A stretch of DNA of 56,884 nucleotides, from sequence record DRR723986_1321; one strand, written 5' to 3'. Shown here piece by piece: positions 1 to 56,884 of the stretch; within the stretch, counting starts at the first letter, position 1; the number at the start of each line of letters is the position of its first letter. The translations under genes were made by a program, and so were the position numbers. The notes below the pieces were generated by a model that saw only the letters and a program-made list of their open reading frames with translations, did no database searches and was not told the DNA's origin.

Positions 1-924
1 CAACTCGGGCGCCGTCATCAGCAGCGAGCCGTCAAGAGCAGACACGACCGAGATAGGCGTCAGTTTGAGGCCCTCTACCCGGCCGAAGGCCCGCATATGA
101 TCAATGATGGAGGCTGCGCGGCCAATCGACTGCATGACTCGCCCAATCTTACTTTTCACCTGGTCTGTATCGGTGATTTTTTCCGGACTCAGTAACAACT
201 TCTCCAGGTTCAGCATCACCAGCTTGATGTGATTGAGTGGCTGGTTTAACTCGTGCGCGATGCTCGCAGACAACTCGCCAAGATTGGCAAGCTTCGCTGC
301 CTGCATCAGCTGCTGCTGCCTTAACTTTTCCTCGGAAACATCCGCCAGCAAAACCGACATCTCACCGTCTGGCGAAGGGTCATGATCTAACCTGCCGAGA
401 ACAGCGAACTTTGCCCTGTCCGCATCACCAATCTGTACTTCTTTCGCTGCGCTACCGGAGCCTGCCACCAATGCCTGCTGGTAAACCGCGCGCTCCAGTG
501 TGCTGTCTTCGCCAACGAATTTCCTGAACGCCGAATTAGCCGTTATCAGGCGACTGCTGCCATCATAAGTTGCTAGGCCTATTGGCATGGCGCCAATCAG
601 CCAATGCATCCGCTCGGTAAGCGCCTCCGCCTCGCGCTGCTTCGCGGCCGCATGAGAGCGAGCGTTCTCGGCCGCATCCTGGCGACGACCAGCCATGGAG
701 GCAACAATTGCGAGCACCAGGGGTGCGGTATCAATAATCCAGTGTAAGGGCTGGGTCTGCTGCACCTCCACAACACTGGCCAGGCTCAGGGACAGACCCC
801 TGACAGCAAGGTCGAGGCTGGTCGCACAGACAGGAAAGACCAGGCCAAACAAGCAGCCGAAAAATGCATAGAGCGCGATGTTAGAGTCCAGCACTCGCCA
901 CACGACCGGGAACCGCCCCCTCAT
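1..924 (-). CDS. Membrane sensor histidine kinase, NtrB/DctB-like (C-terminus runs off the window)
   Basis: Absent from the ORF track; translated by hand from ATG 924 (RBS GGGAGG at 931-936). N-terminal TM region (...QPLHWIIDTAPLVL...), PAS-like middle, H-box QAAKLANLGELSASIAHELNQPLN in the same frame. Confidence 0.9.
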   Translation of the reverse strand, partial: MRGRFPVVWRVLDSNIALYAFFGCLFGLVFPVCATSLDLAVRGLSLSLASVVEVQQTQPLHWIIDTAPLVLAIVASMAGRRQDAAENARSHAAAKQREAEALTERMHWLIGAMPIGLATYDGSSRLITANSAFRKFVGEDSTLERAVYQQALVAGSGSAAKEVQIGDADRAKFAVLGRLDHDPSPDGEMSVLLADVSEEKLRQQQLMQAAKLANLGELSASIAHELNQPLNHIKLVMLNLEKLLLSPEKITDTDQVKSKIGRVMQSIGRAASIIDHMRAFGRVEGLKLTPISVVSALDGSLLMTAPEL

Positions 925-1030
925 CACAGCCCTCCCAGGACCTGCATCATTTAATGTCATACTCCGCCAGCAGCCAAGCTGCACCCGTTGACAGGATACG
1001 CCAGGCCCTGAAGGCTGAAATTGCGCATTT

Positions 1031-1046
1031 TGTGATGCCGCTCACA
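1031..1046. promoter_or_regulatory. CRP/Vfr-type binding site
   Basis: Perfect TGTGA-TGCCGC-TCACA with symmetric T/A flanks, in a divergent intergenic region. Confidence 0.65.
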
Positions 1047-1113
1047 AAACCAATGCAACACCCCTGAACCGCAGCGCGTACACTCTTCAAAGAAAGCCAC
1101 GGAGAACTCCGGC

Positions 1114-1428
1114 ATGTCCGGTAACACCAAAATCCACATCGACGAGCTACGCACTGGCCTTCATGTCTACAGACTTGAAAGCGGCCGGCGCGCTGTGCGT
1201 GTGCCCTTCTCCCCCGGTGGCGTAACGCTGACCTCGCAGGAGTCCGTCGACAGTATGCAGACATACTGCCGATGCATGGATATAGAACGTGTGTATGTCA
1301 GGGACGCTGCGACAGCGCCCCGCGCGACCGATGCGCCTGCTATGCGCAATACTGACTCTGGAATATTCGCGAATACCTTCACCGACACCCTGTCGGCGAG
1401 GCGCTGGGCGTCGGTGACGAAGCGATAG
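1114..1428 (+). CDS. Small protein resembling a stand-alone DUF3391 domain
   Basis: KIHIDELRTGLHVYRL...PF..GG..L.S.E.V..M..YC....VYV resembles the N-terminal domain of HD-GYP proteins; GGAG lies upstream of the ATG. Confidence 0.55.
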   Translation: MSGNTKIHIDELRTGLHVYRLESGRRAVRVPFSPGGVTLTSQESVDSMQTYCRCMDIERVYVRDAATAPRATDAPAMRNTDSGIFANTFTDTLSARRWASVTKR

Positions 1429-1476
1429 CTTCGTGAGGGGTTCAGCTTACCAGTGAGGACTCGAATATCTACTGGA

Positions 1477-2643
1477 CTAGCTTTTTTGGTCTGCAACCAT
1501 CGATGTATTACCGTTACGGGCCTGGGAAATCGGCACTGGGCCGACGAGCTCTCCCTCACCACTTCCTGCATCTGCTGATGTGCATTTTTTGTAGATCGCC
1601 TCAAAATCCCGATGGTGTCGCAGGAAGACGGCCAGCACTTCCGGGTTGAACTGAGAGACGCTGGTTCTGTCATCCCCGTTGCAAATGACATCAATGGCTG
1701 CTGAATGCGCCATCGTATCTTTATAAGGCCTCGACGAACGCAGCGCGTCATACACGTCGATCAGCGTCGTTACCGCCGCCTCAATTGGAATCTGGTTGCC
1801 GACCAGGCCTCGCGGGTAGCCGCTGCCATCGTAATACTCGTGGTGGCATAACGCGATCTTGGCGCCCATGCGCATTACCGGACTGCTGGACGACGACAGG
1901 ATCTGTGCACCCAGCGAGGTGTGGTCCTTCATTTCGGTGTATTCCGCTTCCGATAGCGAGCCCTTCTTGCCCAAAATGCCATCAGCAACACCAATCTTAC
2001 CCACATCGTGCAAGGGCGCTGCCAGCTCGATCGCCATGCAGCGATCCTCGGACCATCCCAGCAACTCGCCCATTCTACGGGCGTAGGCACCTATCCGCCT
2101 GACATGCTCACCGGTTGTAGAATCCTTGTGCTCAGCGGCGATGGCCAGGCACAGCAGGGATTCGCGCTGGGTATCGCGAATTTCCTCGGTCATTTCTTCA
2201 AGCAGCCCGCTTTTGATCGCCAGTTGCTCTTGCAGGGACAGCAACTCGCTGCGCTGCTGCTGCTCCTCCTTGAGTTCTATCTCGTTGCGGCGCAGCGCCG
2301 ACTTCAACTGATCAACCTGAACTGGCTTGAAGTGAAAGTCACTGATACCGTATTTGATTGCGGTAATCACCAGCGCCGGGTCCTGCTCGCCGGTCATGCA
2401 GATAGCGCGCAGGGCATCACCGCCAAGTTCGCCATCTCCCCGAACCTCCTGCAGCATCTCCAGCCCGGTTGTACCCGGCATATTGATGTCGAAAAGAACC
2501 AGGTCAATGGGCTCCCCGGACCGGATGAACTGCAGAGCTTCCTCCGCGCAGGACATAGGGTGACAGCCGTAGCCCCACGAGGAAATGGCATCGGCCAGCT
2601 CGAGGCGGGTGTCGGTATCATCTTCAACAAGCAGTACATTCAT
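1477..2643 (-). CDS. Response regulator with HD-GYP c-di-GMP phosphodiesterase output (RpfG-like)
   Basis: REC (VEDD, FDINMPG, KP), coiled-coil linker, then HDVGKIG, HHEYYDGSGYP and DVYDAL..SRPYK. Confidence 0.95.
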   Translation of the reverse strand: MNVLLVEDDTDTRLELADAISSWGYGCHPMSCAEEALQFIRSGEPIDLVLFDINMPGTTGLEMLQEVRGDGELGGDALRAICMTGEQDPALVITAIKYGISDFHFKPVQVDQLKSALRRNEIELKEEQQQRSELLSLQEQLAIKSGLLEEMTEEIRDTQRESLLCLAIAAEHKDSTTGEHVRRIGAYARRMGELLGWSEDRCMAIELAAPLHDVGKIGVADGILGKKGSLSEAEYTEMKDHTSLGAQILSSSSSPVMRMGAKIALCHHEYYDGSGYPRGLVGNQIPIEAAVTTLIDVYDALRSSRPYKDTMAHSAAIDVICNGDDRTSVSQFNPEVLAVFLRHHRDFEAIYKKCTSADAGSGEGELVGPVPISQARNGNTSMVADQKS

Positions 2644-2803
2644 GACGCGCTCTCCGGAAACCTCGACCTACGAGGCCCACTATTGAATCTACATCATAGC
2701 GCTGAAATCACTGCTGAAAATTTCGGGCGTGTTTAAAAGTATTAAACCCAGGGCGAGAGCCTCCCCCCCCTGAGCACTGGATCACAGCAGCGTTAGCCAG
2801 CCC

Positions 2804-3355
2804 TTAACCCACCAATTCTAGCTCAAAAGCAGACTCTTCACCGGCAGCGGATGAATCCGTCCGATTAATGGCGATCGCGACCGGCGTGGAAAAGTGCTCC
2901 GACAAACCGATTAGCAGGCCATGGACAAATGCTGTAAGCCCCAAACGATGACTCCGGTAAACAAACCTGTACTTCCCGTCGGCCAGCTGTTCAACATCAA
3001 AAACCGGCGGCCTGTAGCTGAGGAATGACCCCGAAATCTCCTGATGCATGGCGTTAATACTGTGCAGGAACTCTACCAGAGAATCGCCATGGGCCTCCAT
3101 CAACGCGGCATAGCTATCTGCGGCGACCCTGTGAATCCAGAACTTACCGAAATCCTGCAGTAATTCCTCCGCCGGCAGGTTACAGCACTCCGACGCCAGG
3201 CCCACCAGGTGATAGGTCGTTTCGTCCGGCTGGTTTCTCACCGCCATGAAGCTTTCTTCACCGTAACCGGCTTCAGCGATGATTTTGTCCCACTTGTCGG
3301 CGCCGTAAGTGACGGCGACAAACTCTCGCATGGATTTATTGATCAGTCCGTACAT
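2804..3355 (-). CDS. H-NOX heme NO-binding sensor protein
   Basis: MYGLIN start, proximal His (AMHQE), RPPVF and the YxSxR motif (YRSHR). Confidence 0.93.
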   Translation of the reverse strand: MYGLINKSMREFVAVTYGADKWDKIIAEAGYGEESFMAVRNQPDETTYHLVGLASECCNLPAEELLQDFGKFWIHRVAADSYAALMEAHGDSLVEFLHSINAMHQEISGSFLSYRPPVFDVEQLADGKYRFVYRSHRLGLTAFVHGLLIGLSEHFSTPVAIAINRTDSSAAGEESAFELELVG

Positions 3356-3630
3356 CGTACCCACCCGTTTCCAGCAATCCTTGCCTGGACCGCAAATTGT
3401 TCGTAATTGACTACTCGTTATCGGCGCAACGGCCTCATGCCATAACCACCCTCGATCGCTGGCCAGGCGTCCTCTCGCAACAGCGCTACGACTTGCCAGC
3501 GGGGACGCCTACTCGCTTGCAGCGAGAGAAACGCCCAGCAAGGAACCCCTATTATAACTGAACTTGCTGGCAGGTGACGCCAGGCCGCGAAACGCTGTAT
3601 CGGCCCTGGGTCCCCGCGCCTGGCTCACTA

Positions 3631-6324
3631 TCAGCTGGAATTCGCCGAACGGCTGACCTCGAGCTCACCGCCGTGCTCAACAAGCTGGATGGTGACCTCA
3701 AGGCCGCCATCGATATTAGCCGCCTGGATGGTTCCACCCATATCCTTGATGATGCCGTAACTGATCGACCCTCCGAGACCGGTACCCTCCCCCGCCAGCT
3801 TGGTGGTATAGAAGGGTTCGAAAATCTTGAACAGGTCACCTTCAGCTACCCCGCCACCATTGTCACTGACTCTGATCACCACTTTGCCATTGCGGGAGAA
3901 GGCCTCAATTAGCATGTGCGGCATATCATTGTTATCCACAGCGGCGTCTTTCGCATTGGAAATCAGGTTCAGGATTACCTGCTCCAGCCGGTTTGTTTGT
4001 GCCATGGCCTTGAGCGGGGTGATCGCCAGTCTGAGTTCCACATTCACCCCGAGCAGCTTAAGCTGCTCAGACGTCATCGAATAGGCGCCGCGGATAGCGT
4101 CCCTGACATCGACCAGAATCAGCTCCTCGGGAGCTACCCTACCATAGGTTCTCATGTGGTTAATGATTCTTGAGGCGCGATCAATCGCCCCCTTCATTCG
4201 TTGTACTTTCTTGAGGACCTGTTCCCTGTCGATCTCGTCTTTGCCGATTTGCGAACTGATATTGGCCTGGCACAGAGCGAGCACATTGAGCGGTTGATTG
4301 AGTTCGTGCGCTATTTCAGTGGACATCTGCCCCAGGGTAGCCAGCTTGGACGTCTGAGCAAGCTGAGCATCTTTTAACTTTTCTTCAGTTAAATCAACAA
4401 CTATCAGCCAGTGGCCGTCTGGCTTTCCCTGGGCGCCCATCCTGAGTACTTTCTTGATCGCCAGATTTCGCGTTGTGCCATCACCGGACAAAATATCAAG
4501 GCGCCGTTCAGCACGACCATGGAGCGAAAACTCCATCTGCTGCGACTCCCCGGTTATCGCCTCTAAGGCAGGCACGCTCAACTTGCAGATGTCCGCCAGA
4601 CCTTCATTCACCGAGACGATTTCACCACTTGCGTCCACAGCAAGCAGCCCGAGGGGAACCGTGGCGACGAGGCTCTCATAACTGTCGACCGAATCCCGCA
4701 TATTCCCGGCGAGCGCGTCTATAGCACCCAGCAGCGCCACAAATGCCTGCTGACTCTGGTCTGCCTCAACAACCATGGTCGGCCTGATAGCCGGAATCGA
4801 GAAATATTGATCCGGCGAAGCAGCCAGCGCCGCCGACTTTACCCCCAGTTCCTCCGAGAACTCCCTGTAAGGCCGCAGCGCGACCTGGATCATTGCCGCG
4901 CAGACCGCCATAAAAAGCGCATAGCCCGAAAATGATGCGATCATCATCAGGGAGAATTCATGCATCGATTGCAAATAATAGGACCATGCACCAACGGTCA
5001 TGGTTTGCCGAAAGGCCGTCTCGCCTGGCAAGCTTGGAGCTCCTGAGTGGAACTGGGCAAAACTGGAGCCTGGTAAAAGTGCAGGGGAAATGGCGTTATT
5101 TCGATGCAATCGAGTGTCGCTCACCCAGAATGACAGCTCACCATCACCGTACTCCTTCCGGTAGGTACGTGTTGATGGCAAATCAAAAAGCGCCCCACGT
5201 GGCCTCGGGTCGGCAGCATCGTCCGGCGTAATATCAAACTGGAAGCCTTTAACCGACATGAAGGCCGACAGGGACCCTGCGTCTTCGAAGACAAACTCAA
5301 TAACGGTGTCATAGCTGCTTCTCACCAGCAGGGCCCACGGAGCGTTAGCTGAACCAAGGTCCTGAGCAACGTAATAGGACCGTGCTTGCGGAACGGCCAG
5401 ACTCTTTTTCACCAGTTCACTTTCGGAGACAAACTGCTCAGCATCGTCTTGAAATGATGCGCCAAGCCGATAGACATGCACATCCAACAGGCCATCGATT
5501 TTGAGCGCAGCTGCCGCAGACCGGATGTCCCACGTCTTGGCAAGCGCCACATTCTGGGTATTGGTGCTCAGCAGTACATCATCGGCCTTATCCAGCAGCC
5601 GACCGATGAATGCCTGGCGCTGTTCGGAGACATGCTCCTTGGCCACGAGAACCAGATCCCGCTCCCGGTAACTGGCATCGACGGATGCTATGCCACAGAT
5701 CATCAGCGCAATACCCACACCCAGGATGCTCTGTAAGAAACCCCTGATGGGATAGCTTGCTGTAAAAAAGGGAACCGTCTTGCCAGCGGATCTTGAATAG
5801 AAGTTGATGGTCTTGTCGATGAGCTCAAAAATTATGAGGCAGAAGAACAGGTCCAGAATCTTCCTGGACACTCGCAGCACGGTGACGTCAAGTTGCTGGT
5901 AGCTCACATAAATGGCAATTCCCATCAGTGGCAGCAGGATAAAGTAGCAGAAAACAATGGCCTCACTGACGGTGAGCCCTACCGCACGCTGGGTGAGATA
6001 CCTGATTATCATGGCCTCTGCGAGGACAAATCCCACGACCGCGAGCGGCAATTCTGTCGTCGCGACCAGAACCAGCAGCGAGGAAATATACAGCGCGACG
6101 GAGAAACGGAATTCCGTTCTTGACGTGCGCGTGCACAGGAAGAACAGAAACGTCTCGCCGAGGTAGACAGGGATAGAATAAACAAACAGTGGAAAAAACA
6201 CTGCAAGCACGGCAGCGAAGACCAAGGCAATGATGATCGCGTACCTTGCCCGAGCCTCATTACTCGACAGCGCGGCGGCAAAGCCCTCCTGAAGGCCCGC
6301 TTTTTGCGTGGCTACATCATTCAT
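3631..6324 (-). CDS. Multi-TM sensor histidine kinase with PAS, HisKA and HATPase domains
   Basis: Hydrophobic N-terminus, H-box IAHELNQPLN, N-box NLISNAKDA, DNGGG, FEPFYTTK, GTGLG. Confidence 0.93.
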   Translation of the reverse strand: MNDVATQKAGLQEGFAAALSSNEARARYAIIIALVFAAVLAVFFPLFVYSIPVYLGETFLFFLCTRTSRTEFRFSVALYISSLLVLVATTELPLAVVGFVLAEAMIIRYLTQRAVGLTVSEAIVFCYFILLPLMGIAIYVSYQQLDVTVLRVSRKILDLFFCLIIFELIDKTINFYSRSAGKTVPFFTASYPIRGFLQSILGVGIALMICGIASVDASYRERDLVLVAKEHVSEQRQAFIGRLLDKADDVLLSTNTQNVALAKTWDIRSAAAALKIDGLLDVHVYRLGASFQDDAEQFVSESELVKKSLAVPQARSYYVAQDLGSANAPWALLVRSSYDTVIEFVFEDAGSLSAFMSVKGFQFDITPDDAADPRPRGALFDLPSTRTYRKEYGDGELSFWVSDTRLHRNNAISPALLPGSSFAQFHSGAPSLPGETAFRQTMTVGAWSYYLQSMHEFSLMMIASFSGYALFMAVCAAMIQVALRPYREFSEELGVKSAALAASPDQYFSIPAIRPTMVVEADQSQQAFVALLGAIDALAGNMRDSVDSYESLVATVPLGLLAVDASGEIVSVNEGLADICKLSVPALEAITGESQQMEFSLHGRAERRLDILSGDGTTRNLAIKKVLRMGAQGKPDGHWLIVVDLTEEKLKDAQLAQTSKLATLGQMSTEIAHELNQPLNVLALCQANISSQIGKDEIDREQVLKKVQRMKGAIDRASRIINHMRTYGRVAPEELILVDVRDAIRGAYSMTSEQLKLLGVNVELRLAITPLKAMAQTNRLEQVILNLISNAKDAAVDNNDMPHMLIEAFSRNGKVVIRVSDNGGGVAEGDLFKIFEPFYTTKLAGEGTGLGGSISYGIIKDMGGTIQAANIDGGLEVTIQLVEHGGELEVSRSANSS

Positions 6325-6991
6325 AATCCGTTGTTCTCGCGGGCTCTGACTGCCCGTTAGCCTGCTGAAACTTGGCCTCGCTATTGATCAATTTGATGAG
6401 TTCTGACGCTCGCTGCACCTGCCTTTGCACCCGCTCCAATTTGGCCTTGACCTTCTCCAGGTCTACCTCAGGCGCCTCGATCAGGCTCAGCAGATTCTGT
6501 GACGCGAGGGCTATCGTGTTAAGCGGCTGATTCACATCGTGAGTCAAGCGGGAAATGGTTTCTCCCAGATTGGCCAGCCTCTCGAGATGCTCGGGTTGTT
6601 CCTTGGCCCGTATCAAACTGTCAACATTGCTCATAACCAGGACGTAATGCGTTGCGGGCTGATCGCGGCGTCCATCGCCCAGGCTAACAGGCGTGACCAG
6701 GATCAGGTGCTGCTGGTCATCCTGTGAATCTCCCGCCAACAACACGTCCTGTGCCACCTCGCTACCAGAGCGGACAGCCTCATCAAAAACCAATTTGAGC
6801 GAGCGCAGAACATTACGGGTGATCGCTGGCGGTGGCGACGGCTCTGCTGACGGCTGTTCCTCGGCCGTGACTCCAAATAGTTGCTCGCCGGTTTGGCGCC
6901 CAAGCAACTCCTCGGCGGACCGATTAAGAAAAAGGATGTGGCCCTGGTCGTCCAGGACACACAATATCGCGTGGTTGATCGCCAAATCCAT
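6317..6991 (-). CDS. PAS + HisKA (DHp) protein lacking the ATPase domain
   Basis: PAS start (LDDQGHILFLNRSAEELLG) and H-box LANLGETISRLTHDVNQPLN; stops before any N/G boxes and overlaps the start of the next kinase. Confidence 0.8.
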   Translation of the reverse strand: MDLAINHAILCVLDDQGHILFLNRSAEELLGRQTGEQLFGVTAEEQPSAEPSPPPAITRNVLRSLKLVFDEAVRSGSEVAQDVLLAGDSQDDQQHLILVTPVSLGDGRRDQPATHYVLVMSNVDSLIRAKEQPEHLERLANLGETISRLTHDVNQPLNTIALASQNLLSLIEAPEVDLEKVKAKLERVQRQVQRASELIKLINSEAKFQQANGQSEPARTTDYE

Positions 6992-7307
6992 CAACTGACC
7001 CCGAGTAAGCTAAAGCGCCAGGCGGCCTTTGGCGCACAGCGTTTGCCTGCCAGGACAGCCGTTATTCCGGCCAGTTCCTGCCGAACCTTGTGAGCGTCAG
7101 TCTCAGTCATAACTGTGGCACCTTCTAATCATCCGGGACGCCCAACACAAGACTTGGCTGGAAGTCCTGTCCAACCCATTCCAGTCACCCGCGATGGCGC
7201 TAGCGGGCCCTTGCCCGTCCCCTGGAAACACTATTTCGCCAGCAGGCGCTGCCAGCAATTTAGCAGAGTCTACTATGTTTGGAAGCCGGTACCGCGACCC
7301 AAACTAT

Positions 7308-7328
7308 TGTTTAAAACATTTTTAAACA
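7308..7328. promoter_or_regulatory. Inverted repeat, candidate operator
   Basis: TGTTTAAAA-CAT-TTTTAAACA in a divergent promoter region, upstream of a TAGAAT -10-like element. Confidence 0.45.
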
Positions 7329-7425
7329 CACCACAGTCTGCCAACAGGTAGAATACGCACAAATACACAAGGCCACGCGGGCTCACCTGCAAGGTGATGA
7401 AAACACCTGCTGCGAGGACTAATCC

Positions 7426-7782
7426 ATGATCATACTCGTCGTTGATGACGAACTCGAAATCGCCGAAGAATTAGCCGATTACCTGAGCGCAGGAGACCGG
7501 GTTGTGCACTTCACCGCGAATGCGGCAGAGGCACTGGACATGGCTCGGACAATCCAACCCGACCTCCTGATTACTGATATGCGCATGCCAGGCATGGATG
7601 GCGCGGAGCTGGTGCGCCGGGTTTTCGCACATGACGGCTGTAAGAAAACTCGCTTCATAATTGTATCCGGACACCTCGGCGCCTCGGAGGCACTGGCTCA
7701 TTTACATGACATCCCCTACACTCTCATCCCGAAACCGCTGAACATGGACCAGCTACATGCCGAAGTGGCAGGATCTAATTGA
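7426..7782 (+). CDS. Single-domain response regulator
   Basis: VVDDE, ITDMRMPG, VSG, KP; 118 aa. Confidence 0.92.
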   Translation: MIILVVDDELEIAEELADYLSAGDRVVHFTANAAEALDMARTIQPDLLITDMRMPGMDGAELVRRVFAHDGCKKTRFIIVSGHLGASEALAHLHDIPYTLIPKPLNMDQLHAEVAGSN

Positions 7783-7885
7783 ACGAGCTCATCTCACCTT
7801 TCTGGTGCCCGCTAAGCGCCTAGGACCCCCGCGCGGCGACGCGCCACCTACCCCCCACCCTGCCGCGACGACCCGCTGACTCACC

Positions 7886-8617
7886 ATGAGCTTCGACAAA
7901 CCTGTAGTACTGGTCCTTGAGGATGACAGTGACCTGGCCAGCGAGCTGACTGATACGCTCGAAGAGGCCGGTTTTGAGGCTGTCTCATGCTCCACGATCC
8001 GCAACTTCTGGGCCTACATCAGCAATCACGAGGTTGATATCCTGATCATTGATCTCGGCCTGCCCGACGGGTGGGGCGCAGATGTGGTGCGGGAAGTCCG
8101 GGCCAAGAGCGATGTGCCGATAATCATCACCTCGGGACGCTCAGAGGTCGAAGAGCGTGTGGCGGGCATCGAGATAGGCGCAGACGACTATCTGGGCAAA
8201 CCCTACAACGGCCGGGAAATCGTTGCCAAGCTGAGCCGCTTCCTGACCAGGACGAGGGGCACCAAGTTCTCCTCCCGGGTCAGCCAGCTGGCCGGAGCCG
8301 AGGTGTTCAGGTTCAGTAACTTCGCGCTCGATACGGGCGCCATGTCATTGACCTCGCCCGCCGGCGAAGACATCCCGTTGACCACCTTTGAGTTCCTCAC
8401 GCTCAAGGCGCTGGTTGAGCGGCCCAACAAGGTCCTTACCCGAGCCTCGCTGGTGGATTTCGTCCATACGGAGAACTGGCACGGCTCAGAGCGCACCATC
8501 GACAATCTGATCAGCCGGGTCCGCACCAAGCTGTCTCGCAGCAGCGATCAGAACTTTATCAAAACGGTCAGGGGTATCGGCTACATGTTCAGCTCCAGCG
8601 ATATGACGCGAGGCTGA
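7886..8617 (+). CDS. OmpR/PhoB-family response regulator
   Basis: REC domain plus winged helix (RTIDNLISRVRTKL, IKTVRGIGY). Confidence 0.95.
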   Translation: MSFDKPVVLVLEDDSDLASELTDTLEEAGFEAVSCSTIRNFWAYISNHEVDILIIDLGLPDGWGADVVREVRAKSDVPIIITSGRSEVEERVAGIEIGADDYLGKPYNGREIVAKLSRFLTRTRGTKFSSRVSQLAGAEVFRFSNFALDTGAMSLTSPAGEDIPLTTFEFLTLKALVERPNKVLTRASLVDFVHTENWHGSERTIDNLISRVRTKLSRSSDQNFIKTVRGIGYMFSSSDMTRG

Positions 8618-8850
8618 AACCGGCCATCCCGAACAAGCGCCGCTGATCCATTGCCGCGACTGACCCGAACAGTGTACGGAAGGCTCCCGACATACTTGCG
8701 CACATTGCTGGAACAGCGCACCCCGAGGGCAACCCGGATAAGCGATAGAGCGCGTCTGGTACCCCAGTGAAACTGATCCACGCCCGCCTCCGGACTGTCG
8801 CAACCCTTCAGGCGAACGCTTTCCAGCCTTTGTTCACCTTGCGGAATTTT

Positions 8851-8866
8851 TGTGAACCGCGTCACA
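8851..8866 (+). promoter_or_regulatory. CRP/Vfr-type site, class I position
   Basis: Perfect TGTGA-ACCGCG-TCACA, centred about -61.5 relative to a TAGACT -10 at 8908-8913. Confidence 0.7.
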
Positions 8867-8972
8867 GTTCTGCCCATCTCCTTGTGAGCCGAGTACCGCT
8901 TCTGCCCTAGACTCGTGCGATGCGCCTTGTCACTGTGGAACCCAGGCTCATCCTCGCACGAGAAGAAGAATA

Positions 8973-11291
8973 ATGCCCAGACAAACTCTCCAGTGCCCGC
9001 TCGTGGCGCTGCTGACCGCGGTTATCATGATGTCCTCATCTATTGCGGTGCAGGCCAAGAACGATAAAACAAACTCAAGCCAGCGCTACATGCTCAGCCA
9101 CCAGAAGGGCAAGGGCGCGGAATCGCTCAATGTCGTGGCCAACAGCAATGGCAAGCGCCCCAAGAAGCTCAAGTACCGGGACATCATCGCCGCCGATCTC
9201 TCAGACAAAGATCTCGCCAAAATCCTCAGGCACCCGCTGTTCGCCGGCGCCAAGGTAGAGCCTGATCCCCAGCGCTTTATGGTGGCCACCAACAACAGCG
9301 AGACGGTGCCCTACGGCATCTACATGGTTGAAGCGGATTCCGATGCCGGCCTGGCGCCGGGGCCCTCCCCTACCAGGGTGTGCATTATCGACTCCGGCTA
9401 TGAGATCGAGCACCCGGATCTGCCCGGCCGGGATCGGGTTACCGGCGTATCCCAGACCAACGACCTCTGGGACTATCCGGGTGACAGCCACGGTACCCAT
9501 GTGGCCGGCACAATTGCTGCACTTGGTGGCAATAACCGCGGCGTTGTCGGGGTCCACCGGGGTAGCAACCTCTCCCTGCACATTGTCAAAGTGTTCAACG
9601 ACAACGGTTCGTGGACCAACAGCTCAGACCTTATCGACGCGCTCGACAGCTGTGTGGCCAATGGCTCAAACGTGGTCTCCATGAGCCTCGGTGGCGGCTT
9701 TGCAAGCACCAATGAAAGTACCGCCTTCGCCCAGGCCCTGGCGAACAACAACGTGCTGTCTATCGCCGCCGCCTCCAACGATGGGAATACGAGCTACAGC
9801 TATCCCGCATCCTACGATTCGGTGGTCAGTGTTGCGGCCATTGACAGCAGCAAGGGGCTGGCATCCTTCTCCAATCGTAACGACCAGGTAGAACTCGCGG
9901 CGCCAGGCGTTGCCGTTGACTCCACTGTCGTCGGCGGTGGTTATGCCCAGTACTCCGGCACCTCAATGGCGACACCTCATGTGTCCGGCGCTGCGGCGCT
10001 GCTGTGGAGTAACCATGCGGACTGCAGCGCGATCCAGATCCGCCGTGCGCTGGCCGTCTCCGCGGAAGATCTCGGCGCACCGGGCCCCGATGACTCCTAT
10101 GGCTATGGTCTGATTCAAACCAATATGGCGAGCGCCCTGATCAACCAGTACGGGTGTAACAATCTGCCGGAACTGCCGACCGTGCCGCCGCCCCCACCGC
10201 CGCCGGCCCTGGCAAATGGCCAGTCCGTAGGCAACCTCAGCGGCTCAACGGGAAGTGAAGCGTTCTACAGCATTGCCCTGCCCGATGGCGCCAGCAACCT
10301 GTCGGTTCAGATCAGCGGCGGGAGCGGCGATGCCGACCTCTACCTGCGGGCCGGGCAGCTGCCTACCCTGACCGGATACGACTGCAGACCCTATGCGTAT
10401 GGCAACAACGAGACCTGCACGGCCGGGTCACCCAGCGCGTCGACGTATTACGTGATGCTGCGAGCGTACTCGTCTTACAGCGGGGTCACCCTGAGCGTAG
10501 CTTACGATGAGGACGATACTGGCCCACCCGTCAATGAGCCGCCGGTTGCCCGGATCCAGGCCAGCGACACCTCGGGCAAGGCACCACTGTCAGTAAGTTT
10601 CGATGGCACTGGCTCGTCTGACGATGGCGCCATTACCAACTGGTTGTGGGACTTTGGTAGCGCAGGCAGCGGCTCCCAGCCTGTCGAACAACGCGTTTTC
10701 AGTGAAGGCAGCTACCAGGTAACGCTCACAGTCAGCGATGGCGAGTTCCAGGACAGCGACAGCGTCACCATCAACGTGGCGCCAGAGAATCGCGACCCGG
10801 TAGCCCGCTTCCAGAGCAACCCGACAAGCGGTATAGATACTGACACATCCGTATCATTCAACGCGGCCGACACCAGCGACCCCGATGGCGACAGCCTGAG
10901 TTTCGCCTGGGACTTTGGTGGTGATGGCACCGCCAGTGGCAGCAGCACCAGCCACAGGTTCAGCGCGGCCGGCACTTACCTCGTCACCCTGACGGTAACT
11001 GATGGTGACGGTGGCAGTGATTCCGCTCAGCAGTCCCTGACAGTTGTGGCCGCACCCGAACCGCCACCGCCCAGCATCGAGGCTTCGGCATCAACAAATA
11101 AGCGGGGCAATCGGGCTGACATTCGCTGGAGCGGTGCCGACAGCAGTCGCGTACGGATCCTGCGCAACGGCTCGCAGATCACCCGGACCAGCAACGACGG
11201 CTTCTGGCGGGATCGTAGGTACAGTGGCGGTGACAGCTATCAGGTCTGTAATGACGCGCTCAGCACCTGCTCAGCATCGGTAGCGCCCTGA
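8973..11291 (+). CDS. Secreted S8 subtilisin-like serine protease with PPC and two PKD domains
   Basis: Signal peptide; catalytic triad IIDSG, HGTHVAG, GTSMATP; PPC (GGSGDADLY); PKD (WDFG twice); Pro-rich linkers. Confidence 0.95.
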   Translation: MPRQTLQCPLVALLTAVIMMSSSIAVQAKNDKTNSSQRYMLSHQKGKGAESLNVVANSNGKRPKKLKYRDIIAADLSDKDLAKILRHPLFAGAKVEPDPQRFMVATNNSETVPYGIYMVEADSDAGLAPGPSPTRVCIIDSGYEIEHPDLPGRDRVTGVSQTNDLWDYPGDSHGTHVAGTIAALGGNNRGVVGVHRGSNLSLHIVKVFNDNGSWTNSSDLIDALDSCVANGSNVVSMSLGGGFASTNESTAFAQALANNNVLSIAAASNDGNTSYSYPASYDSVVSVAAIDSSKGLASFSNRNDQVELAAPGVAVDSTVVGGGYAQYSGTSMATPHVSGAAALLWSNHADCSAIQIRRALAVSAEDLGAPGPDDSYGYGLIQTNMASALINQYGCNNLPELPTVPPPPPPPALANGQSVGNLSGSTGSEAFYSIALPDGASNLSVQISGGSGDADLYLRAGQLPTLTGYDCRPYAYGNNETCTAGSPSASTYYVMLRAYSSYSGVTLSVAYDEDDTGPPVNEPPVARIQASDTSGKAPLSVSFDGTGSSDDGAITNWLWDFGSAGSGSQPVEQRVFSEGSYQVTLTVSDGEFQDSDSVTINVAPENRDPVARFQSNPTSGIDTDTSVSFNAADTSDPDGDSLSFAWDFGGDGTASGSSTSHRFSAAGTYLVTLTVTDGDGGSDSAQQSLTVVAAPEPPPPSIEASASTNKRGNRADIRWSGADSSRVRILRNGSQITRTSNDGFWRDRRYSGGDSYQVCNDALSTCSASVAP

Positions 11292-11297
11292 TAACTC

Positions 11298-11328
11298 GGC
11301 CTCCGGTCGCACAAAGCGCCCGGAGGCC
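11298..11328. terminator. GC-rich hairpin between convergent genes
   Basis: GGCCTCCGG...CCGGAGGCC; no clear U tract. Confidence 0.4.
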
Positions 11329-11372
11329 CAGATCAGCTTAACGTCCCTGAAAAACCATTCCCTTCCAGCCTG

Positions 11373-11594
11373 CTACGGCTGGTAGCGGCTGTCCTTCTTG
11401 ATCAGTATCTCGCCGCGGCCACTTATCGGCTCACAGCGGTACCCCTGGTCACCGTTCCTGAGCACAGTGGCCACACAGGAACTGTACTCGCCGCTGGCCT
11501 GCAGGGCCTCAAGCTGGGGATCGGGTCTGGGCTCAGTGGTGCTGCAGGCCGCGGTGACAACAACGGTGGCAACGGCTGTGAAAAGCGTCTTCAT
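11373..11594 (-). CDS. Small hypothetical lipoprotein
   Basis: MKTLFTAVATVVVTAAC signal and lipobox; two further Cys. Confidence 0.65.
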   Translation of the reverse strand: MKTLFTAVATVVVTAACSTTEPRPDPQLEALQASGEYSSCVATVLRNGDQGYRCEPISGRGEILIKKDSRYQP

Positions 11595-11786
11595 GGTGAC
11601 TCTCGCTGGAATGTGCTGGAGCACGAATTTAGCACGAATATCGCGGCTGTAAACAACCTCCCCCTACCACGCCCCACTGTGCGCTAGCGCTGACGACCAG
11701 CCACGGTGCCAAGGCACTCACCGGGGCACTATCCCCGACAAATCCTTGTAAGATACCCCCGATCAATCACTCTCGGGGAGCTAGCT

Positions 11787-13211
11787 TTGACACCAGAAGA
11801 ATTTCGCGAGGCCGGCCACGCACTGATCGACTGGATCGCGGACTATCGCCAGCATATCCCTGACAATCCGGTTCGTGCCCAGCTTGAGCCGGGGGACGTC
11901 AGGCGCGCCTTTCCGCAATCTGCACCGACGCAGGCGGATGATTTTCCGAGCCTGTTAGCGCAACTTGAGTCGCGCGTGGTTCCCGGTATCACCCAGGTTC
12001 AGCACCCCATGCATTATGGGTGGTTTCCCTCCAATGCCTCACTGGCTTCCGTACTCGGCGATATCGCCTGCTCCGGCCTCGGCACCCTCGGTATTTCCTG
12101 GGAAAGCTGCCCGGCGCTGACTGAGGTTGAGGAAGTGGTCTGCGAATGGATGCGGCAGCTTACCGGTCTCAGCGAGGGCTGGCAGGGCACCATTCACGAC
12201 ACCGCATCGACCGCCTGCCTGACCGCCATGATCCTCGCCCGGGAGAAAGCCAGTGAGTTCAGCAAGAATGGACAGGGCCTGCAGGCAGTGACCGCGCCAC
12301 TGGTGGTTTACAGCACGCGCCAGGCCCACTCGTCCGTTGCCAAAGCTGTGCAACTGGCCGGGTTTGGGCAGGACAACCTTCGCTACGTCGACGAGGATCC
12401 CCACACCCGGGCCATGCTGCCGGAAGCACTGGATATCGCTATCGGCGAGGACCTTGCCGCCGGAAGAATGCCAGCCGGCATCGTGTGTTCCGTGGGCACG
12501 ACCGGCACCACGGCCATGGATCCGGTGGCCGAGATAGCCGCCATCGCCAGGGCCCGCGACATATGGCTCCACGTGGATGCAGCAATGGCTGGCTCTGCCA
12601 TGCTGCTGCCAGAGTGTCGCCATCTGTGGGCAGGTGTTGAAGACGCCGATTCTATTGCCTGGAATCCACATAAATGGATGGGCACCATCCTCGACACGGC
12701 ATTGTTCTACGTCCGCGATACCACGCATCTACAACGGGTGATGTCCACCAATCCCAGCTACCTGCAATCTACCGCGGATGGGCAGGTAACCCAGTACCGG
12801 GATTGGGGGATTCCCCTGGGTCGGCGCTTCCGCGCACTCAAACTCTGGTTTCACCTGCACCTGGACGGCATCGAAGCTATTCGCGAGCGGCTGCGCCGGG
12901 ATCTGGACAACGCGCGCTGGCTCAGTGCCCAGGTTGTGGCCAGCAGCGACTGGGAGCTACTGGCCCCCGTTGCATTGCAGACCCTGTGTATCCGCCACGT
13001 CCCGCGGGATGATGACGGACAGGACCTCTCCGGCGAAGCGCTGGATACGCATACCCTGGGCTGGGTAGACCGCATCAATCGCTCCGGCAAGGCCTTCCTG
13101 TCACCTTCCCAACTCGACGGGCGCTGGATGGTACGCGTTTCCATCGGCGTGGAAGGCACCACTCGCAGCCACGTTGAACAACTGTGGCAACTGCTCAATG
13201 ACGCGGTGTAG
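11787..13211 (+). CDS. Group II PLP-dependent decarboxylase (aromatic-L-amino-acid decarboxylase family)
   Basis: TTG start (MTPEEFR) after GGGGAG; HVDAA, NPHKW (PLP Lys), GRRFRALKLW. Confidence 0.92.
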   Translation: MTPEEFREAGHALIDWIADYRQHIPDNPVRAQLEPGDVRRAFPQSAPTQADDFPSLLAQLESRVVPGITQVQHPMHYGWFPSNASLASVLGDIACSGLGTLGISWESCPALTEVEEVVCEWMRQLTGLSEGWQGTIHDTASTACLTAMILAREKASEFSKNGQGLQAVTAPLVVYSTRQAHSSVAKAVQLAGFGQDNLRYVDEDPHTRAMLPEALDIAIGEDLAAGRMPAGIVCSVGTTGTTAMDPVAEIAAIARARDIWLHVDAAMAGSAMLLPECRHLWAGVEDADSIAWNPHKWMGTILDTALFYVRDTTHLQRVMSTNPSYLQSTADGQVTQYRDWGIPLGRRFRALKLWFHLHLDGIEAIRERLRRDLDNARWLSAQVVASSDWELLAPVALQTLCIRHVPRDDDGQDLSGEALDTHTLGWVDRINRSGKAFLSPSQLDGRWMVRVSIGVEGTTRSHVEQLWQLLNDAV

Positions 13212-13362
13212 GAGACTTCCCTGCCCCACCGGCAGCAAGCGCACGGCGCACTCTGGTGGGCCAAAGGGCGCGCGATGGGGCGCATTCGTGGATCGCAGTG
13301 ATCGCATCACTCAAACTCATGTGGGATAGTCGTCACACGAAACCAGATTAACGATTGCTGCC

Positions 13363-13833
13363 ATGAGCCCAATGACCCCCCTGTTTCCCCCGGATGACAC
13401 GGACATCGTCTACGTCTCGCGTAGCGATATCTTCAACGATTTCGGCACCTTCTCGCACCATAGCTTTCTCCTGGAAGGGGTGGAATGGCCGTCGGTTGAG
13501 CACTACTACCAGGCAATGAAATTTGACGATGCCGATTACCAGGCCTTGATTCGCGCAGCGGAGCACCCGAAGAAGGCCCGCAAACTGGGCCGGACGCGGC
13601 GGAAGAAGCGGCGCAACGACTGGCAGCAGGTCAAGGTCACCGTAATGACGCGCGGGGTCTATATCAAGTGCCGCACTCACCCGGAAATCGCCGAGGCATT
13701 ACAGGCCACTGGCGACAAGACGCTGGTTGAGAACAGCAACTATGACTACTTCTGGGGCTGCGGACGTGACCGGCGCGGCAACAACATGTATGGCAAAGTG
13801 TTGATGAACGTCCGCAGCAAGCTGACCGAGTAA
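13363..13833 (+). CDS. NADAR family N-glycosidase (YbiA-like)
   Basis: WPSVEHYYQAMKF, LVENS..D.FWG.G...GNN.YGKVLM.VR. Confidence 0.9.
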   Translation: MSPMTPLFPPDDTDIVYVSRSDIFNDFGTFSHHSFLLEGVEWPSVEHYYQAMKFDDADYQALIRAAEHPKKARKLGRTRRKKRRNDWQQVKVTVMTRGVYIKCRTHPEIAEALQATGDKTLVENSNYDYFWGCGRDRRGNNMYGKVLMNVRSKLTE

Positions 13834-13993
13834 AGGGTTCTCGGCGGCCACTGGCTGCGCCCTGCTGCTTCGCGCAGGCGCATAGCGGGCCAGGCACAGC
13901 TGCCACGGTCTGTTCGCGCTTGCCGGTTATGCCAATACGGCATCGGCCGGTGTAGTATTGCGGGGAAGAGACACGACCGGAGTCACCCGCAGC

Positions 13994-14770
13994 ATGAGCG
14001 AGACCCGCCTTTACCTCTCACTGCTCCCGCAGGCGCTGGTTGCCTCCATGCTGCCACCGGAGGCATTTGGCAGTTACTACGCCGTGGGTAGTAATCTGCA
14101 CAACCAGGGCGAGGCAATCTTCTTCGAAATTGATCCGGCCTTTCGCTCCGATGACTTCCCGTTCAAGCTGATCGAGGAAAAATGCATCCCCGGCCCCGGG
14201 GGCGAGCCCAAGAAGTCTGTCTACCTCGCTATCTACCGCGTACTGTCGCGGATCCCCGTGTCAGCGCTGGGCGACCTTTACCTGGTGACCCGGGACGGCC
14301 TCACCCTGCGTATCCAGCGCGCTGCGTACCAGCCGCGGGAAACGCAGACGCTGCATCTTTACCAGGAACTTTGCCCGATCACCCCGCTGGTGGGCAGCAC
14401 GCTGGCCGCGGATCAATTCTGCCGTTTTATCACCAACCCGGCCCAGCCGATCCATGTGCCACGTATCGTGTTCTCCGAGTTGTCCTTGCATGAGCTGGCG
14501 ACAGATCCGGTAAACGGCGGCAGCGATGACCTGCCCTACCGGGAAATAGAACACCTGAGAGATTGCCTGCAGCAGCTGAAAGCCACCAACAAGCAAACCA
14601 AGCTGGTGCGCAACCAACTGCGCGATGGGCTGCTGTACCGCATGATCAAAGGCGGCTTTTACGTCGGCGATCAACAGGACTTCGCGTTCTATGCCTATCC
14701 CTCGCCCGAGGAACTGGAGCGCACCCACCGGACTTGGTGGCGCTCTGCACAGCACCATTCATCCCACTGA
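13994..14770 (+). CDS. Hypothetical cytoplasmic protein
   Basis: Long ORF with typical codon usage (MSETRLYLSL...), 59 bp upstream of the pyrophosphatase gene. Confidence 0.75.
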   Translation: MSETRLYLSLLPQALVASMLPPEAFGSYYAVGSNLHNQGEAIFFEIDPAFRSDDFPFKLIEEKCIPGPGGEPKKSVYLAIYRVLSRIPVSALGDLYLVTRDGLTLRIQRAAYQPRETQTLHLYQELCPITPLVGSTLAADQFCRFITNPAQPIHVPRIVFSELSLHELATDPVNGGSDDLPYREIEHLRDCLQQLKATNKQTKLVRNQLRDGLLYRMIKGGFYVGDQQDFAFYAYPSPEELERTHRTWWRSAQHHSSH

Positions 14771-14829
14771 GACATGCCTATGCCGGCGAATCCATCGTGC
14801 GCCCAACGCCCTGAAGAGTCACTGTATCT

Positions 14830-17025
14830 ATGACTGAAGCCGCCTTCTGGATAGCGCCCGCCGGGGTCCTGCTCGGACTGATATTCGCCGCTGGCTTCTT
14901 TCGCAATATGCTGGGGCAAGCGCAGGGCACGACGGAAATGCAGCGCATGGGGGCGCATGTGCACGAGGGTGCCATGGCCTACCTGAAACGCCAGTACCGC
15001 GTGATGACGCTCGTATTCATGGCCCTGGCGGCGCTATTTGCCCTGCTGGCCTGGGGCTTCGATCTGCAGAGTCGCTGGCTACCGTTCACCTTCCTGGCCG
15101 GCGGCTTTTTCTCGGCACTGGCCGGCTATGTCGGCATGCAGACCGCTACTCGCGCCTCGACTCGCACCGCAGCAGCCGCCCGTAACTCGCTGGCCGGTGC
15201 CCTGCGCGTCGCCTTTCGCAGCGGTGCGGTAATGGGCCTGACGGTAGTGTCATTGGGTCTGGGCAACGTGCTCGCCTGGTTCCTGCTGGTGTATTGGTTT
15301 GCCCCCGCCGATGCCAGTGAGGGCGAACGTATGGTCATGGTGACGACCACCTTGCTCACGTTTGGCATGGGTGCGTCTCTGCAGGCTCTGTTTGCCAGGG
15401 TCGGCGGCGGTATCTACACCAAGGCCGCAGACGTCGGTGCCGATCTGGTTGGCAAACTGGAGAAAGGGATTCCGGAGGACGACCCGCGCAACCCCGCGGT
15501 AATCGCCGACAACGTGGGTGACAATGTCGGCGATGTGGCCGGCATGGGTGCAGACCTGTTCGAGTCCTACTGTGGGTCGCTGCTCGCAGCCTGCGCGCTC
15601 GGCGCGGCCGCCTGGGTCCATGACCCGGCGGTGCAGTTGAAGCTGGTGATCGCCCCACTGGCCATTGCCGGGCTGGGCATCATCCTGTCCATCCTCGGCG
15701 TTTTCCTGGTCACCACCCGCGAGGAAGCCGGGCAAAAAGAGTTACTCGCTTCCCTGTCACGCGGCATCAATGCCAGCGCCGTGCTGATCCTGCTGGCCGC
15801 TGCCGGTGTACTGTTCTGGCTCGGTATGCCCGGCTACTGGGGGATCTGGGGCGCAGTGGCTGCGGGACTGGTGACCGGCATTGTAGTCGGCAAGGCAACG
15901 GAGTATGCGACCTCCGCCAGCTTCGCCCCTACCCGGGGCGTTGCTCAACAGGCCGAGGGCGGTGCTGCAACCACCTTGATCGCCGGCATGGGCCTGGGAA
16001 TGCAATCCACCGCGGTGCCGGTGCTGGCTGTGGCAGCTGGCACCATAGCGGCCTTTCTCAGCGCCTCGGGAGGCGATCCGGAACAGCTTAACCAGGGCCT
16101 TTACGGCATCGCGATCGCCGCCGTCGGCATGCTCTCCACCCTGGGCATCACCCTGGCTTCGGACGCCTATGGTCCAATCGCCGACAATGCCGGCGGCAAC
16201 GCAGAGATGTGCAACCTGGGCCCCGAGGTGCGCGCGCGTACCGATGCGCTGGACGCGCTGGGCAACACCACTGCAGCCACCGGCAAGGGCTTTGCCATCA
16301 GTTCGGCGGCGCTTACCGCACTCGCCCTGATCGCATCCTATATCGAGGTCTTGCGCCTGGAGCTACATAAGAGCGGTGTGAGCCACCTGGAGCTGAGCCA
16401 CGGCGTGACAGTGCCGATTGTCGAGGCGGGGCTGACCGACTTTATGCTCTATTTCAACGTGACCCTGCTCAACCCCGCGGTCATCGCCGCGATGTTTATC
16501 GGAGCCACCGTGGCTTTTGTTTTCACCGGCCTGACCATGCAGGCGGTGGGCCGCGCTGCCGGCCAGATGGTGGAGGAAGTTCGCCGCCAGTTTCGCGAGG
16601 ATGCGGGCATTCTGCGCGGCGACTCGGAGCCAGACTACGCGCGCTGCGTGGACATCTCTACCGTTGGCGCTCAGCGGGAGATGATCCTGCCCGCCGCACT
16701 GGCCTGTCTGGCCCCGGTAGTAACCGGCCTGGTACTCGGCGTCGCGGGCGTCATCGGCCTGCTGACTGGCGGACTGGCGACCGGCTTCGTGATGGCGGTA
16801 TTCCTGTCCAACGCGGGCGGCGCCTTCGACAACGCCAAAAAGTATATCGAGGCGGGTCACCATGGCGGCAAGAACTCCCTGGCGCACCAGGCCTCGGTGG
16901 TCGGCGACACGGTAGGCGATCCGTTCAAGGACACCGCTGGGCCCAGCCTCAATATCCTGGTCAAGCTGATGAGCATTGTGGCCATCATCAGCGCCGGAAT
17001 AACCGTATCGTTCAGCCTGTTGTAG
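14830..17025 (+). CDS. hppA: Membrane-integral K+-dependent pyrophosphatase, probably Na+-translocating
   Basis: [39 protein letters not shown] (Ala determinant of K+ dependence), [11 protein letters not shown]. Confidence 0.95.
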
Positions 17026-17112
17026 CGAATACCGGGCCTGCGGGGTTCACAGCGAAGCGGATACCCGCCAGAATATCGGACAACAAAAATCGAACGACCA
17101 GCGGAGCAACAG

Positions 17113-17559
17113 ATGAGCGGACCACAGGCAGTGCACCTGGGCCAGGAAGAAATTCCTTTCGTAGATATCGGCGATGGCAGCCTGCTGCGGGTGCTGCAGG
17201 TAAAGACCGGCGAGGGACTGTGGATCATCGAGAACATCTTCCAGGCCGGCTACGAGGTGGACACCCACAAACATACTGGCCCGGTCTACGGCTACACCAC
17301 GTCCGGCGCCTGGAAGTACAAGGAATACGACTACGTCAACCGCGCCGGCTCGTTCCTCTACGAACCGGCGGGCTCAATGCACACCCTGCAATGTATTGAA
17401 GACAACACCCGCGTGTGGTTCCAGATGTACGGCAGCAATATCAACCTCGATACCCAGGGCAACATCACCTCCGTGGTAGACGGCAGCCTCACCCTCGAGT
17501 TCTACCTGGCCATGTGCGAGGCCAACGGCCTCGGCAGGCCGCCGGTAATGGTGGAGTAA
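17113..17559 (+). CDS. Cupin, 2,4'-dihydroxyacetophenone dioxygenase-like family
   Basis: [21 protein letters not shown]...[14 protein letters not shown]. Confidence 0.85.
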
Positions 17560-17565
17560 GCAGCC

Positions 17566-18759
17566 CTGAATATCGACATCTACAACCCGGACAGCTATAC
17601 CGACGGCATACCCCAGGAGCAGTTCGCCTGGCTGCGGGCCAACGCTCCCGTTTACTGGCACCAGCACCCCGCAGGTCACGGCTACTGGGTACTGAGCAAG
17701 CACGCTGACGTGGTGCAGGTATCCCGGGACTTCAAAACCTTCTCGGCGCAGCGCGGCTTCGTGATGGTCGATGACCTGCCCGAGGAGCAACTGACAATGG
17801 CCCAGGGGATGCTGCTGGGTATGGACCCGCCGAACCACGGGCCCATCCGCCGGGCAGTGATTACCCGCTTCACCTCGCGCAAGCTGGCGGAGCTGGAACC
17901 CGGCGTGCGCCAGATCGCACGCGGCATTATGAAGCGCGTCAAAGTGGGTGAAGAGATCAATTTCGTCGACGACCTGGCGGGCGACCTGCCCACCGCGGTC
18001 ATTTGCTCGCTGCTGGAAATTCCCGAGGATATGTGGCCGCAGGTTCGCCGCTGGTCCGACCTGCAGACCTCCGGTTCCGACCCCGACCTTGGCGGCACCG
18101 CCGAGGAAGTGAGCCAGGCCTCTGTCGACATGGGCAGCTATGGCTACCAGCTGGCGGCGGAGCGCAAGGACGCCGGCGGCGACGACCTGATTTCCCTGCT
18201 GATCAACCAGGAGGTAGATGGCCATCTGGTCAACGAACTGGAGTTCGCTTCCCTGTTCGTCCAGCTCACCACCGCCGGTAACGAGACTACCCGCGGCCTT
18301 ATCAGCTCAGGGATGTACGAACTGATGCAGCACCCCGACGCCTACCGGCAGCTTGCCGAGGACTTCAGCAAGATTCCGTTGGCGGTCGAGGAAATGCTGC
18401 GCCGAAGCTGCCCACTGCACTACTTCCGAAGAACAGCAACCACTGACACCGAGATCAACGGGCAGCCGATAAAAGCCGGTGACCGGGTCGTCATGCTCTA
18501 CAGTTCTGCCAATTTCGACGAGGACGTTTTCGACTCGCCGATGCGTTTCGATATCGCCCGCGACCCCAATCCCCATCTCGCCTTCGGACACGGCCTTCAC
18601 CTGTGCCTGGGTGCCAACCTGGCGCGACTCGAGGCGCGGGTCTTCTTCGAGGAATTCTTCAAGGCATTCTCGGGCATCGAGGAACGCGGCAAACCCGCCT
18701 ACATCCGCTCCAACAGCATCCATGGGTTCAAGACGATGCCGGTGTGCCTGCAGGCCTGA
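17566..18759 (+). CDS. Cytochrome P450 (CYP125/142-like); start uncertain, probably CTG
   Basis: AGNETTR, EEMLR (ExxR), FGHGLHLCLG. P450-like N-terminus (GIPQEQFAWLRANAPVYW...GYWVLSKHADV) extends upstream of GTG 17710. Confidence 0.9.
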   Translation: MNIDIYNPDSYTDGIPQEQFAWLRANAPVYWHQHPAGHGYWVLSKHADVVQVSRDFKTFSAQRGFVMVDDLPEEQLTMAQGMLLGMDPPNHGPIRRAVITRFTSRKLAELEPGVRQIARGIMKRVKVGEEINFVDDLAGDLPTAVICSLLEIPEDMWPQVRRWSDLQTSGSDPDLGGTAEEVSQASVDMGSYGYQLAAERKDAGGDDLISLLINQEVDGHLVNELEFASLFVQLTTAGNETTRGLISSGMYELMQHPDAYRQLAEDFSKIPLAVEEMLRRSCPLHYFRRTATTDTEINGQPIKAGDRVVMLYSSANFDEDVFDSPMRFDIARDPNPHLAFGHGLHLCLGANLARLEARVFFEEFFKAFSGIEERGKPAYIRSNSIHGFKTMPVCLQA

Positions 18760-18781
18760 GCCGCCAGCAGCCGCGGCCGAC

Positions 18782-20206
18782 CTAGGGCGCCAGAATAGGA
18801 TCCAGGCGGTGAAACAGCGGGTTGCCGGGGTCAGGGTCGGTACCGGCAATAATCATCGACAAGCGCAGGCTGCGCCGGTGCAGCGCGCATACCCAGGCCT
18901 CGTCGACGGATGCATCGCTATCACCGATCGCCTGCATTGCCGCAGCATCCGCCTCGGCCAGAGAGGCAAATGACTGCCCCATCACCGCGCCCAGGTCAGC
19001 GCAGGTTTCGCGTTCAAACCAGTCGCGGTAGCGACTGTAGTTGAGCAGGAAGCGCGGGATATCCGCCAACAACTCCCGCTCCCAGGGCTCAAAGGCGGTC
19101 GATGTGGGTAAGCGACCAATGTCCGTGAGCAGCTTCTCGAAACCCGACGCCTCCCAGGGCTTGGACACCGGCGGCGGCAGCTGCTGGGCGTAATCAAGCT
19201 CGATACCCTGTAGTTCGGCGATAGCCTCATAGGCGCGGCGGGTGATGCTGGCGTATTCAAGGACACCCTCAATCCAGTTTGCGCCGCGAGCATAGGGTTC
19301 CATGAAAAATCTCGCGCCAATCGCCGATAGCTGCAGGAAATTCACCGTGTGATAAGCCACCACCGGCAAGTCGACCTCCTCGCCGGTGACTTCTCCGTAG
19401 CGACGGTACAGCGCCGGAATATCACCCATATTTTCATAGGGGTGACGTCCCCGAAAACAGGCCAGGTCCCAGTGCGTGTCCCCGAGATTCGCTATTTCGA
19501 AATCCATCAACGCCAACACCTCGCTGCCGGCGGACATAAACTGGCCGGCATCGCCGGCAATAAAGCTCGCCCTGGTGCGATGTCGCGGAACATTGCGTCG
19601 CAGCCAGTGCTGCAGGAACTCAAAGGTGGGGTCGATCTTGTCCATCTTGGAGCCGATCCGGTACATCGTCTCGGTCGCATGCAGGGCAATCTGTGCCGCA
19701 CCCTCAGGCACCTGTGACAACCTGCGAATACCGGAGAAGGCGCTAACCGGTACCGCGTGCACCCTGGCCAGCTCCGGCATGTAATTGAGCATCGCCTGCC
19801 AGCGTTCGTCCGACATGGTACTGGGGTTTTCTATGGCGGTATGCAGCATGCCCGGGGCGCGGTCTTCCGTGTCGATCCACTGCATGACGAAAGCCTTGGG
19901 TGAATCCACCCAGCCGTAGATGTGCGGCACCTTGATGCCACTGGCTTCCAGTACCTGCATGACCTCCATCTCAAAACGGAGATCCTTCTCGCCGGCAATC
20001 GGCCGGTTGCCGCGGAACAATACGGCGTGGGTCTCACCGCCGGCGGTATAGCTTACCTTCCACTGCGGGCGCCAGCGTTCCAGCCGGGTTATGGCCAACA
20101 CCTCGCCACCCAGTTCGGCGGCAACCCAGGCGGCAATATCGGCATGGCATTGCTGTTCGTAGGCCTGCTGGTCGGACATGGCTTCGCTTGCTGACTCGGC
20201 GCTCAT
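18782..20206 (-). CDS. APH/phosphotransferase-family protein
   Basis: VPHIYG, LARVH, GDAGQF, LMDFE, GDTHWDLA; start codon uncertain. Confidence 0.8.
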   Translation of the reverse strand: MSAESASEAMSDQQAYEQQCHADIAAWVAAELGGEVLAITRLERWRPQWKVSYTAGGETHAVLFRGNRPIAGEKDLRFEMEVMQVLEASGIKVPHIYGWVDSPKAFVMQWIDTEDRAPGMLHTAIENPSTMSDERWQAMLNYMPELARVHAVPVSAFSGIRRLSQVPEGAAQIALHATETMYRIGSKMDKIDPTFEFLQHWLRRNVPRHRTRASFIAGDAGQFMSAGSEVLALMDFEIANLGDTHWDLACFRGRHPYENMGDIPALYRRYGEVTGEEVDLPVVAYHTVNFLQLSAIGARFFMEPYARGANWIEGVLEYASITRRAYEAIAELQGIELDYAQQLPPPVSKPWEASGFEKLLTDIGRLPTSTAFEPWERELLADIPRFLLNYSRYRDWFERETCADLGAVMGQSFASLAEADAAAMQAIGDSDASVDEAWVCALHRRSLRLSMIIAGTDPDPGNPLFHRLDPILAP

Positions 20207-20448
20207 CACTCTCTCCGCGGCTTCGCTGGCCTGCATATCAGGGTCTGCAGTGTAGAACAGCCAGCCCGGAAACCGGTCGCCCGGGAAGCGATCAATTCCC
20301 ATCCAATCGACCCGGTGCAAATAACAGAACCGCCCACGACGCGCGACAAAAGTTCCTGCAAGGCAACCACCTGTTACCACTCAGGCACAACTTGGACTAG
20401 GCTTGCTTAAAGCCTGCCAACAGGCAACAGAGCCCGGAGCCGACCCGT

Positions 20449-21534
20449 ATGACCAGACATTACCCCAGCCTGCCACGGCTGCTCGCAGCGTGCCTTGCCC
20501 TGGCGGCTATCTATGCGCTCTCTACCAGGGCCCAGGAAACCGATTGTGCCGGTAGTGGTGACTACGCGTTCATTTGCGGTCCGCAAAGTGCCGAAGACCT
20601 TGTACTGGTACCGAATACGCAGTGGGTCATCGCCAGCGGTTTCAGCGGCGACGCGTCACTGTACCTGCTGAACGCACAGGACAAGACCTGGAGCACCCTG
20701 GAAGTTGAGCGCACGGCGCCGGACACAGCAACTTACCCAGGCTGCCCCGAGCCACCTGATTTCACCAACTTTGTAGCCCATGGCCTCGCCATCCGCGCAC
20801 TCAGTGATGCGCAGTCAAGGCTCTATGTGGTCGGCCACGGCAGTCGCGAGTCCATCGAGGTGTTCACAGTCGATGCTGCTGCCGGGCGCCCCAGTCTCAG
20901 CTGGAACGGTTGCGTCCTGACCCCGGATGCCATGGAAGCCAATAGCGTCGCTTCACTTGCCGATGGCTCCCTGCTGGTCACGATCCCACTGTTTCACGGC
21001 ACATCCCTGGCCGACGCCATGCTGGGCAAGGCAACCGGCGCCGTCTATCGCTGGTCACCTGGCGGCAGCGAAATGACCCGCATAGAGGGCACTGAACTTC
21101 CCTACGGCAACGGCATAGAAGCCTCTCCGGACGGCGGCGAATTCTATGTCGCGTCCTCAGGCGTCTTCACCGTGACCGCATTTTCCAACACGGATCCCGC
21201 GCGCACACTCCGTACGTCCCAACTGATGTCGATCGTACCGGACAACCTGCATGCCGCACCCGATGGCACACTGCTAACCGCCGGACTGACGGCCAAAAGC
21301 GCTGCCTGCGGCGACATCGGCGGGCCGGGTGAATTCTCCCTGGAAGAGTTTGCCAGCTGCCCGCGGCCATTCCAGGTGATTGCGGTGGACCCGGCTTCCC
21401 TGGCCCTGACAACGCTGGCAGAAGGCCCGGCAAATCCCAATTTCAGTAACATCACCATGGCCCTGCCGGTTGGCGACGAGCTATGGATCGGCACATTCGC
21501 CGGTGACCGGATCGCCTACCGGAAGATGCCCTAG
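20449..21534 (+). CDS. Secreted SMP-30/gluconolactonase/paraoxonase-like beta-propeller
   Basis: Signal peptide, GPQSAEDL, NGIEASPDG, PDNL. Confidence 0.8.
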   Translation: MTRHYPSLPRLLAACLALAAIYALSTRAQETDCAGSGDYAFICGPQSAEDLVLVPNTQWVIASGFSGDASLYLLNAQDKTWSTLEVERTAPDTATYPGCPEPPDFTNFVAHGLAIRALSDAQSRLYVVGHGSRESIEVFTVDAAAGRPSLSWNGCVLTPDAMEANSVASLADGSLLVTIPLFHGTSLADAMLGKATGAVYRWSPGGSEMTRIEGTELPYGNGIEASPDGGEFYVASSGVFTVTAFSNTDPARTLRTSQLMSIVPDNLHAAPDGTLLTAGLTAKSAACGDIGGPGEFSLEEFASCPRPFQVIAVDPASLALTTLAEGPANPNFSNITMALPVGDELWIGTFAGDRIAYRKMP

Positions 21535-21710
21535 CCCACTGGCCCCTCGAGCACTGCGCTACACGCGGTGCGTGGCCCGACCCCAACTGCCTGCGAAGCG
21601 GGCAAGCGGCGACCGGCAGTTGATTTAGGCGACAACAAACAAAGCCCTGATTCAAGCTGCTGAACCGCTCGCGGTTTGAGCCCTACCGGGCATCGGCTAG
21701 GCTGTGGCTC

Positions 21711-22484
21711 ATGACAAACGGTAAGCGACTGGCCGGCAAGGCCTTTATCATTGTGGGAGCCGGCACCGGCATCGGAGCGGCGACCGTGCGGCGCCTGGTC
21801 AACGAAGGCGCGCGGGTCTGCGCGGCGGACCTGAACGTCGCCGCGGCCGAGGCACTTGGAGATGAATTGCGCTCCAGCGGCGGCGAGGTCCATGCGCTGG
21901 CGATTGACATCGCCCAGGAGGAATCGGTTCAGCAGGCAGTCGCTTCTGCCATCGACCTGCTGGGCGGCCTGCACGGCGCACATATCAACGCTGCCGATAT
22001 GAGCATCCTGCTCGAGGACACCGATGCACTCAGCGAGGACCTCGCCATCTTCGACCGGACCTTGCAGGTCAATCTGCGCGGCCACCTGCTCTGCACCCGG
22101 GCGCTCCTGCCCCTGCTGCTCGATGCCGGTGAGGGTGCGCTTGTCTACACCAGTTCTGGCGCGGCAGACGCGGGCGAGCCCGTTCGCCCGGCCTACGCGG
22201 CGTCAAAAGCCGGCATCCAGGCACTGATGCGTCACGTTGCCACCCGCTGGGGCAAGCAGGGCATCACGGCCAATTGCGTGGCGCCCGGCCTGGTAATAAC
22301 ACCCGAGATGACCGCCAGCGGACGCCTGCCTGAGGGTTTCGAAACGGCAATGCTCGCCAACACACCAAGCCGCAGACTGGGCAAGGTCGAGGACATTGCC
22401 GCCACCGTCGCCATGCTGCTGTCCGATGATGGACGCTGGATCAATGGCCAGGTCTTGCAGGTAAACGGCGGCGCACTATTTTGA
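21711..22484 (+). CDS. SDR oxidoreductase
   Basis: GAGTGIG, YAASK, WINGQ. Confidence 0.93.
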   Translation: MTNGKRLAGKAFIIVGAGTGIGAATVRRLVNEGARVCAADLNVAAAEALGDELRSSGGEVHALAIDIAQEESVQQAVASAIDLLGGLHGAHINAADMSILLEDTDALSEDLAIFDRTLQVNLRGHLLCTRALLPLLLDAGEGALVYTSSGAADAGEPVRPAYAASKAGIQALMRHVATRWGKQGITANCVAPGLVITPEMTASGRLPEGFETAMLANTPSRRLGKVEDIAATVAMLLSDDGRWINGQVLQVNGGALF

Positions 22485-22532
22485 TCGGCATGCAGACTGC
22501 TTACAGGGCCACGCGGCCCGGGGGAACCACGA

Positions 22533-23768
22533 GTGACAGATGAAAAATTACCACCACGGGTAGTCAGGTATGGCGGGGCCATGTACGGCCAGGAGGAAAT
22601 CGACCGGGTTAATGCGGTCATGGCGGACCCCATGGGTCTGGTTCCAGGCCGTTATGTCTCTGAGTTCGAGCAGCGGGTCGCTGACTTCATGGGCAAGCGG
22701 CATGGGGTCATGGTCAACTCCGGCTCCTCCGCGCTGCTCATTGCAATGCGCCTGCTGGACCTGCCACCGGGTTCGGAGATCATTACCCCCGCGCTCACGT
22801 TTTCCACCGACGTCGCCAGCATCTACCAGGCGGGGTATACGCCGGTATTCGTCGACGTAGGGCTGAGCGATTACCAGATCCTGGTCGATCGGGTAGCGCA
22901 GGTTATTACCCCGAATACCCGGGCCATGCTGGTCCCCGATCTGGTCGGTGGCATTTGTGACTGGGACCAGTTACGTGAGCTTGCCGACAAACACGGGCTG
23001 ATGTTGGTGCACGACTCCGCCGACACTCTCGGCGGCAGCCTTCGCGGGCGCAAGACCGCGACTCGCGCTGATATCTCCATTACCAGCTTCTCGATCTTCC
23101 ACATCATCACCGCGTTGGGTAACGGCGGCATGGTGTTCTTCGACGATGACCGCTACCTGGATCGTGCGCTTTCGCTACGCGCCTGGGGCCGATCCTCCGA
23201 GAAGTATATGTTCGGGACCAAGGTCCAGGAGAGCGATGGTCGCTTTCTGGAGACGCTTGATGGGGTTGACTACGATTCCCTGTTCATCTTCGAGGATCTC
23301 GCCTACGGCTTTATTCCGAATGAGGCCGGGGCCGCCTTCGGGATCGGCCAGATCAATCGCATTGAGGAACTGTGGACGCTGCGCAACGAACGTTTCCAGC
23401 GCTACTACCGGTTTTTCGCGAAATACCCGGAGCAATTCATTGTGCCCACCACCCTGCCGGAAACGGAAACGACCTGGATTTGCTTCCCGCTGCAGATTCA
23501 TCCGTCGACTGGCTGGAAGCGCAAGGCCTTACAGGTACACCTGGAGGACAACGGGGTGTTCTCCCGGGTCATATTCTCCGGCAATATCACCCGACACCCG
23601 ATGCTGCAGGGCCGTGAGTACCGGGTACACCCGGAAGGACTGGCCAACTGCGACCAGATCATGGAATACGGGATCATGCTGCCCTGCCACCCTACCATGA
23701 CCGATGAGGACTGCGCTTATGTGGAGCAGATACTGGAAGAATTCATCGCTGCGGATGGCAAGCCATGA
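22533..23768 (+). CDS. DegT/DnrJ/EryC1/StrS-family PLP/PMP enzyme, His-type (E1/ColD-like)
   Basis: VNSGSSAL, PVFVDV, HDSAD, SFSIFHIIT (His at the usual Lys position), RAWGR. Confidence 0.88.
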   Translation: MTDEKLPPRVVRYGGAMYGQEEIDRVNAVMADPMGLVPGRYVSEFEQRVADFMGKRHGVMVNSGSSALLIAMRLLDLPPGSEIITPALTFSTDVASIYQAGYTPVFVDVGLSDYQILVDRVAQVITPNTRAMLVPDLVGGICDWDQLRELADKHGLMLVHDSADTLGGSLRGRKTATRADISITSFSIFHIITALGNGGMVFFDDDRYLDRALSLRAWGRSSEKYMFGTKVQESDGRFLETLDGVDYDSLFIFEDLAYGFIPNEAGAAFGIGQINRIEELWTLRNERFQRYYRFFAKYPEQFIVPTTLPETETTWICFPLQIHPSTGWKRKALQVHLEDNGVFSRVIFSGNITRHPMLQGREYRVHPEGLANCDQIMEYGIMLPCHPTMTDEDCAYVEQILEEFIAADGKP

Positions 23769-24607
23769 ATGAGTTGAGCGGCCGGGTAGCACTGGTTACC
23801 GGCAGCAGCCGGGGGATCGGTCGCGCAATCGCCCAGCGCTTTGCCGCCGAGGGCGCCGCCGTGATCGTCAACGCCTCGCGCATGGGCCGACATGGCGCCC
23901 TGGAAGGAACCCTGGAAGACACCGTAGAGCTGATCAGCCAGGCTGGCGGGAAGGTAGCGGCAGTCGCCTGTGACCTTGGCGATCCCGCAGCGCGCGCGGA
24001 CCTGATTGCCCGCGCCAGCGAACCGTTTGGTGCGATCGATATCCTGGTGAACAACGCGGCCAGGGGTGACTTCAACCTGCCCAGTGCGATGAGTTCGGAC
24101 CAGCGCAACGCCATGTTTGATATCAACGTGAACGTTCCGGTAGAGCTGCTACAGCAAGCCCTGCCGGGGATGCGCGACAAGGGCATGGGCTGGTGCCTCA
24201 ACATCTCCAGTCGCACAGTAGAGCAGGGAGAGCCACCCTACCCCGATTCCAGGATAGCCGCCCACGTGATTGGTGCCTACGGCGCGACCAAGGCCGCCCT
24301 GAACCGCTATACCCAGGCGCTGGCGCATGAATTGGCGGATGACAACATCTTTGTGAACAGCCTCGCCCCCAACAACATCGTGCTGACCAGTGTGTCCGAG
24401 CAGGTGCGTGACATTGCCAGACGCAGGCCCGACATGATCGAGCCCCTGGAGATGATGGCCGAGGCCGCCCTGGAGCTTTGCAGCGCCAAACATGTCGGAC
24501 AAACGGTTTACAGTCGCAACCTGCTGCATGCCGTTGGCAGGAAGCTGCATAGCCTGGACGGCCAGCGCGAGATCGGTGACGCATTCACTCCCGGCGAACT
24601 GCCCTGA
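23765..24607 (+). CDS. SDR oxidoreductase
   Basis: TGSSRGIG, NNAA, YGATK; ATGA overlap with the upstream gene. Confidence 0.93.
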   Translation: MNELSGRVALVTGSSRGIGRAIAQRFAAEGAAVIVNASRMGRHGALEGTLEDTVELISQAGGKVAAVACDLGDPAARADLIARASEPFGAIDILVNNAARGDFNLPSAMSSDQRNAMFDINVNVPVELLQQALPGMRDKGMGWCLNISSRTVEQGEPPYPDSRIAAHVIGAYGATKAALNRYTQALAHELADDNIFVNSLAPNNIVLTSVSEQVRDIARRRPDMIEPLEMMAEAALELCSAKHVGQTVYSRNLLHAVGRKLHSLDGQREIGDAFTPGELP

Positions 24608-24729
24608 TCACAGCGTTCGATCCTGCCCGCGGCCAGGCGGTCCGGGCGACAAACTGTTCATAGCCAATATCCGCTCCAATCCCGCTGCCACGCGTGAGTC
24701 CCGGAGCGGCCCTTTCGATTTTCTCTAAA

Positions 24730-24747
24730 CCGTCGCAAAAGTGTCAC
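24730..24747 (+). promoter_or_regulatory. Candidate PHO box
   Basis: CCGTCGC-AAAA-GTGTCAC (11-bp period), 10 bp before GATACT and upstream of a phosphate transporter. Confidence 0.45.
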
Positions 24748-24851
24748 AAAGATTCTGGATACTCCGGCTGCTTAGGACTCACGCCGGCCAGACCCGGCTA
24801 GCCAGGGCCATCGCGGCAAACTCGATGGTGGTGGCAAACAAAGGGCAAAGA

Positions 24852-26093
24852 ATGAACGAGCGAGACGGCAAGAACGGGCGGCTTTTGCGCAGTGTATTTT
24901 TCTGGGTTACTGCATTGGGGCTGGTGTACCTGCTGTTGCTGGGTGTCAGCGTGATCGGTGGCGGATTCAAGTGGCTGTCCGGTGGCACCGAAGGAGCGGG
25001 ACAGATCTTCGCCTTCGCCAGTAACCCGATGTTCGCGGTCATCCTGGGTACCCTCGCCACGGCACTGGTTCAATCGTCGAGCACCGTCACCTCGGTGATC
25101 GTTGGCCTGGTAGCAGGCGGCGTCCCGGTATCCTTTGCAATACCCATGATTATGGGTGCCAATATGGGCACCACCATCACCAACACGTTGGTCAGCCTGG
25201 GGAATCTCGGGGAACGACGTGACTTTTCCCGCGCCTTCGAGGCAGCCACCGTTCACGATTTCTTCAACCTGTACTGCATCTTCATCTTTCTGCCCCTGGA
25301 GATATTTTTTCACCCCTTGGAACGTGCATCCGGCATTATCGCCCAGTGGTTTTCCGGGGGCAGCGGCGCGGACCTGGCCAGTGCCAATGTGATTGGGGCG
25401 CTGACCAAACCCGTCGCAAATAGCCTCCTGGATCTGTGCCAGTCCTTACCTACTGCGATCGGTGGCGCTCTGGCGATCGCCCTCGGCATTGGCATGATCA
25501 TGGTCTCCGTGATCTACCTGGGCAAGCTGTTGCGCAAGGCGATGACCGGCAAGGCACAGCGAATCGTCGACGCCGCTATTGGTCGAGGGCCGGTAACCGG
25601 CATCGCCTCCGGCACCCTGGTCACTGTACTGGTTCAGTCGTCATCAACTACTACCAGTATCGTGGTGCCGTTGGCGGGCGCCGGCGTGCTCACTACCCGC
25701 CAGATTTACCCCTTTACGCTGGGGGCAAATATCGGCACCTGCATTACCGCACTGCTGGCGGCGACTGCGGTAACGGGTGAGTACCAGGTGTATGCGCTGC
25801 AAATCGCCCTGGCCCACCTGCTGTACAACGTGTTTGGCGTGCTCCTGTTTGCCGTCGTGCCCTGGCTGTGGTCACTGCCAGTACGTTCCTCGCAGTGGCT
25901 TGGCGGTAAGGTCGCCATTCACCGTGGCTGGGCAGCGGGCTATATCTTCACCGTGTTCTTCGGCCTGCCCGGCGCTGTATTCGGGGCCGAATACCTGCTC
26001 TCCGATCCCGAAAACCGGGTACAGGACCTACGCGCCGATGGCCTGGAAGAGCCGGAACGCGCAGTAGAGGAGGCACAGCTTGCGATCGAATAA
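24852..26093 (+). CDS. Na+/phosphate cotransporter (NptA/SLC34-like)
   Basis: Duplicated LVQSSS and GANxGT motifs; AATVHDFFN. Confidence 0.92.
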   Translation: MNERDGKNGRLLRSVFFWVTALGLVYLLLLGVSVIGGGFKWLSGGTEGAGQIFAFASNPMFAVILGTLATALVQSSSTVTSVIVGLVAGGVPVSFAIPMIMGANMGTTITNTLVSLGNLGERRDFSRAFEAATVHDFFNLYCIFIFLPLEIFFHPLERASGIIAQWFSGGSGADLASANVIGALTKPVANSLLDLCQSLPTAIGGALAIALGIGMIMVSVIYLGKLLRKAMTGKAQRIVDAAIGRGPVTGIASGTLVTVLVQSSSTTTSIVVPLAGAGVLTTRQIYPFTLGANIGTCITALLAATAVTGEYQVYALQIALAHLLYNVFGVLLFAVVPWLWSLPVRSSQWLGGKVAIHRGWAAGYIFTVFFGLPGAVFGAEYLLSDPENRVQDLRADGLEEPERAVEEAQLAIE

Positions 26094-26250
26094 CGCGATT
26101 CACAGAATAATGCGGCTGCCCTGCCGTCCAGGGGCGACTTAACCCCCTCCTCTTCGACCAGTAAGCGACTCCATCGGCCATCAGTGATCGCACTCCCGGA
26201 AAACCGTATACTGGCACCCCCGCCACCACCGGTCGACAAGGGACCCCGCC

Positions 26251-26805
26251 GTGAAAGTTATCCTGATTCTCCTGACCCTCATCAGCTACCTGTTAATTGC
26301 CCGAGCCATCAGCCAGGCCATCGATAAGCTGGGACGCTACAAAGAGGTCCCGGAGCGGCGCATCAAGTACCTGACCAAAACCGCGAACATCTCGCTGTTC
26401 GTGCTCCTGGTTATTATCGTCTGCGTGATCATGGGGCTGGGCTACGGTGATATCTCGGTATTTCTGTCGTCAATCTTCGCGGTTATCGGGGTTGCGCTGT
26501 TTGCCCAGTGGTCGCTGCTGAGCAATATCACCGCCAGCCTGGTCATTTTCTTCGGCTTTCCCTATCGGGTGGGAGACAGGATCAAGGTGACCGATGCCGA
26601 TTTCGACCTCTCCGGCACCGTCGAGGAGATCAGTCTGTTTCACGTGCTGATCCGCACCGATGCCGGCAACGTCATCACTTACCCCAACAGCCTTATCCTC
26701 CAGAAACCTGTGATCAAGCTGGATCGGGGTAACACGGTGTTTCCGCAGAAAGTGTTCCCGCCGCAGGCACCGACCGAGCCGGCGAGCCCCGAACAGAAGA
26801 GGTAA
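26251..26805 (+). CDS. Small MscS-family mechanosensitive channel
   Basis: TM helices, LSNITAS, PYRVGDRI, GTVEEI, YPNS. Confidence 0.88.
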   Translation: MKVILILLTLISYLLIARAISQAIDKLGRYKEVPERRIKYLTKTANISLFVLLVIIVCVIMGLGYGDISVFLSSIFAVIGVALFAQWSLLSNITASLVIFFGFPYRVGDRIKVTDADFDLSGTVEEISLFHVLIRTDAGNVITYPNSLILQKPVIKLDRGNTVFPQKVFPPQAPTEPASPEQKR

Positions 26806-26871
26806 GCAGCACCCATCCGGGCCCGACTGGCGTCCCGCTGCCTGTGCGAGCTCAAGGCAACAGCGGTAGGT

Positions 26872-27861
26872 TCAGTGGCTTGCGGCGGCCCAGGCAAGCA
26901 CCTGGGTTTTTACCTGTTCGAAAAAGGCCGAGCCCGCGTGCTCGGGCCGCTGGTGAAACCAGCCGATAAGCGCCATACCCCGCAACATCAGAAACGTGTC
27001 CAGCAGCTGCTCATCATCAGGACCCAGCGGACGCTGTTCGCGATAAGACTCGAGCAGCGCCTGCCTGAGCGCGGGGAAATCGGTCGCGTCGACATACTCT
27101 ATCAGGGCAGAGGCGAGGTCATACAGGTGCCAGCCGAAGGCGCTGTCGTCAAAGTCGATCAGTGCCACCCGGTCGCCATCGATCAGCAGATTATGCGGAT
27201 GCAGATCTGCGTGAATAAGGCTGAAGCGCTCCGGGTGCATACCGTATTGCGCCAGAACAGCGCGCAGGCGCTGCCGGGTCCGCAGCAGCAACGACCGGTC
27301 TTCATCCGACAATGCCGCGTGCTCCCAGAATCGGCCCCAGCGCGGCTGCTCACCCAGCAGACCGTCCACGTCGAGTAGCGGGCGGCTGAAACCGGTCGGC
27401 ACCTGCCATTGCACTGCCTGGTTGTGGATTGTTGCGGCCAGAGTCCCGATCTGGCGAAACCGACGACAGCGCTCCTGACGGTCAGTGCAGTGTTCGAGGT
27501 AATCACCCAGGAGACTACCGGGCAGCCAGCTGGTCATGCCCGCATAACGGCTTTCAGCCATGCCGGGGATCGCCAGTTGCAGGAATTGCGCACCACTGTG
27601 CATGGGCAGTGCTTGCTGGACCTCGAGGCCGGCGTGCGCCAGGGCCGCGGTCCAGCTGCGCTCGGATTCCAGTTCCCGCAAACTGTTGTACCCGGGACGG
27701 TGCAGGCGAAGACTGAAGTCCCTGCCCCGCTCATCCCTCACCCGAAAAGTAAGATTCTCTGAGACGCCCACCGCCTCCATGCTACTGACCGTGATCGGGA
27801 ACTGCGCGACGGCGTCCCTGGCGGCGAGCAAGTAGCGGTGATCGACGACCTCAGCGACCAT
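26872..27861 (-). CDS. APH/hydroxylysine-kinase-like phosphotransferase
   Basis: SENLTF, LRLHRPGY, IHADLHPHNLL, IDFDD. Confidence 0.88.
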   Translation of the reverse strand: MVAEVVDHRYLLAARDAVAQFPITVSSMEAVGVSENLTFRVRDERGRDFSLRLHRPGYNSLRELESERSWTAALAHAGLEVQQALPMHSGAQFLQLAIPGMAESRYAGMTSWLPGSLLGDYLEHCTDRQERCRRFRQIGTLAATIHNQAVQWQVPTGFSRPLLDVDGLLGEQPRWGRFWEHAALSDEDRSLLLRTRQRLRAVLAQYGMHPERFSLIHADLHPHNLLIDGDRVALIDFDDSAFGWHLYDLASALIEYVDATDFPALRQALLESYREQRPLGPDDEQLLDTFLMLRGMALIGWFHQRPEHAGSAFFEQVKTQVLAWAAASH

Positions 27862-29137
27862 CCAGGCCCTCCATACAGGCGTCAAAGGCCGCGAGAAAAG
27901 CCTCGGCCTGCTCTCGCCCGAACACCAGCGGCGGACGGATCTTCACCACGTTGTTATAAGCCCCGGCGCAGGAGAGCAGGAAACCGCTGTCCTTGAGGCG
28001 CTCAGCAAGCTCCCGGGCGGTGACAGGATCAGGCTCCCTGCTCGCCGGGTCGCGGACCATCTCGATGCTGATGAACAGTCCGCTACCACGGACGTCACCT
28101 ATTACCGCGTGCGGTTTGCTGCGCACACGGAGTTCCCCCAACAACAGCGCACCGATTTCAGCAGCACTGCGTACCAGGTCCAGGCGCTCGATCTCATCAA
28201 TCACCGCCATCCCCACCGCTGCCTGCAGAGGCGTGGACGAAAACGTGTTGAAGTAGCCGGTAGCGGCACGGAAGGCCTCCACCTGTTGGCGGCTGGCAGC
28301 CGTGGCTGCCAGCGGTAACCCGTTGCCCATGGGCTTACCCATAACCACAATGTCGGGCTGGAAACCTTCGCGCTCATAGCCCCACCAACGACCGGTGCGG
28401 CCGTAACCCGACTGCACCTCGTCGGCGATCATCAAACCGCCCTCCCGGTGGACCAGCGCGGTAAGGTCCGCCATGAAACCCGCGGGGATGTCCGGCAAGC
28501 CCTCATTGGCGAAGATGGAACAGGCAATCAGTGCGGCGAATCCATGACCGTTAGCCTTCAGCTCACGGATGGCCGCCGCAGCCCGCTCAAGATAAACAGC
28601 CCCCAGTGCTTTATCGTCCAGTCCCAGGGTCACCGGGCGATAGCAATCCGGGTAGGGAAAACCGCGGATTTCACTGCCCGCGGGTGAATCGCCGCCTACG
28701 CTGCTTAGCGCGCCAACCAGCCCGGCGTTACCGTGGTAGGCCGAATCGGTACAGACGATGCCACGCTGGCCGGTGACGATGCGCGCCATCTGCAGCGCCA
28801 CATCATTGGCCTCGGTGCCACTGCAGCTGAACACAACGCTCTCGATACCGTGGTGATGCAGCCCGGCAAGCCGCTCAGCAAATGCAATAATGCCCTCATG
28901 CAGGTACCGGCTGTGCACATTGAGGGTGGCCTGCTGCTCCGCCATTGCTCGCACCACCGCCGGGTTGCCGTGACCGACACAGGGAACGTTATTGTACAGA
29001 TCGACATAGCGACGATCGTCGGCGCCATAAAGGTAAGCGCCCTCCCCCCTGACAATCTCGATCGGCGTGCGATAAAACAGTTCCGCACCGGCACCGAGGG
29101 CGAGATCCCGGCGCTCCTTCAGGGTCAGCGCACTCAT
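27851..29137 (-). CDS. Class III PLP enzyme, AGXT2L/phospho-lyase-like
   Basis: DLYNNVPCVGH, HSRYLH, SGTEAND, IADEVQSGYGR, GKPMGNG, YFNTF, KIRPP. Confidence 0.9.
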   Translation of the reverse strand: MSALTLKERRDLALGAGAELFYRTPIEIVRGEGAYLYGADDRRYVDLYNNVPCVGHGNPAVVRAMAEQQATLNVHSRYLHEGIIAFAERLAGLHHHGIESVVFSCSGTEANDVALQMARIVTGQRGIVCTDSAYHGNAGLVGALSSVGGDSPAGSEIRGFPYPDCYRPVTLGLDDKALGAVYLERAAAAIRELKANGHGFAALIACSIFANEGLPDIPAGFMADLTALVHREGGLMIADEVQSGYGRTGRWWGYEREGFQPDIVVMGKPMGNGLPLAATAASRQQVEAFRAATGYFNTFSSTPLQAAVGMAVIDEIERLDLVRSAAEIGALLLGELRVRSKPHAVIGDVRGSGLFISIEMVRDPASREPDPVTARELAERLKDSGFLLSCAGAYNNVVKIRPPLVFGREQAEAFLAAFDACMEGLDGR

Positions 29138-29712
29138 GGTACGGCCCTGGACAAGCTGATCGCCCCGCGCACCTGTCCCAAGGCATAGCCGGTAGCCCTG
29201 TCATCCGGGTAGTACTCGCGCAAGGCATCCAGGACCGCCGGTGCCAGGTTCTGCCCGTGACAGGTCAGGCAGAGCCCTTCCACGCCCTGGGCCTGCATAT
29301 AGCGGTACCGGTTGCCCTGCCGTTCGCCAAAATGCAGGTCGGCGGGGTCATCTCCGGCCCGCTGGCGAGCGTCGAACTCGGCCAGAACGCCAAGCTCCCA
29401 CTCATCGGGCACCGCGCGACTGGCGTTTCTCTGCTGCAGGCTCACCCGCCTGACCAGCCAGCCAGAGCTGGCGCTGAGAGCATCGGCCAGGGTAGGCGCA
29501 ACATCCGCACAGACAGCAATCGCATGGGTCGGCCCGCCCTCTTTCATTGCCTGCTGCAACTGTGGCTTGAGCCGATTGACGAAATCGTGGACCAGCCTGC
29601 GGGCCTCCTCCGCCAGAGCCTGTTCCGGCGCTGCTTGTCCGAAGCCTGGCACCGGGAACAGCCATAACAGAGAAAGGAGTGGTAACACTCTGGTGACATT
29701 CAAGATACGCAT
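29134..29712 (-). CDS. DUF3365/Tll0287-like exported c-type heme protein
   Basis: Signal peptide, AIAVC, RN...PDEWE, CLTCHG, GQVRGAIS. Confidence 0.85.
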   Translation of the reverse strand: MRILNVTRVLPLLSLLWLFPVPGFGQAAPEQALAEEARRLVHDFVNRLKPQLQQAMKEGGPTHAIAVCADVAPTLADALSASSGWLVRRVSLQQRNASRAVPDEWELGVLAEFDARQRAGDDPADLHFGERQGNRYRYMQAQGVEGLCLTCHGQNLAPAVLDALREYYPDDRATGYALGQVRGAISLSRAVP

Positions 29713-29997
29713 TCGTCTTTGCCTTGTAAGCTTCGCCAAAACCAATCACAGCATCTCGCGGCTGGCATACTATTGACCCAGCGCAAGCGATCGCTGCTGG
29801 GGTCAAGTTTACTACCGGACAGCCCGCCTACACCAAAAATTAAGCTCATCACAGCGACACGTGAGACAGCAGCGTGTCCATGGTAAGCATCCACAGCGCA
29901 TCGCGTGCTCAGACCGAGCCGGGTTATCGGGCCGCCCTTGATTCAATAGCAAGCTCGGAGCATCATTGAAGATGACATTGTACGCACCGGCCCACCC

Positions 29998-30906
29998 ATG
30001 CAACTGAAGACGCGTCTGGATAACGGCGGTACGCCCCGGCATGATTACTGGGGCATCGACAGCGAGTACGGCCGGCTCACCGACCTGCTGGTTGGCCCCA
30101 TCGACAACTACAGCTGGCAGCCCGGGAACGCGGTTGCCCAGCGCAGCGCGCGCCTGGGCCTGACATTCGACCCGGCGGTTGTACGTTCGCAATACGCCGA
30201 GATGATCAGCGCCTATGAGAGCGCCGGCGTGCGCGTACATCAGCTGCCCCCCGAGGACGGCCTGCCCTACCAGGTTTACGCTCGTGACAGCTCGGTCATG
30301 ACGCCCTGGGGCGCCATCATCATGCAACTGCAGAAAGACTACCGGCGCGGCGAGTACGCCGGCGTTCTGCGCTTTTACCTTGAGCACGAGATCCCCATCT
30401 ACGACATGGTTACTGCCGGTAATGTCGAGGGCGGTGATTTCATGGTGTTAAAGCCCGGGGTCGCAATCTGCGGCTATTCCGGGGAGCGCTCGATCGAACC
30501 GGCGGTGATGCAGCTCAAGAGCTGGTTCGAGCGAGAGGGCTGGGAGCTCTATGCCTACCCCTTCGATCCACACTTTCTGCATCTCGATGTACAGCTGGGT
30601 ATGATTGCAGAGGATCTGGCGGTGGTCTGCGTGGAGGCGGTAGAGGCCGACCTGCTGGACTGGCTGGCCGCACAGGGGATTCGCATCCTGCCGATTTCCT
30701 ATGGCGATGCCATGAATATGGGTACCAATATCGTGGCCCTGGGCGCTGATCGCGTGCTGATACCGGCCGCCGGTACCCGCCTGATAGAGGCTTGTCGTGC
30801 CGAGGGGCTGCAGGTCTTCGACCCGGACGTGTCAATGATTGCCCAGGGTGGCGGCTCGGTACACTGTATGTGCCAGGCGCTGCGACGGGATTCTGCGGGT
30901 GTTTGA
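29998..30906 (+). CDS. Amidinotransferase/DDAH/arginine deiminase-family protein
   Basis: SEYGRL, YARD, EGGD, HLD, GGGSVHC. Confidence 0.9.
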   Translation: MQLKTRLDNGGTPRHDYWGIDSEYGRLTDLLVGPIDNYSWQPGNAVAQRSARLGLTFDPAVVRSQYAEMISAYESAGVRVHQLPPEDGLPYQVYARDSSVMTPWGAIIMQLQKDYRRGEYAGVLRFYLEHEIPIYDMVTAGNVEGGDFMVLKPGVAICGYSGERSIEPAVMQLKSWFEREGWELYAYPFDPHFLHLDVQLGMIAEDLAVVCVEAVEADLLDWLAAQGIRILPISYGDAMNMGTNIVALGADRVLIPAAGTRLIEACRAEGLQVFDPDVSMIAQGGGSVHCMCQALRRDSAGV

Positions 30907-31291
30907 GGGTAGCTGTCACTGCGGCGAGCTGCGCTGGGAGCTGCAGAGCACACCCGTATCAGCCACGGCCTGTAATTGCACGGTGTGCCGACGCTACGGC
31001 GCGCTGTGGGCCTACGACTTCGAAGATGACGGTATCAAAGTCTTCGGCCCAGCTACCCCCTACACCCACGGTGACTGTTCTCTCAGCTTTAACTTCTGCC
31101 CACGGTGCGGCTGCCTCGCGTACTGGCGGGCAATGGCGCCGGACGAGAATGGCCGGCGGCGGCTTGCTGTCAATCTCCGCCTGGCCGATCCAGGGCGGGT
31201 ACACATGGTGCCAGTAACCCGGTTCGACGGGCTGGATAGTTTTCAGCGGCTGCCTGGTGAACACCGCTGCGTCGGCGACCTATGGTCATAA
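30899..31291 (+). CDS. GFA family (CENP-V-like) Zn-binding protein
   Basis: GSCHCG, CNCTVCRR, FCPRCG; GTG start overlaps the upstream gene end. Confidence 0.88.
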   Translation: MFEGSCHCGELRWELQSTPVSATACNCTVCRRYGALWAYDFEDDGIKVFGPATPYTHGDCSLSFNFCPRCGCLAYWRAMAPDENGRRRLAVNLRLADPGRVHMVPVTRFDGLDSFQRLPGEHRCVGDLWS

Positions 31292-31327
31292 CCGCTCGGA
31301 GCAGCTGGTACTGCCCTAATCGCCGGC

Positions 31328-31813
31328 CTAGGGCTCGACTGCCGGTGACAATCGGTGAACGCCATGGATGCTGCCGTCCGGATTCAACGACAGGTAGGTA
31401 GTCCCCCGGCGATAGACGGGCGCACAACGCTCGATGCCGATGCGATCCGGTAGTCCTGAGGTGATGATGATGCAGCGCTGGTCATCCCTTGCACTCCAGG
31501 TTCCCGTGACCTCACCGGACGCCGAAGCGTTCGACCAACGATTGACGAAGCGACCGTCCGCGTACCAGTAATTGACCGCCGATGTGCCACGACTGTCCTG
31601 CACCTCGGCATCGTCCCTCACCCCGGCAAAGGCCGTCCGTATTTCCTCCGTGCTCAGGCGCACGGCGTCGCTGGGCATAGACTCACGCGCAAGCGCTTCA
31701 CCGGCGCAGTAGGCAGCCGGCATTGACAGTAACAGCACCAGGGGAGCCCAAGTGCCAAGCCAGCACCGGCCAGATAGTCCGGCACGCCCGGCGACAGTCG
31801 CTGAGAAAGACAA
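31328..31813 (-). CDS. Hypothetical exported protein; start uncertain
   Basis: Hydrophobic N-terminal stretch, YWYADG...GTW...C...C small beta-domain pattern. Confidence 0.6.
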   Translation of the reverse strand: MSFSATVAGRAGLSGRCWLGTWAPLVLLLSMPAAYCAGEALARESMPSDAVRLSTEEIRTAFAGVRDDAEVQDSRGTSAVNYWYADGRFVNRWSNASASGEVTGTWSARDDQRCIIITSGLPDRIGIERCAPVYRRGTTYLSLNPDGSIHGVHRLSPAVEP

Positions 31814-31876
31814 AGCAAAATCCTTGTGATCGTGTACGCTACAAACACATCATCATACGATTACTGGTCCCTGACA

Positions 31877-33691
31877 ATGCGCTATTTGCTGACAGCCGGA
31901 TGCCTGGCTTTCTATTCCCTGTTTGCCTTGGTCGCGGCGTCCGCCGACGAGGACGTCGACAAGCGCGCCTACTTCGGCGAAACCCATGTCCACACCGCCT
32001 ATTCACTGGACGCTTATCTCGGGGGCACCCGCCTGACGCCATCAGACGCCTACCGCCATGCGCGGGGAGAAAGCGTAATGGTACATGGCAAGCCGCACCG
32101 TATGCGCCGACCACTGGATTTCGCCGCGGTGACCGACCACGCGGAGTACCTGGGAGAAATGCAAGCCGCGCTGGACCCGGAATCCGATGGCCATCAACAA
32201 CCCGAGATACAGCAACTGATTTCTCTTGGCGATCTGGAAGCACGACGCGACTGGTTCCTCACCTATGTGATAAAGAACACACGCGGCAAAAATCCCCAGC
32301 ACTTGCCTTTCTTCCCTGGCAATGAGGTGGTGAAAAGTGGCTGGAAAGCTATTGTCGCAGCCGCAGAGGATCACTATGAGCCGGGAAAATTCACGACCTT
32401 CGCGGCCTTTGAGTGGTCCAGCGCGCCCGGCGGCGCCAACCTCCACCGCAACATTTTGTTCCGGGGCAGCGAGGTGCCGGACCTACCCATGAGTTCATTC
32501 GAACTTCCGCGCGAAGAGGCCCTGTGGGACTGGCTGACCGCCCAGGCGACAGCCGGCGCACGGGCGATCGCGCTGCCGCATAATTCGAACGCCAGCAAGG
32601 GGCTGATGTTCCCCGACCGGGCCTCCGATGGCAGCGCGCTTGAGGAAACCTATGCGCTACGCCGCGCAGAATTCGAACGCGCGATCGAGATAATGCAGAT
32701 CAAGGGCAACTCCGAAGTTCACGCCAGCTTCTGGGCCGCCGACGAGTTCTCTGATTTCGAAAATGCCCCTTCGATGGCCCGGTTCAGCGGCCGGGTCCCG
32801 GAGCGCCGGAACTTCGTTAGGGACGGACTGGTGCGCGGGCTTGCGCTGGAATCCCGTCTTGGCAGCAATCCATTCAAGCTCGGCCTGATTGGCGGTACCG
32901 ATAGCCACAACGGGATTATGGGCGACACCGACGAGGATGCCTGGCCGGGCGGTCACGGTGACGAGGATGCAAGCCCCGAACGACGTCAGACAGCGGAAGT
33001 CGGCGGCTGGCTGGCAGCAAGAGACCAATCACCCGGCGCGCTGACCGGTGCGTGGGCTGCCAGCAATACGCGTGAAGCCATCTGGGATGCCATTTACAAT
33101 CGCGAGGTTTTTGCGACCTCGGGCTCACGGATTACTGTGCGCTTCTTTGCCGGCTGGGATTACCCAGCCGACCTGCACAAGCAGAATACGATGATAGACG
33201 TCGCCTACCGCGATGGCGTGCCTATGGGCGGCAGCCTGAGCGGCGAGCACAGCCAGGGCGCGCCCCACTTCCTGGTGGCGGCTAGCAAAGACCCCCTCGG
33301 TGCAAACCTGGACCGCCTCCAGGTGATAAAAGGCTGGGTGGACGCCAATGGCGAACACCGCGATAGAGTCTACGATGTGGCCTGGTCCGGCAAACGGCAG
33401 CCGGGCCCGGGAGGAAAATTGCCCCCGGTTGGCAACACCGTCGACATCGAGGCGGCCACCTATCAAAACAGCATTGGTGACGCGCAGTTAGCCGTCGTCT
33501 GGCAGGATCCGGATTTCAATCCCGAGCTGCCCGCACTCTACTACCTGCGAGTGCTGGAGATACCGACGCCACGCTGGACGACCTATGACGCCGCGCGCGC
33601 TGGCCTCGCGCTACCGGATGACGTTCCAGCCACGGTGCAGGAACGCGCCTGGAGCTCGCCGATATGGTACCGCCCCGCTACCGGCCTGTGA
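31877..33691 (+). CDS. DUF3604 domain protein (PHP-like, exported)
   Basis: FGETHVHTAYSLDA, DFAAVTDHAE, NLHRN, GGTDSH, QERAWSSPIWY. Confidence 0.9.
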   Translation: MRYLLTAGCLAFYSLFALVAASADEDVDKRAYFGETHVHTAYSLDAYLGGTRLTPSDAYRHARGESVMVHGKPHRMRRPLDFAAVTDHAEYLGEMQAALDPESDGHQQPEIQQLISLGDLEARRDWFLTYVIKNTRGKNPQHLPFFPGNEVVKSGWKAIVAAAEDHYEPGKFTTFAAFEWSSAPGGANLHRNILFRGSEVPDLPMSSFELPREEALWDWLTAQATAGARAIALPHNSNASKGLMFPDRASDGSALEETYALRRAEFERAIEIMQIKGNSEVHASFWAADEFSDFENAPSMARFSGRVPERRNFVRDGLVRGLALESRLGSNPFKLGLIGGTDSHNGIMGDTDEDAWPGGHGDEDASPERRQTAEVGGWLAARDQSPGALTGAWAASNTREAIWDAIYNREVFATSGSRITVRFFAGWDYPADLHKQNTMIDVAYRDGVPMGGSLSGEHSQGAPHFLVAASKDPLGANLDRLQVIKGWVDANGEHRDRVYDVAWSGKRQPGPGGKLPPVGNTVDIEAATYQNSIGDAQLAVVWQDPDFNPELPALYYLRVLEIPTPRWTTYDAARAGLALPDDVPATVQERAWSSPIWYRPATGL

Positions 33692-33857
33692 TGCACCGTC
33701 TCACCGCCGTGCACTCGAATTGCCAGCAGCTGCAGCGCGCACCACCTCAGCCAGACTAGTCACCTGGCCGTTGGCCCAACGCGCGTCCAAATGACGCTGG
33801 TATTTGCACACAACTCTGTTTAATCTGCCGCGATTCTGGCCAAAGCAAGGGAACCCC

Positions 33858-34340
33858 ATGGAGATCGCAAGCAACGCCGTTGTACTGTTCCACTACACCC
33901 TGCGCAATGCGGAGGGGGATGAGTTGGAAACCTCAAGAGGGGGCGAACCCAGCGCCTACCTGCACGGCGCACGCAACATCATACCCGGCCTCGAATCTGC
34001 CATGGCGGGAAAAAGCGAGGGCGACACGTTTACCGCGACAGTGGAACCACGGGAGGCCTACGGCGTCCACGAACCCGGCCGGGTGCAGCGCATCCCGGTG
34101 AAACATCTCCTGTTCAAGGGCAAGCTGCACCCGGGTATGCCGGTGCAGGTAAATACCGAGCGTGGGCGGATGCCGGCGACGGTAGTCAAAGCCGGCAAGT
34201 TCAGTGCCGATGTCGATACCAACCACCCCCTGGCCGGCCAGACCCTGACCTTCGACATCGAGATTGTGGCGGTGCGGGAAGCAAGCGCCGAGGAACGGGC
34301 CCACGGTCACGCGCACGGGCCCGGCGGGCATCATCACTGA
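33858..34340 (+). CDS. slyD: FKBP-type peptidyl-prolyl isomerase SlyD
   Basis: YLHG..NIIPGLE, DTNHPLAGQTLTF, His-rich tail. Confidence 0.92.
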   Translation: MEIASNAVVLFHYTLRNAEGDELETSRGGEPSAYLHGARNIIPGLESAMAGKSEGDTFTATVEPREAYGVHEPGRVQRIPVKHLLFKGKLHPGMPVQVNTERGRMPATVVKAGKFSADVDTNHPLAGQTLTFDIEIVAVREASAEERAHGHAHGPGGHHH

Positions 34341-34746
34341 TTGTGGCGTTAGGCAGAGCCCGCTGGCTAACCAGGCGAGAGCGCGAAGGACAGTGATAGC
34401 GCGGATTCCTTCGAGGCGAATCAATGCGCGGCGGCCACTGGAGTACGAATCAATTGGGAACGACCACGGCCGGACCCCGATCTCATCGCGGCGCGGCCAT
34501 GCGCGCCATTGAAGCACAATCGCTCGCGCCGAAACCAGAGGAATTGCCCCGGCACAGGGAAAAACCCTTTATCTTTCAGTGCGTTATCGCGTAGAATACG
34601 CGCCTTCTCAGGCACCCCCGGCAACAGATTGCGGTCTGATTCACCGCTGAAGCTCTCAGCCGGGAACGCCAAGCCATTGTTTTATATACCATTTAACCCA
34701 TGCCCTGACGATTGGGGGCAGCTACAACATAGACAGGACGCGCTAA

Positions 34747-35289
34747 ATGCTGACAGCGAGTAAACTCGAAAAAATCATGGAACTCGAAGCCAAACTTCGG
34801 GATGAGTATCAGGCCAAGCTTGACGCGCAGGCCGCCGAACTGGCGCAATGCCGGCAGCAGCTCGACGAGCAGAAGCAGGAGATGCAGGCCACTATCGACA
34901 AGCAGCTGGCAACCATCGGCGAGCTGTCCTCCAGGGCCACCGCCAGCCAGAACGTCGAACAGCAGAATCGCGAACTGAACAACCGTAGCGAAAAGCTCCA
35001 GGAAGAAGTAACAACCCTGAAGAAGCGGGTCAAAACCCTGCAGAAAGACCTGGCCAGCGAGCGCGAGCAGCTCAAGCAGCTGACCCAGTACGATCCGGTG
35101 CGGATGAAAAAGAACCTCGATACAAACAAGAAGAAGCTGGCGGAAAAAACCCGAGCCAATGAACTGCTGCAGAAAGCGCTGAACAAGGCCAAGTCTGAGA
35201 ACGGTGAGCTGCAGCACAAGGTGCAGGAACTCGAGAGCCAGCAGGCAGAAAAGGCAGCAGACGAGCAGCGGGAAGACGAAGCCGCCTGA
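34747..35289 (+). CDS. Hypothetical coiled-coil protein
   Basis: E/Q/K/L-rich heptads, strong codon bias, AGGA RBS. Confidence 0.8.
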   Translation: MLTASKLEKIMELEAKLRDEYQAKLDAQAAELAQCRQQLDEQKQEMQATIDKQLATIGELSSRATASQNVEQQNRELNNRSEKLQEEVTTLKKRVKTLQKDLASEREQLKQLTQYDPVRMKKNLDTNKKKLAEKTRANELLQKALNKAKSENGELQHKVQELESQQAEKAADEQREDEAA

Positions 35290-35335
35290 CCCCGTCCAGC
35301 GCAACGCGCAACCACAAACCAGGAGGGAGCCGCCC

Positions 35336-35623
35336 GTGGCAGCCTATCTCATCGCCAACTACCGGATAACGGATGCCGAGGGCTACGCTGCCTACCCGCC
35401 GGCGGTTGCACCCACCCTGGAGCCCTTTGGCGGCGAACTACTGGTGGCAGATTTCGACAGCCCTGCGATCGAAGGCGCGCCCCACCCGGTCTCCATCGTG
35501 GTCAAATTCCCGTCCATGCAAGCTGCCCGCGACTGGTACGACTCGCCTGCCTACCAGGCTGTACTCAATCTGCGAACGGATAACACCGAGGGCAGCATCG
35601 TGTTCGCCGAGGGCGTGGCCTGA
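35336..35623 (+). CDS. DUF1330 family protein
   Basis: GTG start after AGGAGG; FGG..L, EG, FPSM.AA..WY.SP.YQ. Confidence 0.85.
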   Translation: MAAYLIANYRITDAEGYAAYPPAVAPTLEPFGGELLVADFDSPAIEGAPHPVSIVVKFPSMQAARDWYDSPAYQAVLNLRTDNTEGSIVFAEGVA

Positions 35624-35653
35624 GCCCTGCCCCGGCGGACCCGCACTACCCGA

Positions 35654-36667
35654 TCAGCCGCCGCTGTAGTCGATTACCAGCTTACCGAGGAAGCCACCGC
35701 GATCCAGGTCGCCAAGGGCTTGCGGTGCCTCATCGAATCCATAGCTGCGACTGATGACCGGATGCAGGTCTTCCCGTTCCACGAACGCCATCATTGCCTC
35801 AAAACCCTTGCGATTGCCGGTACCGATACCGTGCAGGTTGGCATTGCGGATAATCAGCGGGAACACCGTGGTATCCATCATCACCCCGGCCATGTAGCCA
35901 ATGATATTGATATGACCGCCATGGCGGATAGCGGCCAGCGACTGGGCCAGGGTACCCGCGCCGCCGATCTCAACAACCGCATCCACCCCGTGGCCACTGA
36001 TTTCCCGGGCCACGGCGCCCCACTCCGGCGTTTGCCGGTAATTCACGGTCTCGCTTGCGCCCAGTTCCCGGGCTGCGCGGAGGCGCTCATCGCTGGACGA
36101 CAGTACGATCGTGTTCGCGCCCAGAGCCCGGGCGAGTTGCAATGACGCCATGGCCACACCGCCCGTGCCAAGAATAAGCACCCAGTTCCCGGGACCGATA
36201 GCGGATTTCTCCACCAGCGCGGTCCAGGCGGTGAGCCCGGCACAGGGGTAGCAGGCCAGTTCCGTCGCCGACAGCGACCTGGCGCCCTTGACTAGCGCAC
36301 TAGCCGGGTAAACGCCGTACTCGCGCAGGACACCCGGAGCTTCCAGCCCACCGGACACGGCACGCTCATCGGCAAGGGCCTCGCCCTCGATCCAGTTGGG
36401 GAAAAACGTTGAAGCAACCAGGTCGCCCTCGGCAAAGCCGGTGACGCCCTCGCCCACGGCCGCCACAATGCCGGCACCGTCCGACAGGGGGATCAGGGGA
36501 AACGCCACATCCGTGGTGAAATGGCCGGCGATGATCTGGCTGTCCCGGGGATTGACGCTGGCGGCCTGGAATTGCACCAGCACCTCATTTGCCCGGGGCT
36601 CGGGTTGCGGGAGTTCGACCAGTTGCATTTGCTCCAGGCCGAATGCATTGAGTTGCCAGGCACGCAT
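35654..36667 (-). CDS. MDR-superfamily NAD(P)-dependent oxidoreductase (alcohol dehydrogenase-like)
   Basis: IPLSDGAG, PCAGLTAW, GTGGV, GKLVI. Confidence 0.9.
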   Translation of the reverse strand: MRAWQLNAFGLEQMQLVELPQPEPRANEVLVQFQAASVNPRDSQIIAGHFTTDVAFPLIPLSDGAGIVAAVGEGVTGFAEGDLVASTFFPNWIEGEALADERAVSGGLEAPGVLREYGVYPASALVKGARSLSATELACYPCAGLTAWTALVEKSAIGPGNWVLILGTGGVAMASLQLARALGANTIVLSSSDERLRAARELGASETVNYRQTPEWGAVAREISGHGVDAVVEIGGAGTLAQSLAAIRHGGHINIIGYMAGVMMDTTVFPLIIRNANLHGIGTGNRKGFEAMMAFVEREDLHPVISRSYGFDEAPQALGDLDRGGFLGKLVIDYSGG

Positions 36668-36772
36668 GGCATCACCTTCTTCAGAGTCATTGGAGGCGCA
36701 AGAATAACACGCCAGGCGCGCCTGCCTCACCGGGTCGTGCCACCCCACAACAACCCTTTGTGGGTCTGATAA

Positions 36773-38215
36773 CTACTGGTCCCGATTCTGCTTCCGGGTA
36801 ACCGTGAGCCAGTCCAGCACCACCCCTGCGCCCGGGGTAAACCGGGATATCCGGTAGACAATCTGCAGCACATCCGGCTTGCGACGAACCCGCAACTCAA
36901 CCGAACGGGGAATGAACCAGGCCGCCACGGCAGCCCGCAGGAGGCCGGAGAGGACGAACAGGATAATAATGGGATGCTCCGGCGCCCAACCCGCCGGCAG
37001 CAGCTGTGTGAACGCCGGCAACTGGCTGGCCAGGTAGCCACCGAGCAGCGCGCCACAGAAAACTCCAACAGCGCTGAGTGCGGATTGCACCGCGGCGTAG
37101 ATCGCAAAGTCCGCGCGCGGCGGGCGGATATCGTAGAGGTAATTGGCGGTGCTCAGGGTGAATCCGCCCCAGGCAATACCCGATGCAACCTGCACCAGCA
37201 GGAGGTAATAGAAATCCTGGGAGAACACCCATAACACCGGGACGATGGGGATCAGGAAACCACTGGCCACCATGACGATGCGGCTGCCATAGCGGTCGCA
37301 GATATAACCCCAGCTCGCCAGGGTGAAGAACTGGGTGAGGATTGCCGTGCTGATATTGGCGGTAAACTGCCAGTAGCTGAATTCGAGATGACGCAGCATA
37401 TACACAGCAAAAAACGGTCCTGACATGGCGACCGCAAGCTGCATGCCGGCAAAAAACAGGGTGTACTCACGGAATGCACGCTCTGCAAAAGCGTGGCCGA
37501 TGGCCCGGTAGGTTTCCGCCGGGTGCCGGCTCTGGCTCGAGCGTACCGTCTGCGCCTGCGCCTCCTCCGGGTCGGTCATCTGCCGCAGGTGCCATGCGGA
37601 ATAGGAGCGGCCAACCGCGGCGAGCAGTAACAGCAGCGCAAAGCCGTAACCGGCCAGTTGCCAGCGATCGAACCAGCCCAGCAGGAAACCACCGAGCAGG
37701 ATAACTGCGAAGCTGCTGACCATCGTCAGCCGGGTGCGTCCGGCAAAGAATGCGCCCCGGCGCCGGGCAGGAACCAGGCTGCCCATCCAGGATCGCCACT
37801 GGGGTTGGATGAAGTTCGATGCGGCGTGATAGACAACCGCCAGCAGCACCAGCCAGGTGGTTGCGTTTACCGGTTGTAGCAAGGCCAGCAAGGCCATGCC
37901 GAATACCGCCAGCGCCTGAATGACGGCACCGGTAACGATCGCTCGACGGCGGGAGAAATAGCGGCACAACCACACCGAGAGCAGCTGGAAGACTGCACCC
38001 ACCAGCTGCGGTGCCGCGGTCAGCCAGCCAATCTGGGCCAGGGAGGCGCGCAGGAACACGGCGAAGGCGCCGACATAGTTGTCGGTGATGCCGGTCATGA
38101 CCGAACTCGCGACGGCATCGCGACGGGAATGAGCCAGGGTTGCACGCAGCCAGCTGTCCCTGCGCTGCAGGGCTGGCTCGACGGGTACCGGGGGGGCGAC
38201 GGGATCTGCCGGCAT
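36773..38215 (-). CDS. MFS transporter
   Basis: About 12 hydrophobic segments; WGYICDRYGSR motif A. Confidence 0.88.
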   Translation of the reverse strand: MPADPVAPPVPVEPALQRRDSWLRATLAHSRRDAVASSVMTGITDNYVGAFAVFLRASLAQIGWLTAAPQLVGAVFQLLSVWLCRYFSRRRAIVTGAVIQALAVFGMALLALLQPVNATTWLVLLAVVYHAASNFIQPQWRSWMGSLVPARRRGAFFAGRTRLTMVSSFAVILLGGFLLGWFDRWQLAGYGFALLLLLAAVGRSYSAWHLRQMTDPEEAQAQTVRSSQSRHPAETYRAIGHAFAERAFREYTLFFAGMQLAVAMSGPFFAVYMLRHLEFSYWQFTANISTAILTQFFTLASWGYICDRYGSRIVMVASGFLIPIVPVLWVFSQDFYYLLLVQVASGIAWGGFTLSTANYLYDIRPPRADFAIYAAVQSALSAVGVFCGALLGGYLASQLPAFTQLLPAGWAPEHPIIILFVLSGLLRAAVAAWFIPRSVELRVRRKPDVLQIVYRISRFTPGAGVVLDWLTVTRKQNRDQ

Positions 38216-38243
38216 GCCTGATCCTATACCGGCAGCGGGCGCA

Positions 38244-39218
38244 TCATTCGCGGCACGCTTCGATCTTCCCCTGAACCTCGTCAGTCAACAGGGGAACCAC
38301 TGCCAGTGCCTGCAGGTTCTCCTCCAACTGTTCTACCCGGGAAGCGCCCAGGATTACCGTGGAGACATTGGGGTTCAGCAGACACCAGGCAATCGACAAG
38401 CGAGACAGGCTGGTGCCCAGCTCTTCAGCGATCGGCTGCAGCTTCCTCACCTGCGCCATCCGTGCCTGGCCGCGCTCACTGTCGACCATGTGTTTACGCA
38501 ACCACTCGTAACCCGCCAGTGATGCGCGCGAGCCCTCGGGTATCCCCTCGAGGTACTTGCCGGTAAGCGCGCCGGAAGCCAGCGGCGACCAGGTAGTCGT
38601 GCCCAGGCCGTACTTCTCATACAGAGGGGCATACTCCAGCTCGAAGCGCTCACGGTCGAGCAGGTTGTACTGGGGCTGTTCCATGGTCGGCGGTGTCAGC
38701 TTGTGAGCGTAGGCGAATTCATAGGCCTCGGTGATCTCCGCCGCCGTCCACTCCGAGGTGCCCCAGTAGAGGATTTTTCCCTGAGTGACCAGGTTGTGCA
38801 TCGCCCACACCGTCTCGCCAATCGGCGTGTCCGGGTCGGCCCGGTGACAGAAATACAGGTCGAGATAGTCCACCTGCAGGCGCGCCAGGGCCTGGTGACA
38901 GGCCTCGGTGACGTGCTTGCGGCTCAGGCCCGCCTGGGTCGGTGCCGGGTTGTCGTGGGCACCGAAGAACACCTTGGACGATACACAGTAGCTGTCCCGC
39001 GGACGGTTCAGGCTCTTCAGCGCCTTGCCCATAACAATTTCAGACTGGCCGCGCTCATAGCCCTCGGCGTTGTCGAAGAAGTTGATGCCCGCGTCAAAGC
39101 AGGTACCGAACATCCGTTCAGCCAGGCCTGCATCCACTTGTTTGTTAAAGGTAACCCAGGAGCCGAAGGACAGTTCTGACAGTTTAAGACCCGAGGCGCC
39201 GAGCTTGCGGTATTCCAT
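38244..39218 (-). CDS. Aldo/keto reductase (Kv-beta-like)
   Basis: GINFFDNAEGY, GLSRKH, GTSEW, WSPLASG. Confidence 0.93.
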   Translation of the reverse strand: MEYRKLGASGLKLSELSFGSWVTFNKQVDAGLAERMFGTCFDAGINFFDNAEGYERGQSEIVMGKALKSLNRPRDSYCVSSKVFFGAHDNPAPTQAGLSRKHVTEACHQALARLQVDYLDLYFCHRADPDTPIGETVWAMHNLVTQGKILYWGTSEWTAAEITEAYEFAYAHKLTPPTMEQPQYNLLDRERFELEYAPLYEKYGLGTTTWSPLASGALTGKYLEGIPEGSRASLAGYEWLRKHMVDSERGQARMAQVRKLQPIAEELGTSLSRLSIAWCLLNPNVSTVILGASRVEQLEENLQALAVVPLLTDEVQGKIEACRE

Positions 39219-39311
39219 TGATGGCTCCTGAAAAGGGTAGTTCGGCGTGCCCGCCGGCGAGCATCACGTTAGCGCACGGCCCGGTTTCTGGCAATCTGCG
39301 GCATCCAGGTT

Positions 39312-40325
39312 TCAGAAGCGCACGCCCGCCGGGGGCTCGTAATTCTGCAAGACATCGAGGTAATTCGCGCGCGCGTAATCCGCCGGTCGGGGGGCGTTCT
39401 GCGCGCTGAGACTACCGCGCAACTGGCGCACACTGTCATATTCCTTCTGCTCCAGCCAGGCCTGCATTTCTGCCAGTATCTGCGCGGTGACCGCCGGACC
39501 CTCGCTGAGCAATACGCTGCACAGATGAACGACGCTGGCACCGGCGAGCAGCGCCTTGATGGCATCCGCAGCACAGTGGAAGCCACCGGTGACCGCAATG
39601 GAACACCGGGTGTGGCCGTAAAGCATTGCCGCCCAGCGCACCCGCAGCAGGGACTCTACCGGGCTGGAGAGACTGAGTTTTGGCGCAATATCGAGGGTCT
39701 CCAGATCGATATCCGGCTGGTAAAAACGGTTGAACAGGGACACACCCTTCGCGCCCACCGCTTCCAGTTTGCCCACCATGGCCAGGGGTGCGGTGAACTG
39801 GGGTGACAGTTTCACTGCCACCGGGATGCGCACCTGCTCCACCAGCTCACGCACGACCTCGACGTAGCGCGCCTCTACCGATTCGGCCGTGTCCAACGGG
39901 TCCCCTGCGATATAAAAAACGTTCAGCTCAATGGCATCAGCGCCCGCCGATTCCAGCGCCAGCGCATTCGGCAGCCAGCCGCCGGCGGTGATGCCGTTCA
40001 GGCTCGCAACCACCGGTATCTGCAGGCCCTGCTTCATGCTCACCAGGTTTTCCAGGTAGCGCTCTTCGGTGCTGCGATAGGCTGTCGGCAAGGGCCGGAA
40101 GCTCTGCGCCTCGCCATGGCCCAGCGTCTGCTCATCGAGAAAGCGATCCAGCCGCGCCTGTTCCGCGAGAATCGTCTCCTCGAACAAGGAGGGCAGGACA
40201 ATGGCCGCAGCACCGGCATCTTCCAAACGGCGGGCACCGGCAAGATCACGGGTCAGCGGCGAACTCGACGGTACCAGGGGATTGGCCAGCGTCAGTCCAA
40301 GGTAGTCGGTACTCAGGTCTGCCAT
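39312..40325 (-). CDS. Dihydroorotate dehydrogenase-like flavoprotein
   Basis: LSTDYLGL.L.NP, SLFEE, ASLNG, AVKLSP, FNRFYQPDID, TGG; directly downstream of nifJ. Confidence 0.88.
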   Translation of the reverse strand: MADLSTDYLGLTLANPLVPSSSPLTRDLAGARRLEDAGAAAIVLPSLFEETILAEQARLDRFLDEQTLGHGEAQSFRPLPTAYRSTEERYLENLVSMKQGLQIPVVASLNGITAGGWLPNALALESAGADAIELNVFYIAGDPLDTAESVEARYVEVVRELVEQVRIPVAVKLSPQFTAPLAMVGKLEAVGAKGVSLFNRFYQPDIDLETLDIAPKLSLSSPVESLLRVRWAAMLYGHTRCSIAVTGGFHCAADAIKALLAGASVVHLCSVLLSEGPAVTAQILAEMQAWLEQKEYDSVRQLRGSLSAQNAPRPADYARANYLDVLQNYEPPAGVRF

Positions 40326-40328
40326 GGT

Positions 40329-43300
40329 CTAGCCCTCCTCGCCCGGCGCAGCCTGCTTGCGCGCCTGGGCCCTGGCGGAATCCATTCTGTCTCCCTCGCT
40401 CCAGGCCATCGCGGAAAGCTGCCGATAGTGGTGAAAACGCTGGTCGACCTCCGCCTGGGCCTGCGCGGCAAAGGTTTCGGCCGACTCGGGATGGGTATTC
40501 CACAGCATGGCGAAGCGCGTTTCCGACTCCATGTATTGTCGGTAAGGCACACTGGGCTCCTTCGAGTCGAGTTGCAGGGGATTGAGCCCGCTGGCAGCAC
40601 GCGCCGGGTTGAATCGAAACAGCGGCCAGTGACCGCTCTTTACCGCCAGATCCTGCTGGTGATGGTTGTTGGACAGATCCACACCGTGGGCAATACAGGG
40701 GCTGAAGGCAATGATCAGTGACGGACCCGGGTGCGCCTCCGCTTCGAGGAAGGCTTTCAAAGTCTGGGTATCCTTGGCGCCGTAGGCGACATGCGCCACG
40801 TACACGTCGGGATACTCCATGGCGAGCAGCGCCAGATCCTTCTTCGCCACCGACTTGCCGCCGGCGGAGAACTTGGCCACCGCCCCGCGCGGCGTCGCTT
40901 TCGACGTCTGGCCGCCGGTATTGGAGTAGACCTCCGTATCCAGCACCAGGATATTGACGTTCTCGCCGGTGGCGAGCACGTGGTCGAGACCGCCATAGCC
41001 GATGTCATAGGCCCAACCGTCACCGCCCACGGCCCACACCGACTTGCGGCACAGGTTTTCCGCCAACTCCAGCAGGTTCCGGGCCCGCTCATCATCACCC
41101 AGATCACGCAGTCGCGCGCGCAATCGCGCCACCCGTTCCCGCTGTTCATGGATTGTCGCCTCGTCGCTCTCCTCGGCCGCGAGAATGGCGTCGACCAGCT
41201 CACTGTCATCCAACTCGTCGCGTAGTGCTGCAAGCAGGCTGCGCGCCTGCTGCGCCTGTTGATCCACAGCCAGTCGCATGCCCAGGGCGAACTCGGCATT
41301 GTCTTCAAACAGTGAGTTATTCCAGGCGGGACCCCGCCCCTCAGGGTTGGTGGTCCAGGGTGTCGTCGGCAGGTTGCCCCCGTAAATGGAGGAACAACCG
41401 GTCGCGTTGGCTACCAGCATCCGATCCCCGAAAAGCTGGCTGGCGAGCTTCAGGTACGGCGTTTCGCCGCAGCCGACGCAGGCGCCGGAAAACTCGAACA
41501 GCGGTTGCAACACCATGGAGCCCGGTATCGTGGTCAGCTTCAATGCGCTGCGGTCGTACTCCGGCAGTTCGGTGAAGAACGCCCAGTTTTCCCGCTCGGG
41601 ATCACGTAGCGCATCCTGCGGAGCCATGTTGAGCGCCTTGTGGCTGGCATTACTCTTGTCCCTGATCGGGCAGATATCCACACACAGCGTGCAGCCCGTG
41701 CAGTCCTCCGGTGCCACCTGATAACTCATCAGCTGGTCGTCCGGGTAGTCCTTGCTGCGCACTGGCGCGGCCTTGAAGGTAGGGGGCGCTGCGGCCATCG
41801 TCGCCGCCGGGAATATCTTGCTACGGATCGCCGCGTGCGGGCACACCAGGGCACACTTGCCGCACTGGGTACACAGCACCTCGTCCCACACCGGTATTTC
41901 CAGCGCCAGGTTGCGCTTTTCGAGCCTGGCAGTTCCGGTCGGGAAACTGCCGTCATCAGGCATGGCGCTGACCGGGATCAGGTCGCCCTGCCCCGCCATG
42001 ATCCGACGGGTAACCCGGGACGCGAAATCGTCGCCGACGCTGTCCGCTTCGACAGCGGGCCCGTCTGCGGCGGCCGGGCCCGGCTCGACCCGGTGCAGGC
42101 CGGCCAGCGCGGCGTCGATGGCACTGAAATTGCGGGCCACGATCCGCTCTCCCCGACGGCCATAGGTTTTCTTCACCGCATCCTTGATCGCGGCGATCGC
42201 CTGCTCACCGGGCAAGACCTCGGCAATCGCAAAAAAACAGACCTGCATAATGGTGTTGATGCGTTTCCCCATACCGGCCTCTGAGGCTACCCGGTAGGCG
42301 TCGATACAGTAGAGCGCGATATTCTTGTCGCATAGCTGTCTTTGCAGCGCCGGCGGCAGGCTGCGCCAGAAATCCTCCGGAGCGATCGGCGTGTTGACCA
42401 AAAAACGCGCGCCGAGGGCGGCATAGTCAAGCATCTCTATGCGCTCGATAAAACCGGGCTGGTGACAGGCTATGAAGTCAGCCGAACCCGGTTCGATGAG
42501 ATAGCTGGAGCGAATTGGTCGAGGCCCAAAGCGCAAATGCGATACGGTCGTGGCCCCGGATTTCTTGGAATCGTAAACGAAGTAGCCTTGCGCGTGCAGC
42601 TCTGTCGACTCGCCGATAATCTTGATGCTGTTCTTGTTGGCACTCACGGTGCCGTCGCTGCCCAGGCCGAAGAACAGGGCCTGGAATGCACCATCATGCG
42701 CATCGGTGCGGAAGTCAGGATCCCAGGCCAGGCTGGTCTGACCCACATCGTCATGGATGCCGATGGTAAAGCCATTGTAAGGCGTCGCGGCCTGCAGCTC
42801 ATCGAACACCGCCTTGACCATGGCCGGGGTAAACTCCTTGGACGACAGGCCGAAGCGCCCGCCAATAACCCGGGGCAGCCTGGCGAAGTGGCCATCACCC
42901 ATGGCGTCACGCGCCAGCGCGGTGAGTACATCCTTGTACAGGGGTTCACCGTCGGCACCGGGCTCCTTGGTGCGATCGAGCACGGCGATAGCCCGAGTGC
43001 TGGCGGGCAGCGCCTGCAACAGCGCGCCGGCATCGAATGGGCGGTAGAGCCGAACTTTCAACAAGCCGACCGGCTCGCCCTGGCGCACCAGGAAGTCCAC
43101 CGTTTCCTCGGCGGTTTCCGCACCGGAACCCATAAGCACCACCACCCGCTCCGCCTCAGGGTGCCCGCAGTAGTCGAACAGGCGGTAGTGGCGACCAGTG
43201 AGTTCGCCAAACTGGTCCATTAACTGTTGCACCACGGCCGGGAACGCAGCGTAGTAGGGATTCACCGTTTCCCGTGCCTGGAAATACACGTCCGGATTCT

Positions 43301-43961
43301 GGGAGCTGCCGCGCAGCACAGGATGCTCTGGCGACAGGGCGCGGCGGCGATGGGCATGCAGGTGCTGGTCATCGATCATGGCGCGAACCACCGACTCCGG
43401 CACCTCGCTGATTTTTGCGACCTCGTGGGAGGTGCGGAAGCCGTCAAAGAAATGCAGCACCGGTATCCTGCCTGCAAGACTGGCCGCCTGGGCGATCAGC
43501 GCGAAGTCCATGACTTCCTGAGGGCAATTGGAGGCGAGCATGGCAAAGCCGGTAGCCCGGGCCGCCATCACATCACTGTGATCACCGAAAATTGACAGGG
43601 CCTGACAGGCCAGGGAGCGCGCCGCCACATGGAAAACCGCCGGAGTCAATTCACCGGCGATCTTGTACATATTGGGCAGCATGAGCAGCAAACCCTGGGA
43701 GGCGGTAAAAGTCGTGGTCAGGGCGCCGGCCTGCAGCGCGCCGTGAATGGCACCCGCCGCGCCGCCCTCACTCTGCATTTCCACTACCCGGGGCACACTG
43801 CCCCAGAGATTGGTGCGCCCCTGGGCCGACCATTCATCCGCCCACTCCCCCATGGCGGAGGACGGGGTAATCGGGTAGATGGCTATGACCTCGTTGGTCA
43901 GGTGGGCGATCCGGGCCGCCGCCTCATTGCCGTCAATCGTGACGGACTCCGCCGACTGCAT
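40329..43961 (-). CDS. nifJ: Pyruvate:ferredoxin (flavodoxin) oxidoreductase
   Basis: IYPITPSS, MQSEGGA, two ferredoxin Cys motifs, FSGACVGCGE, GGDGWAYDIG. Confidence 0.97.
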   Translation of the reverse strand: MQSAESVTIDGNEAAARIAHLTNEVIAIYPITPSSAMGEWADEWSAQGRTNLWGSVPRVVEMQSEGGAAGAIHGALQAGALTTTFTASQGLLLMLPNMYKIAGELTPAVFHVAARSLACQALSIFGDHSDVMAARATGFAMLASNCPQEVMDFALIAQAASLAGRIPVLHFFDGFRTSHEVAKISEVPESVVRAMIDDQHLHAHRRRALSPEHPVLRGSSQNPDVYFQARETVNPYYAAFPAVVQQLMDQFGELTGRHYRLFDYCGHPEAERVVVLMGSGAETAEETVDFLVRQGEPVGLLKVRLYRPFDAGALLQALPASTRAIAVLDRTKEPGADGEPLYKDVLTALARDAMGDGHFARLPRVIGGRFGLSSKEFTPAMVKAVFDELQAATPYNGFTIGIHDDVGQTSLAWDPDFRTDAHDGAFQALFFGLGSDGTVSANKNSIKIIGESTELHAQGYFVYDSKKSGATTVSHLRFGPRPIRSSYLIEPGSADFIACHQPGFIERIEMLDYAALGARFLVNTPIAPEDFWRSLPPALQRQLCDKNIALYCIDAYRVASEAGMGKRINTIMQVCFFAIAEVLPGEQAIAAIKDAVKKTYGRRGERIVARNFSAIDAALAGLHRVEPGPAAADGPAVEADSVGDDFASRVTRRIMAGQGDLIPVSAMPDDGSFPTGTARLEKRNLALEIPVWDEVLCTQCGKCALVCPHAAIRSKIFPAATMAAAPPTFKAAPVRSKDYPDDQLMSYQVAPEDCTGCTLCVDICPIRDKSNASHKALNMAPQDALRDPERENWAFFTELPEYDRSALKLTTIPGSMVLQPLFEFSGACVGCGETPYLKLASQLFGDRMLVANATGCSSIYGGNLPTTPWTTNPEGRGPAWNNSLFEDNAEFALGMRLAVDQQAQQARSLLAALRDELDDSELVDAILAAEESDEATIHEQRERVARLRARLRDLGDDERARNLLELAENLCRKSVWAVGGDGWAYDIGYGGLDHVLATGENVNILVLDTEVYSNTGGQTSKATPRGAVAKFSAGGKSVAKKDLALLAMEYPDVYVAHVAYGAKDTQTLKAFLEAEAHPGPSLIIAFSPCIAHGVDLSNNHHQQDLAVKSGHWPLFRFNPARAASGLNPLQLDSKEPSVPYRQYMESETRFAMLWNTHPESAETFAAQAQAEVDQRFHHYRQLSAMAWSEGDRMDSARAQARKQAAPGEEG

Positions 43962-44022
43962 GGCCCTGCCTCCCTTGCCGCACTGTGTCTGGGCCATACT
44001 AGGCCAGCGCGATCAGGGGGCA

Positions 44023-44036
44023 TTGATATCGGTCAG
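44023..44036 (-). promoter_or_regulatory. FNR/ANR-type box for nifJ
   Basis: TTGAT-ATCG-GTCAG (8/10 match), centred about -41 from a minus-strand -10 TAGTAT at 44001-43996. Confidence 0.6.
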
Positions 44037-44124
44037 GATTTCGACGGTGAGCCGGGTGCGCGCCGAGAGAGGCACGCGGGCAGGTGCTCGCGCACCCTTA
44101 GCCATCCCCTCCGAAATCTGGGAC

Positions 44125-44153
44125 AAAAAAAAGCCCGGCGACATCGCCGGGCT
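44125..44153 (-). terminator. Rho-independent terminator
   Basis: Minus strand reads AGCCCGGCG-ATGT-CGCCGGGC followed by T8, downstream of the 695-aa gene. Confidence 0.9.
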
Positions 44154-44198
44154 GGCAAGGGTGGCGCACGCCGGGGCAGTGCGCCGGACCTGGACGAC

Positions 44199-46286
44199 TT
44201 ACTTGGCCCTGACCACCGTAGTGGCGGTGGACTGATCGAGCAGCTCGCCATTTGAGTAAAGCTCGACAACCCAATCTATCGTGCTCTCCTCCAGGGGGGC
44301 GGTCCATTCATGGGTGAACCGGTCGGACTGACCGGGCTCGATGCCATCAAATGTGCCGGTGAAAGTATCCACGCCATTGGCCGTGATGATGTAACTCCCC
44401 GAGCCAATCGCTGGGGCGTTGTCACCCACCAGTACTTTCACCGTCACCTTGTCCACATCACCGGTGAAGGCCTTGGTCGGCACCTTGAACTGCTGCACGG
44501 TTGCCTCGGTTATCGGCGGCAGCACCTCTTCGAACTCATTGATGACGAGTTGGGCGCTGTACAGTGCTGTCGACTTGCGATCACCCTTGATGTACACGGC
44601 AAGGTCGAAGTCTGTTGTCATCGGTAAACCGTTTGAGGTGATGCCAATACAGTCTTCATCCGCTGCGCAGTACTCGTCTATAGTCACCAGCGGGTCACCA
44701 AGTGCGTCTCTGGGCAGGCCCACCCAACCACTGGAGTAACGCAGAGGTGAGTTGTCCTCACCACCGGCCCAGTCCAGCAGGTTGATGACGGTCGTGACCG
44801 GCGTACCCACCTCATATTTGATGTTGTCATTGGTGAACGGCGGTGCACTGCACTCGACCGCCGGAATTTCCAGACCCGGAATATCCTGGCCGAACTTGTT
44901 GGCCTTCAGGCGCCAGCGTGGGCCGGATACCAGCTGCAGGTTGCGGCTGGAAAGTTCTTCCGGCGTCAGTGGCAGCGGAGTGCCTACAAAATTGAAGGTA
45001 TCCGTGGCGCCTGCGTCCACGTACGACCATTCGAAGGGATCGCGGTCGATGGTGGTGTAGAAGGCGTTGGTGTACGCCTCAACCAGGTCGGAAGAGAAGA
45101 CCTGGGGCGGCGCAATGCCTGCGGGCGCACCGGCATACTCTGCATTTTTAAAGATCGTAATACCTGCTTCGACCGGTGCGGGGTCCTCAGAACCCTCTTC
45201 CGTTTCCAGGTAATCACCGTCACCTTCCCAGCAGTCTTTGGTGGCTAACCAGTCACCGCCACCTGTGACGCTGTAGGACGGTTTGCGCCCGGTCGCTGCC
45301 TCGTTCTCCAGGTCTTCCGGTCGCAGCTGGTCATTCGGGTTATTGGTGATCCAGTGAGTGACTACCAGCTTTGCGCTGTTAATCAGGTAGTTGGCACCCG
45401 GCTCTTTCCACTCAGGTGGCAGCGGAATACGCGCGTACAGGCGAATATCGTTAGGCCGCTTGATCAGGCTGCCCCAGCGGTACAGCGGCTTGCCGTCATC
45501 CTTGAGCGTGACCGAATAGTCACCACTCGCTGCAATATCGTTTAGTACCGTGGTGTTGTCGTTGGCGTAAATCTGGCCGCCGTCACCCGGAAGTGGCACG
45601 ACACTTTCAAGCACGACGTCGGTTTTTTCACCGTCGACAAGAATTTTCAGAACATCATCCAGGCTAGCGTTCGCACAGTCATAGCTTTCACCACCTTCCG
45701 GGAAGCTGAGTATGGCCTGTTGGTTATTGAGGAAATCGAAGAAAAAATACGGCACCACTTCGTGGCAGCTCAGCACGTGCTCCATCACCGTGTAGTGTTC
45801 CGTGGAACACTTGATCGAGGTGCCTCCGAGGCCCTGACACCAGGTACCCAGCGGCGGCTTGACCTTGTAGGTGTCGGTCGCGGCGTTAGATATTTTCAAA
45901 CCGATGATCTCGCCGCCTTCCACGATATTGCCGACAAAACCTTCCGCGAAGTCATCATCACGGGTCTTGGGCTCGGCACCCAGAAAATCCACCACGTTAA
46001 AACCGAACTCGGAGTCAACCGGGTACAGCCAAACGCCCTGCTTGTCGGTAAACGGCTGGGCCTCTGCCGGGCAACTGCCTTCGCAGAGCGCCTCCGCATC
46101 CTCGCGAGTCGGTATTGTTCCGCCGATGGTTGCGCCACTGAAATCTGTCTGCACATCATTAACAGAAAACGTATGTAGCTCTGATTCATAGGGCGCCGCC
46201 ACTTCCTGGGCCTGCAGCGCAGCCGTGGCTAGCGCGACACTGGCGCTGGCAATGGCCAGGATCATTGGCTTCTTGAGATAGTTCAT
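44199..46286 (-). CDS. Large acidic secreted hypothetical protein with a C-terminal Ig/CARDB-like domain
   Basis: Signal peptide, AAGGAG RBS, 695 aa, D/E-rich, several Cys, beta-sandwich-like tail. Confidence 0.8.
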   Translation of the reverse strand: MNYLKKPMILAIASASVALATAALQAQEVAAPYESELHTFSVNDVQTDFSGATIGGTIPTREDAEALCEGSCPAEAQPFTDKQGVWLYPVDSEFGFNVVDFLGAEPKTRDDDFAEGFVGNIVEGGEIIGLKISNAATDTYKVKPPLGTWCQGLGGTSIKCSTEHYTVMEHVLSCHEVVPYFFFDFLNNQQAILSFPEGGESYDCANASLDDVLKILVDGEKTDVVLESVVPLPGDGGQIYANDNTTVLNDIAASGDYSVTLKDDGKPLYRWGSLIKRPNDIRLYARIPLPPEWKEPGANYLINSAKLVVTHWITNNPNDQLRPEDLENEAATGRKPSYSVTGGGDWLATKDCWEGDGDYLETEEGSEDPAPVEAGITIFKNAEYAGAPAGIAPPQVFSSDLVEAYTNAFYTTIDRDPFEWSYVDAGATDTFNFVGTPLPLTPEELSSRNLQLVSGPRWRLKANKFGQDIPGLEIPAVECSAPPFTNDNIKYEVGTPVTTVINLLDWAGGEDNSPLRYSSGWVGLPRDALGDPLVTIDEYCAADEDCIGITSNGLPMTTDFDLAVYIKGDRKSTALYSAQLVINEFEEVLPPITEATVQQFKVPTKAFTGDVDKVTVKVLVGDNAPAIGSGSYIITANGVDTFTGTFDGIEPGQSDRFTHEWTAPLEESTIDWVVELYSNGELLDQSTATTVVRAK

Positions 46287-46404
46287 CTGAGTTGCTCTCC
46301 TTGAGTCTTATGACTCTTATCTACTCATCGTCTTGGTTTGATGCGCGTACTGCTTAACATCGGTAGAAACGGGCTGGCGTTCGCCCCGTAGGGACGACGT
46401 CGCG

Positions 46405-46776
46405 CTACCTTCCCGATTTTTGGGGCCGATTCTTGTCTCCGGCAGGTACACCCCCGCCGTCACCTTTTTTCATACCACCGGATTTACCACCGACACAGGG
46501 GCTGCCGGGCTGTCCGCCCTGACCACTGCCCCGGTTGCCGCAGTCAACCCCTGGCTTGTTCACATCCCGGGTCTGCTCACGGGACAATTCACGGTAGCGC
46601 TCGGTGATTTCCTTGCGCTCCTGATCACCGGATGCCTGGTTCAGCTGCCGCTGGTATTCCTGGCGCTGCTCCTGGTTAAGCTGACTCATAAGGGGATCAC
46701 CCTCCGGATCTGCCGCCATGACGGCGCTGGCGCATAGCAAGGCAGTGGAAATAATGACTGATGACAATGGACGCAT
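46405..46776 (-). CDS. Small exported helical protein with a Gly-rich tail
   Basis: Signal peptide, Q/E/R-rich helices, GGAGG RBS. Confidence 0.7.
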   Translation of the reverse strand: MRPLSSVIISTALLCASAVMAADPEGDPLMSQLNQEQRQEYQRQLNQASGDQERKEITERYRELSREQTRDVNKPGVDCGNRGSGQGGQPGSPCVGGKSGGMKKGDGGGVPAGDKNRPQKSGR

Positions 46777-46799
46777 GAGAACCTCCGGTTCTATTTTCG

Positions 46800-47828
46800 C
46801 TAGTAGTTGGCTTTTACAAATTCGAGAGACAGGGTGCTTTCCCGCTCCAGAATGCCGGTGCTTGAGTACTCACTGGTGACCTCAAAAGACCTGATAACCC
46901 CTTTGGCAGGTGCTACCCAGAGCTCCGCCTGGCGGTCAATCGCATTGCCGCGCTTGTTCTCGGCATAGGTGACGAGGTACTCATAGCGGTCATGGATCAC
47001 TACCTTGTAGGCCGGGTAGGCAAGATCCCCAGGCGCCTCGGCAGTGGTTTCGAACCGCTCGATTGAGCGCGTACCTTCAGTAATCGGGCCCGAGGTGTGA
47101 CCGCTGTACATGATGTAGTAGTCGATCACAACGCTGCCGGCGGGCTCTGCCGGGGCGGGAACCGATTGCAGGCCATAGTCGGCCGTGCCGGTGGTCAGGT
47201 ACGGATTGCCATCAGCGTCTTCCAGGTCGACAAAGGTGCCGCTTGCGTCCTGGAGGAAACCGCTTACATAAGCAACTTTCTCACCGGATTCGTCGAAGGT
47301 GATGGTGCGGGTAAGGCGCAGCGCCGGCAGGCCCAGCTCGCTGAACACATAGTCGCTGTACACGTCACGAACGGTTACTGCGACGGACTGCGGCTCACCC
47401 CCACGCTGGAAAGTGTCCAGCGTACCCTTGAACACAACGACATCACCCGCCTGGTGGGACCGGATAGCATCAGTGGCGAGGAAATTTGGCTCGAGGTAAA
47501 ACACCTCGTCAGATTCGAGCAAGGCGATAAGCGCATCATGCCCGGCGAAGCCACTGGTCGCGAGGTAACAGGGCTGGACACTGCCACCGCAAAGCCCTCG
47601 GGGCTTATAGGTCCAACCGATGAACTGGTAGCCCGGGTCGGGATAGGCGGTGAACGTCTCCTCGAAGCTGATGTCAGGGACATCAACCGTGCAGCTTTCA
47701 CCACTGTCACAGAAAACTGTGCCCGACTCGGTGGCCACGTGGCCGTTGCCGGGTACTGTCAGGGCTATTTTGCAGCCAGCAAGAAACAGGGCTGTCAGCA
47801 GGATCAACAACTGTCTATAACGAATCAC
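46800..47828 (-). CDS. Hypothetical lipoprotein with an N-terminal InlB-B/bacterial-repeat-like domain
   Basis: Lipobox FLAGC; FTAYPDPGYQFIGW; four Cys in the N-terminal domain; AGGAG RBS with GTG start. Confidence 0.8.
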   Translation of the reverse strand: MIRYRQLLILLTALFLAGCKIALTVPGNGHVATESGTVFCDSGESCTVDVPDISFEETFTAYPDPGYQFIGWTYKPRGLCGGSVQPCYLATSGFAGHDALIALLESDEVFYLEPNFLATDAIRSHQAGDVVVFKGTLDTFQRGGEPQSVAVTVRDVYSDYVFSELGLPALRLTRTITFDESGEKVAYVSGFLQDASGTFVDLEDADGNPYLTTGTADYGLQSVPAPAEPAGSVVIDYYIMYSGHTSGPITEGTRSIERFETTAEAPGDLAYPAYKVVIHDRYEYLVTYAENKRGNAIDRQAELWVAPAKGVIRSFEVTSEYSSTGILERESTLSLEFVKANY

Positions 47829-47931
47829 TCAAGCAACTCCTTGTCGTGGGTCAGAACCCAGTACGACTTTATTACTTTTGGATATATCGTTATTCTCTTT
47901 TGTAGATTAGTCCTCAGGCAGGTAGCGAGCC

Positions 47932-47945
47932 ATGATCTACATCAA
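47932..47945 (-). promoter_or_regulatory. FNR/ANR-type box, class II position
   Basis: Minus strand TTGAT-GTAG-ATCAT (9/10 match), centred at -41.5 from the -10 TAATCT at 47909-47904. Confidence 0.7.
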
Positions 47946-48060
47946 GCAAGACAGCACTAGGCGAGCAGGGAACGGGGCCGGCAGGAATCCACCGGCAAAC
48001 GCTTGAAATACAGGGGTAGCGGCGCAGCGGCCGCCCGGGTATCAGAACAGGCGATGGCGG

Positions 48061-48846
48061 CTAGCGCACCAGGGTTGTGCCCCCGTCAACGGCGAGGATC
48101 TGCCCGGTAATAAAGGCACCGGCGCGACTGGCCAGCATGATGGCAACGCCGCTGATGTCATCCTCTTCACCCCAGCGATGCAGCGGGATATAGCCTATTT
48201 CAGCCTCGTACTGCGCCGTGTCCTGGCTGGCGTACTCGGTCATCCGGGTAAAGAAGCGCCCGGGGGCGATTGCATTGACCCGGATATGCTGGTCGGCAAG
48301 AGCGACGGCCAGATTACGCGTCACCTGGTGAATCGCCGCCTTGCTTGGCGCGTAGCTGAAGGTATCGGTCGCCGCGGCAATGCCGGCAATGGATCCGATA
48401 TTAATGACGCAGGCGGTGTTGTCGGCGGTCGCGCGGGCGCTCAACAGTGGGATCATTTCCCGGGTCAGGAAGAAAGGCGCTTTCACATTCAGGTCCATGA
48501 CCTTGTCCCAGCCCAGTTCGGGAAACTCCCCCAGTGGCGCGAGCCAGCCAACCCCGGCATTGTTTACCAGCACATCCACAGCGTCTTCCCGCTCACTGAG
48601 GGTGGCGACCAACTGGCTGATTTCAGCCATGGAACTGATGTTCCCGGGCAAGGCAATGCATTCACCCTCGACTTCTGCCGTCAGTTGCGCCGCAGCTTCG
48701 AGGCACTCGGGCGCCTTGCGTGCGGTAATGTAAACCCGGGTGGCACCAGCGGCGAGGAAGCCCCGCGCCATGAAGTAACCCAGGCCCCGCGAGCCACCGG
48801 TAACGACACACACCTTGTCGCGCAGAGAAAACAATTGATCAAACAT
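48061..48846 (-). CDS. SDR oxidoreductase
   Basis: TGGSRGLG, NNAG, YAPSK. Confidence 0.93.
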   Translation of the reverse strand: MFDQLFSLRDKVCVVTGGSRGLGYFMARGFLAAGATRVYITARKAPECLEAAAQLTAEVEGECIALPGNISSMAEISQLVATLSEREDAVDVLVNNAGVGWLAPLGEFPELGWDKVMDLNVKAPFFLTREMIPLLSARATADNTACVINIGSIAGIAAATDTFSYAPSKAAIHQVTRNLAVALADQHIRVNAIAPGRFFTRMTEYASQDTAQYEAEIGYIPLHRWGEEDDISGVAIMLASRAGAFITGQILAVDGGTTLVR

Positions 48847-48867
48847 GTCAGGGCGTCCTGCTGTGAG

Positions 48868-49305
48868 CTAGGCGTCAGCCGCCTGCTGGGCGATAGCGCG
48901 GATGCGGGCGACCATCGCGCGCAAGCCGTTACCCCGGGTCGGGGAGAGGTAGTTAAGCAACTCGAGGCGTTCAAAGTAGGCGTCGATATCGAAGGCGAGG
49001 GCCTGTTGCGGCGTCTTGTTATTGTACGCCGCCAGCACCACACCGAGCAGGCCTTTGACAATAAAGGCATCGCTGTCCACCGCAATCTGCAGGCGGCCGT
49101 CCTCCAGCGAGGTATCGATCCACACCTGGCTCTGGCAGCCGCGTACCAGGCGGTCCTCGGTATGCAACTCCGCTGCCATGAGCGGCAGTTCCCGACCCAG
49201 TTCGATGATGTACTTGTAGCGGTCTTCCCAGTTGTCGAAGAAACCCAGCGTGTCGATGATATCGTCGCTGTCTATCGAATACCCGAAGGGGTTGTTGTCA
49301 GCCAT
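48868..49305 (-). CDS. sufE: Cysteine desulfuration protein SufE
   Basis: WEDRYKYIIELG, VRGCQSQVW, SPTRGNGL. Confidence 0.93.
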   Translation of the reverse strand: MADNNPFGYSIDSDDIIDTLGFFDNWEDRYKYIIELGRELPLMAAELHTEDRLVRGCQSQVWIDTSLEDGRLQIAVDSDAFIVKGLLGVVLAAYNNKTPQQALAFDIDAYFERLELLNYLSPTRGNGLRAMVARIRAIAQQAADA

Positions 49306-49333
49306 GCCGGCGCCCTGTACTTGCGTCATCGGA

Positions 49334-49876
49334 TCAGAAGAACATGCCCGTTTCGAGCTGCGCTTCCTCGGACATCATTTCGCGTTGCCAGGGTGGATCG
49401 AATACCAGTTGCACGGCAACCTCCCTCACATTGGGTACCAGTGCGACCCGGTGTTCGACATCACCCACCAGTACCGGGCCCATACCGCAGCCGGGGGCCG
49501 TCAGTGTCATATCGATTTCCACCCGGCCCTGCTGCTGGTCGATTGCCACCCGGTAGATCAGGCCGAGATTGACCAGGTCCACAGGGATTTCAGGATCGAA
49601 TACCGTATGCAGGCCCTGCCAGACCTGCGCCTCGTCGATCTCGCCACTGGCAGGGGGCTCAAACTCGAGCCGGAGGGGTTCCAGCCCGAGCGCATCGGCA
49701 TCGGTCCCGTCTACCCGCACCATGTTGCCGTTATAGGTGAGGGTATAGTTGCCGCCCAATGACTGGGTCAGGGTGACGAAGGTATGGGCGGGAATGGTCA
49801 CCTTGTCCCCTACCGGCACCAGGCGCGCGGGGCAGTCCCGGTTAGTCGTCAGTATGGTGCGTTCCTGGGCGCTCAT
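49334..49876 (-). CDS. sufT: Fe-S assembly protein SufT (DUF59)
   Basis: DPEIPV, TLTAPGCGMG, FDPPW. Confidence 0.9.
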   Translation of the reverse strand: MSAQERTILTTNRDCPARLVPVGDKVTIPAHTFVTLTQSLGGNYTLTYNGNMVRVDGTDADALGLEPLRLEFEPPASGEIDEAQVWQGLHTVFDPEIPVDLVNLGLIYRVAIDQQQGRVEIDMTLTAPGCGMGPVLVGDVEHRVALVPNVREVAVQLVFDPPWQREMMSEEAQLETGMFF

Positions 49877-50229
49877 TCGATGCTGAAACTCTCGCCACAA
49901 CCACAAGCAGCAGTCACGTTCGGGTTGTTAAACTTCAGCGTGCGGTTGATGCCCTCGCGCACGTAGTCCAGCTCGGTGCCCCGCAGGAAGTCGACCGCGG
50001 CCTGTTCCACGTAGACCACCATGCCGTTATCCAGCTCGATAGCAAGATCGTCGGCCTGGCCGTCATCCACCTCTTCCATAACGTACATATAACCGGTGCA
50101 GCCGCTTTCCTTGACGCTCACCCGGACTGCCTGCATGCCCTTGGTACCGGCCTGCGCTTTCAGGTGGGCGGCGGCCTCCGGGGTGACCGTGATCACCTGG
50201 TCGCTGACCTCAAAGATTTCTACACTCAT
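49873..50229 (-). CDS. sufA: A-type Fe-S carrier (SufA/HesB/IscA family)
   Basis: SGCTGY, NPN...CGCGESF. Confidence 0.9.
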   Translation of the reverse strand: MSVEIFEVSDQVITVTPEAAAHLKAQAGTKGMQAVRVSVKESGCTGYMYVMEEVDDGQADDLAIELDNGMVVYVEQAAVDFLRGTELDYVREGINRTLKFNNPNVTAACGCGESFSIE

Positions 50230-50260
50230 GCTCTCTTCTCCGCTCAAGGGCACCCGCCGT

Positions 50261-51505
50261 TCAGGCAAACAGGGCCCTGGCCTTGCGAATCCCGGCGAAC
50301 AGCGCATCAACGTCTGCCCGCGTGTTGTAAATCGAATAACTTGCCCGCGCCGTACCGGGCACGCCGAAGCGCTCCATCAGCGGTTGCGTGCAGTGGTGAC
50401 CGGTGCGCACCGCGATACCCTGCTGGTCCAGCAACATGCCGAGATCCGACGGGTGACAACCTTCCAGCAGGAAGCTGAAAATACCGACCGCCTGCGCAGG
50501 TGCCCCGACCCGCACCAGGCCCTCGACGCTACTCGCCTGTTCCAGGGTGTATTGCAACAGCGCTTGCTCGTGCGCTTCGGCCCCTGCCCGGTCCAGCGAA
50601 TTGACGTACGCAATCGCGGCGCCCAGGCCGATCACCCCCGCAATATTGGGGGTACCCGCTTCGAATTTAAAGGGCAGTACATTGAAGGTGCTGCCGGCGA
50701 AGGACACGGTTTCAATCATCTCCCCGCCGCCGAGGAAAGGCGGCATGGCCTCGAGCAGTTCCTCCCGGCCCCAGAGCACCCCGATGCCAGTAGGCCCGAA
50801 CAGCTTGTGCCCGGAGAAGGCATAGAAGTCACAGTCCAGCGCCTGCACATCCACCGGCCAGTGCGCGACTGCCTGGGCGCCGTCGACCAGCACCTTGGCA
50901 CCCACCGCATGCGCCCGGCGAATAATCTCGGCCACCGGGTTCACCGTGCCGATGGCATTGGAGACATGATTCACCGCAACCATTTTGACCCGCTCGTCGA
51001 GCAGGTCATCCAGTGCATCGAGGTCGATTTCGCCACGATCGTTTACCGGGATTGGCACACACTCCGCGCCGGTCTGCGCACATACCATTTGCCAGGGCAC
51101 GATATCGCTGTGGTGCTCAAGCCAGGGCAACAGTACCCGGTCACCCGGGCCGAGATTGCTGCGCCCCCAGCTGTTGGCGACCAGGTTAATGGCCTCGGTG
51201 ACACCGCGCACCCAGATCACCTGCCGCGAGTCCGGACTGTTAAGAAATGCCGCTGCCGCCTCCCGCGCTGCCTCGAAGGCCCGGGTGGCGCGATCACTCA
51301 GGGCGTGCGCGGCGCGGTGCACGTTGGCATTATCGCGCCGGTAATAGTTGCTGATCGCCTCGATGACCGCTTCCGGTTTCTGGGTGGTGGCGGCATTGTC
51401 GAGGTATACCAGCGGATAGCCATTGACCTGCTGGTCGAGGATCGGGAAGTCCGCGCGCACTGCTTCAGCATCGAAGGCAGCGGAAGGCCGGGTGATTGCC
51501 GTCAT
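50261..51505 (-). CDS. sufS: Cysteine desulfurase SufS
   Basis: YLDNAATTQKP, FSGHK, RTGHHC. Confidence 0.95.
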   Translation of the reverse strand: MTAITRPSAAFDAEAVRADFPILDQQVNGYPLVYLDNAATTQKPEAVIEAISNYYRRDNANVHRAAHALSDRATRAFEAAREAAAAFLNSPDSRQVIWVRGVTEAINLVANSWGRSNLGPGDRVLLPWLEHHSDIVPWQMVCAQTGAECVPIPVNDRGEIDLDALDDLLDERVKMVAVNHVSNAIGTVNPVAEIIRRAHAVGAKVLVDGAQAVAHWPVDVQALDCDFYAFSGHKLFGPTGIGVLWGREELLEAMPPFLGGGEMIETVSFAGSTFNVLPFKFEAGTPNIAGVIGLGAAIAYVNSLDRAGAEAHEQALLQYTLEQASSVEGLVRVGAPAQAVGIFSFLLEGCHPSDLGMLLDQQGIAVRTGHHCTQPLMERFGVPGTARASYSIYNTRADVDALFAGIRKARALFA

Positions 51506-52782
51506 GCGATATGCCTCGTCAGCTGCGGATCACGGGACAGGCGACGGGCCAGCAGCGGGTGCAGGAAATCCTTCAGCGGCTGGCTGTCCAGACGCTCGAC
51601 CAATTCGTTGATGAAGCCGTAGCTGAGCATGACCTCCGCCTCCTCCCGGCTAACTCCGCGCGTGCGCAGGTAGTGCAACATGCCCTCATCGGGGCGCGCG
51701 ACCGTGGTGCCGTGCGCGCACTGCACGTCGTCGGCGTAGATTTCCAGTTCCGGCTTGGTGTTCACCTCGGCGCTGGCGCTGGTCAGCAGGTTTCTGTTGC
51801 TCAACTCCGCGCGGGTCTTCTGCGCATCGGGATGGATGTGGATACGCCCATTGAAAACCGCGCTCGCCTCGTCGCCGATGATGCCGCGAAACACTTCGTC
51901 ACTGGTGCAGTGCGGCACCGCGTGCTCGATACAGCTGTGGTAGTCCACCCGCTCGCGACCGCGCAGCAGGTATATTCCGTTGAGGTCGCAGTGCGCCCCC
52001 GGACCGGCGTGCTCCACCACCAGGTCGATACGCTTCAGGTCACTGCCGAAGGCCACGTGGAAACTGTCCAGGTGAGCATCGCGGTCAAGCCGGGCATGGA
52101 CGCCACCAATGTGCATGGCACCGCCCTGCTCCAGGTGCAGGCGACTGTGCCGCAGGCGCGCGCCCCGACCCAACAGCAATTCGGTAATGCCATTGGTAAA
52201 CGCAGCCGGACTGTCGCCGGCGAAGTGCTCGATGACTGATGCCGATGCATTGTCGCCCAGCACTACCAACAGTCGCTGGGTAACAGTAAAGGCAGTCTCC
52301 TGTGCGCTGCTCAGGTAGACGATATGAATGGCCTGTTCAAGCGCCACACCGGGCGCGACTTCCAGGTACAGGCCATCGCTCAGGGTTGCATCGTTAAGAT
52401 TGGCAAACAGGTGCCTGTCGGACGTGACCGCACTCCCGAGGTACTCCTGGATGCGTTCGGCCTGTTGCGCATCGGCATCGGCAAAGCGCCGCAGGGCGAC
52501 CCCGTCGGGTAGCGACGCGGCAGCGACTCCCTCGCGCAGAAAGCCATCGACAAAGACCAGGCGCATGCCGCCCAGGTCGGGTACATCGCCTGCCTCGTTG
52601 TCTGCGGCCCGCGCAGCGACGAAGGCCTGTTCCAGCGGCCGCAGGCTGGTGTATTTCCAGTCTTCGGTCTTGCGAGTCGGTTGCTGGCTGGCGGACCAGC
52701 GCGCCCTGCCCTGCTCGCGCAGACCGTCAAGCCAGGCGGGGGCCTCACTGGGGACCAGCAGTCCCTGGATGATATCCGGCAT
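51502..52782 (-). CDS. sufD: Fe-S assembly protein SufD
   Basis: EDWKYT, VFNGRI, KPELEIYADDVQCAHG. Confidence 0.95.
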   Translation of the reverse strand: MPDIIQGLLVPSEAPAWLDGLREQGRARWSASQQPTRKTEDWKYTSLRPLEQAFVAARAADNEAGDVPDLGGMRLVFVDGFLREGVAAASLPDGVALRRFADADAQQAERIQEYLGSAVTSDRHLFANLNDATLSDGLYLEVAPGVALEQAIHIVYLSSAQETAFTVTQRLLVVLGDNASASVIEHFAGDSPAAFTNGITELLLGRGARLRHSRLHLEQGGAMHIGGVHARLDRDAHLDSFHVAFGSDLKRIDLVVEHAGPGAHCDLNGIYLLRGRERVDYHSCIEHAVPHCTSDEVFRGIIGDEASAVFNGRIHIHPDAQKTRAELSNRNLLTSASAEVNTKPELEIYADDVQCAHGTTVARPDEGMLHYLRTRGVSREEAEVMLSYGFINELVERLDSQPLKDFLHPLLARRLSRDPQLTRHIA

Positions 52783-53531
52783 CAGGCGACCTCATCCTCA
52801 ATCCAGCCATAGCCCTTCGCCTCGAGTTCCAGGGCCAGGGACTTGTCGCCGGAGCGCACGATGCGCCCGCCCGACAAAACGTGTACGTAATCCGGCTCGA
52901 TATAATTGAGCAGGCGCTGGTAATGGGTTACCAGGACAAACGAGCGTTCCGGAGAGCGCATCGCGTTGACCCCGCGGGCCACGACCTGCAGGGCGTCGAT
53001 ATCCAGCCCGGAGTCTGTTTCGTCCATGATGCACAGGGTCGGCTCCAGCAACATCATCTGCAGCAATTCATTGCGCTTCTTCTCACCACCGGAGAAGCCC
53101 TCATTGACACCGCGCTTCAGGAAACTGGCGTCCAGATCCACCGCCTTGCTGGCTTCCCGGGCAAGCTTCATGAAGCTGACGGTATCCAGAGGCTCCTGCC
53201 CGCGACTCTCGCGGGTGGCGTCCACCGCGGCCTTGAGAAACTCCATGTTGCTGACCCCGGGGATCTCCACCGGGTACTGGAAGGCAAGGAAAATCCCCGC
53301 GTGCGCCCGCTCCTCAGTCTCCATCGCCAGCAGGTCGCGGCCGCCAAAGCTCACCGAGCCGCCGGTGTGTTCATAACCGGGCCGTCCCGCCAGTACATGG
53401 CCGAGGGTGCTCTTGCCGGAGCCATTCGGGCCCATGATGGCGTGCACTTCCCCGGGGTTTACCTCCAGGCTGAGGCCGGTGAGGATGGTTTTGCCGTCGA
53501 CCTGCGCCTTCAGCTTGTCTATTTTCAGCAT
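52782..53531 (-). CDS. sufC: Fe-S assembly ATPase SufC
   Basis: GPNGSGKST, FSGGEKKRNE, DETDSGLD. Confidence 0.97.
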   Translation of the reverse strand: MLKIDKLKAQVDGKTILTGLSLEVNPGEVHAIMGPNGSGKSTLGHVLAGRPGYEHTGGSVSFGGRDLLAMETEERAHAGIFLAFQYPVEIPGVSNMEFLKAAVDATRESRGQEPLDTVSFMKLAREASKAVDLDASFLKRGVNEGFSGGEKKRNELLQMMLLEPTLCIMDETDSGLDIDALQVVARGVNAMRSPERSFVLVTHYQRLLNYIEPDYVHVLSGGRIVRSGDKSLALELEAKGYGWIEDEVA

Positions 53532-53549
53532 GGTGTTGGTTCCCGTTGG

Positions 53550-54992
53550 TTATCCGACTGCGCCTTCAAGGCTGACTTCCAGCAATTTTCCGGCCTCGAC
53601 CGCAAACTCCATGGGCAGTTCTTTGAAAACTTCCTTGCAGAAGCCGTTAACGATCATCGATACGGCCTTTTCCTGATCGAGCCCGCGCTGCTGGCACAGG
53701 TAAAGCTGGTCATCACTGACCTTGGAGGTGGTCGCCTCGTGCTCGACCATCGCACTGGGGTTCTTGCTCTCGATGTAGGGGAAGGTGTGCGCACCGCACT
53801 TGTCGCCGATCAGCAGCGAATCGCACTGGGTGTAGTTACGCGCACCGTCTGCCCGCGGTCCCATGCGCACCAGGCCGCGATAGGCATTGCTTGACCTGCC
53901 CGCGGAGATGCCCTTGGAAATGATGGTTGAGCGGGTGTTCTTGCCGAGGTGGATCATCTTGGTCCCGGTATCCGCCTGCTGGCAGTTGTTGGTCAGGGCC
54001 ACCGAATAGAATTCGCCGACGCTGTTGTCACCGCGCAGGATACAGCTCGGGTACTTCCAGGTGATCGCCGAGCCAGTCTCGACCTGGGTCCAGGAAATTT
54101 TGGCATTGGTATGGGCCAGGCCACGCTTGGTGACAAAGTTGTAGATACCGCCCTTACCTTCTTCATCACCGGGATACCAGTTCTGTACCGTGGAATATTT
54201 GATTTCAGCATCGTCCATGGCCACCAGCTCAACGACCGCCGCGTGCAGCTGGTTCTCATCCCGCATGGGGGCAGTACAGCCCTCGAGGTAGCTGACATGG
54301 CTGCCTTCATCGGCGACGATCAGGGTGCGCTCAAACTGCCCCGTGTTGGCCTCGTTGATACGGAAGTAGGTAGACAACTCCATGGGACAGCGCACGCCCC
54401 TGGGAATGTAGACAAAAGAGCCATCGGAGAACACGGCGCTATTGAGGGCCGCGTAGTAATTGTCCTTGCGCGGCACCACAGTACCGAGGTACTTGCGCAC
54501 CAGATCGGGGTACTCCCTGATCGCCTCGGAGATGGAACAGAACAGGACGCCGGCCTCGGCGAGTTTCTCCCGGAAAGTTGTGGTCACCGACACCGAGTCG
54601 AACACCACGTCCACCGCCACCCCCGCCAGGGTGGCCTGCTCGTGGAGGGGAATACCGAGCTTCTCGTAGGTACGGAGCAATTCCGGGTCGACCTCATCCA
54701 GGCTCTTGGGGCGGTTCTCCTGCATGCTCTTGGGCGAGGAGTAATAGGAAATCGCCTGGAAGTCGACTTCCGGGTAGTGCACATGCGCCCACTCGGGCTC
54801 CACCATCTCCCGCCATACACGGAACGCCTCGAGACGCCACTCGAGCATCCATTCCGGCTCTTCCTTCTTCGCCGACAGTGCACGGACGACGTCTTCATTG
54901 AGGCCGGGGGGAAAGGTCTCCGACTCGATCATCGTGGTAAAACCGGCCGCGTAATCGCGCTTTATGGCCTTGTCGATATGTTCCTGTGTCAT
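53550..54992 (-). CDS. sufB: Fe-S assembly protein SufB
   Basis: [28 protein letters not shown]. Confidence 0.97.
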
Positions 54993-55045
54993 GTCCTGCC
55001 TTTTGGGTGAAGGTTCCGGGTGCCACTGGTCCCCGGGAAAGCGGC

Positions 55046-55528
55046 TTAAATCCTGTTTACCGGTATTTCCGGGCTGATCAGCCCGTCGAGTGAGCGGGTT
55101 TGCTGCTGGTTGGCGACCATGCGGATGTCATGGCGCTCGACCAGGTCCGCCAGGGTAATGTCACCAAGAAATGCGCGGATCTGGTCGCTGAGGTCCATCC
55201 ACAGGTGATGGGTCAGGCAGGTCTCGCCCTTCTGGCAATCCCCCGCACCCTGGCAGCGGGTCGCGTCGGTGGTTTCGTTCACCGCCTCGATCACCTCGGC
55301 CACGCTGATATCCGCCGGGGACTTACCCAACTGGTAGCCGCCACCCGGACCGCGGACGCTGCTAACCAGGCCCTGCCTGCGCAGCAGGGCAAACAGCTGC
55401 TCCAGGTAGGACAGGGAAATGTCCTGACGCTCGGAGATTCCGGCCAGGGGGATAGGCCCTTCGCTTTGCTTCAGCGCGAGGTCGAGAATAGACGTTACAG
55501 CGTAACGCCCCTTGGTTGTCAGTCGCAT
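55046..55528 (-). CDS. iscR: Rrf2-family Fe-S transcriptional regulator IscR
   Basis: [30 protein letters not shown]5-C-X5-C-LTH. Confidence 0.95.
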
Positions 55529-55566
55529 AGGCAAACACCGTCGGGAGCTTGATCAACAGGCCGGGA

Positions 55567-55599
55567 ATTATCTAATTTCCGAGTATTTTAGTCAAGTAA
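55567..55599 (-). promoter_or_regulatory. iscR promoter with overlapping type-1 IscR site
   Basis: Minus strand TTACTTGACTAAAATACTCGGAAAT; -35 TTGACT, 17 bp spacer, -10 GATAAT. Confidence 0.8.
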
Positions 55600-55727
55600 A
55601 AGACCCTGATCTTCATGGGGATAAGAGCCGCCACGCGTTCCCTGGCGGGGAGAGCCCCGGCTGCCCGCACTGGTCTGGGTCAGATAAGCAGGTTACGCTC
55701 AAACTATGCTGATGGATTCCGCCTGAC

Positions 55728-56279
55728 ATGCCTACTACTCCTGGTATCGAGGAAGCCTCCGTACGCGCCTGGGTGGACAGCCTGGTCGTCGGCCTCAACC
55801 TCTGCCCTTTTGCCCGGCGGGAACTGCTTGCCGGACGGGTCAGGTTCTGCCTCACCGATGCGATGGACGCGGAGGGCCTGCTGCAGGCGCTAGCCCGCGA
55901 ACTGGAACGACTGGAAGCCGAGCCGGCAATCGAAACAAGCTTGCTCATCCACCCCCTGGCCTTGCAGGATTTCTACGACTACAACCAGTTCCTCGACACG
56001 GCCGACCAGCTGCTTGTGCAACTGCAGCTGGAGGGCGTCTACCAGATCGCCAGCTTTCACCCCGACTACCAGTTCGCCGGCACCGCCCCCGGCGATCCCG
56101 AGAATTACACCAACCGGTCGCCCTATCCCCTGCTGCACCTGCTCAGGGAAGCCAGCCTGGAACACGCAATCGCAACCCATCCGGATGTGGCCGGTATTCC
56201 GCAGCGCAATATCGCGCTGATGGACGAACTGGGGGCCGAGAGACTGGCGACGATGCTGGCAGCCTGCTCGCAAGGCTGA
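55728..56279 (+). CDS. DUF1415 family protein
   Basis: VGLNLCPFA, QIASFHPDYQF, NYTNRSPYP. Confidence 0.9.
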   Translation: MPTTPGIEEASVRAWVDSLVVGLNLCPFARRELLAGRVRFCLTDAMDAEGLLQALARELERLEAEPAIETSLLIHPLALQDFYDYNQFLDTADQLLVQLQLEGVYQIASFHPDYQFAGTAPGDPENYTNRSPYPLLHLLREASLEHAIATHPDVAGIPQRNIALMDELGAERLATMLAACSQG

Positions 56280-56448
56280 GGATCTGCCGGGCAACAGCCC
56301 CTCCGTGAAAAGTGCCGGGTAATCACGGGCCCTACGCGTTGTAGCCCCGCGCTCATTGCTCTAAACTGCGCCCCCTCTTCTGGTCGCTTACTCTTTTGTT
56401 TGGCTGTTTTGACAGCCGCCATCCTGAACGATCAGTAATCCGCCATAT

Positions 56449-56486
56449 CAGCCTACTCCCGAGCAACCGGGGAGCGGGCTGTTTTT
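56449..56486 (+). terminator. Intrinsic terminator-like hairpin in the sulP leader
   Basis: CAGCCT-A-CTCCC ... GGGAG-C-GGGCTG followed by TTTTT, ending 14 nt before the ATG. Confidence 0.65.
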
Positions 56487-56500
56487 GCTTGAGATATCGT

Positions 56501-56884
56501 ATGTTTGAGTTTCACCCCAGCAAGGTCGCCACCGTTCGCAACGATGTATTGTCCGGCCTGACCGTGGCCCTGGCCCTGGTGCCCGAGGCTGTCGCCTTTG
56601 CCTTCGTCGCCGGGGTAGAGCCCCTGGTGGGTCTCTATGCCGCCTTCATGGTTGGCCTGATTACCGCCTGTATCGGCGGCCGGCCGGGGATGATTTCTGG
56701 CGCGACCGGCGCACTGGCCGTGGTCATGGTCACCCTGGTTGCTGACCATGGCGTCGAGTACCTGTTTGCCGCCGTGGTGCTCATGGGCTTCCTGCAGATC
56801 CTGGCGGGGGCGATGCGTCTGGGCAAATTCATCCGCATGGTGCCCCACCCGGTAATGCTGGGCTTCGTCAACGGGCTCGCCATC
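56501..56884 (+). CDS. SulP/SLC26-family anion transporter (partial)
   Basis: Absent from the ORF track; translated by hand: MFEFHP...[20 protein letters not shown]...GLYAAF...[13 protein letters not shown]. Confidence 0.93.

Follow-up and report, generated by a model that had tools for sequence, protein, structure and literature searches.

The window analysed was the whole stretch of 56,884 nucleotides (sequence record DRR723986_1321), and 43 ORFs in it were scanned against Pfam. The eight ORFs of a cluster at its start were found to be real, six of them co-conserved (Table 1), in the gene order of an OmpR-type regulator and a single-domain REC divergent from K3, K2, H-NOX and REC-HD-GYP. 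The cluster comes from a marine bacterium, and the same set persists in a few of its relatives. An earlier note on this DNA had proposed an H-NOX-centred c-di-GMP signalling cluster, and the H-NOX, single-domain REC and OmpR-type regulator that it named were borne out by Pfam. An assembly chimera was ruled out at the places tested by bridging contigs: a contig of run X1 links H-NOX to REC-HD-GYP (991 letters compared, 0 differences), and the start of K3 is joined to upstream DNA by a contig from another study. Scanning for promoters and terminators gave no excess over shuffles (2 vs 3.5 and 11 vs 7.2, respectively), and a repeat search of seven intergenic stretches found nothing in common.

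Table 1. Features of the H-NOX cluster, with positions in the window and the evidence for each
Feature	Position	Strand	Evidence
K1, kinase cut by window edge	1..984	-	HisKA and membrane domain
DUF3391-like stand-alone ORF, 104 aa	1114..1428	+	Pfam below cut-off; Atlas 0.92
REC-HD-GYP, RpfG type	1477..2643	-	Pfam REC, HD_5
H-NOX, Nostoc/sGC type, diverged clade (type A)	2804..3355	-	Pfam HNOB, E 4.5e-40
K2, 897 aa membrane histidine kinase	3631..6324	-	Pfam, membrane-segment prediction, orthologues
K3, 225 aa PAS-HisKA remnant	6317..6994	-	Alignment to longer orthologues
Single-domain REC, divergent from K3	7426..7782	+	Pfam; orthologues at same place
OmpR-type response regulator	7886..8617	+	Pfam; orthologues at same place

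H-NOX comprises 183 aa counted from the ATG of MYGLIN (start by the ORF finder, 3364) and matched Pfam HNOB at 137.7 bits (curated cut-off, 25.5). Its structure was predicted with a pLDDT of 96, and the best PDB match was Nostoc Alr2278 (TM 0.89 to 2o09). In sequence it was nearest to Nostoc Alr2278 and sGC beta1 (E 6e-34, vs 1e-6 for Shewanella SO2144), and the earlier comparison with the Shewanella HnoX type had therefore been made with the wrong type of H-NOX. The haem residues His104, Pro116-Pro117 and Tyr133-x-Ser135-x-Arg137 are kept, and Phe143 stands at the distal position of Nostoc Met144 in all nine members of the type-A clade. The protein is predicted to sense NO because its pocket has no distal Tyr, following the rule for NO-selective pockets as given in part of a review (PMC8738867). 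In quick trees the type-A clade was supported at SH-aLRT 97-99, as a single lineage on long branches, and a test of its derivation from type-B loci gave a p-AU of 0.41; its H-NOX proteins are 33-59% identical between lineages, and His104 and Arg137 are kept in 9/9 of them.

K2 is built of about five N-terminal membrane segments, an extracytoplasmic region, one more segment, PAS, HisKA and a full HATPase, in agreement with the claim that the neighbouring full kinase is multi-TM (about six predicted membrane segments). Its sensor region had no Pfam match; among the family genomes it matched 3/306, every match lying at a type-A locus, and the same three hold type-A H-NOX. Orthologues of K2 were located directly upstream of H-NOX in L134, L141, L166, L168, L169 (part), L170, L171 and L172, and K2 appears to be the likeliest partner of H-NOX. 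The stop of K3 overlaps the start of K2. K3 has no predicted membrane segments and no HATPase, keeps the phospho-His, and aligns at 26-32% identity to residues ~550-755 of its orthologues, which at the same place are membrane kinases of 910-919 aa with HATPase; a search of 6991-7430 turned up nothing left of the missing N-terminal region. Judged by this alignment, K3 is a trimmed remnant of such a kinase and not a natural ATPase-less type, and the ATPase-less kinase was dropped as a standard part of the system.

K1 carries a two-segment membrane domain (HWIIDTAP motif), a PAS-like region and HisKA. The claim of three related H-boxes stood for the motifs themselves (HELNQPL in K1 and K2, HDVNQPL in K3) and not for the ATPase of K1, which was not seen because K1 runs off the window. 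Within the NtrB-like group, we take these H-boxes to be of the FixL/DctB kind, and NCBIfam FixL and AtoS models appeared as sub-cut-off matches. Orthologues of K1 are complete kinases of 422-476 aa; its N-terminal domain matched 11/306 family genomes, with seven whole-protein orthologues outside the fetched H-NOX loci. The assignment of the small ORF beside it as DUF3391-like was upheld by a language-model search (Atlas; DUF3391 0.92, 29/30 matches) and not by Pfam (14.4 bits against a cut-off of 27.8, E 0.056), and tblastn over 182 loci gave nothing below E 0.1. Both K1, with orthologues away from the fetched H-NOX loci, and the DUF3391-like ORF, on the tblastn result, were rejected as conserved parts, although the earlier note had counted them in the system.

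REC-HD-GYP keeps Asp52, Glu171, HD, HHE..GYP and RPYK, and none was missing among the 22 positions examined for the receiver and for metal and substrate binding, as expected from the earlier description of this protein as intact. By the motif definitions in the available text of 10.1101/2021.11.05.467447 (HD, HHExxDGxGYP, RxY[KR] and an N-terminal Glu for the third metal), it is predicted to be a three-metal phosphodiesterase active on c-di-GMP; the RpfG passage of the same source describes some motif-bearing members with little activity. Orthologues of REC-HD-GYP (49-60%) lie directly downstream of H-NOX, those of the single REC (50-52%) occupy the same place in L134, L141, L166 and L170, and those of the OmpR-type regulator (63-65%) are likewise at the same place. 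In their alpha-1 helices the three receivers are more alike than any of 81 background receivers, which is not true of the rest of the domain, and LuxO-like and hybrid-kinase receivers carry different alpha-1 helices. Since this kinase-recognition helix is common to all three, it suggests that the receivers lie on one branched pathway, and the phosphorelay from kinases to three receivers that had been postulated gains support from it (0/81 background receivers as alike).

The full gene order was found in 3/306 genomes of the closest family (G220, G288 and G283), this family having been picked by SufD; a 9-genome family picked by SufB showed other layouts. The order was also present, whole or in part, on five metagenome contigs (L168-L172) of about four lineages, which were obtained with a four-row H-NOX alignment as query, a metagenome scan with a single H-NOX query having found none. 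The synteny check called for in the earlier note thus came out in favour of co-conserved core genes. No orthologue of the cluster was found at 80 further loci. When 401 genomes of the order were sampled, 13 matched at E 1e-40, of which six had been examined previously; an H-NOBA-type kinase was next in all of the other seven, and no further type-A locus was found among the genomes searched. In the relatives, H-NOX starts 34-45 bp past the stop of K2 or, in L168, overlaps that stop, and REC-HD-GYP lies 178-197 bp beyond H-NOX. In the window, the gap between K2 and H-NOX (275 bp) is larger than that from H-NOX to REC-HD-GYP (160 bp), which counts against a K2 partnership.

Relatives of this H-NOX sit before an H-NOBA kinase in 73/78 family loci, and H-NOBA was detected in 56/75 next genes scanned in other phyla. 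In the window the next gene after H-NOX is REC-HD-GYP and not an H-NOBA effector, and no H-NOBA was found there by Pfam HNOBA or by two profiles of our own in six frames; the best signal in the windows or type-A proteins was 1.8 bits, against 84-155 bits for four held-out controls. Position 106 (His107 of sGC beta1), two residues after the proximal His on helix F, is Arg/Lys in 134/135 partnered H-NOX (56/56, 5/5 and 73/74 in the three sets) and in six of seven further ones (L185 has Gln). It is Arg/Lys in 0/9 type-A clade members, which carry Glu (six, including Glu106 of the window), Gln, Gly or Ser; Tyr42 is kept in 133/135 partnered H-NOX and in 0/9 type-A. In human sGC, His107 and Asp106 of the docking helix contact the coiled coil and PAS, according to the portion of 10.1101/731679 used here. 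Asp105 was rejected as a general marker. As partnered H-NOX from other phyla do not keep it (56/56) and L168 does, the residue argument for a partner switch was confined to position 106 and Tyr42. Because the type-A clade is one lineage with long branches, the nine losses amount to one event or a few, and general drift could explain them. The gene contexts cover the type-A clade proteins except P0009, P0011 and P0012.

From the gene order, conservation, catalytic motifs, lack of H-NOBA, docking helix and receiver helix, we put at about one half (roughly 0.48) the probability that a duplicated H-NOX, with no H-NOBA kinase at its locus, switched to K2 or the K2/K3 pair, and that these kinases would phosphorylate the three receivers and set c-di-GMP breakdown by REC-HD-GYP. 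With the partner kinase absent, and with membrane kinases and an HD-GYP regulator adjacent, H-NOX is likely to convey a gas signal to a circuit that senses at the membrane. Its haem, with a proximal His, YxSxR and no distal Tyr, would bind NO and CO and leave O2 unbound, and NO-bound H-NOX may dock on K2 or K3 at their cytoplasmic PAS/coiled-coil/HisKA region and lower autophosphorylation, by analogy with studied H-NOX/kinase pairs. NO would then raise c-di-GMP, because less phosphorylated REC-HD-GYP would degrade less of it, and attachment would be favoured. Outside ligands would act on these kinases through their membrane sensor regions, the OmpR regulator would provide the transcriptional output, and the lone REC could be a phosphate sink or relay; K3 of the window strain, with PAS-HisKA only, could serve as phospho-acceptor, phosphatase or heterodimer partner of K2, if it acts at all. 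In a fuller form, which we regard as tentative and short of an even chance, the docking-helix charge was reversed in a duplicated sGC-type H-NOX that was captured by a multi-pass kinase pair, so that a single kinase balances NO inside the cell against a ligand outside it, the three-way output is insulated from the H-NOX/LuxO-like relay, and K3 is a PAS-HisKA adaptor in the window strain. Such docking, with neither H-NOBA nor HnoK involved, was not encountered in the literature searched.

All three type-A genomes of the family (G220, G283 and G288) also hold the ordinary operon of a LuxO-like REC-sigma54 activator, H-NOX and an H-NOBA hybrid kinase with REC and Hpt, and the type-A protein might be an orphan second H-NOX that acts in trans on this kinase to tune the LuxO-like relay, its neighbours forming a separate membrane-sensing c-di-GMP pathway. 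Such an arrangement has a precedent in Saccharophagus degradans, where Table 1 of PMC8738867 has SDE_3804 and the orphan-like SDE_3557 acting on one kinase, SDE_3803. Moreover, K2-like genes adjoin the ordinary operon in 17/78 family loci and REC-HD-GYP genes in 28/78, so the adjacency may be inherited and the place ancestral. The basic residue of the docking helix is nevertheless lost in 9/9 clade members, mostly to Glu, and close coupling to K2 is kept over about four lineages whose H-NOX share only 33-59% identity; we regard action in trans as unlikely. It is slightly less likely still that H-NOX is a drifting passenger, or a haem, NO or redox buffer, with no signalling partner left and merely co-expressed with a membrane-kinase c-di-GMP pathway. 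The long branches of the clade, its rarity (3/306 genomes), the trimmed locus of the window strain (K3 remnant, lone DUF3391-like ORF) and the loss of near-invariant family residues (Leu9, Met12, Leu37, Met39, Tyr42, Asp105 and Arg106) point that way, against which the haem residues and open frame are kept in 9/9 clade proteins at 33-59% identity, together with the gene order. Direct binding of H-NOX to REC-HD-GYP, altering phosphodiesterase activity beside the kinase input in the way known for H-NOX and GGDEF/EAL enzymes, is the least probable: the partner gene follows H-NOX in most loci examined, REC-HD-GYP does so in every type-A locus, and PMC8846402 in part describes directly controlled cyclases or phosphodiesterases in Legionella, Shewanella woodyi and Dinoroseobacter, but in every locus measured the two genes lie 160-197 bp apart, and REC-HD-GYP has no H-NOBA or added docking domain and the same REC-coil-HD-GYP build as paralogues away from the type-A clade.

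The ordinary H-NOX/H-NOBA pair and the diverged copy in G220, G283 and G288 constitute a natural swap experiment on partner change. If the partner switch is true, a marine plankton group for which a literature search found no NO sensing would combine membrane signals with NO released by algae or low-oxygen particles. If it is false, what remains is a c-di-GMP locus of the usual multi-kinase sort that includes an orphan H-NOX. The studied stand-alone H-NOX treated in the reviews cited here act on an adjacent kinase or on a cyclase/phosphodiesterase, and PMC8738867 reports no high-resolution structure of a bacterial H-NOX with its partner as of 2022.

Among known systems, the window H-NOX is likest in sequence and fold to the sGC type with an H-NOBA effector (Nostoc Alr2278, sGC beta1), sharing the proximal His, Pro-Pro, YxSxR and the lack of a distal Tyr, whereas the locus lacks H-NOBA and residue 106 and Tyr42 are lost. 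In the HnoX-HnoK system of Shewanella oneidensis and Vibrio cholerae, as described in parts of PMC8846402 and PMC8738867, the output branches to HnoB/HnoC/HnoD, comprising a c-di-GMP phosphodiesterase, a transcription factor and one more receiver, and the window locus resembles it in an H-NOX that adjoins a kinase and in the branched output predicted for it. It differs in H-NOX type, in its multi-pass membrane kinases and in having REC-HD-GYP, not soluble HnoK, as the next gene; no EAL protein for a REC-EAL output was found among the 43 window ORFs scanned. The HD-GYP is intact here, whereas in HnoD the HD is changed to SE and HHE to QLE (10.1101/2021.11.05.467447, in the text available). S. 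degradans, known here from Table 1 of PMC8738867, likewise encodes a pair of H-NOX, of which one lies apart from the usual kinase; in the type-A copy the docking helix is altered and the gene regularly follows that of a membrane kinase. The H-NOX-HqsK-LuxU-LuxO system of V. harveyi and V. parahaemolyticus, as outlined in PMC8738867, resembles the ordinary operon of the family, a paralogous locus; both a LuxO-like gene and a hybrid kinase are absent from the window locus.

The logic of NO sensor, kinase and HD-GYP is already known, and the best NCBIfam match of REC-HD-GYP was the NosR model (139 bits, cut-off 400). In Pseudoalteromonas atlantica the regulator HarR is reportedly an HD-GYP protein, and a soluble kinase is said to follow directly after a Shewanella-type H-NOX. 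Table 1 of PMC8738867 gives PATL1532-1534 of this species as H-NOX, kinase and a response regulator acting on c-di-GMP. In Burkholderia pseudomallei, NosP-NosK-NosR joins a haem NO sensor, a kinase and a REC-HD-GYP output (PMC12570481, in part), which gives an intact HD-GYP output below an NO sensor and kinase a precedent; the sensor there is a FIST protein, in contrast to the H-NOX here. A Shewanella-like layout of REC-EAL, H-NOX, a short kinase and an HD_5 protein was observed in another family (L086-L089).

The genes listed in the earlier note for the cluster were confirmed by ORF listing and Pfam (table), and about six membrane segments were indicated for K2 by hydropathy. Matches to the window DNA were found in marine metagenome runs. 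In an assembly check against four runs from three studies, contigs spanned 30/30 bins in each of the runs X1 and X2, no assembly joints were reported for the window, and a single contig joined H-NOX and REC-HD-GYP with 0 differences (read-run contig check). Third-position G+C was 0.60-0.69 in the cluster genes and 0.77 in the OmpR gene, versus 0.70-0.78 in six other window genes (1-8617 vs 8973-54992), a pattern consistent with an island that was acquired or is weakly expressed.

Features of the cluster, in transcription order for the minus-strand genes, and second REC-HD-GYP genes of relatives
Feature	Location	Strand	Basis and order
K3, PAS-HisKA, 225 aa	6317-6994	-	ORF listing, Pfam; first
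K2, HisKA + HATPase, 897 aa	3631-6324	-	ORF listing, Pfam; second
H-NOX	2804-3355	-	ORF listing, Pfam; third
REC-HD-GYP	1477-2643	-	ORF listing, Pfam; fourth
K1, cut by window edge	1-984	-	ORF listing, Pfam; last
DUF3391-like ORF, 104 aa	1114-1428	+	ORF listing
Lone receiver	7426-7782	+	ORF listing, Pfam
OmpR-type regulator	7886-8617	+	ORF listing, Pfam
Second REC-HD-GYP in relatives	L134:17146-18219; L141:1350-2423; L166:1334-2452; L170:1791-2909

The family of genome G184, closest to the window organism by SufD (63%) among 60 genomes and probably Halieaceae judging by gene content and size, comprised 306 genomes, 79 of them with H-NOX matches; 78 loci at E below 1e-30, from 74 genomes, were analyzed, and 5 weak matches were left out. 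A hybrid kinase was the next gene after H-NOX at 73/78 loci (one cut off, one different), and the window gene order (type A) was found at three, in G220, G288 and G283. The ordinary operon of the family consists of a LuxO-like REC-sigma54 activator, H-NOX and a kinase (weak HNOBA, HisKA, HATPase, REC, Hpt), was present with both flanking genes at 70 of the 78 loci (L090-L165 set; e.g. L095:8024-12047), and would form a self-contained NO-to-sigma54 relay; no description of it was found in the papers searched. REC-HD-GYP lay immediately upstream of this operon at 28/78 loci, together with a K2-like membrane kinase at 17 (type B), and the window locus therefore looks like a rearranged relative. 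The K2 sensor region occurred in 3/306 family genomes, exactly the type-A three, at the same position. A metagenome scan yielded five further loci (L168-L172), the closest being L168 (H-NOX 49%, REC-HD-GYP 60%, K2 PAS-HisKA 63%; contig stretch ending at K3), and L169-L172 were about 90% alike to G283. The core gene order, for which the earlier note had proposed a co-conservation check, recurs in three genomes and, in whole or part, at five metagenome loci, and the type-A system, with about four lineages in family genomes and metagenomes, is a real locus kept within a small lineage. H-NOX starts 34-45 bp past the K2 stop or overlaps it in relatives, with REC-HD-GYP 178-197 bp further, and the corresponding window gaps are 275 and 160 bp. 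On the far side of the OmpR gene, a further intact REC-HD-GYP is present in relatives, along with a small ORF predicted to be lipoprotein-like; a subtilase takes that place in the window.

The comparison with the Shewanella HnoX type made previously was not upheld, since the window H-NOX was closest to Nostoc Alr2278 (E 6e-34) and sGC beta1 and distant from SO2144 (E 1e-6). It has the proximal His104, Pro116-117 and Tyr133-x-Ser135-x-Arg137, and its model (pLDDT 96) gave a TM of 0.89 to 2o09. Because the distal residue is Phe, it should bind NO, not O2, under the selectivity rule in the portion of PMC8738867 consulted. Such sGC-type H-NOX genes ordinarily lie directly before an H-NOBA effector gene. 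In a multi-phylum survey of 80 loci, 75 with the next ORF scanned, that ORF matched HNOBA at E 1e-8 in 56 and was a gammaproteobacterial hybrid kinase in 5, four of which were checked with our own H-NOBA profiles and were all positive; the others were GGDEF (4), other kinases (2), a second H-NOX (1), unrelated (2) or without match (5, probably wrong frames), and HD-GYP followed in 0 of the 75. Orphan sGC-type H-NOX genes without a signalling neighbour were seen at L072:10001-10552 and L064:10001-10567, one with Arg replacing the proximal His, and a tandem H-NOX pair before a kinase at L045:309-1578 in a Bdellovibrionota genome.

The H-NOBA domain was absent from the six frames of the window and from type-A proteins, as searched with Pfam and two profiles of our own (built on 65 H-NOBA regions of the family and 20 others; four held-out controls, 84-155 bits). 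Type-A H-NOX grouped in a single long-branched clade (SH-aLRT 97 and 99; quick trees, no bootstrap), which took in three library proteins. Two residues past the proximal His, position 106 was Arg/Lys in 134/135 partnered H-NOX and in 0/9 clade members, six of which had Glu; Tyr42 was present in 133/135 vs 0/9. Seven additional partnered H-NOX, read by eye, had Tyr42 in 7/7 and Arg106 in 6/7. Asp105 was rejected as a marker, not being general among partnered H-NOX. In human sGC, His107 and Asp106 of the helix that holds this position touch both PAS and the coiled coil, and the D106A change hampers activation (excerpts of 10.1101/731679); the loop near residues 40-41 is likewise important for activation (PMC3212528, in part). 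The missing H-NOBA domain and the altered residues are taken as signs of a partner switch, but the clade is one fast lineage, which argues against over-reading these losses.

By analogy with studied H-NOX/kinase pairs, from which the direction of the NO effect was taken over, we tentatively propose, as the most probable of the readings (probability about 0.48), that H-NOX docks on K2 or the K2/K3 pair and that its NO-bound form would reduce kinase activity, as described in PMC8846402 and PMC8738867; REC-HD-GYP would consequently be less active and c-di-GMP would rise. The ordinary operon is present in all three type-A genomes, and action of the window H-NOX in trans on an H-NOBA kinase, for which the second H-NOX of S. 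degradans is given as precedent, is unlikely. A drifting or buffering protein is slightly less probable again, and direct control of REC-HD-GYP by H-NOX is the least probable.

For the output of the proposed K2 or K2/K3 route, all 22 positions checked in REC-HD-GYP were retained, as the description of an intact HD-GYP had it, and they were kept in 17/17 family members bar a single Lys-to-Arg. An N-terminal Glu and RxYK motif mark three-metal, c-di-GMP-specific enzymes (10.1101/2021.11.05.467447, in part), and the residues point to such an enzyme here. Pairwise comparison of the alpha-1 helices from the three receivers (IAEELADYL, TRLELADAI, LASELTDTL) gave scores of 17-26, matched by 0/81 background receivers from L001-L089, not close kin; rest-of-domain scores were matched by 13-60 of the 81. 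The receiver alpha-1 helix determines kinase choice. The helices after the phospho-His are similar in K1, K2 and K3, and all three could therefore serve the same receivers.

The ATPase-less kinase suggested as a proper part proved to be a shortened form: K3 orthologues are membrane kinases of 910-919 aa with HATPase, and window K3 retains only residues about 550-755, with cuts near domain borders; its phospho-His is intact and it still overlaps the start of K2. No remnant of the missing part was found upstream of K3 in the window. A contig of another study spanned the K3 start (53 letters inside, 139 outside), and the 3' end was spanned by 28 letters only among the contig pieces shown. The K1 domain was present in 11/306 family genomes; whole-protein orthologues with HATPase were found at 7 of 10 loci examined, six on contigs other than that of their genome's fetched H-NOX locus (type-A or ordinary) and one 530 kb off. 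A separate kinase with K1's membrane domain sits near L170/L172. This unannotated two-segment domain at the K1 N-terminus (window 610-912, -; G..FG..FP...HW(I/V)ID(T/S)AP) also occurs in P0003-P0008, L170:14753-17350 and L173-L182, in fusions with kinases and with GAF and STAS proteins; Pfam gave no match and Atlas unnamed clusters only, and it may be a sensor or anchor domain not yet described. The DUF3391-like ORF scored under the Pfam cut-off, was favoured as DUF3391 by Atlas, and had no counterpart in 182 loci searched.

Wiring of an NO sensor, kinase and HD-GYP, common to the proposed scheme, is already known (PMC12570481, in part), as are dual H-NOX genomes. Among the matches listed, mostly main texts of open papers, nothing was found on H-NOX with multi-pass membrane kinases or in the G184 family; surveys of H-NOX neighbours may sit in supplements. 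ORFs at 44199-46286 (-), 13958-14770 (+) and 48178-49572 (+) (695, 270 and 464 aa) had no Pfam match; the third lies across a dehydrogenase on the opposite strand and is likely to be a shadow frame. A Tll0287-like (DUF3365) protein was detected by Pfam at 29134-29745 (-), a family described in a preprint as c-type-haem Cache domains (10.64898/2026.02.01.703092). In another family, L086:7011-11277 and L087-L089 encode REC-EAL, a Shewanella-type H-NOX, a short kinase and an HD_5 protein, the latter two both starting with a helix RAL.RER.ARK.AE.LLE..SREL, hinting that this H-NOX may dock on both.
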